A stretch of 64,000 nt of DNA. It comes from Isurus oxyrinchus. Its lineage: Eukaryota. Below the pieces are notes generated by a model that was given only the letters and a program-made list of their open reading frames with translations, ran no database searches and had not been told where the DNA came from. Location of the stretch: positions 1,116,001 to 1,180,000 of the forward strand of contig JANJGN010000151.1 in NCBI GenBank assembly GCA_026770705.1, given 5' to 3'. Both the position numbers and the translations under genes were made by a program. Below, piece by piece: positions 1 to 64,000 of this stretch (positions are counted from its first letter, which is position 1; every line of letters starts with the position of its first letter).

Positions 1-238
1 CAGTGTCACCTTACTCCTACCTATTGCTTGCCTTCTATCCAACCTGACCTGCTCCATTCTGCTTAAACAGCAAATGTTATCACATTTTGATTTCTCTTTA
101 GCTCTGAGGAAGGTCATATGGTCTCAGAAAGTTAGCTCTGCTTCTCTCAGCACAGGTGCTGTCAGACCTACTGTGATGTCCCAGCATTTTATGCTATTCT
201 TTCAGATTTCCAGCATCCGCACTATTTTGCTTTTATCC
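1..238 (+). mobile_element. Penelope-like element 3' end (decayed)
   Basis: Contains ctgctgtgatgtcccagcatttt-like ...tttcagatttccagcatccgcactattttgctttta. The same terminal motif recurs >10 times in the window and adjoins a GIY-YIG remnant at 39.4-40.2 kb. Confidence 0.6.
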
Positions 239-1330
239 AGATTGATATAAAGTGAGACAGTGCCTCGTGCAGTGATTACTAATGGAGGGTCTAGATCATC
301 AAGAACTGAGACAGGGCCTAGTGCAATGCTTACTGATACAGGATCTAGATTTATATGAACTGCGACATGCTCGAGTGCGGTGATTACAGACACAGATCTA
401 GATTAATATAAACTGAGACGGGGTCTAGTCCAGTGTTTACTGATATTGGGTCACCGTCAATATAAATTCAGACAATGTCCAGGGCAACGATTACTGATAC
501 GGGGTCTAGGTTTATATACACTGAGGCTGGCCATAGTGCAGTGATTACTCATACAGGGCTGAGATAAAAATAAACTAGGACAGGGGGTAGTGCAATGATT
601 ACTGATACAGGGTGTAGATCAATATAAACAGAGACAGTGTCCTTTGCACTGATTATGATATAGGGTCTAGATCAATATAAACTGAGGCAGTGTTCAGCGC
701 AGTAATTACTGATACAGGGTCTAGATTAATAAAACTTGTGATGGGGCCAAGTGCAGTGATTACTGTTGTCGGGTCTAGGTTGATATAAACTGGTGCAGGG
801 GATAGTGCAGTGATTACTCATAATGAGTCTAGATTAATATAAACTGAGACAGGACCAAGTGCAATTATTACTGATACATGGTCGAGATCAATATAAACTG
901 AGGCAGTGTCCAGTCGAGTGATTACTGATACAGGTCTTGATTAATATGAACCGAGACAGGGTATAGTGCTGTGATTACTGATACAGGTTCCAGCTTGATA
1001 TAAACTGAGACAGGGCATTGTGCAGTGATTATTGATACAGTGTCTAGATAAATATAAACTGGGACAGGGGCTAGTGCAATGATCATTCTTACAGTGTCTG
1101 GACTAAAATAAACTGAGTCATTCCCTAGTTCTGTCATTATTAAAACAGGTTCTGGACTAATATAAATTGAGTTAAGGCCTAGTGCAGTGATTACTGATAC
1201 AGGATACAGATTTATATAAACTGAGGCATGGCATAGTACAGTGATTACTGATACAGGGCTTCGATTGATATAAAATGAGACAGTGTCCATTCACTGATTA
1301 TGATGCAGGGCCAAGATCAATATAAACTGA

Positions 1331-1710
1331 AACAAAAACAAAAATACCTGGAAAAACTCAGCAGGTCTGGCAGCATCTGTGGAGAGGAACACGGTTAACA
1401 TTTTGAGTCTGCATGACTCTTCAACAGAACTAAGAAAAAATAGAAAAGGTGTGAAATATAATCTGGTTTTAAGTTGGGAGGTTGGGACAAGAAGAGCTGG
1501 ATAGAGGGCCAGTAATAGGTGGACATAACCAAAAGATATCACAGACAAAAGGACAAAGAGGTGTTGAAGGTGATGATATTATCTGAAGGAATGTGTTAAT
1601 TATGGGTAGAAAACAGGACGAGCAAGGTACAGATAGCCCTAGTGGGGGTGTGGTGAAGGAATTGAAAAAGGCTAAATGGTAGAGATAAAACAATGGATGG
1701 AAATATATTT
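1331..1710 (-). mobile_element. Penelope-like 3' fragment inserted in the satellite
   Basis: aaaactcagcaggtctggcagcatctgtggagagg...gttaac terminal motif, followed by sequence similar to 39420-39700. It interrupts the 54-bp array. Confidence 0.7.
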
Positions 1711-4700
1711 GGGTCTAGTGCCGTGATTACTGATACAGGGTCTAGATTAATAGAACTTGAGACAGGCCAAGTGCAGTGATTACTGCTAGAGGGTTTAGAT
1801 TGATATAAACTGATGCTGGGTCTAGTGCAGCGATTACTGACACAGGGTCTAGATCAATATAAACAGAGATAGGGTCGAGTGCAGTGATTACTGATACAGG
1901 GTCTAGATTAATAGAACTTGAGACAGGCCAAGTGCAGTGATTACTGCTAGAGGGTTTATATTGATATAAACTGATGCTGGGTCTAGTGCAGCGATTACTG
2001 ACATAGGGTTTAGATCAATATAAACAGAGATGGGAGCAAGTGCAGTGATTACTGATCCAGGGTCTATATAAATATATACTGGGATGGGGGCCAATGCAGT
2101 GATTACTGATACAGGGTTTGGACTCTTATAAACTGAGGCATTTTCGAGCTCTGTCATTATTCATACAGGGTGTGGACTCATATAAACTGAGACAGGGCTG
2201 AGTGAAGTGATTACTGATACAGGATCTGGATTGATATAAGAAGAGGCAGGCTATAGTGCAGTGATTACTGATATGGGGTCTAGATCAATATAAACTGAGA
2301 CAGATCATAGTGCAATGATGACTGTTACAGGGTCTATATGATAAAGACTGAGGCAGGGCATATTGCAGGGATTACTGATACAGGGTCTACATTAATGTAA
2401 ACTGTGACAGAGCCTAGTGCAGTGATTGCTGATACAGGGCCGAGGTAAATATAAAGTAGGACAGAGGCTAGTGCAGTGATTAATGATACAGGATCAGGAT
2501 CAGTATAAACTGAGGCAGTGTCCATTGCAGTGATTACTGATACAGGGCCTAAATTAATATGAACTCAGGCAGGGCCTAATGCAGCGATTACTGATTTAGG
2601 GACCAGATTAATATGAACTGAAGCAGGCCATAGTGCAATGATTACTGATACTGGGTGTAGATCAATATAAACTGAGACAGGGCCCAGTACAGTGATTACT
2701 GATACATGGTGTAGATCAATATAAACTGAGACAGGCCCTAGTGCAGTGATTACTGATAGACGGTCTAGGTTGATATAAAGTGAGGCAGGGCCTAGTGCAG
2801 TGATTACCGACACAGGGACTAGAGTAATATAAACTAGGTCAGGGGCTAGTGCAGTGATTAATGATATCAATGATACAGGATGAGGATCAATATAAACTGA
2901 GACAGTGTCCATTGAAGTGATTATGGTTACAGGGTGTACATCAGTATAAACTGAGATAAGTTCCACTGATGTGATTAATGATGCAGGGTCTGGATTAATA
3001 TAACATGAGATAGTGTCTAGTGCAGTGATCACTGATCCAAGGTCTTGATAAATATAAAACTGAGATAGTGTCTAGTGCTGTGATTACTGATACATGGTCT
3101 AGATTAATATGAACTGAGGCACAGACTAGTGTAGCCATTACTGATTTAAAGTCCTAGATTGAAATAAACTAAGACAGGGCATATTGCAGTGATTGCTGAT
3201 ACAGGGTCTAAATTATTATAGGCTGGGGCAGGGCATATTGAAGTGATTACTGATACAGGGTCTAGGTTAATAGAAACTGAGAGAGGGCAAAGTGCAATGA
3301 TTATAGATTCAGGGTGCAGATTATTATAATCCCAACAGGGACGAGTGCAGTGATTACTGAAACAGGGCCTTGATTAATATAAACTGAATCAGGCTTTTGT
3401 ACAGTAATCACCAACACACGGACTGAATTAACATAACCTGAGACAAGGCCTGGTGCAGTGTTCACTGACACAGGGCCCAGATAAATATAACTGAGACAGG
3501 GGCTCGGGCAGTGATTACTGCTGCAGGAACTAAATTAATGTAAACTTTGATACGGCCTAGTGCAGTGATTACTGATACAGCATCTAGAATGATTTAAAAA
3601 AAACTGAGGCAGGGCATAGTGCAGTGATTGCTGATACAGGGTACAGATTTATATAAACTCAGACAGGGCCTAGATAAATATAAGCCAGGCCAAGGGCTAG
3701 TGCAGTGATTAATGATACAGGATCATGATCAATATAAACTGAGACAGTGTCCTTTGCAGTGATTACCGATACAAGATCTAGATCAATATTAATGGAGATA
3801 GGGCCCAGTGCAGTGATTACTGATAGAGGCTCTGGACTAATATAAACTGAGACAGGGCCTAGTGCAGAGATTACTGATACAGGGTCTTGATTGTTATAAA
3901 CTGAGTCAGGGCATTATGCAATGATCCAAATGCAGGCTTTATGTTAATATAAACTGTAACAGGATCTTGTTCAGTGATTACTGATACAAGGTCTATTTGA
4001 TATAAACTGAGGGAGGGCATATTGCAGTAATACAGAGCCTAGATCAATATATATGGAGACAGTGTTCATTGCAGTGATTACTGATGCAGGGTCTTAATTA
4101 ATAAAAGTGGAGACACTGCCAAGTGCAGTGATTACAGATACAGAGTCTAGGCTGATATAAACTGAGGCAGACCATAGTCAGTGGTTACTGATACTGGGTC
4201 CAGATAAATTTTAAACTGAGACAGGCTCTAATGCAGAAAGAATTTTTGCAAAGTCTAGATCAATAGAAACTGATGCAGGGTCTAATGCAGTGATGATTGA
4301 TACAGGGTATAGATTAATATAACCTGAGACAGGGCCTGCTGTATTGATTAAAGATACAGGGTCAAGATTGATAAATACTGAGGCAAGGCATAGTGCAGGG
4401 ATTACTGATACAGGGTCGAGATTAATTTAAATTGAGACATGGTTTGGTGCAGAGCTTACTGATAGAGAATCAGGATCAATATAAACTGAGACAGGGGCCC
4501 AGTGCAGTGATTACTGACACAGGGTCTAGCTTAATATAAACTGTGGCAGGGCTCAGTGCAGTGATTACTGACATTTGGTCTCAATCAATATAAACTCAGA
4601 CAATGTCCAAAGCAGTGATTACTGATACAGGGCCGAGATAAATATAACTTGAGGCAGGGCCTACTGCAGTGATTACTGATACAGTGTTTAGGTTAACAGA

Positions 4701-5093
4701 AACTAAGAGAGGGCCAAGTGCAGTGATTGTAGATTCAGGGTGCAGATTATAATAACCAGAACAGGGACGAGTGCAGTGATTACTGAAACAGGGCCTTGAT
4801 TAATATAAACTGAGACAGGGTCTTGTACAGTAATTACTGATACACGGTCTGAACTAACATAAACTGAGACAGGGCCTGGTGAAGTGTTCATTGATATAGG
4901 GCCTAGATAAATATAACTGGGACAGGGGCTCGGGCAGTGATAACTGACACAGGGTCTAGGTTAATATATATTGAGATGGGGCCTAGTGCAGTGATAACTG
5001 AAACATGGTCTAGATTCATAAAAAAAAGCTGAGGCAGGACATAGTGCAGGGATTATTGATAAAGGGACTCGGCTAATATCAAGTGAGACAGAG

Positions 5094-5150
5094 ATAAAAA
5101 CAAAGAAAACTGCGGATGCTGGAAATCCAAAACAAAAACAGAATTACCTG
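5094..5150 (-). mobile_element. 57-bp truncated Penelope-type end with 13-bp target-site duplication
   Basis: Insert (aaaactgcggatgctggaaatccaaaacaaaaacagaattacctg) is flanked by aagtgagacagag at 5081-5093 and 5151-5163. Confidence 0.75.
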
Positions 5151-6680
5151 AAGTGAGACAGAGTCTAGTGCAGAGATAACAGATGTGGGACCACGATCAA
5201 CATCAACTGAGATAGCTTCTACTGTGGTGAATCCTGATACAGGGTCTCAGTCAATATAAACTCAATGTGCAATGCAGTGATTACTGATACAGAGCCAAGA
5301 TAAATATGAAATGAGGCAGGGCCTACTGCAGTGATTACTGATACAGGGTCTAGGTTAATAGAAACTGAGAGAGGGCCAAGTGCAGTGATTATAGATTCAG
5401 TGTGCAGTTTATTATAACCAGAACAGGGACGAGTGCAGTGATTACTGAAAAAGGGGCTTGATTAATATAAACTGAGATCGGCTCTTGTATAATAATTACA
5501 AATACACGGTCTGAACTAACATAAACTGAGAAAGGGCCTGGCAAAGTGTTAATTGATATAGGGCCTAGATAAATATAACTGGGATGAGGCTCGGGCAGTG
5601 ATAACTGATACAGGGTCTAGATTGATAAAAAAAAAAACCTGAGGCAGGACATAGTGCAGGGATTACTGATACCGGGCCGAGATTAATATAAACTCAGAGA
5701 GGGTCAAGTGCAGTGATTACTGGTATAAGGTTCAAATTGATATAAAATGACATAGGGTCTACTGCAGTGATTACGGATATAGGGTCTAGACTGATATGAA
5801 CTGAGACAAGGCCTGGTGCCGTGATTTGTGTTACAGGGTTGGATGCATATAAAATGGGACAGGGCCTAGTGCAGTGATTACAGGCACAGGCTTTAGATTA
5901 ATTGAAACTGAGAAACAGTCCAGTGCAGTGCTTTTAGGTTCAAGGTGCAAATTATTAATACCAGAACAGGGTTGAGTGCAATGATTACTGAAACAGGGTC
6001 TTGATTAATATAAACTGAGACAGGCTCTTGTGCAGTAATTACTAATGCAGGGTCTGAACCAACATAAACTGAGACAGGGCCTGGTGAAATGTTCACTGGT
6101 ACAGTGCCTAGATAAATACAACTGGGACAGGAGCTCTTGCAGTGATGACTGCTGCAGGGACTAAATTAATATAAACTGAGGCTGGATCTAGTGCAGTGAT
6201 TACTAATAAAGGGACTAGACTAATATAAAGTGTGACAGAATTTAGTGCAGAGATAACTGATGTGGGGTCAAGATCAATATAAACTGAGACAGGGTCTGTT
6301 GCAATGATTACTGATACAGGGTCTAGATCAAAGTCAACTGAGACAATGTCCATTGCAGTGATTACTGATCCAGAGTCTTAACTGATAAAAACTGAGACAG
6401 GGCCTAGTGCAGTAAGTAATGTTACAGGGTCTAGATTAATATAAACTGAGAGAGCCTCAAGTACAGAGGTTACAGATACAAGGTCTAGATTATTATATTC
6501 TGAGACAGATCTAGTGTGGAGACTACTGATACATGGTTTAGCTCAATATAAACTGTGGCAGGGCACAGTGCAGTGATTACTGATGCTCTAAAGTAATGTA
6601 AGGAAGACAAGGTCTAGTACGGTGATTACTGATACAGGGTCTAGATTGATAAAAACTGAGGCAGGAAAAAATATAATTCT

Positions 6681-7774
6681 AAAATTGGCTTAGTTGTTGG
6701 AGAGAGAGGGTGATGACAGAAGGACACTTTATTAACTGGAAGCCAGTGTCCAGTCATGTACCACAGGGATCTGTGCTGGGTACCCCATTATTTATTATTT
6801 ATATAAACAAAAGTAGATGCCTACATGTGGGGTAGGATTAGTAAGTTTGTGGAGGACACAAAGATTGACCGGTTGGTTAACAGTGATGTTCAGTGCTTTG
6901 GGCTACAGGAAGATATAGATGGAATGGTCAAATGGGCAGATAAGTGGCAAATAGAATTTAGCACTGAAAAGTGTGAGGTGATACACTTTGGAAGGAATAA
7001 TTTGACTAGGAAGTATTCAATGAATGGGATGACACTAGGAAGTTCTGAGGAACAAAGGGACCTTGGTGTGTGTGTCCATAGGTCTCTGAAGGCAGAGGGG
7101 CATGTTTGTCAGGTGGTGAAAAAGGCATATGGGACACTTGCCTTTATCAATCAAGGCATAGATTACAAAAGTAGGGAGGCCATATTGGACTTGTATAGAA
7201 CCTTGGTGAGGTCACAGCTGGAGTACAGTATGCAGTTCTGGTCGCCAGATTATAGGAAGGATGTGATGCACTGGAGACGATGCAGAGGAGATTCACCGGG
7301 ATGTTGCCTGGTATGAAACATTTAAGTTATGAAGAGAGGTTGGATAGACTTGGGTTGTTTTCAGTGGAGCAGAGAAGACTGAGGGGAGACCTGATCGAGG
7401 TGTACAAGATAATGAGAGGCGTGGACAGGGTGGATAGGGAGCAGCTGTTGCCCTTAGTTGAAGGGTCAGTCACAAGGAGACATAAGTTCAAGGTGAGGGG
7501 CAGTAGATTTAGGGGGCTTTTGAGGAAAACCTTTTTTACCCAGAGGGTGGTGACAGTCTGGAATGCACTGCCTGGGAGGGTAGTGGAGGTGGGTTGCCTT
7601 ACATCCTTTGAAAAGTACCTGGATGAGCACTTGGCATGTCATAAAATTCAAGGCTATGGACCAAGTGCTGGTAAATGGGGTTAGGCAGGTAGGTCAGGTG
7701 TTTCTCACGTGTCGGTGCAGACTCAATGGGCCAAAGGGCCTCTTCTGCACTGTGTGATTCTGTGATTCTGTGAT
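6681..7774 (+). mobile_element. CR1-clade LINE, 5'-truncated (RT C-terminus + 3' UTR)
   Basis: ORFs 6825-7316 and 7280-7684 contain KFVEDTKI, KWQIEFSTEKCEVIHFG, LFSVEQRRLRGDLIEVYKI and FFTQRVVTVWNALP. Ends in a (gattctgt)n tail. Confidence 0.95.
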
Positions 7775-8599
7775 AATATAAACTGATATTACCGATAGAA
7801 GTCTAGATCAATATCAAGTGAGACAGCGTCTAGTGCAGTGATTACTGGCACAGAATCTAGATTAATATAAACTGTGACAGGGCCGAGTGCAGTGATTACT
7901 GACACAGGGACGAGATTATTATAAACTAGGACAGGGGCTAGTTACTGATACAGGATCAGGATCAATATAATCTGAGACAGTGTCCTTTCCAATGATTAAT
8001 GATAAAGGGTCTGGACTAATATACACTGTATCAGGGCCAAGACCAGTCATTACTAATACAGATTCAGGATTAATAGAAACTGAGAGAGGGTCCAGTGCAG
8101 TGTTTACTGATACATGGTCCTAATCAATATAAGCTCAGACAATGTCCAGTGCAGTCATTACTGATACAGGGTCTGGATTAATAAAAACTGAGACAGGCCT
8201 AGTGCAGTGGTTACTGATGCAGGGTGTAGGTTAATATAAACCCAGACAATGTCCAGTGCAGAGATGACTGATACATGGTCTGGATTAATGTAAACTGAGA
8301 CAGGGTCCACTGCAGTTATTAATGATTCAGGGTCTAAATTAATATAAACTGGGACTGTGTCTAGTGCATTGATTCCTGATATATGGTCTGGACCAGAATA
8401 AACTGAGACAGGGCCAAGTGCAAGAATTACTTCATCATTGATGCCCATATCCTAAGAACGAATTAAAACACTGCAAAATACTACAGATTCTGGAAATCAA
8501 AAGCAGGGCAAAAAATAACCACTCAGCAGGTCAGTGGGCATCAATAGAAAGAGAAACAGGTCAAACGTTCAGGCCAATGACAGGTGCAAAATCTCCCTT

Positions 8600-8850
8600 G
8601 GTACCAATCTATAGAGCAGGACTGTTCTCCCCCTATCCTAGTCCAGTATTCATTCTTCAACTAAAATCACATATTATCTCATCATTTTTCGCAGGTCTAT
8701 TCATGGGAGCTTGCTGTGCACAAATCACCGGATGGATTTCCAATATTACAGCAGTGACAAAACTTCAACAAATGTACATCAGCGAATTTCAAGGGCTTTA
8801 GGATGTCCTGGGGTCACAAGCTGCGTTCTATAAATGTAAATTCTTCCTAA
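8600..8850 (+). mobile_element. Deu-domain SINE 3' fragment (decayed)
   Basis: gggagcttgctgtgcacaaat...attacagcagtgac...tataaatgtaa resembles the copy at 62046-62345. Confidence 0.55.
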
Positions 8851-9639
8851 ATGTTAACATTTTAAAATGCTAGTTGTGATATGTTGAAAACTCTGAGATT
8901 AATATGATTATAGGTCGCTCCTCTGGCTGCTGTTTTAAATTGTCCATTTTAATCGGTTAAATCTTCCAACAAATTGACAATGAGTGTAATCCCAGCCTGT
9001 TCAAATATTCATCATTGATTGTGACAGTAGAACTTACAGAATTGAATTATTAATTTAAATGTATTTTTAATTATTTGAAATAAATAACATCTGTTCTAAT
9101 GGATGTTGAAAATGTTTCTATTAATTTTATACCAACTGTCAATATTCTTAAAATAAACCCTTGTTTTGAGTTGAAACCAATCAATAAGTGTCTATGTTTA
9201 TCTGGTTTTGCTGCCATGAACACTTCATTGAAGTCAGTTTATGTAAATGAACACAGAAATAGAAGTCCCAGATTAGATTCTGGAGACACAAAAACACAGC
9301 AATAGAGTCAAACATGCAAATACATCAACCGATTTCAGTAGCAATTGTTTTTGGGCATTTTTAAAATCAGTTATATGAGAATTATGTCACGATGATATCT
9401 ATGTTTAGAATTAAGTAAGATTCCCACTTATCATGAAATATAATGTCATGGCAAATGTGTTTGGAGGGATGTCCTGTATCCTCTCTCTCTCTCTCTCTGT
9501 CTCTTTCTCCTCTCTGGTACTTTGTCTTGTCTCTCCAACATGGGTCACTGTCTTTACTCCACAACATGAAGTCAATGTCTAGCCAATATATTCTCTCAGA
9601 CCGATTCATACACTTCAAACTAAATTGATCTAATGAAAT

Positions 9640-10700
9640 GGATTATAATCCGTAGAGGGAACTTTATTCTAAATCTGTTTTGAGCATTCACTGACTTGAG
9701 AGTGCTTGGTGGGAAACTGCAGACGAAACTTTACTCTGTATCTAACCTGTGATGCAGCCAGTAGCATAGATATGATGTGGCCGTGCCAAAGAATCTTTCC
9801 CTGTATCTAACCCGTGCTGTTCCTGCCTTTGGAGTGTCTGCCGGAGTGTAGAGGGAGCTTTATTTTGCACCTAACCTGCACTGTGACTGCCCTGGGAGTG
9901 TTTGATACAACTGTGTCGAGGGAGATTTACTCTGCATCTAAACTGTGCTATACCTGGCCTGAGATTAATTTATAGGGCCGTTTAGAGAGATCTTTACTCT
10001 GCATCTAAACCACGCTATATTTGACATGGCTGTAGACACTGTAGAGGGGGATTTGCCCCTATCTAAGCCCTGGAAATATCTGATGTGACGGTGCAGAGGC
10101 AGCTTTCCTCTTTACCTGCCCCCAGTGCCGAGCTTCCTGGGAAATGTCTGATGAAGAGTGCAGAGGAAACCTTACACTACATAGAACCCTTACCCTACAT
10201 GCCTCAACTGTGTTTGAGCGGACAATGTAGAGGAAGTTTTATCCTGTTTCTGAACTGTGCTGCACCTGTCCTGGAAATGTTTGATGGTGACAGTGTCGAG
10301 GGAGATTCACTCTGAATCTAACCCATGCTATACCTGCATTGGGAGATTTTCATGTGGCAATGTAGAGGGAACTTTACATTATTAATGTAGCCCCATGCTA
10401 CATCTGCCCTGGCACTGTTTGATGGAGCCATGGGCCTTGTCTATGCATTACACTAGACCGTGTCCAACCGTATCTAACCCGTGCTGTACCTGCCCTGAGA
10501 GTGTTCAATGTGACAATGTAGAGGTAGCTTTAAATTCTGTGACTAGCCCCATGGTGACAGTGTCGAGGGAGTTTCCCTCTCTCTAACCTGTGCTGCATCT
10601 TCCCTGGGAGTGTTCAATTTGACATTGTAGAGGTAGCTTTAAATTCTGTGACTCGCCCCATGCTGCACCTGTCCTGGGATAGTTTGATGGGACAGTAGAC
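9640..10700. repeat. ~67-bp tandem repeat (gggagtgtttgatgggacagtgtagagggagctttactctgtatctaacccgtgctgtacctgccct-like)
   Basis: About 15 diverged units are visible by eye. Confidence 0.85.
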
Positions 10701-10719
10701 CCTGACTTGATATTGCGTT

Positions 10720-11510
10720 CGACCGTGACCCTGTCTCTCTTTATATTACAGTCGACCCTGCCTCTGTTTGTATTACACTAGGCTCTGTCCCTGTTTATGT
10801 TGCACCCAACATGTCTCTGTTTATATTGCACCAGACGGTGTCTCTGTTTACATTGCACTAGGCCCTGCCCCTGTTTATATGACACTCAACATGTCTCTTT
10901 ATATTATATTAAACCTGCCTCTGTTTATATTGCATGAGACGCTGTCTCTGTTTATATTGCACTAGGCCCTGCCCCAGTTTATATTACACTAGACTCTGTT
11001 TCTGTTTATGTTACACTGATCCCTGTTTTGGTTTACATTACATTAGACCATGTCTCTGTTTATATTATATTAGGCTCTGCCCCTGTTTGTATTACACTTG
11101 ATATATCACTGTTTATATTACACCCGGCATGTCTCTGTTAATATTATACTCGACATGTCTTTGTTTATTCTGCACTAGACGCTGTCTCTGTTTATATTGC
11201 ATTAGATCCGGTCTCTGTTTATTTTGCACGAGGCCCTGCCCCTGTTTATATTAAAGTGGGCCCTGTATGTTTATAATACACTAGACCCTGTCTCTATTTA
11301 TATTACACTGGACCCCATTTCTGTTTATATTACTCTAGATCCTGTCTTTGCTTCTATTAAATAAGGCCTTGTCTCTGTTTATATTATAATTGACCTGTCT
11401 CTGTATATATTAATCTAGAACTGTCTCTGTATTTCAGTAGCCACTGTCTCAGTTCTGTGCTAGATCATATCTGTATTTAAATTACATTAGACCCTGCTTC
11501 TGTTATTACT
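10720..11510 (-). repeat. ~27-bp tandem repeat, reverse-complement relative of the satellite A monomer
   Basis: Unit ctagaccctgtctctgtttatattaca; its reverse complement tgtaatataaacagagacagggtctag matches the satellite monomer. Confidence 0.85.
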
Positions 11511-11709
11511 GCACTGCACACGTGCAATAATGGGGAAATTGGCTGGGGTGGAAATAGTGAAGATAAGGCAGCAAGATGGTGGGAACAATTATCATGGGGG
11601 CCTATTTAGATGTTATGACTTGTCCTCCCTGCATCCCAGATTTGTGTTCATGATCCACAGACCTCTCTTATCTAGCAGCTGTTTAAATTAAACCATTTAA
11701 CTCCTATTT

Positions 11710-12210
11710 TCAGGGTCTAGTGCAATAAAGTAAGGGAATATACTAATGTAATATAAACTGAGGACAATTAGATAAATATCTAAGACAGGACCTAATGTTA
11801 CAGAAATAGAAACATGGACTAGAACAGTAACAAAGAGACCGGCCCAGTAAAATATGAACAGAGACATGGTGGAGAGCAGCAATAACTGAGACAGGACCTA
11901 ATGTTACAGAAACAGAAACATGGACTAGAACAGTAACAAAGAGACCGGCCCAGTAAGATATGAACAGAGACATGGTGGAGAGCAGCAATAACTGAGACAG
12001 AGTCCAGTGTTACAGAAACAGAAACATGGACTAGAGCAGTAACAATGAGACAGGCCCAGTGTAGTATAAACAGAGACATGGTGGAGAGCAACAATACTGA
12101 GACAGGGTCTAGTAGTACAGAAACAGAATCACAGACTAGAGCAGTAACAATGAGACAGGCTGAGTGTAATATGAACAGAGACACGGTGGATAGCAGCAAT
12201 ATTGACACCA
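11710..12210 (+). repeat. ~106-bp higher-order repeat built from ~27-bp monomers of the same family
   Basis: Near-identical units, e.g. gacaggacctaatgttacagaaacagaaacatggactagaacagtaacaaagagaccggcccag at ~11784 and ~11890. Confidence 0.85.
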
Positions 12211-12214
12211 TATT

Positions 12215-14660
12215 GAAGTCCCACAGAACCACAGTATCTGGGTGGAGATACCTCCTGGTGATTACCACCTATTGCCCTCCCTCAGCTGATGAATCTGTAC
12301 TCCTTCATCTTTAGCACTGCGTGGAAGAAACACTGAGGGTAGCAAGGGCAACGAATATGCTGTGAATTTGCAAAATCAATTACCATTTGACAAGACCAAG
12401 AATGCTGGAGCTGGATGAGTCCTGAATGACGTATCTGAAAGGATGGACCTGCCACAGATGGTTAGAGAGCCAACACGAGGGAAACCCTTACCTGATCTCT
12501 GGCCCACCACACTATTGATATAAATGTGATTGACCCCTGCACTGTCCTTGCGGAAACCCAGGCCGGTATTCACACTGAGCACATTCTCCATTGTGTTGTG
12601 TGGCACTGCTGCTGTGCTAAACGGGACACATTCAGAACAGATCTACCAGCTCAAAACTTAGCATCAACGAGATACTGTTGGTCATTTACAGCAGGATAGT
12701 TGCATTCAATCACACCCTGTAATCTCCTGGACCAGAATATCCCTCACTCAAACCTGAGTGTGCATATCCACAGGTTCCTAAAGGTAGCAGGGCATGTAGA
12801 TGAGGTGGTTAAGAAGGCATATGGGTTACTTGCCTTTATTATCTGAGGCATAAAACACAAGAGCAGGGAGGTTATGCTGGAACTTTATAAAACGTTGGTT
12901 TGGCCACAATTGGAGCACTACTGCAGTTCTGGTCACCACAGTTCTAGCAAGTATGTGACTGCACTGGAGAGAGTGCAGAGAAGATTTACAAAGATGCTGT
13001 CTGGGCTGGAGGATCTGAACTCTGAGGAAAGATTGGATAGGCTGGGCTGTTTTCCTTGTAGCAACGATGGTTGAGGGGCTGCTGAGGGGCATAGGTAGGG
13101 TGGATAGGAAGGCACCTTTTCCATTAGTAGAGAGGTCAAAAACCAGAGAGCATAGATTTTAGATAAGAGGTTCGAAGGCTAAGTGGGGAGTTGAGGAGAA
13201 TCTTTTTCACCCAGAGGGTGGTAGAAATTTGGAACTCACTGCCTGAAAGGGTGGTTGAGTCAGAAACTCTAGTAACATTTAAGAAGGATTTAAATGTTCA
13301 CTTAAGCTGCCATAGCATCCAGGGCTAGGGCCAAGTGCGGGAAAATGGGATTAGTGTAGTCAGATCTTTGTTTACTGGGGCAGAAACGATGGGCCGAATG
13401 GCCTCCATCTGTGCTGTAAACGTCTCTGAGTCTATGAGTCTAACATTCAGCCTGGGAATAATGAGGAATGTACGCCAGCAGGTCAGAAGCAAGACCAGGC
13501 ATACCTGAAAATGATGAACCATAGCGTGAAGATAGAATACTGTACGTAATGGACAACAGATTATGTCCGTCCCCTGACAGCTTAATCAGTCTACTCTCAA
13601 TCATCAGTAAAGTGACTGAAGGTGTCGCCGACCTGCTCACCAAAGCTCAGACTGAATCCACCAGGATCAGCTAGCGTCAAAGCTCATTGTAAACTTAGTC
13701 TGAACATGGACAAGAGAGCGAACTTCCAGACATAATGTATGAGTGCTTCAGTACTTGATGTCAAAGTAGCTGTTAATTGAGTGTGGCATCAGGAAGCCTT
13801 GGAAAGTGTCAGGTCAACGGGAATCAGGGGCAAGTCTCTCCACTGGCTGGAGTTTCACCTAGCGAATATGAAGATGTTGCGTTGTTGGAGACCGAACATC
13901 TCAGCACCAGGCCATCATTCCAGGAGTCTCACACAGAAGTGTCCTTGGTCCAACCATTTTCAGCAGCTTGATCAATGACCTTCCCTTCATCACTGGGTCA
14001 GGAGTGGTGATGTTCGCTCATAGTTGCAGTGTTCAGTTCCATTTATGACCTATCAGATAATGAAACCGTCCTTAATTATTGCATCTCGAACTGGACAAGT
14101 TTGTGCTGATAAGTTGCAAGTGATATCAGCAGCACACATGTGCCAGGCAATGACCAACTCCAACAATAAAGAAACCAAACATCTCTCCTTGACGTTCAAA
14201 AGGCATAACCGTCGCTGAAACCCACCATCAACGTTGTTCAGATGCCATTGAACAGAAACTGAACTGGACCAGCCATATAAATACTGTGGCTACAAGATTA
14301 GGTCAGAGGCTGGGAATTCTGTGTGAATGACTCACCTCCCGATTCCCTGAAGCCTTTCCACCATCTGCAAATCTGCAAGTCAGATGCCTGTTGGAATTTC
14401 TTTACTTTCCTTGATGAATGTAACTGCAGCAACACTCAAGAACATCACACCAACCAGAGGAAATCAGGGAGCCTTGATAAGCTCCTCATCCAGGAGTTAA
14501 ACATTCACTCCCTTCACCACTGATACACAGTGGCTGCAGAGTGTATCATCCACAAGATGCACTGCAGCAACTCTCCAAGGCGTCTTCAACAACACCTTCC
14601 ATACCTGTGACCTCTACCTCCCAGAATAACAAGGGCAGTAAGCACACGGGAACACAATGC
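12215..14660 (+). mobile_element. Decayed LINE (CR1/L2-type, second family) split by a nested CR1 at 12750-13440
   Basis: Endonuclease-like LLVITTYCPPSADES at the 5' end, RT remnants (gatgttcgctcatagttgcagtgttcag, an FADD relic), and a 3' region matching the minus-strand copy at 57760-58360. Confidence 0.65.
12750..13440 (+). mobile_element. CR1-clade LINE 3' fragment
   Basis: MLELYKTLVWPQLEH...ALERVQRRFTKML; ends in a tctatgag-type tail. Confidence 0.9.
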
Positions 14661-14919
14661 CCTGTATCCTCCTACACATACCACTCCATAGGTAGGAAAT
14701 TGGCATTTGGCACCGGAAAAGAAGGGATATCTGAAATCTAATTCTGCTGACTGCACTGAAAATGAATATCAAGTGCTGCATAGCATATACGGCTGATCTG
14801 ATACCGTCCTTTCAGGCTACTGCCAGATACTGATTTCTAGCCTAATGTCTTTATTTATCATATTATCTCTCCATCTCACAGAAACATGGAGTAATGCAGC
14901 CATAATTTAAACAGAGGCA

Positions 14920-15058
14920 CAGATAAAATCAAAATGCTGCAACTGCTGGAAATCTGAAATAAAGACAGAAAATGCTGGACAAACTCAGCAGGTTGGACAG
15001 CATCTGCGGAGAGAGAAACAGAGTTAAATGTTTCGAGTTCATATGACTCTTCTTCAGA
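14920..15058 (-). mobile_element. Penelope-type end with hammerhead-like core
   Basis: Terminal motif plus reverse-strand CTGAAGA-AGAGTCATATGAACTC-GAAAC. Confidence 0.7.
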
Positions 15059-15329
15059 AACATAGCCTAGTGTCATAGTTACAATGACCACTATAATGTA
15101 GACATAGTCAAGATTTAATATAACATAAACAGAGACAGGGCCTAGTGTAATATAAACAGAGAAAGAATCCAGTGCAATACAAACTGAGATGGATTCCAGT
15201 GGAACATTAATGAGATAGGGTCTATTTTAAGACAAACGGAGGCCTGATCCAGCACAATAGAAATAAAGTAGCCCCCAGGGAATTAATAATCAAACCAGGA
15301 TCCTGTATAACATGGGAGGGACAATCATG

Positions 15330-15860
15330 CAGTGGGAACGTCATTGGATCAGTAATCCAGAGATCCAGGCCTTTTCCCTGGGGATAGGGGTTTGAATCCC
15401 TTTATGGTAGCATGTGGAATCCAAATTCAATTAATAAATCTGGAATTGAAAGCTCATCTCAATAATGGTGACCATGAAACGATATTCGATTATATGAAAC
15501 ATCCACCTGGTTCACCGATGTCCTTTAGGGCAGGAAATCTGCCGTCCTTACCCAGTCTGACCTACGTTGGTTTTTTTGTTCGTTCATGAGAATGGGGGCG
15601 GCGCTGGCTAGGCCAGCATTTATTGCCCATCCTTAATTGCCTCCTTGAGAACAGTGCGGCTTGTTAGGCTGGGTTTTTACGACAATATTTTCATGGTCAT
15701 CATTAGATTTTTCCATTCAAATTTCACCATCTGCCGTGGTGGGATTCAAACCCAGACCCCCAGCGATTTACTAGCCCAGTGAGAATACCAGCACATCACC
15801 ACCTCCCATACATATAACTCCAGACCCACAGCTTTGTGGAGCCCCATTCTCCAGTTACTT
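15330..15860. mobile_element. Two nested SINE copies of the family seen at 19210 (plus copy interrupted by a minus copy at ~15570-15810)
   Basis: aattaataaatctggaattgaaagct...atggtgaccatgaaac...ggaaatctgccgtccttacc on +, and the reverse-complement tail ggccagcatttattgcccatccttaattgcc. Confidence 0.65.
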
Positions 15861-16779
15861 GTTTACTTGTCTACCACCATTTACGACTGGATGTGACAGG
15901 ACTGCAGAGGTAAATCCGATCGGTTTGAATTGGGAACTTCCAGACTGTGTGATATAAATATTGGTATTGACTGGTGCAGTATTATTTGAAACAGGGTACA
16001 TTGAAATATAAAGAGAGACAATGTTTGGTCTAACATAAAAATGGATGGAGTCCAATTGAAAAAGACAGAGACAGGGTCCAGTGCAGTATTATCTGAGACA
16101 ATGCCTGTTTCATAGAATGTGTCCATCAAGATTCCATCTCCATCCGCTAGCCAAACGTTGCAATTGCAGCTACTGTGAAAATGTCGCTGTCAGGTTAGGT
16201 CTTTGACATTATTGTATCAAGAATCCACTTCCCCAGGTGTCACACCACATCGCCTTCTGCAGGAGGTGCCAAAATTTAACAAAATTCAACTAATTGCAGA
16301 TGAACATGGTTGATTAGCGCACATTAAAGTCAGCACCAGAGTAAAGCGGCCCAATTCCTGGTGATGGATCTTTGTTCATCTTGATTAAAGGGAGGGATGT
16401 TGACCAGGGAGCTTTATAGAGACGGCGGGTGCTTTAATATCCACCTCAACAAACATAGTGTTGGGAAGAGTTTATAGGTTCATGATACCACCTGATAGAC
16501 AGTTAGGGTCATTTTCTTCAATGGTTAAGTCTTATGGAGCCTCCCAGGAAGTCAAGGTGGCATCTTAAGTTGGTCTGTGTGTGTGAGGGAGATTGGGAGG
16601 AAGAGAAAGAGTGAGAAGCACATCACATTGTTTGCAACTGAAATTCACGGTAATCCTGGACAACCTTCCATCTATGAAAGGTCACAGACACACAATGGAA
16701 ACAAACCCATTTCAGATGTGCTGATTGCTAAGGAGGCCAATTGTTGTGAGGCAGGCTCTGCCATAAGTGCTGCACATGA

Positions 16780-18190
16780 AGCTGCAAAGTGTCGTTGTGG
16801 CTTGTTTTTTTTTCTCGGTGTTGGCCTGGAGTGCCAAGCCGCTTTAGCCGCTGGTCATCGTGGTGATTCACGTCAACCCACAGGAGGTGTCGCCATTTTC
16901 CTCAGCTGTCAGTTAGTTTCACTCCTTTGTGATAATCGATATTTAGGGCCTTCACTTCAAGCAGCCTTGAAGCAGAGTTTTGGGCGTCCCACTGGTTGCC
17001 TGCCTCCAGCTCCCTCACCAAACAGAAAGTCCTTGTGTCTGTGACCATCTTCCATCTGCGAACGTTCCCAAGCCACAAAAATCACTTCTGTTTGATGAGT
17101 TCTTCAGTCTTGGGAGCTCTGCCTTTGAGAGTATCATTGCATTCGTGACTTTATCCAGCCAGTACATACCCATAATGTGCAGCAGGTATTGAAGATGGAA
17201 ATTGTGGAGTTTCTTTACTTGACAACTGTAAGTCACCCATGTTTCACAGCCATTCAACAAGGTGCTGAGAACATAGGCCTTATAAACCATCAGCTTGGTC
17301 CTAAGGGTCAGATTTAATGCTATTACATGGGCGTTTCATGAGTCAGGCAAAGGTGGCAGCTGCGGGTATCAAGTTCTTCATCAAGGAACAGGCTGCCTGT
17401 CACTGTGGAATCCAGGGAGCGGAATTTACTTCCATCCGGGTGTTATTTAGTGTGATCAATGATGGAAGTGCAACACCTTTTCCCATGACCACGGTTTTCT
17501 CCATGTTTATAGTCAGGGAGAACAACTTATAGGCATGGGAGAGTCAGTTCATCATTCTTTGTGGATGAGTTTCCGTTTTGTTGACAGAGTTATCAGTGTG
17601 GAGGAATTCTCTGATCAGAATTCAATGTGTTTATGTCTTCGCTTTCTGTCTTATAGATTGTGGAGCTTGCCGTCTGATCGAGTGTAAGTCGACTCCTTCC
17701 ATATTTACAAGGAAGACAAAGATCAGCTGCATGGAGAAGGTGCCCAACAGAGTGGGGGTTGGACACAAGCCTGCTTCACTCCATTCTTCACTCCGAATCT
17801 GTTGGAAGTGGAATCATCAATCTGTACAGTGCAGTGCATGTTGTCATGGAAGGAGTGGATGAGACTGGGGAGTTTTGGTGAACAGCCAATTTTCCCTAAA
17901 ATCTTCTACAGTGGTGCTCTGCTGACGGTGTCGAGCGTATGGAGCAAATCTTGTCCAGTGTATATCTTCTGAAACAAACATCACACTCTGCTTCAGCCTG
18001 CAATCAAATGAAGTATTTAAAGCATGACCCGAGCAACGGCCTTCTCAGTGACTCTGTGAGTGAGATATCTCTGTAATTGTTGCAGGCTAACTTGTCAGCT
18101 TTGTTTTCAGATAGTGTGGTGATTTTTGCATCATTAACCTCCTGTGGAAGGGATCTTATCTTTCAGCAGAGGAGAAGAAGGTCGTAAAGG
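16780..18190 (-). mobile_element. RTE-clade LINE remnant
   Basis: Minus ORF 17015-17290 VYKAYVLSTLLNGCETW...KLHNFHLQYLLHIMGMYWLDKVTN is typical of the RTE RT C-terminal region. Confidence 0.8.
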
Positions 18191-18194
18191 CTGA

Positions 18195-18460
18195 GAAAGA
18201 TAAATAATTATCAACACCAACCATTATCAATTCACTAAGGTAAATAATTATATTCAATAATTATCATCAATTCACAAAGATAAATAAGTATATTCACTCA
18301 GTGGCATCAATTCGCAAAGATAAATAGTGATATTCACCAACTATCAACAATTCACAAAGATAATAAATTATATTCACCAATTCCCATCAATTCACAAGAC
18401 AAATAATTATATTCAGAAATTATCACCCATTCACAAAGATTAACAATTGCATGAACCAAT
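18195..18460. repeat. ~38-bp AT-rich minisatellite (aaagataaataattatattcaccaattatcatcaattcac)
   Basis: About 7 visible tandem units. Confidence 0.85.
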
Positions 18461-19209
18461 CATTTTCAGCATTTTATTCCATACAAAATGTAATTGCGAT
18501 TCATTTCATTTCATTAACATTGATTGAGATCACATTGACCATTCTGTCAGTAAGGAATCACATCTGTCCCAAAATTCAGTGGGAAATGGAATTAAATCAG
18601 ACGGAGGATAATGAGCAGCTACCCAGCAGCCTCTGCGCTTTATTGACAGGTAATCACCTCATCATCACACAGAAACTCCTGATATATAACTGGAGTGTGT
18701 GAGGATTTGTAAAGTGGTGGTATAAATAAAACTACCTGGACCTGACTGTAAGTTAATGTGGCTCTCCAGTGAGTAATATATGTTACCTTCACTAATTTGG
18801 GTGAGGATATGTTGAATGTTTTGCTGCACATGCAAGGACCACATATTTCAAATATTACAATCCTCCATCGAAATCGAATTATGTACCCTCTGAAAGATGA
18901 TGATTCACCATCAGCAGGGAAGAATCATCGGTACCGCAGGGACATTTTCAGTCTTCTCTTGTGACGTTCAGCTCGTTAGCCTGGGGATGGAATACATCCA
19001 GAAAATCTGGAGGGACTGAAGGTATTAGACTTACACAACTGAAATACTGAACCTGCTTCAAGATATAAAGTCGTCATGCACCAAGATGGGAAGGTAGCAC
19101 AGAGTTTTTCATGTGCACCGATTGATACATCGGTCAACCCATTCATTGATTCCTTAATCAAAGTATTCAGGCATCCAACTACCATTCATCCCTCCATTAT
19201 TTGGCAGAC

Positions 19210-19570
19210 GGTTGTGTTGTATTAATGTCACTGGATAAGTTACAAAGACACGAATTCAAATCCCACCATGGCAGCTAGTGGAATTTAAATTCAATAATAC
19301 ATCTGGGATTGAAAGCTGGTCCAGTGAAGGAAGCCATGAAACTACCATTGATTGCAGAAAAAAACTCAGCTGATTCACTAATGTCCTTCAGGAAAGGAAA
19401 TCTGCCACTGTACCTAGTCTGGCCTACATGTGGCTCCAGATCCGCAGCAACATGATGGACTCTCACTGCCCTCTGAAATGGGCGAGCAAGGCACTCAGTT
19501 CAAAGGCAATTAGGGACAGGCAACAAATACTGGCCTTGCCAGTGACTCCCACATCCCGTGAAAGAGCAAA
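19210..19570 (+). mobile_element. SINE (tRNA-type head remnant, LINE-like 3' tail)
   Basis: ttcaaatcccaccatggcagct B-box-like head. Tail ggcaattagggacaggcaacaaatactggccttgccag is shared with the LINE at 57760. Further copies at 15330, 32950 and 37895. Confidence 0.7.
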
Positions 19571-21298
19571 GGGGCAAAAAGATCACACAAATGTATATGT
19601 TTGACTGTGACAAAATGTATCCTCTCTCTGAGTCCTCTCTGATAATCTGTCTGTAATTCTTTCCATCCATCCATCCATCAGAATATTATGAGGTGTTGGA
19701 GAGATCCTCCAATGAGCCATTGATGCCAACAGGGTGTCAGAGAAGCTGGATAACTTTTCTTCCCTGAGAGATGGAAACAGTTCACATAGGTTCACAACTT
19801 AAAAAATAAAACTGACTCCAGTGCTGTTGCTGGGTAGATTTGTTATAAATAGGTCTTGTTGACAGTGTTAAGGGTTTGAAGTTGGCTTGCAGCCAAGCGG
19901 TCAGTACTGAGGAAACAGATCTTTCATTTACTGCACAAACCCGCAGATGCTTCTTGTAAACAACATCGGACATTCGAGCCTCCCTGACTGCAGCTGGCTG
20001 GGTTGCTTCCAAATACTGTGTGGGGCAGATTAGCCTGGATATGAATGAACAAAATGGTTTTAGCCATTCAAACAATAAATGTTTCTGTCGCACACGAAAG
20101 GCACAGTTTAAATGGTATTTCATCTAAGGAAATATTTGAATGAATGCCATGTTCACTGTGAGATTAAACTCGATCAGAAAATATTAAATTCACCACATAT
20201 TACTTAATTTATATTATTTCTAAGTAAAGGGCATTCTAGTTATTAAAGCCGGTTCATTAAGAACTTCATGGAGTGTGAGAGAGGGATGTTGATGGTCCCA
20301 ATCCCCCAGTCTAATGAGCTGAGTAGAATGGCAAAAAAAAATTGAAAGGAATTAAATTAAAAGAAAATCATAGAATTGTCTTGAACCTGCAGGAATTCCT
20401 TGAATATTCTCCCAGTTGTGCACCTCATTTAGCCTGTGGGGTCCCTTATACCTCATTAGCACCGTAAATTGTATAGTTTATTTTGTGCTGATTTCGATTA
20501 TTTAACAGTCCCCCTCATAGCTGCCAATGAGTGGAGAAATGACCAGTTCATGACCCGCTTCAGTGGAAGATAAAACATTTATTCTTGTGATATTGTTTAA
20601 TATGCCGCTAAGTCCTGATATCCTGTGTTCCCAATACCAGTGAATGGTAGACAGCGGGAGGCCAATAAAACTAGCTGCAATGATTTGGATGCTGAAGGAT
20701 AACTTTTCTGATCTCCGTGTCTGTTCTCATTCATTAACTTCTTTGTCAAAAGTTGATGTAAAATTTACATTTGCCTGTAAACTTACTGTTGAATTATCAG
20801 GCAGGCGGGCTTCTTTTAACGCTAATTTTCACAGGGCTGTCTTTGGGTCAGGGACAGATCGAGAAATGCAAAGTGAGGCATTGTATAATGTGAGGAGACT
20901 CTTCTTATCTTCGGACACAAATTGTACAGCGATAGCCACCCTGGCTGTAAATAAAATCACTTTGTTCATCCACTGCATTTAGTTACATAAATCAATAATA
21001 ATTCCTAAGACTGATGACGCTTAATTATTGTAGTGAGATATAGACCCTTTATTCCCTGATAATGTAATATTTTGTTTAGGTTCAACCCCTTAGGAAGTAG
21101 TGTAGAAATAAACGGACTTAATTTACAATGGAATTAGATTTTTATTAATAGATACTCAACTGCAATTTCACCATTAGAACCAATGGATACATTACAATGA
21201 ATCCATTAAGCCAAGTATCCCAATACAGATAAAATTTCCATTTTTAGCAATAACCTATTGTAAATATCTGAGTCCATTCTGTTGGGGATGTGGAAGGT

Positions 21299-21381
21299 GG
21301 GGCGTGGATCCAGTCGCCGCCTCCACCAGGGAATCAACAGGCGGCGCCTGGGAACCCGCCCCCTTCTGCCGGGTATTTAAA
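21299..21381 (+). promoter_or_regulatory. VH promoter region: GC-box-like ggggcgtgg (21299-21307) and TATA-like tatttaaa (21374-21381); no octamer
   Basis: Motifs lie 80-170 bp upstream of the leader ATG. No ATGCAAAT was seen nearby, consistent with shark VH promoters. Confidence 0.55.
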
Positions 21382-21472
21382 TGCCGCTCACTGGGGCCGG
21401 AATCCAACAGTCCGGGAGTTGGTTTGTTCACTGAGTTCTGGACAGAACCATTTTCCCCAAATGACCAGAAGG

Positions 21473-21518
21473 ATGAGGTCGGCGATTTCTCTCAGTTTGT
21501 TGCTGACTTTCTTATCCC
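21473..21518 (+). CDS. IGHV: VH leader exon (MRSAISLSLLLTFLS; in-frame upstream ATG at 21461)
   Basis: Hydrophobic signal peptide ending at a phase-1 donor c|gtgagt at 21519. Confidence 0.93.
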
Positions 21519-21646
21519 GTGAGTAGTTTTGATTGTCCAAGTCTCTCACTGTTATTGTCTCAGTGTTAGTCTCTCACTGGAATGTTACAGAGTCAGAAAT
21601 CATTTCACCAGGATTAATCCTCGGGGTTTTTGATATATTTTTACAG

Positions 21647-21951
21647 GTGTCCTGTCGGAGGTTGTGTTGACTCAGCCAGAGGCAGAGACCGGGCGTCCCG
21701 GAGGCTCCCTGAGACTGACCTGTAAAACCAGCGGCTTCGATCTTGGCAGCTACTGCATGTACTGGGTCCGACAGGTTCCCGGACAGGGGCTGGAGTGGCT
21801 GCTTTACTACTATAGTTCATTGGACAACATCTATGCCCCAGCAATTAAGAATCGATTCACTGCGTCCAAAGACACTTCAAGGAATATCTTCTCCTTGGAC
21901 ATGACGAGCCTGAAGACTGAAGACACCGCCATCTATTACTGTGCAAAAGAC
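21647..21951 (+). CDS. IGHV: IgM heavy-chain variable segment (VH), open frame
   Basis: Acceptor ttacag|gt. Translates [51 protein letters not shown]...[11 protein letters not shown], with canonical Cys, Trp and YYC. Confidence 0.98.
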
Positions 21952-21990
21952 CACAGCGAGAGGGACCAGGGCTGGACCCGAACAAGAACA
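21952..21990 (+). other. V 23-RSS (cacagcg-23 nt-acaagaaca)
   Basis: Heptamer 21952-21958, spacer 21959-21981, nonamer 21982-21990. Confidence 0.95.
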
Positions 21991-22351
21991 GATCGAGAGA
22001 AACTTCCATCGTAACCTAACGGTCAGTACTTGTTTTAAATGTAATATTAACTGTAATGATCAGAACCCGACAACAAGTTGCTTCTGACAAAAGTAAAACA
22101 GCAAATTTAACAGTAAAACCTAACAAACCAATTGATATAATGGCTGAGCTTTTGGCTGTGCTTACATTTACTGTTAACAGTTTCCACAATTACAGAACTG
22201 GATATAATGTTCATTTTAATATGTCTGATACTTGGAGGGGATCACTGTTCATTGCGTTTTGTAAATTGCTGCATAAGTACTAAACTAGATCAGAAGTAAA
22301 CGTCCATTTGAAGTAAGTATTCAGAGGTAGCACTGAACAGAGAGTGGGTGC

Positions 22352-22434
22352 AGTTTTTGTGCGGGTGTATTTCACTGTGATACTACAGCAGTGGGTCACA
22401 GTGCTGTGCACAGCGACATCCTCACACAAAAACC
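22352..22434 (+). other. D1 diversity segment (atactacagcagtgggt, 22380-22396) with 5' 12-RSS and 3' 22-RSS
   Basis: agtttttgt-12-cactgtg | D | cacagtg-22-acaaaaacc. Confidence 0.96.
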
Positions 22435-22744
22435 TCAGAAGGAGTTTGTTCAAATTGGTGATCACGATCACAACAGGAAAAGTCAAAGAAAATGGGAGCT
22501 AAATAAAATAATGGGTATAAGTAATACTGGTTTGTAAAAATATATATAAGTCTTCCGCTTTGTTTGTGTTTACTGACACGCTAAATCTTCAGAGAGGCTT
22601 TTAAAGAACTTCAATCACATTTACAAATATAATGACCAGCACAAGCTGAAATATCTCATTGGTTTACTCTTAGGCGAGTCAGGATCAGGTTTTTGAGAGC
22701 GCAGTGAGATTAAATCTCTGTATTCACAGTTAACAGTCTGCCGC

Positions 22745-22772
22745 AGTATTTGACATGGTGTGTCTCACTGTG
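22745..22772 (-). other. 12-RSS in front of the J-containing segment
   Basis: Nonamer-like agtatttga (22745-22753), 12-nt spacer, cactgtg (22766-22772). No nonamer at 22/23 spacing. Confidence 0.85.
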
Positions 22773-22821
22773 TATATGCTGGACTACTGGGGGAAAGGGA
22801 CCATGGTGACGGTGACTGCCG
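22773..22821 (+). CDS. IGHJ: JH segment, probably a germline-joined D2-J (YMLDYWGKGTMVTVTA)
   Basis: WGxGT motif and donor g|gtaag at 22822. Preceded directly by a 12-RSS and short D-like tatatgctgga. Confidence 0.92.
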
Positions 22822-22909
22822 GTAAGAACCACACATTTATTTAGTAACTGTTTTATTTGAGTCTTTGCTTTTTTTGTCTATTTTAATAATTCATTCAGCC
22901 AATGAGACC

Positions 22910-23620
22910 TGGGTTTGGTGGATTCTGTATGCAGAATTTTTACAATGTTTCATGTGATTCTGCTGAAATTGAGTTATATAATTCCGCTGTGTCTTGATAA
23001 AAAGGTGCTGCTGAGGGATTGAGACCCTGGTTGTTGTGATTTGGTGTTTATCTGCTGAGGATACTCTGTGGCCAGGCTACTTGAAATATCTAACGTTTGT
23101 AAAAACAGTTTGACGTTTCTGCAATGTTTAATCTCGGTGACATCTAATCGCTGCGGGTTTTACCATCTGTTGCACAAAGGTGTTTTGCCATCTTTTGCAC
23201 AAATAGGTTTGAAATCAAACCCAATATTAACAACATATGCTTAAGTTTCAGTATTAATTTATTGAACATGTTCCGCCTACCCACAATGCTGTTGACATTA
23301 TTCCATATTTCTGTTTAGTTTAATTATTCCTTCATTTGGTGACGAGCGGGTTGTCTGGATTCCATATTGAGAGTTTCTTGCAATGATTACATTGGATTCT
23401 GTTGGAAATGTTTGTAGAATTGAGCTGCTTCTCCATGAAACGGGTTTCAGCCCCCCAGTGATGTGATTTGGTGTTTTTCTGCTGAGGAGATTGTGTATCT
23501 AGGTGACTTTGAATAAGTAGAATTTATGAAATCATTTGGCGGTTCTGCATTGTTTCTGCTTTGTTTAAACTCGGTGATATTGAGCGGTTACACGTTTTGC
23601 GATTGAATCGAAGTAGCCTC
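22910..23620. repeat. Diverged ~430-bp tandem duplication at the start of the J-C intron
   Basis: gtgatttggtgttt(a/t)tctgctgagga at 23036 and 23463; ggg...tggattc...caatg..ggattctg blocks at 22911 and 23348. Confidence 0.75.
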
Positions 23621-24589
23621 CGCGTTTGTATCTGCTTGAAGCGCGATTGTAGGCAGAAAACAAACAGGCTTCAGAAATGGGCAAAAAAACATTTAAAGAT
23701 GTGTTAGAACATTTTGTCTTTATTTTAAGTGGTAATTGCAGAATAAACTAAACCATGGATTATGACGCTCATTCTGAACATAATTCGTTACTGCAATCAG
23801 AAACTATACAATTCCCAAGTTTTCAAATTGTAGAGTAAAATTAATGCAATTCAAACAATTATAATGCAGTAATATTTCTCCATATTGACGGAACATTTTT
23901 CATATTAATCTAATTGATCATTAATCGCCTTTCACAATTCTGCTGTCTCTGCGCACAATTAACACGATTGGGAAAGTTTTTAGGATGGAAACATTTTGTG
24001 ATTATGCATGAAAAAATCTCAGTAAGAATATACTGACTCTACAGAATTGTTCAGTTTCAAAAGAGATTTTGAATTACTTTTTTTATGTCCATGATAACAT
24101 TTGCATTGACTTAAAGAGGAGTTTGATATTGCAGTTTGGCAATATGGCTATTCGGTTATTACATTCTTTCTGTGAAGCCGTAACCACATTATTCCTTCAA
24201 TGTCATTGGGAGTTGGCTAGCGAGAGAATTGTCACTTATCTAATTTTAAACAGTTTAGTGGGGGGGGGGGGGGGGGGGGGTGGGTGGGGGTTTAATTCGC
24301 TGGCAGTAAAATAATTGTTCTTACATTTTTTGAACTGCAGGAAGGTGCAGACCGCATATAAATAGAGACTGACAAGTAAAAGCTTGAAACTCGAACAGAT
24401 TAATTTAATGGCAAATATTAGTATTCGTTTTGAACTTAATAACAACATTCTGTCTCCCATAGCTGTGCTGTACACAGGATAGAATTATAGGAGAAGAACA
24501 GATTATATCTGAGATTCATGCATAATTCTTATTAAATATTAAATTGAAGAACAATATTTGCGCCCTCCATTCAGTCAAATCATGGCTGA

Positions 24590-25460
24590 TCTACCTCGAC
24601 ACACTCAGTGTCTTTACCACACACCCTCACTCGCTCACTCTCACTGTCACACACACTTTCTCTCACATACATGCACACACACTCTCTCACGCAATCTCTC
24701 TGACAGACATACACTCTCTCTTTCTCTCTCTGTCACACACACACACTCACTTTCTCTCTCACACACACAAACTCCCTTTAACACGCACACACTGTCTCTC
24801 ACACATTGTCTCTCTTTTTCACACACACTCTCACACAGACACATTCTCTCATACACATACTCTCTCAACTGCGCACACACATACACACTCTCACCCTCAC
24901 ACATGCATGCACTCTTTCTTTCTCACACATGCACTCTCACACATGCCATTCTCTCTCTCACACACACATGCACACCCACTCTCTCTCACACATACATGCA
25001 CCCTTTCTCCCACACATATACACTCTCTCAATTCTCCCCCTCTCTCACACACAGACACATAACACTGTCTCACACACACACATCTTCATTCTCTCTCTCT
25101 CACGCACACAGAAACACAAACATATTCCCTTTCTCACACAGAAACACTTCTTCTCACACACGGACTCTCTCTCATTCTCTCTTTCTCTCTCTCTGACCCA
25201 CACACTGGCCCTCTCCTTCACACACTCTCTCCCACACACACACACACACACACAATCGCTCTCTCTCTCTTCCATATGCTCTCTCTCTCACACACACATT
25301 TCTTTATCTCACTCTCACACTTATACTCCCTATGACACTCTCCCTCTCTCACATACACTCACAAGCACCCACACACACACTCTCTCCCACCCACACTCTT
25401 AGTCTTTTTGTCTCTCTGTCTCTCTCTCTCTCTTTCTCACGCAGACACACACACCCATTC
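24590..25460. repeat. Degenerate (CA)n/(CT)n microsatellite tract
   Basis: Visible low-complexity sequence; the overlapping His/Thr/Ser/Leu ORFs are artefacts. Confidence 0.95.
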
Positions 25461-25877
25461 TCAAACACAGAAATGGGCTGAAAATGTTAATTTCAGAAAG
25501 AAAACCCGCTAAGCTGCAGGCATGTTTATTGTTCCATTTCTGATGTCTTTTTGTGTAAAATGAAATTACACAAGTGACATCACTATATATGTGGAGAATT
25601 TCCAAGTGTTGAGCCAAACACAAAGAAACAAGAAAAAGGGAAGGATGTGATGGAGACCACGGCCGCCTGGATCCCCAATACTGGTGCACACTTGGTGCAA
25701 GATGCCTGCACGGCCCATCCTGGTTTTGCTGTAACATTCCCCTCCAGCCCCCTCAGTCTGCCTATTCACGCACTGACACGGGTTTCTCAAAGAAAGGCAT
25801 CAGCATTAAAGCAGCTGGCCAGCGATCTACACTGCTGCCTGACTTTACACAGCCAGTGTTACTGAAAGCTGATCAAT

Positions 25878-26054
25878 ATGGAGAATTGGGACAAGTTCGA
25901 CTGAGAGGAAGAGGAGGGGATGGAGGTGGAGGTGGAGGTGGAGACGAATGGAGGAGCCCCCAGCTCGGCTGTGGACAACAGGCAACGGAAAGCTGAGCCG
26001 GCGCAGAAAATCATCTGGAAAAACATCACCATGATGAGCCTGCAGCACCTGGGC
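25878..26054 (+). pseudogene. Stearoyl-CoA desaturase (SCD5-like) N-terminal exon fragment with premature stop
   Basis: MENWDKFD*EEEEGMEVEVEVETNGGAPSSAVDNRQRKAEPAQKIIWKNITMMSLQHLG resembles the SCD pre-TM1 motif (IVWRNVVLMSLLHLG). It is cut off by the CTCA repeat. Confidence 0.7.
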
Positions 26055-26645
26055 ACCCTCACTACCCACAATCACTCACCTTCACTCACCATCACTCACA
26101 CTCACTCAATCACCCTCACTCAGCCACCCTCACTCACTCACCCTCACTCACCCTCACTCACACTCACTCAATCATCCTCACTCACCCACCCTCACTCACT
26201 CACCATCACTCAATCTCACTCCCTCACCTATTCTCACTCAGCCTCACCAATTCACCCAGCTTCACCCACCCTCATCCACTCATCATTAATTACTTTAACC
26301 TTCACTCACTCACCCTCACTCACTCACCCTCACTTACCCTCCCATCCTCACTCACGTACCTTCAGTGACACTCAATAACTCATCCACCCGCACTCACACA
26401 CCCACTCACCCTCACTCACATACCCACCCTCACATACCCACCAACCCTCACTCAGCCACTCGACTACCCTCATTCAATCACCCACGCTCACTCACCCACA
26501 TTCAGACACCCACCCACGCCCACTCAGCACCCACCCTCACTCACGCCTTCACTCACCACCAACCCTCACTCACTCTGCCACCCTACCTTGCTCTGTCACT
26601 CAGCCACCCTCACTTTGTTAAACATGCACACGCTCACTCACTCGA
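26055..26645. repeat. C-rich (CTCA/CCCTCA)n low-complexity repeat
   Basis: Visible in sequence. Confidence 0.9.
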
Positions 26646-26769
26646 TCACTTTCCATAAATCGGTGTATAGGAGGGCGGGAACTGCGGGGAACAGAGACCT
26701 GGAAGCGAGGCCTGAGGCCTAGCAGTGCCAGAAAGTGAAACATGGCTGAAGGGAGCGACGAGCTTCATT

Positions 26770-28200
26770 GGAAAGTGCAGGGAGGCGGGGGGAAAGCTCG
26801 GAGAGCCTGGGGGAAAGGGCAGGGAGGCGGGGGAAATGGCAGAGAGCCGGGGGGGGGGGGGGGTGGGGTGGTGTTGGGGGGGAAGGGTAAGGAGCCGGGG
26901 AAAAGGGCAGGGATCCAGTGGAAAGTGCTTTGGGATGGGGCAAAGGTCAGCAAGCAGGGGGAAAGCTCAGTGAGCCAGTGGAAGGCCAGAGAGGCAGAGG
27001 AGGAGGAAGGGCAGAGAGACGATGGAAAGAGCAGAGAGGTGGGGGGGGGAAAGGGCAGAGAGGCGAGGGAAGGGCATAGAGGTGGGACAGGGAAAGGGCA
27101 GAGAGGCGGAAGGAGGAAAGGGCAGAGAGGTGGGAGGGGGAAAGGGCGGAGAGGCAGGAGGGCAAAGAGGTGGAGGGTTGACAGGGGAGAGAAGCGGGGA
27201 GTGGGACAGGCAGAGAGGTGAGGGGAAACGGCAGTGAGGTGGCAGGAGGAAAGGGCAGGAATGTGGGTGGGGGAAATAGCAGAGAGGCGGCGGGGGAAAG
27301 GGCAGAGAGGAGGGTGGGCAGAGAGGCAGGGGGGAAAGGGCGGATAGCAGGGGAGGAAGGGCAGAGAGGAGGGAGAGCAAAGAGGCAGAGGGGGGAAGGA
27401 CAGAGAGGTGACGGAAAGGGTAGATAGTCGATGGAAAAGGCAGCGAGCTGGGGTAAGGGCAGAGAGGCGAGGGTGTAAGGGCAGAGAGGCGGGGTGTAAG
27501 GGCAGAGAGGTGGGAGAGGGAAAGGGCACAGAGGTGGGAGTGGGAAAGGGCAGAGAGGCGGGTGGGAAAGGGCAGAGGGGTGGATGAGGGAAAGGATAGA
27601 GAGGCAGAGGAAGGAAGGGCAGAGAGGTGATTGAAAGGGCAGCGAGCCAGGGGAACGGGAAAAGAGCAGTGGAAAAGGTCAGAGCTGGGTGAAAGCACAG
27701 AGCGCGGTGAAATGTGTGCAGAGACCTGGGGGAGAAAGGGCAGAGAAGTGATGGGGAAAGGGCAGAGAGGCGGCAGATGTAAAGGGCTGAGAGGTGGGAG
27801 TGGAAATGGGCCGAGAGGCAGGAGGGGGAAAGGGCACAGATGCAGGAGGGGAAAAGGGCAGAGAGATGTGTGGGAAAGGGCAGAGAGGAGGGGGAAAGGG
27901 GACAGAGACGGGAGAGGGAAAGGGGCAGAAAGACGGGGGTGAAGGGCAGAGCGGTGGGTGGGGAAGGGCAGAGCGGCACGGGGGTCTGGGCAGAGAAGCA
28001 GGGGGTGGGACATGCAGAGAGCTGGGGGAAAAGTGAGCGAGCCAGTGGAAAAGGTCAGAGATCCGGGCGAAAGTGAATAGAACCGTGGAGTAAGTGCAGA
28101 GAGCTGGGGTACAAAGGGCAGAGTTGGGGGGGGGAGGCGGGTGGGCAGGGCAGGGAGGTGGGGGTGGGGGAAGGACTGAGAGCCGGGCAAAAGCTGGGAG
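26770..28200 (+). repeat. G/purine-rich tandem repeat (core ggaaagggcagagagg, ~20-25-bp units) in the J-Cmu intron
   Basis: Dozens of units with G runs of 3 or more; strong G skew on the sense strand. Confidence 0.95.
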
Positions 28201-28689
28201 AGCCGGGCGAAAGCAGTTGCGAGCGGGAGCCCCAGACGCCCTGGGCCCCACGCTCTCTAACTCTTTCTTTCTCTATCCCTCATTGTCTCTCCTCCTCCTG
28301 AAATCTATTCCATCCCTGGAGAAAGGCACTCAGTGCCTGGGATGGATGGGAGACAATGTCTCTGTGCGCTTCCCCCGGGCTCCCTGCGCCTTTCTCCAGC
28401 GGGTGTTCGCTGCCCCTCCAATCACAACCTGTTTGTCTCCCACTTTTACTGCTGATAGGCCCGCTAGTCAGCCTATCAGCAGCTAATGGGTAGGAGACTG
28501 GGGGAAGGGGTGTAAGGGCAGAGAGGCGGGAGAGGGAGGAGCAGCTCCTTACAGATATCTTCAATTCCACTTACCCACCTGACCAGCATTTAGAACAAAG
28601 GCTCTGGGGGCCATATAGAGGGGCTTCGGGGGCCACAATCCAGCCACAGGACATGGATTGGACAAGCCGGTAATAAAGGAAAATAAGGA

Positions 28690-30250
28690 AATGGGCTGAG
28701 AAGTTGGACAAATATTTTGGCCTTAACGAGGTGGTTACTAAAATAGCAGAGACATTGTTTTTAATTTTCCAAATTTCCCCAGATTCTGGAAAGGTCTTAT
28801 CAGATTGGAAAATAGGGAATGAGTCTTTTATATTAAATAAAGGAGGGAAAGGGAAAGTAAGAACCTGCAGGCCAGTTAGCTTAACATCTGTCTGAGCGAA
28901 AATGCTGGAATCTATTAAGGCGTTTACCACGGGTCACTTAGAAAATTCAAATGCAATTAGGCATTTGACCCACAAACCCATCTTGGTTTTGTGAAAGGGA
29001 AATCATGTTTGGCTGAAATATTTGAGGCCTATAGAGGAAGTAACAAAGAACATGAATAAAGGAGAACCTGTGGATGTGCTGTACTTGAGCTTCCAGAAGG
29101 CATTTGACAAAGTGGCACATCAAAGGTTACTGCACAAAATAATGGTGTCGGCAGTTACATTTCAGCATGGGTAGAAGTTTGGTTAGCTAACAGGAAACAG
29201 AGAATAGGGATAAATTGATTATTTTATGTTGGCAAGATGTGACAAGTGAAGTGCCAATGGATCAATGCTGCTGCTTCACCTATTTACAATTTATATCAAT
29301 GATTTGAATGAAAGGACTGAATGAATTTGCTAAATTTGCTGATGACACAAAGATAGATAGGAAAGTAAATGGTGAAGAGGGCATAAGGGCAGCAAAGGGA
29401 TATCGATAGGTTAAGTGAGTGGGCAAAAAAATGTCAGTTGGAGTATAATCTGAGAAAATATAAACGTGTCCACTTTGGCAGGAAGAATACAAAAGCAGCA
29501 TATTACTGAAAGGGAGAGAGATTGCAGAACCCTGAGGTACAGAGGAATGTGGATCCCTTGGTGCATGAATCACAAAAAGTTGGAATTCAGGAATAGCAAA
29601 TGATGAAGAAGGCATGTTGGCATTTAGTATAAGGGGAATAGATTATAAATGGAAAGATATCTTACTACAGTTTAATGGGTTGGCGATAAGACCTCGCCTG
29701 AATTACTGTGTACAGATTTGGTCTCATTTAAGAAAGGATATAAAAGCATTAGAAGCTGTTCAGAGAATGTTCATTCAAATGATACTGGGAGGTGTCGTCG
29801 GTTATCTTATGAGGAAAGTATGGATAGGCTGGGCCTGTATCGATTGGAGTTTAGAAGAATGAGAGCTGATTTTATTGAAACACATTACATCTTGAGGGAA
29901 ATTGACAGGGTGGATGTTGAAAGGATGTTTCCCCTTGTGAGAGAGACTAACGATAGGGAACACGGTTTAAAAATAAGAGGTCTCCCATTTCAGACGGAAA
30001 TGAGAGGGTTTTATTTTTCTCTCAAAGGGTCGTGAAACTTTGGAACTCTCTTCCCCAGAGAGCGATGGAGGAGGAGTCATTAAAATTTCAAGGCAGAGGT
30101 AGAGAGATTCTTCATTGACAAGGGAGTCAAAGGTTAGCCGAGAGGAGGCGGGAATGTGGAGTTAATGCCACAATCGGATCAGCTATGACCGGAGTGAATG
30201 GTGGAGGAGGCTAGAGAGGCCAAATGGCTACTACTGATCCGCATGTTCAT
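28690..30250 (+). mobile_element. CR1-clade LINE (decayed RT + 3' end)
   Basis: DWKIGN...RPVSLTSV, DFQKAFDKV-like ttccagaaggcatttgacaaagt, aaatttgctgatgacacaaag (FADDTK), LEFRRMRADFIE. Confidence 0.92.
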
Positions 30251-30809
30251 ATATACATACGATTGGAAACTGTCGTACTTACTGTAACTGGTATTCAGTT
30301 TAGAGTTCTATGGTCATTATATAGTTACCATTACAAAGGTACTTTCGAAGGGTTATTGCTGTTCTTTGTTTTGGGGGGACGTGGAGAGGGGAGGGGGCAT
30401 CAGTCAATTTGAACAGAGCTAAATTCCAAACTGCAATGATATAAATGACGAGACAATTTCTCTATCACCAAGTGCTGTTGATTGAGAAATAAACGGTGAC
30501 TGAAATAATGGGGAAGATGCTCTGCTCTTCCATTTTAATCCAATGAAAGGTCGGTCATTCAGATGACATCAAAATGTTCTCTTTTAGTAATGGGATAGAG
30601 GCGGAAAAAGAGGTGTGGGTTTCTAAAGAGGGAATCGACAGTTGAGGGCCATCAAATGATGGAAATAATAAATGATCAAATGTGGACGTGGGTTTCAATT
30701 GGAATATATTAGGATATGTTTATAGTTATAGTCAAATTTCGAGTTGTTTGGTTACTTAATGATCACAAATCACAGAGTCTAACTTGTTCAATCGGCCATT
30801 CTTTCCCAG

Positions 30810-31109
30810 TGACACCGTCTTCGCCCACTCTCTACAGCCTGGTCTCCTCCTGTCAGCAACACAACACCGACGGCTCCGTCACCTACGGCTGTTTGGCGAT
30901 GGACTACTCCCCAGAAATCACCAGCCTGACCTGGAAGAAAGATGGGCAGCAGATCACCACTGGATTTAAGACTTACCCGTCAGTGAGAAACCAGAAGGGA
31001 ACCTACACTCTGAGCAACCAGTTAACCATCACCGAGTCAGAGGGGGAATGCAGCATAATCAAGTGTGAGGTTCAACACAGTGTCTCAGACAAGAGCGTTA
31101 AAATGCCAT
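30810..31109 (+). CDS. IGHM: IgM Cmu1 exon
   Basis: Acceptor ttcccag|tg. [45 protein letters not shown]...[16 protein letters not shown]. Donor t|gtaagt. Confidence 0.97.
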
Positions 31110-31308
31110 GTAAGTGTTGGGGAACCTGTGAGAAACAGAAAGGCTGTGATTGACCTGTAGAGGGCCTTGGTTATAACGCATTAATAGTACTCTGCATAGT
31201 TCTGATCCCTGGAAATTCCAGGTTAGTGTCCATGGTTAAAATATAAGAACTCATTGTATCTGTTATCAATTTCTTCTGCAAGAAATGGCTAACCTGTGTT
31301 TTTTGAAG

Positions 31309-31617
31309 GTACTGACTTACCTCCAACTGTTCTCCTCACCGTGAGTTCCCGGGAAGAAATCACAACCAACAAATTTGCAACCACCGTCTGTTCAATCATC
31401 GATCTCTGTTCAAAGTCAATCACCGTGAAGTGGCTGAAGAATGGACAACCCATGAATTCAGGAATTGTCACCTCTCCTGTCTTTGAAGTGAACGGGAACT
31501 TCTCGGCGACCAGTTGGCTGAAAGTCTCCGCTGGGGAATGGTTCAGCGACGCAGTGTATACCTGTCAGGTCACTCACCAAGGGCTCACCCAAAGTCGAAA
31601 CGCCACCAAGTGTGAGG
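31309..31617 (+). CDS. IGHM: IgM Cmu2 exon
   Basis: Acceptor ttttgaag|gt. [30 protein letters not shown]...WLKNG...[21 protein letters not shown]. Donor g|gtaag. Confidence 0.97.
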
Positions 31618-32241
31618 GTAAGAAATACAAACTGAGGAAGCAACAGATCATTCTGCTCTGTGATGTTAATCAAATCAGGAATTTATTGGAGTTAGTAAAA
31701 AGCACAGAAAAATTTCTAATTTACTTTCATGTAGTTATTGTTTAATTCCGATGTAAGTGCTGTATTCGGATTGTTCACCATTCAGGATTTTATCACATCA
31801 CGTCTCTACATTGACGTCACAGAGTGATTGAGGTGAACTTGATATCAGCTTTACTCTGAGTCAGCTGATCATATTTCGAAAGGCAGAAGATGTCTGGAAC
31901 CCTTCACTGGTAACAGCTTCGGGATAGAGTGTTGGAAAGTGCATCCACCCTATTTATAAAATGGCTTTCAATCCTGCATTCCAGGGCCCAGGAATTATAC
32001 ATTTGTATTGGGACTGGGGCACAGCAGATTCGTGAGAATGTTACCGGGGCTGAAGGACTTAAATTATGAGAACGATTTACACAGACCAAGCTGCTTTTCC
32101 ATTGTGTAAAGAAAATTAAAGATGATAGTTAGGTGTTGATATGTCCAAGGTGATTAATTCTCCTTCAGGGAGTGAAGGCTGAATACTGCTGTCCTGCTCC
32201 TGAAGGTGAAACTTTGGTTGATCTTCATTTCTGTCTCACAG

Positions 32242-32553
32242 ATGATCACCACTGCCCCAACGATCCCACAATTACTCTACTGCCACCTCCAATAGAACAG
32301 GTCTTACTAGAGGCGACCGTGTCCTTAACCTGCATCGTTTCTAATGCTCCTTTTGGAGTCCTCGTGTCCTGGACACAAGAGAAGAAGCCTTTGAAATCAG
32401 AGATCGCCGTCCAACCAGGAGAGGATCCCGACAGCGTTGTCAGCAACATAAACATCTCGACACAAGCCTGGCTGAGTGGGGTTGAGTTCAACTGTGTGGT
32501 GAGCCATCAGGATCTGCCGACTCCTTTAAGAAATTCCATCCACAAGGAACAAG
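32242..32553 (+). CDS. IGHM: IgM Cmu3 exon
   Basis: Acceptor tctcacag|at. [33 protein letters not shown]...[22 protein letters not shown]. Donor g|gtgag. Confidence 0.97.
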
Positions 32554-32949
32554 GTGAGCGGTGAAATTGAAGCAATAAGTTATTCAATGTGTCTATTTCC
32601 AGTGTAAGTGTAAGGAGCAATATTTACTATTCAGTGTATTCATGGTCTACTCTGAATAGCAATTTCGCCAACTAAACGCCCTGGGCCTGTAGACTTTCAG
32701 GGGGAAATTGATAAGTAGATGAATGAACAATGAATTGAAGGCTGTGCCATTAAGTTTAGATGAAGCAAGATGGGAGGAGTCTGGTGCGAAGCTGAAACAC
32801 CAACATAGACCAGTTGGGCAGAATGGCCTGATTCTGTGCTGTAAACTTTGAGAAACTTTCTCATCCAACCCCATAAATTCTCAGGGAAAAGGATTGTGCC
32901 ACCTCTGCTCCGAGCTGGAAAGCCGGACAGATCCCAAACTATTTTATTT

Positions 32950-33150
32950 ATTAATTCATGGGATGTGGGCGTCGCTGGCTGGGCCAGAGTTATTGCCCAT
33001 CCCTAACTGCCCTTGACAAGGTGGTGGTGAGCTGCTTTCTTGAATCGCTGCAGTCGATGTGGTGTAGATACACTCACAGTGCTGTTAAGGCGGGAGTTCC
33101 AGGATTTTGTCTCAGCTATAGTGAAGGATCGGTGATATACTTCCAAGAAG
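32950..33150 (-). mobile_element. LINE/SINE 3' tail fragment in the Cmu3-Cmu4 intron
   Basis: ttattgcccatccctaactgcccttgacaaggtggtggtgagc matches 57771-57900. Confidence 0.75.
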
Positions 33151-33266
33151 TGGATAATGAAACCCCTTAATATTCATCACAAAACACGTTTCTCTCACAT
33201 CTAACCAGCGTTTCATTGTCTACGAAAGCATCCAGTTTATTGACATTTATTGTACATTTTCTGCAG

Positions 33267-33658
33267 TTAAAGAACCGCGGGAACCGTCCGTGTCTGTCCT
33301 CCTGCCCTCGGCAGAACATGTCTCCGCTCAGGGATTCGTCTCCCTCAGTTGCTTAGTGACAGGTTTCTCCCCGCGAGAGATTTTCATCAAGTGGATCGTC
33401 AATGACAAGCCGGTGGCTCCCGGAAACTACAAGAACACCGAGGTAGTGGCGGAGAACGGCAATCGCTCCTTCTTCACGTACAGCCTGTTATCCATTGCAG
33501 CGGAGGAGTGGGCCAGTGGCGCTTCTTACTCCTGTGTGGTGGGACATGAAGCGATCCCCTTGAAGATCATCAACAGAACGGTTGATAAATCCAGCGGTAA
33601 ACCGAGCTTTGTAAATATTTCCCTTGCACTGATGGACATCGTTAATTCATGTCAATGA
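33267..33658 (+). CDS. IGHM: IgM Cmu4 exon plus secretory tailpiece ([20 protein letters not shown]); internal donor for the membrane form after 33596
   Basis: Acceptor ctgcag|tt. [13 protein letters not shown]...[23 protein letters not shown]. Tailpiece has an NIS glycosylation site and penultimate Cys. Internal donor agc g|gtaaa. Confidence 0.97.
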
Positions 33659-33685
33659 GAATCTCTCGGTTACATTTCTAACTTC

Positions 33686-33701
33686 AATAAAAAATAATAA
33701 A
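33686..33701 (+). terminator. Secretory-form polyadenylation signals (AATAAA x2)
   Basis: aataaa at 33686-33691 and 33696-33701, ~30 nt after the stop. Confidence 0.85.
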
Positions 33702-34084
33702 GTCCTTTTCTCCAATCGTGATTTAAATACACAATCGTTTAATGAATGTTGTTTTTCACTTTTGCTGATGTTAGACCTGTTTAGTTAAAATCGGATATTT
33801 ACAGGACTCACGCCCAAGTCTTGTACATCCAGTGCTCCGAGTTCAGTTACAACCTGGGTTCGAGACAGAGTAAAGCTCATTCATTACGGGATTCTGCAAA
33901 ATAACTTCACCAAATCCCCTCCCACTGAGGTGAAATCTGACAAATCCCACTTCCGACAAACAAACACAGCACATTTAGATCTGGGTGTTCCTGCTTCTCT
34001 TATTGTCCATTCCTTTAAAATAGATGTCACCTTTAAGCTGCTACACCACACCCACTGGAAACTGAAGTGGAGTCCCACAGAAAC

Positions 34085-34560
34085 ATGTCCCAACAATCCC
34101 CCATCAGGGAGAGGGGGAAGGGAAATTATTAACCAACTGTACCCCCTCTTCCCCAACAGAGAGAGGGGGAAGGGGACATTGTTAACCCACTGACCTCCAC
34201 TTCCACAACAGCGGGTGGGGGGGGGGGCGAATTGTTTAGCCACTTTACCCTATTTTCCCAACAGAGAGAGGGGAAGGGAAATTGGTAACCCACAGTACCC
34301 CACTTTCCCAACAGAGAGAGGGGAAGGGAAATTGGTAACCCACTGTATCTCCACTTCCCCAATAGAGAAAACTGAAAGGAAAATTTTAAGCCAATTTTAC
34401 CTCCACTTGCTAAACAGAAAGACGAGGAAGGTCATGGTTAACCCGGTGTGTCTCCACCTTATCAGCAGAGAGAACCGAAAGGGAAATTGCTTAGACAACC
34501 AGACAGAGCAAAACTATTAGCTCCCTGGACCCTCACCGAGCAGAGAATCTGGAAGGGAAC
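34085..34560. repeat. ~50-55-bp minisatellite (cccaacagagagaggggaagggaaattggtaacccactgtaccccacttt)
   Basis: About 8 diverging tandem units. Confidence 0.85.
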
Positions 34561-34959
34561 GGGTCTCTACTGTCATGACTCTGTTACCAACAGTCCATGT
34601 CGGCTTCCAGCTTACTGGCCACAGATTTTAAACTCCCATCATGTTTAGGATGTTGTAAAAACATCTAATTATGCAACATAATTTGAAGATCTTTTAACAC
34701 CCTTGTTCCTGTTAAGCTTATGCTAAGATTCGTTTCCCATAATCCGAATCTAAACTGGTGATTGAATCCTGCCTGAGTTGTTCAATGTTCTGTCCCTGAA
34801 TTTTATGAGGCACATGGTTGATTGTTTGCATTCGTTCACCTGATATCACCTTGCATCTCACAAAAAGCACGTTAATACACAGAACATTGAAACTATTCAC
34901 CAAAATTTTCACCATCAAGGTCAGACTCGATCATTGGTACTGGTAAAATTCTGGAAAAT

Positions 34960-36070
34960 AGTAAAAATACACACAGCTGACACAAATGGACAAACACAAA
35001 CACGCGTACGCACACGCATAGGCACAGACACGCAAACACAAACACACACAGGTACAGGGAGACACATTTACACCCACACATGCGCACCCACACAAACACA
35101 GGCAGACACAGGCAGACGCACATAGACAAATACACACACACGTGCACACACACACACACACACACACATGCGTGCACAATCACAACCACATGGGTGCAGA
35201 CGCACAAACATACACGTACACAGAATCACACACATAAACAGACACCCGCACACAATCAAACATGTAGAAATACACACACAGAGACACTCACTCACACACA
35301 TGAACACAATCACACACACACAAACAGATAAAACTAGACAAGCAGACTCATACAAAGACACAAAGCACAAATGTAACTATTAGCATATGCAATATTACAC
35401 GTTCACAATGAAATAAATACAGACGTAAAGACACACACTATCGTACACATTAAAACAAATGCATGGACACACATTAATACATGCACACATATGAGCAGAC
35501 GACACCCAGACACAAAAACACAGAGGAACAGACGAACACATTCACAGACACACATGTAGACACAAACATGAATATACTCACACACAGTAGAAAACAAAAA
35601 ACACACGTTAGTACATATGAAAACATATACACACATTGATACATAGTTCTAAATATCGATCAACACACAAATGCACATATTAAAAACTCTCTCTCGCTGT
35701 GTCACACAATCACACAGACGCTGTGACACAGACATAAATATGCTGACAGACACGTGGAACACAAAGAAACAATAACACTCATATTAGCAGGCACACATTA
35801 AACAGGTAAATACACATTAACACAGATAGTAATAAGTAAATATAGACATTAAGACATAAACACACACAATAACATACTCATACATCCACATTGGCAGAAA
35901 AACAAAATATACATAAAGATGCAGACACAAAAATACACAAATCAGCACTCATTGGCACATGAACACACACATTAACACACATGCACACATATGGACACAC
36001 AAACAAACAGTAATGCAAAGCGCGGGATACTCAAGCAGACATACACAAAAGCTAAAGCACAACACAAACG
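34960..36070. repeat. Degenerate (CA)n tract
   Basis: Visible low complexity. Confidence 0.9.
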
Positions 36071-36605
36071 CCAGGCTATTGAAGAAAGAATAATTCAAAT
36101 GTACTTTTTTAACGGCATATCCTCCAGCAATTGTCTCTATTACATAATAACCCGATAAACACACTGAAACAATGCTCTGACTGAGAAACTGATTTAAGTT
36201 AATGACGCACCAAACATTCCCATCACAAATAAACAAACCGGATGGGAAATCACATCCGAGCTTTTAAAAAGCAACGTGCACAGTTTCCAAAACGTAGCTC
36301 AGTGAATCTCTCTCAATACCCATCATAATATTCTCCAATAATAGATCGTATGAAATTGTTCGAAACTAAACTGATACTGGAGAAAAGTTGCCATATTTTC
36401 CGACATGGACTGTACAAAGATTGTAAAAGAAGAACAGCTGTGGAGATAGTTACAGAGATGGGCAACTGAGTGTCACGAACTTAACAGGAGATATATATTG
36501 AACATTGAATACATTAATAACAGGAAACAGTAAAGGAAATGTTTAAAAATGATATCCTAGATTAATAAACAATCTAATTATATCTCCTCGGCTATATCCT
36601 CATAG

Positions 36606-36733
36606 ATTCCACAGACCGCATATGGATTGAAGACTCTGAGGATGATAACGGCAACATCTGGACAACCACTTCCACATTCATCATCCTCTTCTTCCTGAGC
36701 ATTTTCTACAGCGCTGCCGTCACTCTGGCGAAG
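36606..36733 (+). CDS. IGHM: IgM transmembrane exon TM1
   Basis: Acceptor catag|at. DSTDRIWIEDSEDDNGNIWTTTSTFIILFFLSIFYSAAVTLAK carries the conserved antigen-receptor TM (CART) motif. Donor aag|gtgag. An in-frame alternative acceptor exists at 36615. Confidence 0.96.
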
Positions 36734-36872
36734 GTGAGAAGATTCAATCCACTCACACTTCAAACTGACAGAAGCGGTTTGAAAAAATCTCTCAATGTTT
36801 CATTGATTAAAACTCTAACATAAATGTTCTAGATCATAACAATCTGCTTCATTATTTCATCTTCTTTTACAG

Positions 36873-36881
36873 ATCAAGTGA
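36873..36881 (+). CDS. IGHM: IgM TM2 exon (IK*), giving cytoplasmic tail KIK
   Basis: Pyrimidine tract cttcttttacag|atcaagtga; analogous to the VK* exon of vertebrate IgM. Confidence 0.9.
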   Translation: MK

Positions 36882-37295
36882 CCGGTTGAATTTTGGACAC
36901 CATAGATTTTCCTCAGCTCTTTATTGAGATTTCTGTATTCCGAATTGAAACGTGTCCTCTCGGTGACTGTAAAAATGAAATACCTTCAGTTCATGTTTCT
37001 GAATTTGTAACTAAGACAATCATGGACGGTATTTCCGTTTCTCTGTTTCAAATGTGCGAGATAATTATGATTGCATTGCAATAGCAGCTTATAATTTCCC
37101 AGTAGTTTGAATTCCCTGTGTAAATAAGTAACGTTTATCATTCCTCATTCACAATTATTCCCTTCCCTTTTTATTGAGCTCCTGTTTTCTCTTTCTGGTC
37201 TCTGTTAAGTTGTACACACAGTTGGCAGCTTAGAGCGAATGTGCTCTGTTCTCAACGTGACTCTCAGTCATTATATTCACTTCAGTTAACTTTAA

Positions 37296-37337
37296 AATAA
37301 ACTTTTCTGTAAAATGTTCCCTGAAATTGTTAATAAA
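37296..37337 (+). terminator. Candidate membrane-form polyadenylation signals
   Basis: aataaa at 37296-37301 and 37332-37337. Confidence 0.55.
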
Positions 37338-37469
37338 TCATGAATGTGAAACGAACTGACTTTGCTGAACTCCTTTCTCTCAGGCCCATCGACAAGGCTC
37401 CATTTTCCCCATTACACTGTTTTCCCCCCGTTCCCAGGCAGGTGTTTTTAACCAGTCCTGTCTGGGATG

Positions 37470-37579
37470 TGAAACAAAAAACAGCAAATGCTGGAAAAAC
37501 GCGGCAGATCTCACAGCATCTGTGGAGACAAAAAAACAGAATTAACGTTTCGAGTCCTTATGACTCTTCTTCAGAACCC
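37470..37579 (-). mobile_element. Penelope-type end with intact minimal hammerhead-like motif
   Basis: Reverse strand reads GGGTT-CTGAAGA-A-GAGTC-ATAAG-GACTC-GAAAC-GTT-AATTC. Confidence 0.75.
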
Positions 37580-37894
37580 AAGGTCCTTCAGTGAAAGAGT
37601 CAGTGCGCCACGCAGCGACTCATCGGTGTTAATACACCTTTTCCTCTGCCTTTTTACGCCAAACCTCAGATGCAGAATGATTGCACAGCGAGGAGAACCT
37701 CGGTGATTTCACTCATACTCAGGCCTGTCACAGTCACATGTCAGATAATAGTAAACAGCAGGGGTCTGCTTCATCAGATGCCCATACACGACAGCATATG
37801 TAGGACTAAAGTTTCCTTTACACAGTCCCGGTAAACACTCCCAGGGTCCGTTTAGCAGGGATTAGATAGGGACTAAAAGTTATTTTTTTCTCTT

Positions 37895-38210
37895 TATCCT
37901 TTCATGAGATGTGGGTGTCGTTGGCAAGGCCGCCCCGAACAGCCCGGCTTCCGAGGCCAATTCAGAGGGCAGTTAAGTCACATTGCTGTGGACCTGGAAT
38001 CACATGTCGGCCAGTAAAGATGGCAGATTTCCTTCACTAAATGATATTAGTGCAGCAGATGGGGTTTTTACGACAATCGGTGATAGTTCCCATGGTCACC
38101 ATTACCGAGGCCAGCTTTCAATCCCAGATTTTATGAACTGAATTCAAATTCCAGCAGCTGCCATGTTGAGATTTGAACCCGTACCGCCAGAGCATTCGCC
38201 TGGACTCTCT
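37895..38210 (-). mobile_element. SINE copy (family of 19210)
   Basis: Reverse complement of the 19210-19570 motifs (catggtcaccatt, agctttcaatcccagatttt, atttgaacc). Confidence 0.7.
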
Positions 38211-38787
38211 CTACCTTGTCCAATTAAACACTCACAAGGCAGAGACATCATAGTACATCTTCTCAAGGCAATTAGGGATGTGCAATAAATGCTGGCCTAG
38301 ACAGCCACGCCCACATCGCATAAATGAATAACAAAAAGTACACATTTAAGACAGAAGGAACAGCTGACACAAACCCAAGAATGACTCCCAGAAGCTAGGG
38401 CCGCTCTGATAAAGACACATTATCGAGCAGTAATCCTGCAAATTATTACCACAGTTTGGGGTTTATCAGAATCACCAGTGAGTACAAATCGTGGAAATTC
38501 TCAGAACGTGCGGCCTGCCTGACGCAACAAACAACTGATCTCACTCAACATCACCACAGGGATCCTCTCTCCCTGCTCCATTCTCTCTGATATCATCCTC
38601 CTGAACTCACTGAACATCACTCCAGGGATCTTCTCTCCCTGCTCCATTTCCTCTGATACCAGCTCTGATGTGAAGCTTCAACTCTCACTCCACTGATTCG
38701 CCATTGCGTTTTCAGTTTGTAACCAATAATATAAACTCTCTGTTTAAGCAGTGTGGACAGGAGCAAAGAAACCTCATTCCCACACAA

Positions 38788-38835
38788 GGCCGTGGCAGTG
38801 AATGTGCTGAATCTTGTCCACTCGGACACCAGGGG
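38788..38835 (-). pseudogene. tRNA-Glu-like relic (5' two-thirds)
   Basis: Reverse strand cccctggtgtccgagtggacaagattcagcacattcactgccacggcc aligns by eye to TCCCTGGTGGTCTAGTGG.TAGGATTCGGCGCT.TCACCGCCGCGGCC. Confidence 0.5.
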
Positions 38836-38850
38836 CGTTATCACTGTGCT

Positions 38851-38922
38851 TTAGTTAACCAGAAATTGAACGCGAGCCGCGGCAGTAGAAGTTCCGAACC
38901 CTAGCCATGAGACCAGCAGTGG
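38851..38922 (-). pseudogene. tRNA-Glu pseudogene
   Basis: Reverse strand ccactgctggtctcatggctagggttcggaacttctactgccgcggctcgcgttcaatttctggtta is collinear with vertebrate tRNA-Glu. Confidence 0.65.
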
Positions 38923-39364
38923 GGGGTTACCCCTGCAGTTTGATAAACAATACTTTGCCTTTTTTTTGCATTTTAAACCACTTTCTCCAGAGGCAAAATG
39001 ACCTATTCAGCCAATTAAAACAACCATCCCCATTGGCTAGAACATGAAATTGACAGATTGGTGTAATAGTACCAAAAGCTGTGAAATGCAAAATTCAATT
39101 TCCAAAACCCACCAATCAAATCACTGCGGTTCCTGCAAACATTTTAAGGCAGCACACGGCAGATATTCATGATGGAAAATAATTGACCAACATAAAATTC
39201 TTCCACTTTCATGTCATATTTTTTAATTCCTAATCTCCAACTCAGACATTTCCCGTTCTATTTAATACCCACATGGATCTTTAACTCTGTTTCTCGTTCC
39301 GCTGATTATGGCCGGCTTGCTATGCATTTCATGTTTTGATAAAGCCAGGAATTGGTGTTCTAAT

Positions 39365-40230
39365 AAAAACAGGGGGCGCTGAAGTTCACAGCAGGCCCGG
39401 CAGTACTGTAGAGACAGAAACAGAGTTAACTTTTCCAGACAATATGACTTCTTCAGAACTGAAGGGAGGTAGAAATGTGATGGGTTTTATGCTGCTGCCG
39501 AGGGTGGGTGGAGCAGATGGAGCAAAATAGGTCAGGGATAGGTTGGAGGTCAGGAGGGATTCAATGACAAAGATGTCATGGAACACAAGTCAAGGGAAAT
39601 GTTTATGATATCATTAAAGACTAAATCATGTGTTAATATCTAAACAAAGGTCAGCACTGACTGGAATCAAAATAGCAGAATGTGTTAATAGCAGAAAAAG
39701 GGTCGGCGCTGTCTGAAATCAAAACATGAGAACAAGATGCAGACTGGAACTTGGGGGGTTGGGGGCTGCAGGGAAATTAAAATGGAGGACAGAGTTCATA
39801 ATGTGAACTTGTTGACCTCAATGTTGAGTCCAGAAGGCTGTAGAGTGCCTTATGAGAAGATGAGGTGCTGTTCCTCCAGTTTGCGTTGGGCTTCACTGGA
39901 ACATTGTAGAAGGCCCAGGACAGAAATGTGAGCATGAGAGCAAAATGGTGAATTGAAATGACAAGTGACAGGCAGGCCTGGGTCATGCTTATCGACAAGT
40001 TTGGCAAAACGGGCAGTTGGTCTGTGTTTAGTCTCCCCAGTGTGGAGGAGACCACATTGTGAGCGGTGAATACAACAGCCTGTATTGCAAGAAGTGTAAA
40101 TCAATCTCTGCTTCACCTGGAAGGAGTGTTTGGGGCCTTGGAAGGTGAGAAGGGAGGAGGTAAAGGGGCAGGTTTTGTACCTCCTGCGATTGTATGGGAA
40201 GGTGCCATGGGAAGGGGATGAGATTTTGGG
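39365..40230 (-). mobile_element. Penelope-like retroelement remnant (GIY-YIG endonuclease end + 3' region)
   Basis: Minus ORF HGTFPYNRRRYKTCPF...QGPKHSFQVKQR...CSQCGLL-like RSQCGLLHTGETKHR (YIGET relic)...KLEEQHLIF, followed by the terminal motif. Confidence 0.85.
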
Positions 40231-40287
40231 GGTGATAAACTTTTTCAAATTAGTAATTGATTTCTGGTTGTGATATTGTTGCACAAC

Positions 40288-40352
40288 AGCGAGACCAGGG
40301 ATCAAACCTGGGCGATGAGAGCACCGAATCCCAACCATTAGGTCACCAGGGT
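40288..40352 (-). pseudogene. tRNA-Glu(CTC) pseudogene with internal deletion
   Basis: Reverse strand accctggtgacctaatggttgggattcggtgctctcatcgcccaggtttgatccctggtc. Confidence 0.65.
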
Positions 40353-40799
40353 AGTTGTGTAACATCTTGTTTCGCGAATGCAGCTGTCAATCCAAACCTT
40401 GATGGTTTCATACCATCTGGGGCCAGTAGATTCTCTCTATTCCTGCTTCTACTTAAATTACTGACATAGTTCTGCGTTGTTTCCTTTGGCTACCAGAAAA
40501 CATTGTCCAAACTTTGCCAGTCCTGTTGTTATCCCAACTACCTTTCCAGACAAATAGTTTTACGAATATTTATTTCAAAGAAAATAAGATAAATTAGATC
40601 AAACATATGTATAACATCCAACCCATTAGAAATATTGGATTCAAAGCAGCAAATAGAAATTGATTCTATAATTGCACAAAAAAAACTGGAACATACCATC
40701 GCACTGAATGAATCCATTGCCTGTTTACATGTTCCTCAGTGAAAATTTCAATCTTCCTTGACTTTGTGGCATATGGGCACTGAAAGCAGCCTGGATTCA

Positions 40800-41470
40800 A
40801 AGTATGTGTGACGATATGAAGAAGGAGCAGGAGCAGGCCACTGAGCCATTCAAGCCTGCTTTCCATGCTTCAATAAGTTCATGCCTGATCTGATTGTAAC
40901 CACCCACCGACCCCCCGATAACTTTTCATCCCCTTGTTGATCAATTATCTATCTAGTTCTGCCTTCAAAACATTCGAAGACTCTGATTCCACTGCCTTTT
41001 GAGGAAGATAGTTCCAAAGACTCACGACCCTCTGAGAGAAAAGAAATTCTCTCATCTCTGTCTTAAATGAACTATTCCTTATTTTTAACCAGTAACCTCT
41101 AGTTCTATATTATCCCACAAGAGGAAACATCCTCTCCACATTCACCCTGTCAAGGCCCCTCAGGATCTGAAAGATTTCAGTCAAGTTGCCTCTTAGCCTT
41201 TTAAACTCCAGCGGATACAAGCCTAGCCTGTCCAGCCTTTCCTCATAAGACAACCTGATCATTCTTGGTATTAGTCCAGTAAAACTTCTCTGAACTACTT
41301 CTAACGCATTTACACCTTTCCTTAAATAAGGAGGCCAGTCATCTACACAATACTCCAGATATGGTCTTACCAGAATGCTGCACAACTGCAGCATAGTCTT
41401 CTTACCTCACATTTCCCTCACATTAAATTATAACATTCTATTAGCTTTCCTAATTACTTGATGTACCTAA
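40800..41470 (-). mobile_element. CR1-clade LINE 3' fragment
   Basis: Minus ORF LVRPYLEYCV...LSYEERLDRLGLYPLEFKRLRGNL. Confidence 0.9.
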
Positions 41471-41653
41471 TAGTTCAGCTATTAAAAAATTTCTTTCAGA
41501 CCTTCTGAAGCGCTTCGCACATCCCGAAGCTATACTCCATGTTCCATCCTTGTTGCCCTGATCTGTCCTAAATCTCTTCGCAGTCTATATACTCCCCTGT
41601 ATCTTCCCCACAGCTTACAGTTCCATTGCTTTCATCAGCTAAACTTTAACTAC

Positions 41654-41725
41654 AGGCACCAGCAAGGACTGAACTCACATCACCTGGTTTCCGAGATCAA
41701 TACGTTAACCACTGGGCTTTGCCAA
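41654..41725 (-). pseudogene. tRNA-Thr-like pseudogene
   Basis: Reverse strand agcccagtggttaacgtattgatctcggaaaccaggtgatgtgagttcagtccttgctggtgcct is collinear with vertebrate tRNA-Thr (AGCTCAGTGGTTAGAGCACTGGTCTTGTAAACCAGGGGTCGCGAGTTC...CTCGCTGGGGCCT). Confidence 0.6.
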
Positions 41726-42089
41726 TGGGTCTAGCATGTACAAAGAGGTCAATCCCATCGTGCAACTTTTAAGACGGCTGTTTTTCTCTGTACCATTTAC
41801 CATGAAGATACATAACGAAAGTGAATAACGTTTGCGATGGTAAAAATGCGTTTACCCGCTCAGGGAACTGAACCACACTGACACAAGGCGAGGAACACAC
41901 ACAGACATAGACACCAATAGTGACAGAGGCCGAAGGAGAGACAAACATTCAAAACTCAAGGATGTCGCCAAATTGGCTCCACTTCTGTTCCATTTGCAAC
42001 TGCAAGTTTGGCGAATGCCTATGAATGAACAGAAATGAAAAACACACGGGATCATTTGAAAGATTCTTTAGTCAATTTCATAGATAATT

Positions 42090-42450
42090 AATTCTGTAAC
42101 TTAAGCAAATTGATATAGGGAGTGACAAGGTATTGGAGGTACTGGCAGGCTTAAAAGTGAACATATCTCCAGGTCCGGGTGCTTTGTGTCCCAGACTGCT
42201 GAGGGAGGCAAGGGAGGAGATCACAGGGGCTCTGGCCCAAATTTTTAATTCCTCCCTGGCCACGTGGGAGGTGCCAGAGGACTGGAGAGCAGCTAATGTA
42301 GTTCCGCTATTTAAGAAGGGTTGTAGAGATAAGCCAGGTAACTACAGGCCCGTGAGTCTGACGTCAGTACTAAGGAAACAATTGTAGACAATTCTGAAGG
42401 AGAGTATCTATCCACTTGGAGAGGCAAGGTTTGATCAGGGATAGTCAGCA
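42090..42450 (+). mobile_element. CR1 internal fragment (RT N-terminus)
   Basis: SPGPGALCPRLLREAREEI...PEDWRAANVVPLFKKG...NYRPVSLTSV. Confidence 0.9.
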
Positions 42451-43085
42451 CAGAAAAAGGCCCTTCGGCCCATCGAGTCTGCGCCAGTCAAACAAGTACC
42501 TAACTATTCTAATCCCATTTCCCAGCACTAGACCCAGAGCCTTGTATGCCATGGCATCACAAGTGCACGTCCAAATACCTCTTAAATGTTATCAGGGTTT
42601 CTGCCTCTACCACCCTTTCAGGCAGTGAGTTCCATGTTCCCACCACCCTCTGAGTGAAAAAATTCTTCCTCACATCCCCTGTAAACCTTCTGCCCCTTAA
42701 CTTAAATCTATGCCCCCTGGTTATTGATTCCTCCAACAAGGCGAATACTTCCTTCCTGCCTACCCTATCTATGCCCCTCATAATTTTTTTACACCTCAAT
42801 CTTGCCCCCCTCAATCTTCTCTGCTCCAGGGAAAATAACCCCAGTCTATCCAATCTCTCCACATAACTAAAATTCTCCAGCCCAGGCAACATCCTGGTAA
42901 ATCTTCTTTACACTCTCTCTAGTGCAATCACATCCTTCCTATAATGCAGATTCCAGAACTGCATGCAATACTCTAGCTGTGGCCTAACCAGCGTTTTATA
43001 CAGTTCCAGCATAACCTCCCTGCTCTTATATGCTATGCCTCGGCTAATAAAGGCAAGTTTTCCATATGCCTTCTTAACCACCTGT
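42446..43085 (-). mobile_element. CR1 3' fragment, opposite orientation
   Basis: Minus ORFs KKAYGKLAFISRGI...LEYCMQFW and LFSLEQRRLRG...FFTQRVVGTWNSLP. Confidence 0.92.
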
Positions 43086-43974
43086 TCTTTGTCAAAATTG
43101 TGATTTGGGATCTTGTACATCCAAGGGCAGACGAAGCCTCAGTTTAACATCTCGTCAAAAAGGCATGTTACACTCGAAAGGTTGTGACTCCATCCGTATT
43201 GCACTGGAATCTCAGCCTAGGCTGTTGTGCTCCTGTCTGGCAATGGTGTTTGAGCTCACAATTTTCTAAATTAGAGGAAAGAGTGGGACCAGCTGACCCA
43301 TGGAAGACTAAACAATTCAACTTAATGTATCTGGTGGAAGGATTAGAGAAAAGCTGTAGAGTAATTTATTTCACACAGGAGGTGGTGGGGGTTAGGACCT
43401 CACTGCCTGAGCTGATCAAAGAGGCAGAAACCACCATTGAAGTAAAGGAACTAACACATGGAAAAGCATTTGTGGTGCTGTAACCTACAAGGCTATGGAG
43501 CAAGAGCTAAAACATGGGATAAGGCTGGATTGCTCCTATTGTACTGACATGGACATGATGGATCGAATGGTCTCCTTCTGGATCATAAATATTTCTGTTT
43601 CATTGTTTCAATGCTTCAATTGATGATTTTCTTTCCCCTTTGCCAGTTGTGTATTTGCTTAATTAAATACTTCCATAAGGCAATGGAGAAGAAGGATTCA
43701 GTTTCCAACGTGGAGCAGAAGAGCAATGGATCAACAGTGAAACAACACATTTCCAATCAGAGCCGAAATCGGTGATAGAAACAGAATGGTTCTCCCACCT
43801 TTAGTTTCTTCACTAGTCCAAATACCATTCCATTCCATTCGCATTGCTTTTGCCTGGTATCCTCATCCCTGATGTTATTTATTCTCTTCTGCCTTCCACC
43901 CAATCACACTCTCTCCTGCTATTAACGTCTTTAATAATAACTTCTAACGTTTACCTTGACATCTGTCAAGGTCA

Positions 43975-45240
43975 CCATGATTTTCGGAAAGTGGAATCAT
44001 GTTTAACCAAGTTATTGGAGTTCTTTGAAGAAGTCACATGTGCTGTGGATAAAGGGGAACCGGTGGATGTACTGTACTGAGATTTCCAGAAGGCATTTGA
44101 TAAGGTGCCACATCAAAGGTTATTGTTGAAAATAAAAGCTCATGGTGGAGGGGATAACATATTGACATGGATAGATGATTGCATTAATCGGTCATTTTCT
44201 GGTTGGCAAGATGTAATGAGTGGTGTGCCTCAGGAATCAGAGCCGGGCCTCAATTTTTTACAATTTATATAAATGACTTGAATGAAGGGACCGAATAATG
44301 GTTGTAAAATTTGCTGATGACACAAAGAAAAGTAGGAAAGTGAGGTGTGAAGAGGACATAAGGAGGCTGAAAAGGATATAGACAGGTTACGTGAGTGAGC
44401 AAATATCTGGCAAATGGAGCATAATGTGGACAAATGTGGAATTGTCAAATTTTGGCAGGAGGAATAAAAAGGCAGCTTATTACCTAAAATGGTGAGAGAG
44501 CTCCGAGATGCAGATGGGTCGTGGTGTCTGAGTGCATGAATCACAAAAGGTACAGCAAGTAATTAGGAAAGCTAATAGAATGTTATCGTTCATTGTGAGG
44601 GGAACTGAACATAAACATTGGGAGGCTATGCTTCAGTTTACAGGGCAGTGGTGAGACCATACACAGAGTACTGTGTACAGTACTGTTCCCCTTATTTAAG
44701 AAAGGATGTAAATGCGTTGGAATCAGTTCGGAAAAGGTTTACTAGGCTAATAGCTGGGATGGGCACATTGTCTTCTGAGGGAAGGGTGGACAGGCTAAGC
44801 TTATATCTGCTGGGGTTTAGAAGAGTAAGATGCGACTTTATTGAAACATATAATATCCTGAGGACCCTTGAGAAGCTGAATGCGAAAGGGATGTTTCCTC
44901 TTGTGGGAGAATTTTGAATTAGGTGTGACTGTTTGAAAATAAGGGTCACTCACTTAAGATAGAGATGACAAGTTTGTTTTTCTTTCAGAGGGCCATGAGT
45001 CTTTGTATCATCTTTTCCCGAAAAAGCGATGGAAGTAGAGTCTTTGAACATGTTTTTTAAACAGAGGTAGATAGGTTCTTGATTAGCAAGGGGATGAAAG
45101 TTTATCGGGGGTAGGCAGGAATGTGGAATTGAGGTTACAATCAGATTATCCATGATCTTATTGAATGGCTGAACAGGCTTGAGGGGCTGAGTAACCTACT
45201 CCTGTTCCTAATTTGTATGTTTCTCTGTTCGTATGTTTGC
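43975..45240 (+). mobile_element. CR1-clade LINE (decayed)
   Basis: SCLTKLLEFFEEVT..., gatttccagaaggcatttgataaggtgcc (DFQKAFDKVP), tttgctgatgacacaaag; (gtatgttc)-like tail. Confidence 0.92.
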
Positions 45241-46539
45241 AATGTTCTTTCCCTCTCCTCCTTTCCCTGTCTGTGTACTTTCTTGAAATTTATTATAGCT
45301 TTCTTTTTCTATTTCATTTGATAGTTCACGGACCTGAAGCATTCACAGTGGAAAGGGAAACAAGGTGAATGTTTCAGCTCGTTGACATTTTATCCAAACT
45401 GGAAGAATTTAGAGATTCAATAGTTTAGCAGCAAGTACAGAGTTAGGAGAAAGAGAGGGGGAGAGGAGGGAAGAACATCTGGAGAGATTAAATTACAAAG
45501 TGCTTCAAGACAAAAGTGTGTGATAATGAGACAAGTAAATAAACTAATGGGGCAAAAGAAGAAACAAAAAACACGTCCAGAGTGGGTTCATATGGTAACA
45601 GCAGAACTATATACTTAAGACCAAGAGTGATAGATTCAATACATTTTCATCTGGAAAATGTAAAGAAGAAGTGTACATGAATTGCAACTGCTCCATATCA
45701 TTGCTCGGCAATAATATTAACAACTTAACCTGGCCTCGTGTCACCACACTGAAATCCTGCCATTCTCAGACAGCTGTTCTTCATGTCATTATTGATGGAT
45801 AAACAGCCCACTGTTTCACTGTAAGGTAACTTTGTAGGTGCTCCGTAGTGTTACAGACTAGCTCATTGGATCTGCTTATTCCATCCCATCTCATATTTAG
45901 CTAAGGCGGAAAATTAATAAAATAGTGAAACATGCAGTGATTTGTGCACAGTGGTGAGTTCGTTGCTCAGATAAGCTGAGGTCTCCATATTATAACATGC
46001 ATTTAGAAGCGATGCAAGAAGCGAGGGATGGAGGCAATGCACGAAAGATTTATTGGATGAATGCTATAGCTTACAGGTAATACCTGTCAAGAAATAGTGA
46101 ACAGGCTGGAGATGTTTATTGTGGAAACGTGAGTGAGAAGTGACTTGATCAGGGAATTTAAATCGCATAAGTGTTTTTACAGGTTAGACAGCTAGAAGAT
46201 GTTCCCACTTGTGCAAGGACGAAAATAAATACAACTTAGTAATGAATCTAATGCGCAGTTCAAGAGAAACTTCCTTAACCAGAGATAAAAACAGAAAATG
46301 CTGGAAATACTCAGCATATCTGGCAGTATCTGGGGAATGAGAAACAGACTCAACGTCTGTGTAATGATGCAATGCAGTTCTAAGGAAACGTCATAGACCT
46401 TAAATATAAACGATGTTTCCCTTTTTACAAACACAACACGTCTGCTTAGTGTTTCGATTCAACAATTTCGACTCTGGATGGCTGGATGTTTACCCAGCAT
46501 TCTCAGTGGGGAAGAATGTGTCCTTTCCAGGCGAAAGGG

Positions 46540-47250
46540 AGCTTGCTGCGCAGGCGTACTACCGAGCTGGAAGTTTAGCATGCGCAATGCAGTCCCTGAC
46601 TAGTCCATGCGCAGTGCGAGTTGTGCCTGGAGTTCGGCGAAGGGGACAAACAATCGAGTGCGGTTGAATAATGGAGCCACTGGGTGGGTGGAGAGGATTA
46701 GAACCATCGGAGTGGGCGGGGAGGATTCATAAACACCTGGTGGAGGCCTCAAACCCTCCACTACGAAGCTACCGATTCTGCATTTGCGCGGGACGGGACG
46801 ACGGCTGTTCGCCTGCTCTGGGTCACAGGCCGCCATCTTTACCAGGGGCGAGGTGCAGTATGGCGCATGCGCGGTCATCCCTGTCAGCAGGAGGAGAGGA
46901 TGTTGTGAATTCCTACCTTGAACTGACCGGGATGGATTTTGAAAGCTCCTTTTACAGGGGGTTAGAAGGGGACGATTTAGACACAGCAAACTCAAACCAA
47001 GAGTAATGTTTGTCTCTTCTAAATTTCTATACTAGACTGACAATAAAAGTCTTTGTAAATTTATTTTACAGGGTTATTAGAAATGGAGGTTTGACAGACG
47101 GGAAACTCAAACCAAATGTCACATCCAGATGTGACAGTCACTCAATTCATCAGAACCTGAATATCATCAGCATCTGAATGTGGAGTGAAAGAGGTTTGTC
47201 TGTTCTGTCTGTAGAAAGGCACCAAGATGCAGAAACCCTGGTTAGCCCAC
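46540..47250 (+). promoter_or_regulatory. CpG-rich promoter/5' module of a C2H2 ZNF gene family member (coding array missing locally)
   Basis: NRF1-type gcgcatgcgc 46863-46872 and YY1-type cgccatctt 46831-46839. The tttacaggg...aaactcaaacc blocks are homologous to those preceding the ZNF exons at 50.5 kb (+) and 55.7-56.2 kb (-). Confidence 0.6.
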
Positions 47251-47489
47251 ACCTAGATAATACAAAAAAAAAACTGCGAATGCTGGAAATCCAAAACAAA
47301 AACAGAATTACCTGAAAAAACTCAGCAGGTCTGGCAGCATCGGCAGAGATAATACGTTCAGTTTTGTGCAACAAACCTAAGGAAGGATAGAATGGTCATG
47401 AAGAGAGTGTAGCACAGATTTACCTGATTGATAACTGAACGCCATGGGTTTAATTACAAAATGAGATGGCAGGGAAGACCCACAGAGTC

Positions 47490-48050
47490 ATTATGGCACA
47501 GAGGCCATTTGGCCCATTGAGCCCATGCCAGCTCTCCAGAGCAATCCAGTGAGACCTATTCCTCTGCTTGACATCCCTGTATCCTTGCAAGTTTATTTCC
47601 GTCAAGTGCCTATTCTCCCTCACATCCCCCTGTATCCCTTACCCAAAAATTTAAACCTGTGCCTCCTAGTCCTTGTACAATCAACTGATGGGAATAGATT
47701 TTCTTTGTCAATCTTATCTAAAGCTTATCTATCAATCTACCCTCCGCTCTTTGCTAGAACCATTCAGTTAAATCTCCTCTGCACCTTCTCAAGGACCTTT
47801 ACATCTTTCCTGAAGTGTGGTGATCAGAACTGGACACAAATACTCGGGCTGTGGCCTAATCAGAGCCTAACAAAGATTCAGCATAACTTCCTTGCTTTTG
47901 TACTCAATAGCTCTATTTAAGAAGCCCAAGATTCCAAATACTTTGCTAACTGCTCTCTTAATCTATCCTGTCACCCTCAAAAAATCTCTGCACATAAAGG
48001 GCCAGATCCCTCTGACTCGGTACACTGTTTTGACCTGTGCCATGAGGCCG
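47490..48050 (-). mobile_element. CR1 3' fragment (decayed)
   Basis: gaggccatttggcccattgagcccatgcc 3'-end motif and cagaactggacacaa (QFWSP, reverse). Confidence 0.75.
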
Positions 48051-48299
48051 CTATTGTCTTTCTCTCTCTATCCTTCCTGTCAAATTCCATCACCTCGCTG
48101 TGAGGGTTGTAATCCCTGAAATTTAGAAGATTAACAGGTGATTTGATTCAAGTTTTCGGGATATTAATTGGAGCTGACAGGGCAGACAGAGGAACTATTT
48201 CCACTGCTTGGGGAATCTAGGACGAGTGAGCGGAGTCCAAACATAGAATCAGGTTCCAGCACCTTTTCAGGTAGAGAGTTCCAGATCCTGATACCTCTC

Positions 48300-48630
48300 T
48301 GTTGGTGCAGAAACTGCTGAACTCGATGTTGAGTTCTGAAGGTGGTAAAGTGCAGAATTGAAGAATGAGCTGCTGTTCCTCGAGCTCCCATTGAGCTTCA
48401 TTGGAACAGTTCAAGAGGCCAAGGACAGAGAGGGTCAGAGTGGGAGTGGGGCGGAGAATTAAAATGACAAGTGATGGGAAGTTCAGGGTCAACCCACAAA
48501 CTGAACAGAGGTTGTTCCACAAAGTGATCACCTAATCTGTTTTTCATCTTCCCTGTGTAGAGCAGACCAGATCATCAGCAGTTAACACAGTAACTGAGCT
48601 GCAAGAAGTACAAGTAAATCACTGTTTGTT
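48300..48630 (-). mobile_element. Penelope-like remnant
   Basis: Minus ORF LSVLGLLNCSNEAQWELEEQQLIL, homologous to 39850-39950. Confidence 0.75.
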
Positions 48631-48755
48631 TCATCTCAAAAACCTCAAACGTAACCTGAAGAAATATACTTCATTTGGTGACGAAAGGATACAAGGTAAA
48701 GCAAACCGACTGCCAGAATATTAAATTTCACCCAAGCCATAAAGATTGTTCGGGT

Positions 48756-49687
48756 GTAGGATTCGTAAGTTTGCGGATGACACAAAGATTGGCCAGATGG
48801 TTAACAGTGAGGGTGAGTGTCTTGGGCGACAGGAAGATATAGACGGGATAGTCAAATGGGCAGCTAAGTGGCAGATGGAATTTAACCCTGAAAAGTGTGA
48901 GGTGATACACTTTGGAAGGAGTAATTTGATAAGAAAGTATTCAATGAATGGCATGACACCAGGAAGTTCTGAGCAACAAAGGGACCTCGGCGTGTGTGTC
49001 CATAGATCTCTGAAGGCGGAGGGGCATGTTAGTGACGTGGTGAAAAAGGCATATGGGACACTTGCCTTTATCAATCAAGGCATAGATTACAAAAGTAGGG
49101 AGGTCATGTTGGAGTTATATAGAACCTTGGTGAGGCCACAGGTGGAGTACTGTGTGCAGTTCTGGTCACCACATTATAGGAAGGATGTGATTGCACTGGA
49201 GGGGGAGCAGAGGAGATTCACCAGGATGTTGCCTGGGATGAAACATTTAAGTTATGAAGAGTGGTTGGATAGACTTGGATTGTTTTTATTGGAGCAGAGA
49301 AGATTGAGGGACGACCTGATCGAGGTATACAAGATTATGAGGGGCATGGACAGGGTGGATAGGGAGCAGCTGTTCCCCTTAGTTGAAGGGTCAATCATGA
49401 GGGGACACAAGTTCAAGGTGAGGGGCAGGAGGTTTGGGGGGGATGTGAGGAAAAGCTTTTTTACCCAGAGGGTGGTGACAGTCTGGAATGCGCTGCCTGG
49501 GAGGGTGGTGGAGGTGGGTTGCCTCACATCCTTTAAAAAGTACCTGGATGAGCACTTGGCACATCATAACATTCAAGGCTATTGGCCAAGTGCTGGTAAA
49601 TGGAATTAGGTAGGTAGGTCACGTGTTTCTCACTCATGCAGACTCGATGTGCTGAAAGGCCTCTTCTGCATTGTGTGATTCTGTGAT
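48756..49687 (+). mobile_element. Young CR1 LINE copy with an uninterrupted 287-aa RT C-terminal frame
   Basis: ORF 48746-49609 KFADDTKIG...WNALPGRVVEVG; gattctgt tail; near-identical to 6835-7774. Confidence 0.96.
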
Positions 49688-49689
49688 CA

Positions 49690-50200
49690 GCAGAAATAAA
49701 CCCCAATGTCAAAGTCAACATGGTTCAGTCCTCAGTGTGATTAACAGCAGCAATAACAGCAGAATCCAACCCCTGCTGTCACTTGTCAACTCCCTGGTTG
49801 GCCTGCAGGTTAGATTAATGAGTGAAGCTCTTTTCACACACGGAGCAGGTGAACAGACCCTCCCCAGTATGAACTCGCTGGTGTTTCAGCAGATCCCTTG
49901 TGCTTTTGAATCTCTTCTTGCAGTCAGAACATTTAAACAGTCTCTTGTAAGTGTGCACTCCCTGCTGTGACTGAAAGTGTGATATAAATCCTTTCCCACA
50001 CTCAGTGCAGGAGAACAGCCTCTACCCTGTGTGACTGTGGCATTGAGTTTCCAGATCTGACAGATAATTGAATTGCTTTCAAGATCCCTGCATGGACACG
50101 GTTTCTCTCCAGTGTGATTGCACTTGTGTTTTAACAAAAGAGATGATCAGTGAAACCTTGACTATGCACAGAACACATATCTGGTTTCTCCCTGCTGTAA
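49690..50200 (-). pseudogene. C2H2 zinc-finger gene remnant (3' fingers + UTR)
   Basis: HTGEKP and frameshifted C-x2-C...H units. The 3' motif is the reverse complement of the ZNF UTR at 51650-51760. Confidence 0.75.
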
Positions 50201-50538
50201 ATGGTGCTCTTTGTGGGGCTGAAGCGAGTCACAGTCCCAGTGACCAGGAAAGAAAATAATTGACTCATTTATTTTATTCTCACTCTGCAGACAGGAGCTG
50301 GAGAACTGAACCCAGCCAGAGGAGCGAGAGGGAGAAAACTGGGAGTGGAGGAAAGAAATGCTGGAGATGATGACATGGGTTTGGATTTCAGCCCAGGGAG
50401 GAGGGAGAGTGTGTGGGGTGGGGACTTACAGCTTTGGGGGAACTAGAGAGGAAAAAATATTCCATAGAAACTAGAATTGTCTGCTCTGAATTTCTATCCT
50501 GGACTGACAGGAATGACTTTGTAAACTCCTTTTCCAGG

Positions 50539-51782
50539 GCATAAAACAGGGAAAATTTACAGAAATGAAACTCAAATCAAACATCACGTCAAGACCTGAC
50601 GGTCACTCGATTCATCAGCACCTGAATATCGTCGGCCTTTGAATGCAGCACAAGAAATTTTTGTCTGTAGGAAAAGATTTCAAACATCAGTGTGGCTGGA
50701 AAAGCACCAAGACACACACACCCAAGTGAGTGTCCCAGTGAACTGACTGGAAAGAGCTTTAACCAGTTACAGAGCCTCAAAAAAAATCACACCATTCTCA
50801 GCGGAGAGAAAGTGTACCCCTTTTTCTGTGTGTGGACGAGACTTCAACTGATCATTCAACCTGGAGAAGCACAAGGACACCCGCACCATGGAGAAAGCAT
50901 GGAAATGTGGGGACTGTGGGAAGGGATTCAATTATCCATCCAAGCTAGAAACACATCGACGCAGTCACACTGGGGAGAGACCGTTCCTCTGTTCTGATTG
51001 CGGGAAAGGATTCACTCAGTTATCTACCTTGTTAACACACCAGTGAGTTCACACTGGGGAGAGACCATTCACCTGCTCCGTGTGTGGGAAGGACTTTACT
51101 AAATCATCTACCCTGACTGAACACTAGCGAGTTCACACCGGGGAGAGGCCATTCAGTTGATCTCACTGCAGGAAGAGATTTGGACGGTCATCCAATCTCA
51201 CTGAACATCTCCGTGTTCACACTGGAGAGAGACCGTTCACCTGCCCCGTGTGTGGGAGGAGATTCACTTGTTTAACCAACCTCACATCACACCAACTTCT
51301 TCATACTGATCAGAGACCTTTTCAATGTTCAGACTGTGATTCTGGCTTTAAAAGCACAAGGGATCTGCTGATACACCAACGCAGCCACACCGGGGAGAGG
51401 CCGCTCATCTGCTCCGAGTGTGGGAAGGGATTCACTCACGCATCCAACCTGCTGGCACACCAGCGAGGCCACACCGGGGAGAGGCCATTCACCTGCTCCA
51501 AGTGTGGGAAGAGATTTCGTCGCTCATCCGATGTTCAGAGTCACCAGTGAGTTCACATGGGGAGGATCCGTTCAGCTGCTCTGTTTGTGGGTAGGGATTC
51601 ACTCACTCATCCACCCTGCTGAGATACCAGCGAGTCCACAAGTGACTCCAGGGGTTGGATTCTGTTGTTAATGACATCCAGGAATGAACCATGTTCATCC
51701 TGATAGTTGGGCTTTGTTTCTGCTGATGTTAATAACCCCATATAATGGTGTGAATTTAATGTTGTGACAAGTGCCAAATAAA
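50539..51782 (+). pseudogene. C2H2 zinc-finger array pseudogene (~9-10 fingers, HTGERPF linkers)
   Basis: Tandem fingers with in-frame stops at 51044, 51125, 51158 and 51548; AATAAA at 51777-51782. Confidence 0.9.
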
Positions 51783-53224
51783 TCAGCATTATTTCAAACA
51801 AATAGTATGTTGTGCCCTTGATTTCTCTAACAGTGACCATAGTCCCACAGCATCTCTCCTACCTTCGATGTGTGAAGAGACCATCACACCTATAAACCTG
51901 GTTTAAATTTAAATCTGAATCCACTCAGCAAATTAATTTAACAAAAGGTGAAGAGCAAACCGATCACATCAAATAATTGGCAAAAAGCCAGAGGGGAGAT
52001 GAGAAAAGATGTTTTACTGAGCGAGTTGTGATTTGGAACACACTGCCTGAAAGGTGAACGCAGACTCTATAGGAGCTTTCAAAAGAGAATTGAATCTCTA
52101 GCTACAGGGCTCTGGGGAAAGGGCAGGGGAGTGGGACTAATTGGCAGCTCTTTCAAAGATGACCCGGCTCTTTATGCAGTTCTATATTGACAAGTGACAG
52201 TCTGATGTCCAACTCCCCAGGAATAAGGAACGATCTTGGCTCTCTGAAAACCCCTTCAGCTCTTTGTAAGTGTCTTTCAAACGCTGACAGATTCTTTCTT
52301 TCTTTTGAAATTCAATCTCCATGTTAGGGGATGCAGACAGTGCTGGACATAGAGGGAGCAGCAAACCTGGTTCAGAATGGACACGCTGGGTTTGAGCTTG
52401 GCCTGGCTTTCTGCTGAGCATGTGCTGGGGCCCCGTGGGCCTTCACTGCTCAGGGACATTTCTGAGTATGTCATAGGCACCATTAGATATAGGAGGAGGC
52501 CATTCAGCCCCTCAAACCTGCTCCACCAGTTAGGTCAGGGTTGATTTCTATCCGAACTCCATTGACCTGCCTTTTAAGATGATGTTGTCCCCTTGTTCTC
52601 AATTCCCCCACCAGAGGAAATAGCTTCTCTACTTCGACCCGATTGGCTCATCAAGCAGATTTTGATCATTTCCCCTTAATCCAGAACAACTGTATAAGTT
52701 TATCTTTACATTCCAGGAGCAGCAGTACTCCTGGAATTGTTTATCACAAGGAATTCACTACATCCGTGATGTGGCCCTGCTCAAACCATAACCACAAGGA
52801 TATCTGTGCATTACTCTGATGGTGAGCACAAGGCTGTGTCACTATCACACACAGATACCGTTTCCTTGGTTCACATCTCCATACAAAGACCAGCTCTTTA
52901 CGCATATCCCCTTTCTACACAATTGCAGGAGACATGAGCAAGGATGTGAGGCTCATTAATATACACCCATATTTCATAACAGCAAAGGTTCCACTGGGAC
53001 AAAGGTTCAGTCATTTTCCATCACAGGCACATACAGAGCAGTACATGAGCACACTGAAAGTTTAAGAGACTTTCCTCAGCCTGCAGGCTCCTGTTAAATA
53101 CAGAGCAGTACAGGAGCACATTGACAGTCTAACAGAGGCTCAACAGCCTGCAGGCTCCTCTCCAATACATTTACTGAGTGGATTTCAATTTAAACCAGGT
53201 TTTCAGATGTGATGCTCTAGTCAC

Positions 53225-53750
53225 ACATTGGTCGCCACATTACCAGAAGGATATGGAGGCGTTGGAGAGGGTGCAGAGTACGTTTACCAGGATGCTGCCT
53301 GGTCTGGATGTTATTAGCTATGAGGAGGGGTTGGAGAAACTCGGATTGTTTTCACTAGAGCAACGGAGATTGAGGGATGACTTGATAGAAGTTTACAAAA
53401 TTATGAGTGGCATGGACACAGTAGATAGTCAGAAGCTTTTTCCCAGGTGGAAGAGTCAATTACTAGGGGACATAGATTTAAGGTGAGAGGAGTAAACTTT
53501 AGAGGAGATGTGTGGGGCAAGTTTTTTACGCAGAGGGTAGTGAGTGTCTGGAATTCGCTGCCAGAGGAGGTGGTGGAAACAGGTACGATAGTGGTGTTTA
53601 AGAGGCAGTTTGACAAATATATGAATAGGATGGGAATAGAGGGATACGGACACCAGAAATGCAAAATGTTTTAGTTGACAGGCAATGTGATCGGCGCAGG
53701 CTTGGAGGGCCAAAGGGCCTGTTCCTGTGCTGTACTTTTCTTTGTTCTTT
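53225..53750 (+). mobile_element. CR1 3' fragment
   Basis: WSPHYQKDMEALERVQ...LEQRRLRDDLIEVYKI...FFTQRVVSVWNSLP. Confidence 0.92.
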
Positions 53751-54029
53751 GAGATGCTATGGTACACACACTAAGTCCAGTAGCTGAACTAATTAACAGA
53801 CTGAGTTTGGGTTTCCTGATCCAGTGCATGTTACTGATACCTTCCCTGGATCTCAAGGCTAAGACAGACACTCGGGAAGGTATGGGGAGCTGGGACTTGT
53901 CTATGAGAGTAACTGAAGGTCTGAGAACTGAAATAATCTAAAGTTAGAAAGGAGAAAAGGTTCAGTCCTGGACGTGATTCTTAGCAGCAACAACCGATTC
54001 TAACTTTGTCAGTAACGTGTGAAGCCACT

Positions 54030-55739
54030 AATGTTTCAGCAGGCTGTAAGACTGAGTAAATCGCTTCTCACACACAGAGCAGGTGAACGGTTTTTCCCCA
54101 GTGTGAACTCGCTGGTGTCTCAGCAGGCGGGATGAATCAATGAATCCTTTCCCACACTCAGAGCAGGTGAACAGCTTCTTCCCGCTGTGAGTACATTGAT
54201 GCCTCAGCAGGCCGAACGAATGAGCGAATCCCTTCCCACACTCGGAACAGAGGAACGGCTCTCCCTGGTGAGGGTGCGTTGGTGTTTCAGCAGGTCATTG
54301 CTTCTTTTAAAGCTCTTTCTGCATTCAGAACATTGAAAAGGTCTCTTATCAGTGTGAACGCGTTGGTGTTCAGTGTAGTAGGACAACTGAGCAAATCTCT
54401 TGCTACACACAGAGCAGGTGAACAGCCTGTCCTCAGTGTGAGTGCGTCAGTGTCTCTGGAGGCTGGATGACTCAGTGAAACCCTTCCCACACACAGGGCA
54501 TGTGAACCACCTCTCCCCAGTGTGAATAGTCCGGTGTCTCAGCAGGTGTTGTAAACAAGTAAATCTCTTCTTGCACACGGGGCAAAGGTACGGCCTCTCC
54601 CCAGTGTGAACACGCTCGTGTATCACAAGGTGGGACAAACGAGGGAAACTCTTCCCACACATGGAACAGAGGAACGGCCTCTCCCCGGTGTGAACTCGCT
54701 GGTGCTTCAGCAGATAGCAGGATCGAGTGAATCCCTTCCCACACAGCGAGCAAGTGAATGGCTTCTCCCCAGTGTGCACCCACTGGTGCTTCAGCAGGTC
54801 AGCTGGCTGAACGAATCCCTTCCTACATGCGGAGGTGAACGGCCTCTCTCCAGTGTGAATACTCTCGTGTGTCAAAAGGTGTGAAAATCGAGTGAATGTC
54901 TTCCCACACACAGAACAGAGGAATGGCCTCTCCCTGGTGTGAACACGCTTGTGTGTCAGAAGGTGAATTGAATGAGTGAATCTCTTCCCACACACGGAGC
55001 AGGGGAACGGCCTCTCCCCAGTGTGAATGCACCGTTGTCTCAGCAAATTAATGCTTCTTTTGAAGGTCTTCTCACATTCAGTACATTTAAAAGGTCTCTT
55101 TTCTGAGTGGACCAATTGGTGCTCAGTGTAGTGGAAGGACTGAGCGAATCTCTTCCCACACTGGGAGCAGCTGAACGGCCTGTCCTTGGTGTGAACTTGC
55201 TGGTGCTCAGTGAGATGCACTGACTTGCTGAATGACTCCCCACATTGGGAGCAGCTGAACGGCCTCTCGTGTGTGTGAAGGAGCTGGTGCTCCACGAGGC
55301 AGGAGGACAGCCTGAACCTCTTCCCACAGTGGGAGCAGCTGAACGGTCTCTCGTAAGTGTGAACTTGCTGGTGTTGGGCCAGTTCCTTGGAGATTTCAAA
55401 GCTTTTCTCAGAGTCAGAGTATTGAAGAGGATCCTCATAAATGTGATCAAGCTGGTGTGCCAGCCGGTTGGATGAACACATGAATTTCTTCCCATACACT
55501 GAGCAGGTGAACAGTCTCTCGCTATTGTGAGTTCGCTGTCGTGTCAGCATGTTTACCAGCTCCATCAATCCCTTCCTACAGGAGGAGCAGGTAAGCAGCC
55601 TCTCACCAGTTTCCAGCTGAGGCAGTCAATTAAATCCTTTCAGATGTATGAATCTTCAGATTCCAATGAACCGATTGACCCTGTCAGATGTGAGGTTTGG
55701 TTTGCTTTATCTGACTGCAAATCCTCCTCCTCTATTATC
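54030..55739 (-). pseudogene. C2H2 zinc-finger gene, truncated or pseudogenising (ORF 54447-55568: ~8 intact + ~5 degenerate fingers; further fingers beyond a stop and a frameshift)
   Basis: 373-aa ORF with TGERPF linkers. In-frame TGA at 54447-54449 falls inside a finger, the frame continues to a -1 shift near 54260, and the acceptor tttacag lies at 55740. Confidence 0.85.
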
Positions 55740-56229
55740 CTGTAAAGTAAGTTACAAACAGGCCATTCAGTCTATCCAGTTTGTACTGGAGTTTCTAGTC
55801 CACACAAGTCTCCCCCATTCTGCCAATCCTATCTCAGGCTTTCAGCTCATCTTTCTAATCCCTTTTCTCCCATGTTCTCACCTAGTTTCCTTCTAAAAAT
55901 ATCTGTTATTTTTCTTGACCACATCCAGTAGTGCTGAGTTCCACATTTTCATAGCTGTCTGAGGAACCATATATCTCCTGTGTTCTTCTTGGATTTATTT
56001 GTGTCTATTGTGTATTCATGACCCCCAGTATTGGTTAGACCTGCAAGTGGAAACATTCTGTCCACGTCTACCTGCCCAACACAATCAGAATTTAAAGACC
56101 TAGTTGACAAACATATCTCTCGATTTGAGTTTGCTGTGTGTAATTCTTTCCCATTTAACCCCCGGAAAGGGAGTTTGCAAAATCCATCCCTGTCAGTCCA
56201 GGATAGGAATTCACCACATTCTCTCAGGT

Positions 56230-56520
56230 AAGCAAGTAGTTAGGAAAGCTAACAGAACGTTATTGTTTAGGGAAAACTGATGAGGAGTTTTTTTCACTCA
56301 GAGGGTTGAGAGTCTTTGGAGCTCTCTTCCTCAAAAGGCGGTGGAAGCAGTCTTTTACTTTTAAGGCAGAGCTACATAGATTCCTAACAAGCAAAGAGGG
56401 TGGAAGGTTATCGGGGGTAGGCAGGAATGTGGGGTTTAGGTTACAATCAGTTCAGCCATTATCTTATTGAATGGCGGAGCACGCTGGTGGGGACGAAAGG
56501 TCTGCTCCTCATTCACATGT
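56230..56520 (+). mobile_element. CR1 3' fragment
   Basis: ttttcactcagagggttgagagtctttgg...gttacaatcag matches the 44990-45200 region. Confidence 0.75.
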
Positions 56521-56539
56521 TCCTACAGCCAGAGACGGT

Positions 56540-57000
56540 GATGACAGCGCATGCGCCTTGCTACAAGTTGCCCCCTAGAAAGATGGTGACTGCGCATGCG
56601 TCCTGCTGCTCTTTGCCCCCCGATAAAGGTGGACCCGTTACCCCGGGTTTCAAAGCCGGGGAAGGGCCCATAGATGCCGCTCGGTGTAGCCGCAGGCCGA
56701 TAGCCTCTTGGTTGGCATTTCTCGCCTACAATGGGTGTTTATGAAACCTTTCCGCCCACCCACGGCCCCTAATACCGCCACAGTGTGGTCTAAAACTCAC
56801 CGCCTGAAAATGCAACAAACAAGCGTCCGTCAATATCGTCACTCGCACTGCGCATGCTCCAAATCACTGCCCGTCTGGTTGACGGCAGCTGCGGACCAAT
56901 AGGAAGAGGGGGCGGGACTGTGTCGGAGACTAACCAATCGGAGTGAAAGAGGGGCGGGGCTAAGCCCAGATCTCCCTCATTGGCTGAAACTGCATCATTT
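56540..57000 (-). promoter_or_regulatory. CpG-island-type promoter for the minus-strand ZNF gene
   Basis: gcgcatgcgc 56547-56556, tgcgcatgcg 56591-56600, CCAAT 56896 and 56934, attgg 56979, GC boxes 56908-56916 and 56951-56959. Confidence 0.7.
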
Positions 57001-57759
57001 TGGAAGCTGATTTGTCTCAAACTCCAGGAGAAAACTGGACCTTTCCGTTTGTGGCTTTAAACAGATGAAACCCTGTGGGTGTGAAGAACATTTCAACATT
57101 TTTTAGTGAACTGCGGTAACATGAGGATAAAAACACAATCAATTCAAGGGCTGACTTAAAGCAATAACTGGGCAGAGAGGGAATGTCATCTTCAGACCAA
57201 GGAGAGTCCCTGGTTTCAATAAATGAACTGGCAAGACAGGTTAGGACAGGTTAGGGATAAGGGTGACTTTCAAAACAACACAAATTATAAAGAAACAACT
57301 GATCTCAAAGACAATCTCTGGCAGTGCTAACAGAAATTAACAATCAGACCTTAAGGGGTTAAAAGATATGTAAAAGCAAATTACTGAGGATGCTGGAAAT
57401 CTGAAATAAAAATATAAGTGCTGGAAAAACTCAGCAGTTCTGGCAGCATCTGTGAAAAAAGAAACAGAGTTAATGTTTTGAATCCAACATGACCCTTCTT
57501 CAGAACTGAATTAAATTATATATGTTTTCTATGTTGAATAATCAATTTAAAATCTGGAACTCGGATAGGGATGTGGATTGGTTTTCGGTGGGAAGATCTG
57601 GATTAGTATCTTACTCCAGGAAGCCTTAAAGTCAGAGTGGCAGTTTTTCAGAACTGAATCCTGTGAGAGCAGCAATCCCATTGCTATCTGTTAGTAAGAC
57701 CAATGAAAGTGTTTAAAGTGGAGACATTGGACATTTTTTTATTCATTAATGGGATTTTA

Positions 57760-58360
57760 GCATTAAGTATTTATTGCCCATCCCTAACTGCCCTTGAAGA
57801 AGTGGTGGTGAGCCAACATATTGAACTGTTGCAGTCCATGTGGTGTAGGTACACCCACAGTGCTGTTAGGGAGGGAGTTCCAGGGTTTTGACCAAATGAC
57901 AGTGAGGGAACGGTGGTATATTTCCAAATCAGGATGGTGAATGGCTTGGAGGGGAACTTCCAGGTGGTGGTATATCCATGCATCTGCTGCCCTTGTCCTA
58001 GGTAATAGAAGTCACAGGCTTGGAAGGTGTTGTCAAAGGAGCCTTCGTGAGTTGCTGCAGTGCATCTTGTAGATGGTACACATTGCTGCCATTGTGCATT
58101 GGTGGTGGACGGAGTGAATGTTGAAGGTGGTGGGTGGGCTATCAATCAAGCAGGCTGGAAGGTGTGGAAAATCTTGAATGTTTTTGGAGTTGCACTCATC
58201 CAGGCAAGTGGAGAGTATTCCATTACATTCCTGACTTGTGCCTTGTAGAATATGGACAGGCTTTGGGGAGACAGGAGGTGGGCTATTCTGCACAGAGTTC
58301 CCAGCCTCTGACCTGCTCTTGTCACCACTGTATTTATATGGCTAGTCCCGTTCAGTTTCT
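57760..58360 (-). mobile_element. LINE 3' fragment (family of 12215-14660)
   Basis: Minus ORF IFYKAQVRNVMEYSPLAW; tail shared with the SINE family. Confidence 0.8.
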
Positions 58361-58485
58361 GGAGGATGATGCACACAAGGAAGCTGTGAACAATCTGAGG
58401 GTCATAGTGAAGGGAAAGAAAGGGATCTGGAAAACAACAGACTCTTAATGTTGTTCCAGGAGAAGTGAGGTCTGGTTGTGCAGAT

Positions 58486-58710
58486 AAAAACAGAAAATGC
58501 TGGAAAAACTCAGCAAGTCTAGCAGCATCTGTGGAGAGAGAGGCAGAGTTAACGTTTTGAATCCATATGACTTATTCAAAGCATCATATGGACTCGAAAC
58601 GTTTACTTTGTTTCTCTCTACACAGATTCTGCCAGCCCTGCTGAGTTTTTTCCAGCATTTTCTGTTTTTATTTCAGATTTTCAGCATCCGAGTATTTTGC
58701 TTTTATTTTA
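58486..58710. mobile_element. Fold-back insertion of two inverted Penelope-type ends with a 14-bp TSD
   Basis: aaaaacagaaaatgctggaaaaactcagc...gctgagttttttccagcattttctgttttt, flanked by ctggttgtgcagat at 58472-58485 and 58711-58724. Confidence 0.85.
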
Positions 58711-58934
58711 CTGGTTGTGCAGATGTCAGGTTTTACACAGGACGTGGTCAGCCTGTGGTTTCACCCTGTATGAGGAATCCCTGAATGGTACCATTCAAAT
58801 CGCTCGATGGAACATCATCTGCTTGGAGAAGATGGTTTGTGTTACAGCTAATGAGAAGCAGCACACACAGGCACACAAACTCATACACATGCACACACAC
58901 ATACTCAGACACACACACACACACACACTTCGCT

Positions 58935-59100
58935 GATGTGTTGGAAGTTTAAATGACTGAGTGAATCCTTTCCGACACATGGAGCAGGTGAACAGCCTCA
59001 GCCCAGTGTGAACTGCCGCTGGAGATTGGATGAATCAGTGAATTCAATCTTATGATTGAACAGACAAATGGCCTTTACGTAGTGTGAATGTCCTGGTGAT
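58935..59100 (-). pseudogene. C2H2 zinc-finger remnant (1-2 fingers) cut by a CR1 insertion
   Basis: MCRKGFTQSFKLPTHQR and HTGLRLFTC-like linker. Confidence 0.7.
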
Positions 59101-59101
59101 T

Positions 59102-60571
59102 CATCACAGAATCATACAGTGCAGAAGAGGCCCTTTGGCCCATCAAGTCTGCGCCGACACGTGAGAAACACCTGACCTATCTACCTAATCCCATTTATCA
59201 GCACTTGGCCCATTGCCTTGAATGTTATGACGTGCCAAGTGCTCATCCGGGTACTTTTTAAAGGATGTTAGGCAACCGCCTCCACCACCCTCCCAGGCAG
59301 CGCATTCAAGACCATCACCACCCTCTGGGTAAAAATGTTTTTCTTCACATTCCCCCTAAACCTCCTGCCCCTCACCTTGAACTTATGTCCCCTCGTGACT
59401 GACCCTTGAACTAAGGGGAACAGCTGCTCCCTATCCACCCTGTCCGTGCCCCTCATAATCTTGTACACTCGATAAGGTGGCCCCTCAGTCTTCTCTGCTC
59501 CAACGAAAACAACCCAAGTCTATCCAACCTCTCTTCATAACTTAAATGTTTCATCCTAGGCAACATCCTGGTAAATCTCCTCTGCACCCCGTCCAGTGCA
59601 ATCAGATCCTTCCTATAATGTGGCAACCAGAACTGCACACAGCTGTGGCCTCACTAAGGTTCTATACAACTCCAACATGACCTCCCTACTTTTGTAATCT
59701 ATGCCTCGATTGATGATGGCAAGCGTCCCATATGCCTTTTTCACCATCCCACTAACATGCCCCTGTGCCTTCAGAGATCTATGGACACACATGCCAAGGT
59801 CCCTTTGTTCCTCAGAACTTCCTAGTATGATGCAGTTCATTGAATACTTCTTTGTGAAATTACTCCTTCCAAAGTGTATCACCTCGCACTTTTCAGGGTT
59901 AAATTCCATCTGCCACTTATCTGCCCATTTGACCATCCCGTCTATATCTTCCTGTAGTCCAAGACACTCAACCTCACTTTTAACCACCCAGCCAATCTTT
60001 GTGTCATCCACAAACTTACTAAACTTACCCGCTACATAGTCATCTATGTCGTTTATATAAATGATGAATAATAGGGGACCCAGCACAGATCCCTGTGGTA
60101 CGCCACTGGACCTTGGCTTCCAGTCACTAAAGCATCCTTCTGTCATCACCCTTTGTCTCCTACAACTAAGCCAATTTTGAATCCACCTTATCAAATTACC
60201 CTGTATCCTATGTGTATTTGCCTTCTTTATAAGTCTCCCATGTGGAACCTTGTCAAAGGTGTTGCTGAAATCCATATAAACTGCATCAACTACTCTACCC
60301 CCATTGACACACCTGGACACCTCCTCAAAAAATTCAATCAAATTTGTTTGACATGACATCCCTCTGACAAAGCCATGCTAACTATCCCTAATCAAACCTT
60401 GCCTCTCCACGTAGAGATAGGCACTCTCCTCCAGAGCTTTCTCCAATAGTTTCCCTACCACTGACGTGATATTCACTAGCCTGTAGTTCCCTGGCTTATC
60501 TCTACAACCCTTCTTAAATAGCGAAACCACATTAGCTGTTCTCCAGTCCTCTGGCACCACCCCCGTGGCCA
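59102..60571 (-). mobile_element. Young CR1 LINE (RT domain + 3' end)
   Basis: Minus ORFs with YMDFSNTFDKVPH, SGVPQGSVLGPLLFIIYINDID, KFVDDTKIG; tail reverse complement atcacagaatca. Confidence 0.96.
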
Positions 60572-60589
60572 TACTTAAGTTTCTTAGTT

Positions 60590-61700
60590 AACTATGGATT
60601 GTGCATCCTTCTCATAGAGTCATTCTTTGTCAATGGAATACATTGTTGTTCAGAGTTATGAATTAAATATCTGCCACTCCCGATCTACAGCCTTATCTTT
60701 CAACATATTGTTCCGGTCCACTGCAGCCAACCTCTGAGTTCATCCTTTTATCGTTGCCTTCATTTAACTTTAAGACCCAGTTTCAGACCTAGAGGTTTCT
60801 CATCGTCAAATTGAATGTAACATTCTTTCATGTTATGATCACTCTTGACTAGATGATGTTTTAGTATGAAATCATTCCTAATTCTGCCTCATTACACATT
60901 TACTTGCCTGTTTCCTCATTAGTTCTAGAATATATTTTTGGATTAAACTGTCCTGATTATATTCAATGAACTCATCCTCCGCCAATTCGCTTTGTCCAAT
61001 TTATTAGCAAATTACACTTAGTCATGATTATTGAAGTACTTTTCTCACAAGTCCCCATGTTTTCTTCTGTTACTATCAATCCTACCACATAACTACTGTT
61101 CGGTGACATATAAAATACTCCCAACAGTGGCTTCTTGGTCTCACTTGTATTATCTCCAAACAAGCTGATTCCACATCTTCAACTTCTGAGCCAAGATAAT
61201 TTCTCATGACTGTGCTGATTTCAGCCTTTATTACCATACCTAACCCGTGACTTTTTCATTTTGTTCTATCCTTCAGAAATGTCAAATACTCCTGAATATT
61301 CAGCCCCCTGCCTTAAGAACGTTGCATACACATCCCTGTATTGGCTGTGATATCATACACCTTTATTTCTAATTGTTCCATCAATTCATACACCTTGTTA
61401 CAAATGCTGAAGCATTCAGATAAAGAGCTTTTAAATCTGTCTTTCTGTCAGTTTTCCCTACTCTGACCCTGCTTGCTGTTGCACTCTTATATTTGTACAT
61501 TCTGTTCCTTCCTATCACACTCTGGTTATCATTACCCATATTGCTAGCCTGCACTATTGCCTTGTCCTTTCCCGTCAACTTTCTAACTTTCCCTTCATCC
61601 CAAACCTGCCCCCTCCTCCACTTTTTAGTTTAGAGCCCACTCCACAGCCCTATCTATGTGATTCACCTGGGCACTGATCCCAGTGTGGTTCAAGTGAAGG
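60590..61700 (-). mobile_element. Older CR1 fragment (endonuclease region)
   Basis: Minus ORFs DLKALYLNA and LLGVFYMSPNSS, typical of CR1 APE domains. Confidence 0.7.
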
Positions 61701-61777
61701 CCACCCCAATGCTATGGTTCCCTCTTTCCCCATTGTTGGTGCTAGTGGCCCATGAATCAAAACCCATTTCTACCAAC

Positions 61778-62045
61778 TGAGGGAGGGTCTGTACTGAGGG
61801 AGCGCTGCACTGTTGGAGAGTAAGCACTGAGGGAGCACTGCACTATCAGAGACGCAGAAGTGAGGGAGAGCTGCACTTTTGAAGAGTCAGTAATGAGGGA
61901 GTGCTGCACTGTCGGAAGGTCAGTACCAATGGGGAGCTGCACTGTTGGAGAGTCAGTAATGAGGGCGTGCTGCACTGTCAGAGTGTCAGTACTAAGGGAG
62001 TGCTGCACTGTCGGAGGGTGAGCACTGAGGGAGTGCTGCACTGTT
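61778..62045 (+). repeat. 33-bp tandem repeat (gagggagtgctgcactgtcggagggtcagtact) leading into the SINE body
   Basis: About 8 units visible. Confidence 0.9.
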
Positions 62046-62345
62046 GAAGACAGGAGAGATGTTAAACCACCACTTCGTTTGCTTTCTCTGGTGGATATAA
62101 AAGATTCCATGGCCGCTATTTGGAAGACAAGAGGAGAAAGTTCTCCCCGGTGTCCTGGGGCCAATATTTATCCCTCTTCCAATGATCTGGGTGATTATCA
62201 CGTTGCTCTTTGTGGGAGCTTGCTGTGCACAAAATGGCGTCTCATTACAACAGGGACAACATTTCAACAAGTGATATAATTGGCTGTGATGTTCTTTGGG
62301 ACGTCCTTAAGCTGTGAAAGGCGCTAGAGAAATGCAATACCTTCT
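62046..62345 (+). mobile_element. Deu-domain SINE (AmnSINE1/SacSINE1-like)
   Basis: gagatgttaaacc...ggtggatataaaagattccatggc...ctattt...gttctccccggtgtcctgg...ccaatatttatccctc...gaaaggcgctagagaaatgcaa. Confidence 0.75.
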
Positions 62346-62973
62346 ATGGCTCTAGGACTGAGAGCTGGGTATTTCTGCTCTCGTCCGGGATCACTGTGTC
62401 TAAAAGTTGTCCCCCTTGCTAATTACCTGCCTAAGATTAGCTAAGCTGTAACTAATTACTTCATCTGCTTGAAGGGGAAAATACTTGCAGGGCTGTGGGA
62501 GGAAGAGCAGGGGGGACAGTTGGACTAATTGGATAGATCTTTCAAAGAGACTGCACAGGCACGATGGGCCGAATGGCCTCCTCCTGTGCTATAAATCTCA
62601 TAAATTTGGTGGCATCCCTTCGTTGCAGGAAACCAATGGATTAAACAGATAAATGGTAAGGTGAAACACAGTGAGACCCAGTGGTAGTCGACAGACACTT
62701 AGTGAATTTAATATTCTCTCTCCTTGTTAAATGTTTAATTCTGGCTGGACTTAGATTTCTCATTAAACCTTTACCTGCTGCTAAGAGGCGAGTGATGAAT
62801 CCCCCAGGCGGGATTCCTCAACTCTTAAACCCCTCCCCAGGACTGCAATGGTTAGCTGGGGGAATTAATTTCTGGTCTGTTGAGTTGTAATCCGATTGGG
62901 TGTCTGGCTTATTGTGAGAGAACATCAAACTGACAGGGAGAGGGATGATGTTGAGGAGAGCAGGTCTCTGATG

Positions 62974-62977
<4 letters not shown>

Positions 62978-63015
<38 letters not shown>
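62978..63015. repeat. (TG)n microsatellite
   Basis: Perfect dinucleotide run. Confidence 0.95.
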
Positions 63016-63017
<2 letters not shown>

Positions 63018-63289
63018 GGGAGAGACAGGCTGTGCTGAGAGTTCAGTACAGGCAGCACCAGTGCAGCCCTGAATGATCGAGAACATCTCTCTCTGCCGGA
63101 GTGAGACTGTCCGCTATGTGGATGCTGCAGGGAAGGAAGATTGGAAGGACACTCGCAATGAGGAACTCGGTCTCTGGACGGAGCGGAAGTGAATGTGCTA
63201 CCCAATTTTCAACACCAAGTTATCAAGGGGAGAAAACAGGAATGAAACACCAGTGGCGAAAGGTTGGTGATGCAGGTTGATAGAGACAT

Positions 63290-63890
63290 TTAGAAGAGCA
63301 ATAAACACTTGGTTTCATTTCTAGAGGGTGAGCATTGAAAAACAGAGGTTTTGTTCTACCCTGTATCAAGAGATGGGAGCACTGTGCACGGTTCTGGCCT
63401 CCATATTATAAAAAAGGATATAGAGGCACCAGAGAAGATGCAAAACAAATAAGATTTACAAGGATGATTCCAAATCTGAGAGGTTATAACCATCAGGAAA
63501 GACTGAACAGGCTGAGGCTCTTTTCTCCAGAAAAGAGAAGGCTGAGAGGATGACCTGATCATGGTCCTTAACATGATGAAAGGGTTTCGAGCGGGTAGCC
63601 ATAGAGAAGATGTGGAGGAGACCAGAACTGGATTGTGGGTGTAGGGATGGTTAGTGGTTATCAATATAAGATAGTCATTAATAAATCCAAAGGGGAATTC
63701 AGGACAATTTACCCAGAGAGTGGGAAGAATGTGGAACTCGCTCCCATAGGGAGTGGTCGAGGTGTAAAGCATTTAAGGGAAAGAGTTAGGGGTGGGGGTG
63801 GTGGTAGTGGGACTAACCTGATTGCTCGTCAGAAGTTCTGGCATGGACTCGATGGGCTGAATGGTCTCCTTCAGTGCTGCACAATTGGGT
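63290..63890 (+). mobile_element. CR1 3' fragment (decayed)
   Basis: EHCARFWPPYYKK...ERLNRLRLFSPEKRRLRG; gatgggctgaatgg 3' motif. Confidence 0.8.
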
Positions 63891-64000
63891 GAACGGGAGC
63901 AAACTTTCAGCCAAGCTTTCTTTCTATATCCAAACTGGTTGGGTTAAGACCTTTCAAAACCTAATTGTACCACCCTGTGATAACCCACTCCCTCTCGAAG

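What the first reader, a model, noticed from the sequence alone, without database searches (positions are those of the whole stretch)
21952..22821. IgM cluster with a pre-joined D2-J, giving a TCR-beta-like V23-12D22-12J signal layout
Seen: V has a 23-RSS and D1 has 12/22 RSSs. The next heptamer (22766), with a 12-nt spacer, opens directly into tatatgctgga-ctactgggggaaaggg, the J coding sequence. There is no separate D2, no D2 3' RSS and no 22/23-RSS before J. Established: the usual elasmobranch IgM cluster is V23-12D1(22)-12D2(12)-22/23J, and germline-joined clusters exist in sharks. Inference: D2 and J were fused in the germline, with possible GA(C) microhomology and no obvious N bases. V and D1 remain rearrangeable. 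Under the 12/23 rule this allows V-D1-DJ and also direct V-to-DJ joining that skips D1, producing short, partly fixed CDR3s ending YMLDYW. This would be a semi-invariant heavy chain, and evidence of RAG acting in germ cells.
Basis: partly seen in the sequence, partly recalled or inferred. Interest (0 to 1): 0.85.

Follow-up and report, generated by a model that had tools for sequence, protein, structure and literature searches.

The report
Shark IgM cluster with pre-joined D2-J
This is a complete catshark IgM antibody heavy-chain gene cluster in which the second D segment and the J segment are already fused in the assembled genome; this is a less common form of the "germline-joined" shark antibody genes known since the 1980s, and it lowers junctional diversity only modestly.

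Summary
The window carries one complete IgM cluster: leader, V with a 23-spacer signal, D1 with 12- and 22-spacer signals, then a perfect heptamer with a 12-spacer signal opening into a 49-nt in-frame J-like segment. Cmu1-4 and a TM exon follow. There is no second D and no 22/23-spacer signal before J.

The D2-J fusion reading is supported by public contigs of related clusters. Contigs matching the window up to the heptamer (22772) continue into a separate 13-nt D2 (ATATACTGGATGG) and its 3' heptamer. Contigs matching from 22780 onward are preceded by a J heptamer plus ACTATA. So the left flank is D2-type and the right part is J. A join within the shared TGGA, with no added bases, reproduces 26 of 27 letters.

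Three caveats:
- Canonical J already encodes YMDYW, so the fusion adds one Leu and removes D2 and one junction. "Semi-invariant" is overstated.
- V-to-12-signal joining that skips D1 is equally allowed in ordinary clusters.
- None of the four runs laid held this exact cluster, so germline status rests on the assembly.

A second DJ-type contig was found, and the scan noted the same layout on another piece of this genome (s1-868668, unchecked). This is a variant of a known phenomenon, of moderate interest.

The parts
21461..21518 (+). Leader exon (ATG at 21461, donor GT at 21519)
   Evidence: Sequence. The spliced joint 21518>21647 with GT..AG ends appears in transcript-derived contigs of related clusters (table 5).
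21647..21951 (+). VH exon, intact open frame ending ...YYCAKD
   Evidence: Pfam V-set, E 6.5e-18. 83% identical to a Scyliorhinus torazame VH and 77% to Heterodontus HV01.
21952..21990 (+). V 3' recombination signal: heptamer CACAGCG, 23-nt spacer, nonamer ACAAGAACA
22352..22379 (+). D1 5' signal: nonamer AGTTTTTGT, 12-nt spacer, heptamer CACTGTG
22380..22396 (+). D1 coding segment, 17 nt (ATACTACAGCAGTGGGT), open in all three frames
   Evidence: The core CAGCAGTGGGT also occurs in the indexed text of the Heterodontus DH paper PMC2191167.
22397..22434 (+). D1 3' signal: heptamer CACAGTG, 22-nt spacer, perfect nonamer ACAAAAACC
22435..22744 (+). Intersegment DNA, homologous to the D1-D2 spacer of split clusters
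   Evidence: Related contigs at 80-98% likeness cover it. Those that reach 22772 continue into a separate D2 (tables 7 and 8).
22745..22772 (+). 12-spacer signal inherited from D2: nonamer AGTATTTGA (6/9), 12-nt spacer, heptamer CACTGTG
   Evidence: Loose ends at 22772 in runs X4 and X6.
22773..22783 (+). D2-derived part of the fused coding segment (T + ATATGCTGGA). The last four letters, TGGA, are shared with J.
   Evidence: 9 of 10 letters match D2 letters 1-10 as read from related contigs. The register is not fully settled.
22780..22821 (+). J-derived part (TGGACTACTGGGGGAAAGGG...ACTGCCG), encoding DYWGKGTMVTVTA; donor GT at 22822
   Evidence: Related contigs match from 22780 and are preceded by a J heptamer + ACTATA. 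J-to-Cmu1 splicing is seen as a loose end at 22819.
30810..31109 (+). Cmu1 exon
   Evidence: Pfam C1-set, E 2.6e-14. Splice sites read. Its start matches the spliced loose end.
31309..31617 (+). Cmu2 exon
   Evidence: Pfam C1-set, E 4.3e-16; splice sites.
32242..32553 (+). Cmu3 exon
   Evidence: Pfam C1-set, E 6.9e-08; splice sites.
33260..33658 (+). Cmu4 exon with secretory tail (5' boundary approximate; stop codon at 33656-58)
   Evidence: Pfam C1-set, E 3.6e-20; open frame.
36606..36737 (+). Transmembrane exon 1 (3' boundary approximate)
   Evidence: Motif ...TTSTFIILFFLSIFYSAAVTLAK in frame after an AG acceptor.

Best explanation
This is a structurally intact elasmobranch IgM heavy-chain cluster of the partly germline-joined type, V - D1 - D2J - Cmu.

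In an ancestor with the usual layout V(23) / (12)D1(22) / (12)D2(12) / (22-23)J, a D2-to-J recombination took place in the germ line. It removed:
- the last 3 nt of D2;
- D2's 3' 12-signal;
- the D2-J spacer;
- J's 22/23-signal;
- the first 6-10 nt of J.

The ends were sealed within a 4-nt microhomology (TGGA) with no added bases. What remains is D2's 5' 12-signal in front of a 49-nt fused coding segment. The cluster now has the V23 / 12-D-22 / 12-J geometry of TCR beta and delta loci.

In a B cell it should need two joins instead of three (D1 to DJ, V to D1). The result would be heavy chains with one D, two diversified junctions and a C-terminal CDR3 stem YMLDYW.

Shown: the anatomy, the D2-type left flank and the J-type right part. 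Inferred: RAG as the agent, the germ line as the place, and what the cluster does in B cells.
For: - Signal layout and coding frame.
- No D2, no D2 3' signal and no J 22/23 signal anywhere in the window.
- Left flank is D2-type. Two X4 contigs that match the window up to 22772 continue ATATACTGGATGG+CACAGC. One X6 contig continues ATAACTGGGATGG+C.
- Right part is J-type. X4, X6 and X15 contigs matching from 22780 or 22786 are preceded by an unrelated flank ending ...GAATGTAACACTGTG plus ACTATA, ACGGGA or ACGCG. This is a separate J of 48 nt with its own heptamer.
- Junction. D2(1-10)+J joined within TGGA equals the window at 26 of 27 letters.
- Both deletion end points lie within 3 and 6-10 nt of heptamer borders. 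RAG cleavage followed by end trimming would give this.
- The 13-mer D2 string and the D1 core both occur in the indexed text of the Heterodontus DH-segment paper PMC2191167.
- The rest of the cluster is intact: V-set, four C1-set exons, secretory tail, TM exon.
- A second DJ-type contig in X1 has the same junction length, with T22773A and C22779G.
- The scan noted the same layout on another piece of this genome (s1-868668, unchecked).
- Partly joined shark heavy-chain clusters, and RAG-like joining in germ cells, are established: PMC5192425, PMC2193156.
Against: - No independent DNA read of this exact cluster was obtained. All four runs laid differ from the window at fixed positions (for example 22820, C here and A in every contig). 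None of X4, X6 or X15 covers 22773-79.
- The junction register is not unique. One extra letter (T22773) and G22778 do not fit D2. They do fit an alternative in which the coding segment is canonical J lacking its first AC and carrying a 3-nt CTG insertion.
- Expression and rearrangement of this particular cluster were not shown.
- The donor context here is CCG|GT, where the relatives have CAG|GT.
Confidence: 0.8

Rival explanations
1. Deletion without RAG. A roughly 390-bp microhomology-mediated deletion or replication slip between the similar 5' ends of D2 and J (heptamer + A.TATA..TGGA) fused them in the germ line, with no signal-directed cleavage.
For: D2 (ATATACTGGATGG) and the J 5' end (ACTATATGGAC) are alike. 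Each follows an identical CACTGTG heptamer, and the junction lies in a 4-nt shared TGGA.
Against: Both end points sit within a few nt of heptamer borders, which signal-directed cleavage with trimming predicts. Microhomology joins are also normal for RAG coding joints made without TdT. Earlier work on shark germline-joined genes found hairpin-type footprints (PMC2193156). The sequence alone cannot exclude this rival.
Confidence: 0.1
2. Somatic or assembly artefact. The assembly captured a partial D2-J rearrangement from lymphocyte DNA, or collapsed two clusters, and the germ line carries a split D2 and J.
For: V-D-DJ is a known somatic intermediate in shark lymphocytes and is transcribed (PMC2435157). 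No independent read of this cluster was obtained.
Against: Any one somatic join is rare among cells and would not win an assembly consensus. The flanks are continuous and carry their own private substitutions on both sides of the junction (table 3). A second copy with the same junction length but two substitutions exists in run X1. The same layout was noted on another piece of the genome.
Confidence: 0.06
3. An original single-D cluster whose J always carried a 12-spacer signal, so no fusion ever happened.
For: The coding segment is 49 nt, a normal J length. It differs from the canonical 48-nt J only by lacking AC and having an extra CTG.
Against: The DNA to the left of the heptamer matches the flank that leads into a separate D2 in related clusters. 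It does not match their J flank (...CAGCGAATGTAACACTGTG). The two-D layout is the general elasmobranch IgM pattern (PMC2435157, PMC5192425), so fusion is the direction of change.
Confidence: 0.04

Closest known systems
Partly germline-joined IgM heavy-chain clusters of cartilaginous fishes (VD-J, VD-DJ, VDD-J, VDJ; horned shark, skates; Kokubu et al. 1988, reviewed in PMC5192425 and PMC4279169)
   Same: A cluster-type IgM locus in which two neighbouring segments are fused in the genome, with loss of the signal pair and spacer between them. A DJ join is already part of the published VD-DJ form.
   Different: Here only D2-J is joined, while V and D1 stay split (V-D-DJ). In the paper library searched, V-D-DJ appears only as a somatic intermediate. 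The older primary papers could not be read, so prior description is not excluded.
Germline-joined nurse shark NS4 light-chain VJ genes (Lee et al. 2000, PMC2193156)
   Same: Joined and split copies are close relatives, so the junction can be compared directly with its unjoined parents. The junction looks like a lymphocyte coding joint.
   Different: That is a light-chain VJ join producing a finished V region. This is a heavy-chain partial join that still needs two somatic joins.
Somatic V-D-DJ intermediates in nurse shark B cells and thymocytes (Malecek et al. 2008, PMC2435157)
   Same: The same configuration and the same surviving 12-signal in front of DJ.
   Different: Those arise per cell and vary in sequence. 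This one sits in a genome assembly, with a diverged second copy.
TCR beta / TCR delta signal layout (V-23, 12-D-23, 12-J)
   Same: The same spacer geometry after the fusion.
   Different: This is an IgM cluster by V, J and C sequence. The geometry is a by-product of the fusion and does not indicate relatedness. Whether any 'beyond 12/23' restriction applies is unknown.
IgNAR type III clusters with germline-fused D segments (from my own knowledge, not checked here)
   Same: A partial germline D-region fusion that lowers the number of junctions while the locus keeps rearranging.
   Different: That is a D-D fusion in another isotype.

Membership tests
Elasmobranch IgM heavy-chain cluster (minilocus) | Leader plus V-set exon ending in a 23-spacer signal | tested here: met
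   V-set, E 6.5e-18; 83% identity to a catshark VH.
Elasmobranch IgM heavy-chain cluster (minilocus) | Two D segments: D1 with 12/22 signals and D2 with 12/12 signals | tested here: not met
   D1 only. No free D2 at up to 3 mismatches. This is the departure under study.
Elasmobranch IgM heavy-chain cluster (minilocus) | One J with the WGxG motif and a splice donor, followed by four C1-set Cmu exons, a secretory tail and TM exons within about 15 kb | tested here: met
Germline-joined (partly joined) Ig cluster | Two segments that are split in related clusters are contiguous here, with the signal pair and spacer between them missing | tested here: met
Germline-joined (partly joined) Ig cluster | The flanks on both sides are homologous to those of the split relatives | tested here: met
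   Loose ends at 22772 run into D2 and its heptamer. Loose ends before 22780 and 22786 show a J heptamer and the J 5' letters.
Germline-joined (partly joined) Ig cluster | Junction has coding-joint character (trimming, P/N bases or microhomology) | tested here: inconclusive
   Trimming and a TGGA microhomology fit at 26 of 27 letters. One extra letter and one mismatch leave the register open.
Germline-joined (partly joined) Ig cluster | Present in non-lymphoid or germ-line DNA and inherited | tested here: inconclusive
   The four runs laid did not hold this exact cluster. Indirect support comes from a diverged second DJ-type contig and a second locus noted by the scan (unchecked).
Germline-joined (partly joined) Ig cluster | Expressed, with or without further rearrangement | tested here: inconclusive
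   X1 shows transcripts of the family, and one DJ-type contig that still has its signal. Joints landing at 22778-79 are compatible but not diagnostic.
TCR beta-type locus | TCR V, J and C sequences | tested here: not met
   V, J and C are IgM-type. Only the spacer geometry is shared.

The most novel reading that the evidence does not exclude
The DJ-type clusters (at least two in this genome) are a maintained, expressed subfamily and not accidents. Their TCR-beta-like geometry would let them assemble in two steps, or by direct V-to-DJ joining. They would then supply a fast, low-diversity IgM repertoire, for example early in life, as the fully joined nurse shark IgM1gj does.
Probability: 0.12. 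Interest if true: 0.6.

Novelty: new variant of a known kind. Interest (0 to 1): 0.4.

Why it matters
Germline-joined shark Ig genes are the main evidence that the V(D)J recombinase has reshaped germ-line DNA. For heavy chains, the joining events have been hard to dissect because the junctions of joined and split genes were too diverged (PMC2193156).

Here the junction can be read directly against the D2 and J of close split relatives, and it looks like a clean coding joint without N bases. With the whole assembly in hand, the event could therefore be dated and counted alongside the V-DD-J clusters noted elsewhere in this genome.

The fusion also shows how one event converts an IgH-type signal layout into the TCR beta/delta-type layout. 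The practical effect on the antibody repertoire is probably small.

Tried and rejected
The genomic neighbourhoods of the catshark, bamboo shark and whale shark VH hits could therefore not be fetched, and no full paralogous cluster could be aligned.
- The proteins hold V regions only, or read through into signals. They gave no usable D2 or J.
They hold relatives, not this cluster.
- A metagenome scan for the J body found nothing, as expected.
- Looking up the scan's earlier findings by sequence came back blank.
- Kokubu 1988 (PMC454840) is not held. The body text of Hinds-Frey 1993 is not readable, so the context of the D2 string there is unseen.
- Paper searches for a germline V-D-DJ or 'DJ-joined' shark cluster found none. 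This does not show that none was published.
- Rejected: J with a natural 12-signal (the left flank is D2-type).
- Rejected: 'semi-invariant chain' (the canonical J already encodes YMDYW).
- The V-to-J joints in X1 that land at 22778-79 are not used as evidence that this DJ is expressed. One or two matching N bases would give the same result.

Full report
**What is there**

The window holds a single Ig heavy-chain cluster on the + strand. Its parts are:
- Leader exon, 21461-21518.
- Intact V-set exon, 21647-21951, ending YYCAKD.
- V signal: heptamer CACAGCG, a 23-nt spacer and nonamer ACAAGAACA, 21952-21990.
- D1, 17 nt at 22380-22396. It has a 12-spacer signal on its 5' side and a 22-spacer signal with perfect heptamer and nonamer on its 3' side.
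- A third signal at 22745-22772: a perfect heptamer CACTGTG, a 12-nt spacer and nonamer AGTATTTGA (6 of 9).
- 49 nt of coding directly after that heptamer, 22773-22821, reading YMLDYWGKGTMVTVTA and ending at a GT donor.
- Cmu1-4 (four C1-set exons), a secretory tail and a transmembrane exon, at 30.8-36.7 kb.

The VH is 83% identical to a Scyliorhinus torazame VH and 77% to Heterodontus HV01. An earlier follow-up in this scan treats the genome as a catshark.

**Is it more than chance?**

In the whole 64 kb, both strands, only the two D1 signals and this third signal combine a perfect heptamer with a nonamer of at least 6/9 at a 12 or 22/23 spacing. There are 20 perfect heptamers, and the chance of such a nonamer at a random place is 0.013. 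No nonamer lies 22 or 23 nt from the 22766 heptamer. Neither a canonical D2 with its heptamers nor a canonical J signal is found anywhere in the window at up to 3 mismatches.

**What the fused segment is made of**

The one read-laying run allowed was run at 80% likeness so that related clusters would lay on the stretch.
- Left side. Two contigs of run X4 that match the window up to 22772 continue ATATACTGGATGGCACAGC. One contig of X6 continues ATAACTGGGATGGC. That is a free 13-nt D2 followed by its own 3' heptamer.
- Right side. Contigs of X4 and X6 that match from 22780 onward are preceded by ...CAGCGAATGTAACAC(A/T)GTG ACTATA. That is a different flank, a J heptamer and six J letters. X15 and X6 also show J variants beginning ACGGGA and ACGCG.
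- So the DNA to the left of the heptamer in the window is of the D1-D2 spacer / D2 5' signal type. The DNA from 22780 rightward is J.
- The canonical J of this family is 48 nt, ACTATATGGACTACTGGGG..., encoding YMDYWGKG.

The 13-mer ATATACTGGATGG and the D1 core CAGCAGTGGGT both occur in the indexed text of the Heterodontus DH-segment paper PMC2191167. Its body could not be read, so the context there is unseen.

**The junction**

Joining D2 letters 1-10 to J within the TGGA that both share predicts ATATACTGGACTACTGGGG.... The window matches this at 26 of 27 letters, and nothing needs explaining as N bases. D2 lost its last 3 nt and J its first 6-10. Both end points therefore lie within a few letters of the heptamer borders. 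Signal-directed cleavage followed by trimming and microhomology-guided sealing would give this pattern.

Two details do not fit: an extra T at 22773 directly after the heptamer, and G instead of A at 22778. Both would fit a second reading, in which the coding segment is canonical J without its first AC and with CTG inserted at 22779-81. Under that reading D2 was trimmed away completely. Either way D2's signal now sits in front of J's body. The exact register needs the D2 of the closest split relative.

Spans noted by the scan for complete split clusters (about 1,720-1,760 letters, unchecked) exceed the 1,361 letters here. The difference is roughly one intersegment interval.

**Germline or not**

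This is the weak point. Every contig laid differs from the window at fixed places. At 22820, for example, the window has C and all contigs have A. No contig of X4, X6 or X15 covers 22773-79. The four runs therefore hold relatives, not this cluster, and independent confirmation was not obtained.

Three things argue against a somatic or assembly artefact:
- A single somatic join is too rare to win an assembly consensus.
- Run X1 contains one contig (depth 17.5) that spans the signal and the fused coding segment. It has the same junction length and two substitutions (T22773A, C22779G). That looks like a diverged second DJ-type copy.

Run X1 behaves like a 5'-RACE heavy-chain library. It shows a spliced leader intron, V-to-J joints with CDR3 letters, J spliced to Cmu1 and an adaptor-like end before 21406. 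Its DJ-type contig is therefore probably a transcript. A recurrent microhomology-directed somatic join cannot be fully excluded for that contig.

**How it should work (inferred)**

- The cluster needs two somatic joins instead of three.
- Under the 12/23 rule, D1's 22-signal can pair with the DJ 12-signal, and V's 23-signal with D1's 12-signal.
- V's 23-signal can also pair directly with the DJ 12-signal. An untrimmed direct join is in frame (CAKD-YMLDYW).
- An ordinary cluster allows the same skip, because D2 also carries a 5' 12-signal. That skip is not specific to this layout.
- The canonical J already encodes YMDYW, so the fusion fixes only one additional residue (Leu). It removes D2 and one junction.
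- The product would resemble an ordinary one-D heavy chain with two diversified junctions. It is not a semi-invariant chain.
- The DJ nonamer matches the consensus at only 6 of 9 positions. The J donor context is CCG|GT where the relatives have CAG|GT. Either could lower the cluster's use.

**Comparison with what is known**

Partly and fully germline-joined heavy-chain clusters (VD-J, VD-DJ, VDJ) are textbook features of cartilaginous fishes (PMC5192425; PMC4279169). RAG-like joining in germ cells was argued from nurse shark light-chain genes (PMC2193156). V-D-DJ is documented as a somatic intermediate (PMC2435157).

I found no paper in the searchable library describing a germline V-D-DJ cluster. 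The primary horned shark paper was not available. I therefore rate this as a new variant of a known kind, not a new phenomenon.

Its main value is that the joined junction can be read against close split relatives. Lee et al. said this had been difficult for heavy-chain genes.

**Limits**

- The D2 and J comparison rests on the short loose-end strings printed.
- The run and organism names are coded, so I cannot say which runs are the same species as the window.

Noticed in passing
window 24600-28050: The J-Cmu intron carries about 2 kb of C/CA-rich tandem repeats (24.6-26.6 kb). A G-rich 24-nt repeat follows, about 46 copies at 26.98-28.0 kb, G-rich on the coding strand. GC skew flips from -0.30 to +0.24. 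It looks like a switch region. The scan already noted it (s1-869630).
   Followed up: no
window 21373-21461: TATTTAAAT lies at 21373-81. Adaptor-like loose ends before 21406 in the RACE-like run X1 suggest a transcription start about 30 nt downstream. No perfect Ig octamer occurs within 260 nt upstream of the leader; the nearest are at 9314 and 24099.
   Followed up: partly
window 22820: The window has C where every laid contig of four runs has A. The change is synonymous (Ala), but it alters the J donor context from CAG|GT to CCG|GT.
   Followed up: no
window 21745-21760 (CDR1 of the V exon): There is an extra cysteine in CDR1 (GSYCMYW). The nearest hits listed have N, G or Y at that position.
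   Followed up: no
window 29614-30035, 41110-41394 (-), 42133-42892, 44618-44917: Open frames with ...RLGLYSLEFRRMRGDLIE...-type motifs look like fragments of LINE (CR1/L2-like) ORF2 tails scattered around the cluster. This was judged by eye only.
   Followed up: no
run X1, laid on window 21944-22786: The V-to-J joints carry CDR3 letters containing recognisable D1 (ATACTACAG) and D2 (CTGGAT) pieces. Two have G in front of CTGGAT. This hints that D2 variants with GCTGGAT exist in the family, which would fit the window's ATATGCTGGA (table 5c).
   Followed up: partly

Follow-up and report, generated by a model that had tools for sequence, protein, structure and literature searches.

The window, a 64,000-nucleotide stretch of Isurus oxyrinchus DNA, contains an immunoglobulin M (IgM) cluster with open V, D1, J and Cmu1-4 segments. 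The exon order V-Cmu1-4 was obtained by tblastn, and the closest matches of Cmu1 are catshark proteins (83-85%). Within the J-C intron of this cluster, downstream of J and upstream of Cmu1, lies a long G-rich tandem array. The segments of the cluster and the array are as follows.

21649..21950, + strand: VH exon with an open frame, then a 23-spacer RSS (V-set domain match, translation, RSS scan)
22372..22388, + strand: D1 segment between a 12-spacer and a 22-spacer RSS (RSS scan, sequence)
22773..22821, + strand: J segment preceded by a 12-spacer RSS (RSS scan, comparison with an unjoined cluster)
26770..28200, + strand: expanded G-rich minisatellite with a unit of about 24 bp, AGCT-poor and a predicted R-loop and G4 former (repeat finder, composition)
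30839..31110, + strand: Cmu1 exon with an open frame (C1-set domain match, translation)

The J segment (22745-22821 together with its RSS) is likely a germline-joined D2-J, because its 12-spacer RSS sits at the position of the D2 5' RSS in an unjoined cluster. Another locus, L247, resembles a D1-D2 joined cluster instead. About 2.9 kb of the J-C intron, present in most paralogues, is missing from the window cluster (24557-24600, compared with 1367-4350 of L093). Other repeats surround the cluster: long 27/54-bp tandem arrays occur upstream of the V gene (239-8422 and 10727-11430), and 84-bp periodic repeats downstream of the cluster (50965-51640 and 54059-55373) resemble arrays of C2H2 zinc fingers and run on opposite strands. 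P0020, a protein with 89% identity to shark Cmu4, carries the label Aeromonas veronii; it derives from a 742-bp contig and is probably host contamination of a bacterial assembly.

An earlier sequence-only reading of the window had described 1.4 kb of tandem G-rich units on the non-template strand, 2.6-4 kb upstream of Cmu1, and this description proved accurate. The array measures 1,431 nt, with 757 G, 424 A, 143 C and 107 T on the + (non-template) strand (53% G, 30% A), and ends 2.6 and begins 4.1 kb before Cmu1. It is degenerate; Tandem Repeats Finder reports a period of 24 with 46 copies at 26982-28005. The motif positions given earlier are exact as well, with GAGCTGGGGT at 27445 and 28101 and GAGCTGGG additionally at 27682 and 28019. 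Motif counts were compared with 2,000 dinucleotide shuffles, in which the dominant unit GGGCAGAGAG (15 in the array) averages 0.23 and GAGCTGGGGT (2 in the array) 0.02. AGCT shows a mild excess, with 7 occurrences against 3.15 in shuffles, 1.6% of which reach 7. Neither GGGGT (10 vs 8.7) nor WGCW (22 vs 27.5, below the shuffle mean) is enriched over these shuffles. Across the 1-kb bins of the window, the AGCT z-score at the array is -0.6 to 1.3, which bears out the earlier caution about low AGCT density. RGYW on the + strand reaches the top of all 64 bins there (z 2.97), because the unit contains GGCA.

The physical predictions for the array, whose calculation the earlier reading had proposed, are positive. 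G4Hunter scores are at least 1.2 over 57% of its 25-nt windows, and a simple purpose-made model predicts an R-loop-forming sequence at 26673-29132. By both predictions, the array is the strongest non-template-strand site in the window. The recurrence of the unit near 28510, also remarked on earlier, was found at 28495-28535, where it displaces part of the normal 3' palindrome sequence of the surrounding transposon. This copy is limited to the window cluster and two loci nearly identical to it (3 of the 43 loci in which the anchor was found), and the sequences suggest a local templated change in these clusters.

These properties invite comparison with mammalian S-mu, as described in the available parts of two papers (PMC2193334, PMC4245955). 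Both are kilobase-long tandem repeats located in the J-C intron, ahead of the first C exon, with a G-rich non-template strand that contains G clusters, and isolated GAGCTGGGGT motifs are found in both. Unlike mammalian S-mu, the shark array has fewer WGCW than its shuffles average, lacks counterparts ahead of the other isotypes examined, and stems from a transposon. The mouse S-mu repeat model, (GAGCT)3GGGGT in the portion of PMC2193334 consulted, computes to about 150 AGCT per kb, roughly 30-fold more than the 5/kb of the window array. Axolotl S regions, which the accessible text of PMC9911811 describes as found by AGCT density, occupy the same intron position. The axolotl S-mu exceeds an AGCT z of 4 in 2.5-kb bins there, in contrast to 0.5-0.8 for the shark array within the 64-kb window. 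Thus, the suggestion of an S-mu-like target holds for position, strand and the G4Hunter and R-loop predictions, but not for AGCT and WGCW, which stand at background and below the level of the ancestral tract described below.

The array is part of a larger mobile element. The remaining parts of the element, and the repeat that follows it, are listed here.

24600..25460, + strand: CT/CA microsatellite tract of the transposon (repeat finder, comparison with dispersed copies)
25470..25820, + strand: unique internal transposon segment (comparison with dispersed copies)
25820..26059, + strand: captured, broken fragment of stearoyl-CoA desaturase exon 1 (78% identical to the gene exon at L099, G000:C1)
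26060..26640, + strand: C-rich CACTCACC minisatellite of the transposon (repeat finder, dispersed copies)
26640..26770, + strand: conserved transposon spacer preceding the G tract (dispersed copies)
28240..28670, + strand: transposon 3' arm with an internal palindrome (terminal inverted repeat at 28655-28670)
28671..30250, + strand: high-copy LINE fragment directly past the transposon end (genome search), presumably CR1-type

A reading-frame fragment 700 bp upstream of the array has matches at 75 genomic places, many of them outside Ig loci. At L099 the first exon of the gene is intact, complete with its start codon and splice donor. It matches acyl-CoA desaturases of solved structure (E 2e-9), and the gene is presumably SCD5 rather than SCD1. 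The window fragment ends before the splice donor, and Pfam detected no family in it. Within the unique segment, the short stretch 25685-25745 corresponds to DNA that precedes the desaturase start codon. One transposon subfamily has taken up 5' sequence of this gene along with most of its exon 1 (window 25685-26059; L099 4868-5237), and it occupies about 18 non-Ig places among the matches listed, besides the IgM copies. The window and the non-Ig places share one order of parts: CT tract, unique segment, desaturase fragment, CACTCACC tract, spacer, short G-rich tract and 3' arm. Many of the non-Ig copies are partial.

Dispersed copies with both ends present terminate in inverted repeats starting CAGGCTTGTCCAA. 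The 19-nt 5' terminus has 341 exact occurrences genome-wide, 173 on the + and 168 on the - strand, against 0 for the control, and the 3' arm gave 1,537 first-look candidates. Of the distinct dispersed copies, 18 had both termini within the retrieved DNA; 11 of these have 8-bp flanks with at most 2 differences (3 of them perfect), mostly of the form nnnTAnnn. Copies range from 0.8 to 19 kb in total length, with micro- and minisatellite tracts that can expand. Judging by the inverted repeats, the 8-bp duplications and the dispersal on two strands, the element is a non-autonomous hAT-type (Buster-type) DNA transposon. The earlier caution that the array might be a minisatellite brought in by a larger insertion was thus well placed. 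In the window copy, only the 3' end is kept (28670); a search upstream of the CT/CA tract did not recover the 5' terminus or the first ~400 bp, and the missing 5' end makes the target duplication unreadable at the IgM copy.

The nnnTAnnn 8-bp target duplication is a mark of Buster-family hAT elements in the part of PMC3517528 available. Like Mar of Drosophila, described in the same text, the shark element has short inverted repeats beginning with CAG, nnnTAnnn 8-bp duplications, no coding capacity seen and hundreds of copies in both orientations. It differs from Mar and the Buster family in its several expandable tracts, in the captured exon piece of one subfamily and in the lack of a 5' end in the IgM copy. 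A second parallel is offered by Pack-TYPE transposons, non-autonomous DNA transposons that likewise spread host-gene fragments. These are described in plants in the portion of PMC8903248 consulted, whereas the shark case involves a broken piece of desaturase exon 1.

The history of the array among antibody loci was followed in the upstream DNA of related clusters, retrieved via Cmu1 and desaturase-fragment searches. This yielded 57 loci with Cmu1, a number that is not a gene count because the assembly seems to hold duplicate cluster copies; the window and L031 are ~100% alike. At least 8 units on the same strand are held by 55 of the 57, and the exceptions are L049, where the array is cut down, and L095, with a diverged 1.1-kb tract. 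A further locus, L128, has lost the array. One identical transposon-LINE junction is found in all 39 of the 57 loci that retain the 3' end. This indicates a single insertion, so the common orientation counts only once, and presence in paralogues was ruled out as a sign of selection. In a close relative (organism B), one contig bridges the same junction with 43 and 93 letters; this single contig bears on the junction and not on the array. The C26 locus L247, a candidate empty pre-insertion site, was rejected as such because it looks like a later deletion (87% identity, with a jump across element and LINE).

Distribution outside this group is restricted. A two-unit pattern has 337 matches genome-wide, all located: 332 fall within the IgM loci of this group, and the other 5 belong to a satellite on C5 that is unrelated to the array; a generic genome-wide satellite is thereby ruled out. 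At that place (G000:C5 140.04-140.08 Mb, L090-L092), the GGCAGAG-rich satellite fills all three 10-kb stretches. In answer to the question of dispersal raised by the sequence-only reading, the expanded unit is confined to IgM loci, but the transposon itself is spread over both strands. By hand count in a Cmu4 search (150 scored of 745 candidates), a second IgM group has ~50 entries against ~66 for the first. The element and any 500-bp window with 45% G are absent from all 23 second-group loci examined, 16 covered to J or nearly and 7 for 6 kb upstream of Cmu1. Both are also absent from four other IgM loci on C26, three IgNAR and two IgW-like loci. C26 stretches without Cmu1 (5.87 Mb, L248, L251) were excluded from these counts. 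The IgNAR assignment rests on VNAR and IgNAR C1 matches in one cluster and on the same layout in two, and the IgW-like clusters, each with a VH-type V and about eight C-type matches, are presumed to be IgW. The expectation that other clusters would carry the array was therefore borne out for strand and position in the first group, but not in the second IgM group, IgNAR or the IgW-like loci examined.

Both IgW-like clusters contain another repeat shortly before the first C exon, a 1-2 kb array of a 69-bp satellite with 14-17 AGCT/kb and 19% G (L240-L241, G000:C88 ~512.2-514.2 kb; L228). It was considered as a switch region and rejected: the satellite has 16,974 exact matches across the genome and little G, and these introns hold only this satellite. 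In effect, partner S regions were not found before other isotypes in the IgNAR, IgW-like and second-group IgM loci examined. On this feature and on AGCT/WGCW density (2.9 AGCT/kb over 55 arrays), the array is not a member of the S-region family.

The same observations bear on the idea that the array is a primordial switch region, a homologue of tetrapod S-mu that descends from the common ancestor. The S-mu position and strand and the two exact GAGCTGGGGT motifs would agree with such descent. However, the array lies inside a transposon whose dispersed copies bear the same GAGCTGGG units, and its AGCT density falls far below that of the mouse model. It is also missing from the second IgM group and from the more diverged paralogues L249 and L250 on C26, which look like outgroups with ~72% intron identity, and this makes it younger than these splits. 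A common origin with S-mu is accordingly highly improbable.

How the array reached its present size can be seen by comparison with dispersed copies. Among 30 of these, the median G tract is ~200 bp long, vs 1,684 bp (314-3,461) among 55 IgM copies. The dispersed set favours short tracts, having been selected for resemblance to short copies and trimmed to 1.5 kb on each side. Copies without an anchor, and hence uncounted, made up 27 of 60 dispersed and 4 of 59 IgM loci; L154 and L164, whose anchors were false matches on the opposite strand, were dropped, together with L194 (a giant array, treated apart), from the dispersed median. AGCT density runs the other way, with 10.4/kb in dispersed copies vs the 2.9/kb of the IgM arrays. 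Inside the latter, it is 2.3/kb in the middle and 4.2/kb at the ends, with 2.9/kb in the remaining intron. The GAGCTGGG motifs of the window are units of the ancestral tract, and the part expanded in IgM is an AGCT-free variant unit. Tracts above 800 bp occur in 2 of 31 dispersed copies, one of which is a copy on C16 with an 813-bp G tract.

The other long tract belongs to a copy on C15 (G000:C15 ~53.181-53.200 Mb, - strand; L194, L198-L200), which is complete, with 19,235 bp, both ends and a perfect 8-bp duplication. Its array spans 15,867 bp with 638 AGCT (40/kb), 575 GAGCTGGG motifs and 56% G, and is unique to that place. No Ig-domain match was found within the 70 kb retrieved around it; only the non-Ig N-terminal part of P0015 matched, and this array was ruled out as an Ig switch region. 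The non-Ig C15 array is far more S-mu-like than the IgM array. Together with the C16 copy, it also shows that array growth is a habit of the transposon.

In view of this evidence, the array is very probably the internal G-rich minisatellite of a hAT-type transposon that was inserted once in one IgM J-C intron, expanded, and was copied with the gene family, most likely as a neutral passenger and a predicted R-loop and G4 former. Its likeness to a switch region is likely a coincidence. In the proposed sequence of events, a Buster-family transposase would have mobilised the element, one copy of which landed in the J-C intron of one IgM gene. The G tract then grew from ~200 bp to a median of 1.7 kb, probably by slippage or unequal exchange, and spread as IgM clusters duplicated; the 5' terminus would have been lost by deletion. 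Most likely the array has no selected function, since its retention is no better than that of the parts beside it (55 of 57 loci, vs 54 of 57 for the unique segments on its flanks) and AID hot spots were lost from it. The anatomy of the element, its dispersal, the single junction, the expansion to a longer IgM tract and its restricted distribution are demonstrated.

Some observations run against the passenger reading. The array is kept even where one flank is gone, with upstream parts lost in L042 and L065 and downstream parts in L038, L054 and L063, and its orientation is the R-loop-forming one. Additionally, tracts of such length are rare in the element, the unit is restricted to IgM clusters, and the + strand RGYW maximum of the window lies there, although the GGCA in the unit explains it. 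A rival reading is an exapted proto-switch region, in which a tract that arrived by chance and expanded would now focus AID breaks through R-loops and G4 in activated B cells, aiding V exchange in one IgM group. The tract lies in the right intron and on the right strand, measures 1.3-3.4 kb in most copies with 50-55% G, is covered by a predicted R-loop, is widely retained, and would give matching partners by being long and common to many clusters. A rearranged Ig cluster is transcribed through its J-C intron. With such transcription, and with 46% G having supported switching in mouse cells in the available part of PMC4245955, by which the 53% G and G runs of the shark array would be enough for R-loops in mouse cells, R-loops likely form at the array in shark B cells on the passenger reading too, and some incidental AID activity may follow.

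The wider setting is given by two reviews, which in the portions seen describe shark loci without S regions and AID-linked V exchange between clusters, IgM-IgW in both directions (PMC4279169; PMC8201067). Although such exchange would favour a proto-switch role, it also involves IgW, and the IgW-like loci examined have no array, nor do the IgNAR and second-group IgM loci examined. V exchange in general cannot depend on a tract that IgW-like clusters and about half of the IgM clusters lack. AID hot spots were, moreover, diluted rather than gained in the expansion. For germline exchange, the only kind this comparison addresses, no hot-spot signal was found at the array among the 31 of 57 loci with all six segments; pairwise distances on its two sides agree with a Spearman value of 0.86, the highest of 15 pairs, and concordance as high as anywhere in the intron gives no sign of an exchange point. 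Overall, exaptation of this kind is unlikely. Slightly less probable still is the broader proposal that a GAGCTGGG-type minisatellite seed repeatedly grows switch-like arrays and that the IgM copy, having grown ~eightfold, is now a de novo proto-switch for some 60 IgM clusters, with ~50 others lacking it. The earlier suggestion of a 'primordial' or dedicated AID and recombination target is not supported, as the paralogues inherit one transposon insertion and a more S-mu-like array stands at the non-Ig C15 site.

Selection might instead act elsewhere in the transposon, for example on a regulatory element in the unique or desaturase-derived part, with the G array riding along. The unique segment is about as conserved as other intron parts, is present in 54 of 57 loci and contains DNA from the 5' end of a gene. 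Its mean divergence (0.072), however, equals that of the LINE fragment (0.074), and L042, L065 and L049 do without it, so the chance that such a function explains the locus is very small.

The main result is that the array fails as a switch region. Far from antibody genes, a transposon seed can give rise to S-mu-like arrays of up to 16 kb and 40 AGCT/kb, which calls for caution in naming switch regions from sequence alone. The element itself also exemplifies, in a vertebrate, the capture of a gene fragment by a hAT-type transposon. No description of the element or its capture was found in the literature searched, which did not cover primary shark switching papers, and the element may be new. 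If the proto-switch reading were true, these loci would allow the rise of switch regions from transposon repeats to be followed in a living animal, with controls in the same genome. In this shark, two large IgM groups, with and without a kilobase G-rich R-loop-prone intron tract, stand side by side in one genome as a natural contrast, which could be used to test whether G-richness without AGCT density draws AID breaks.
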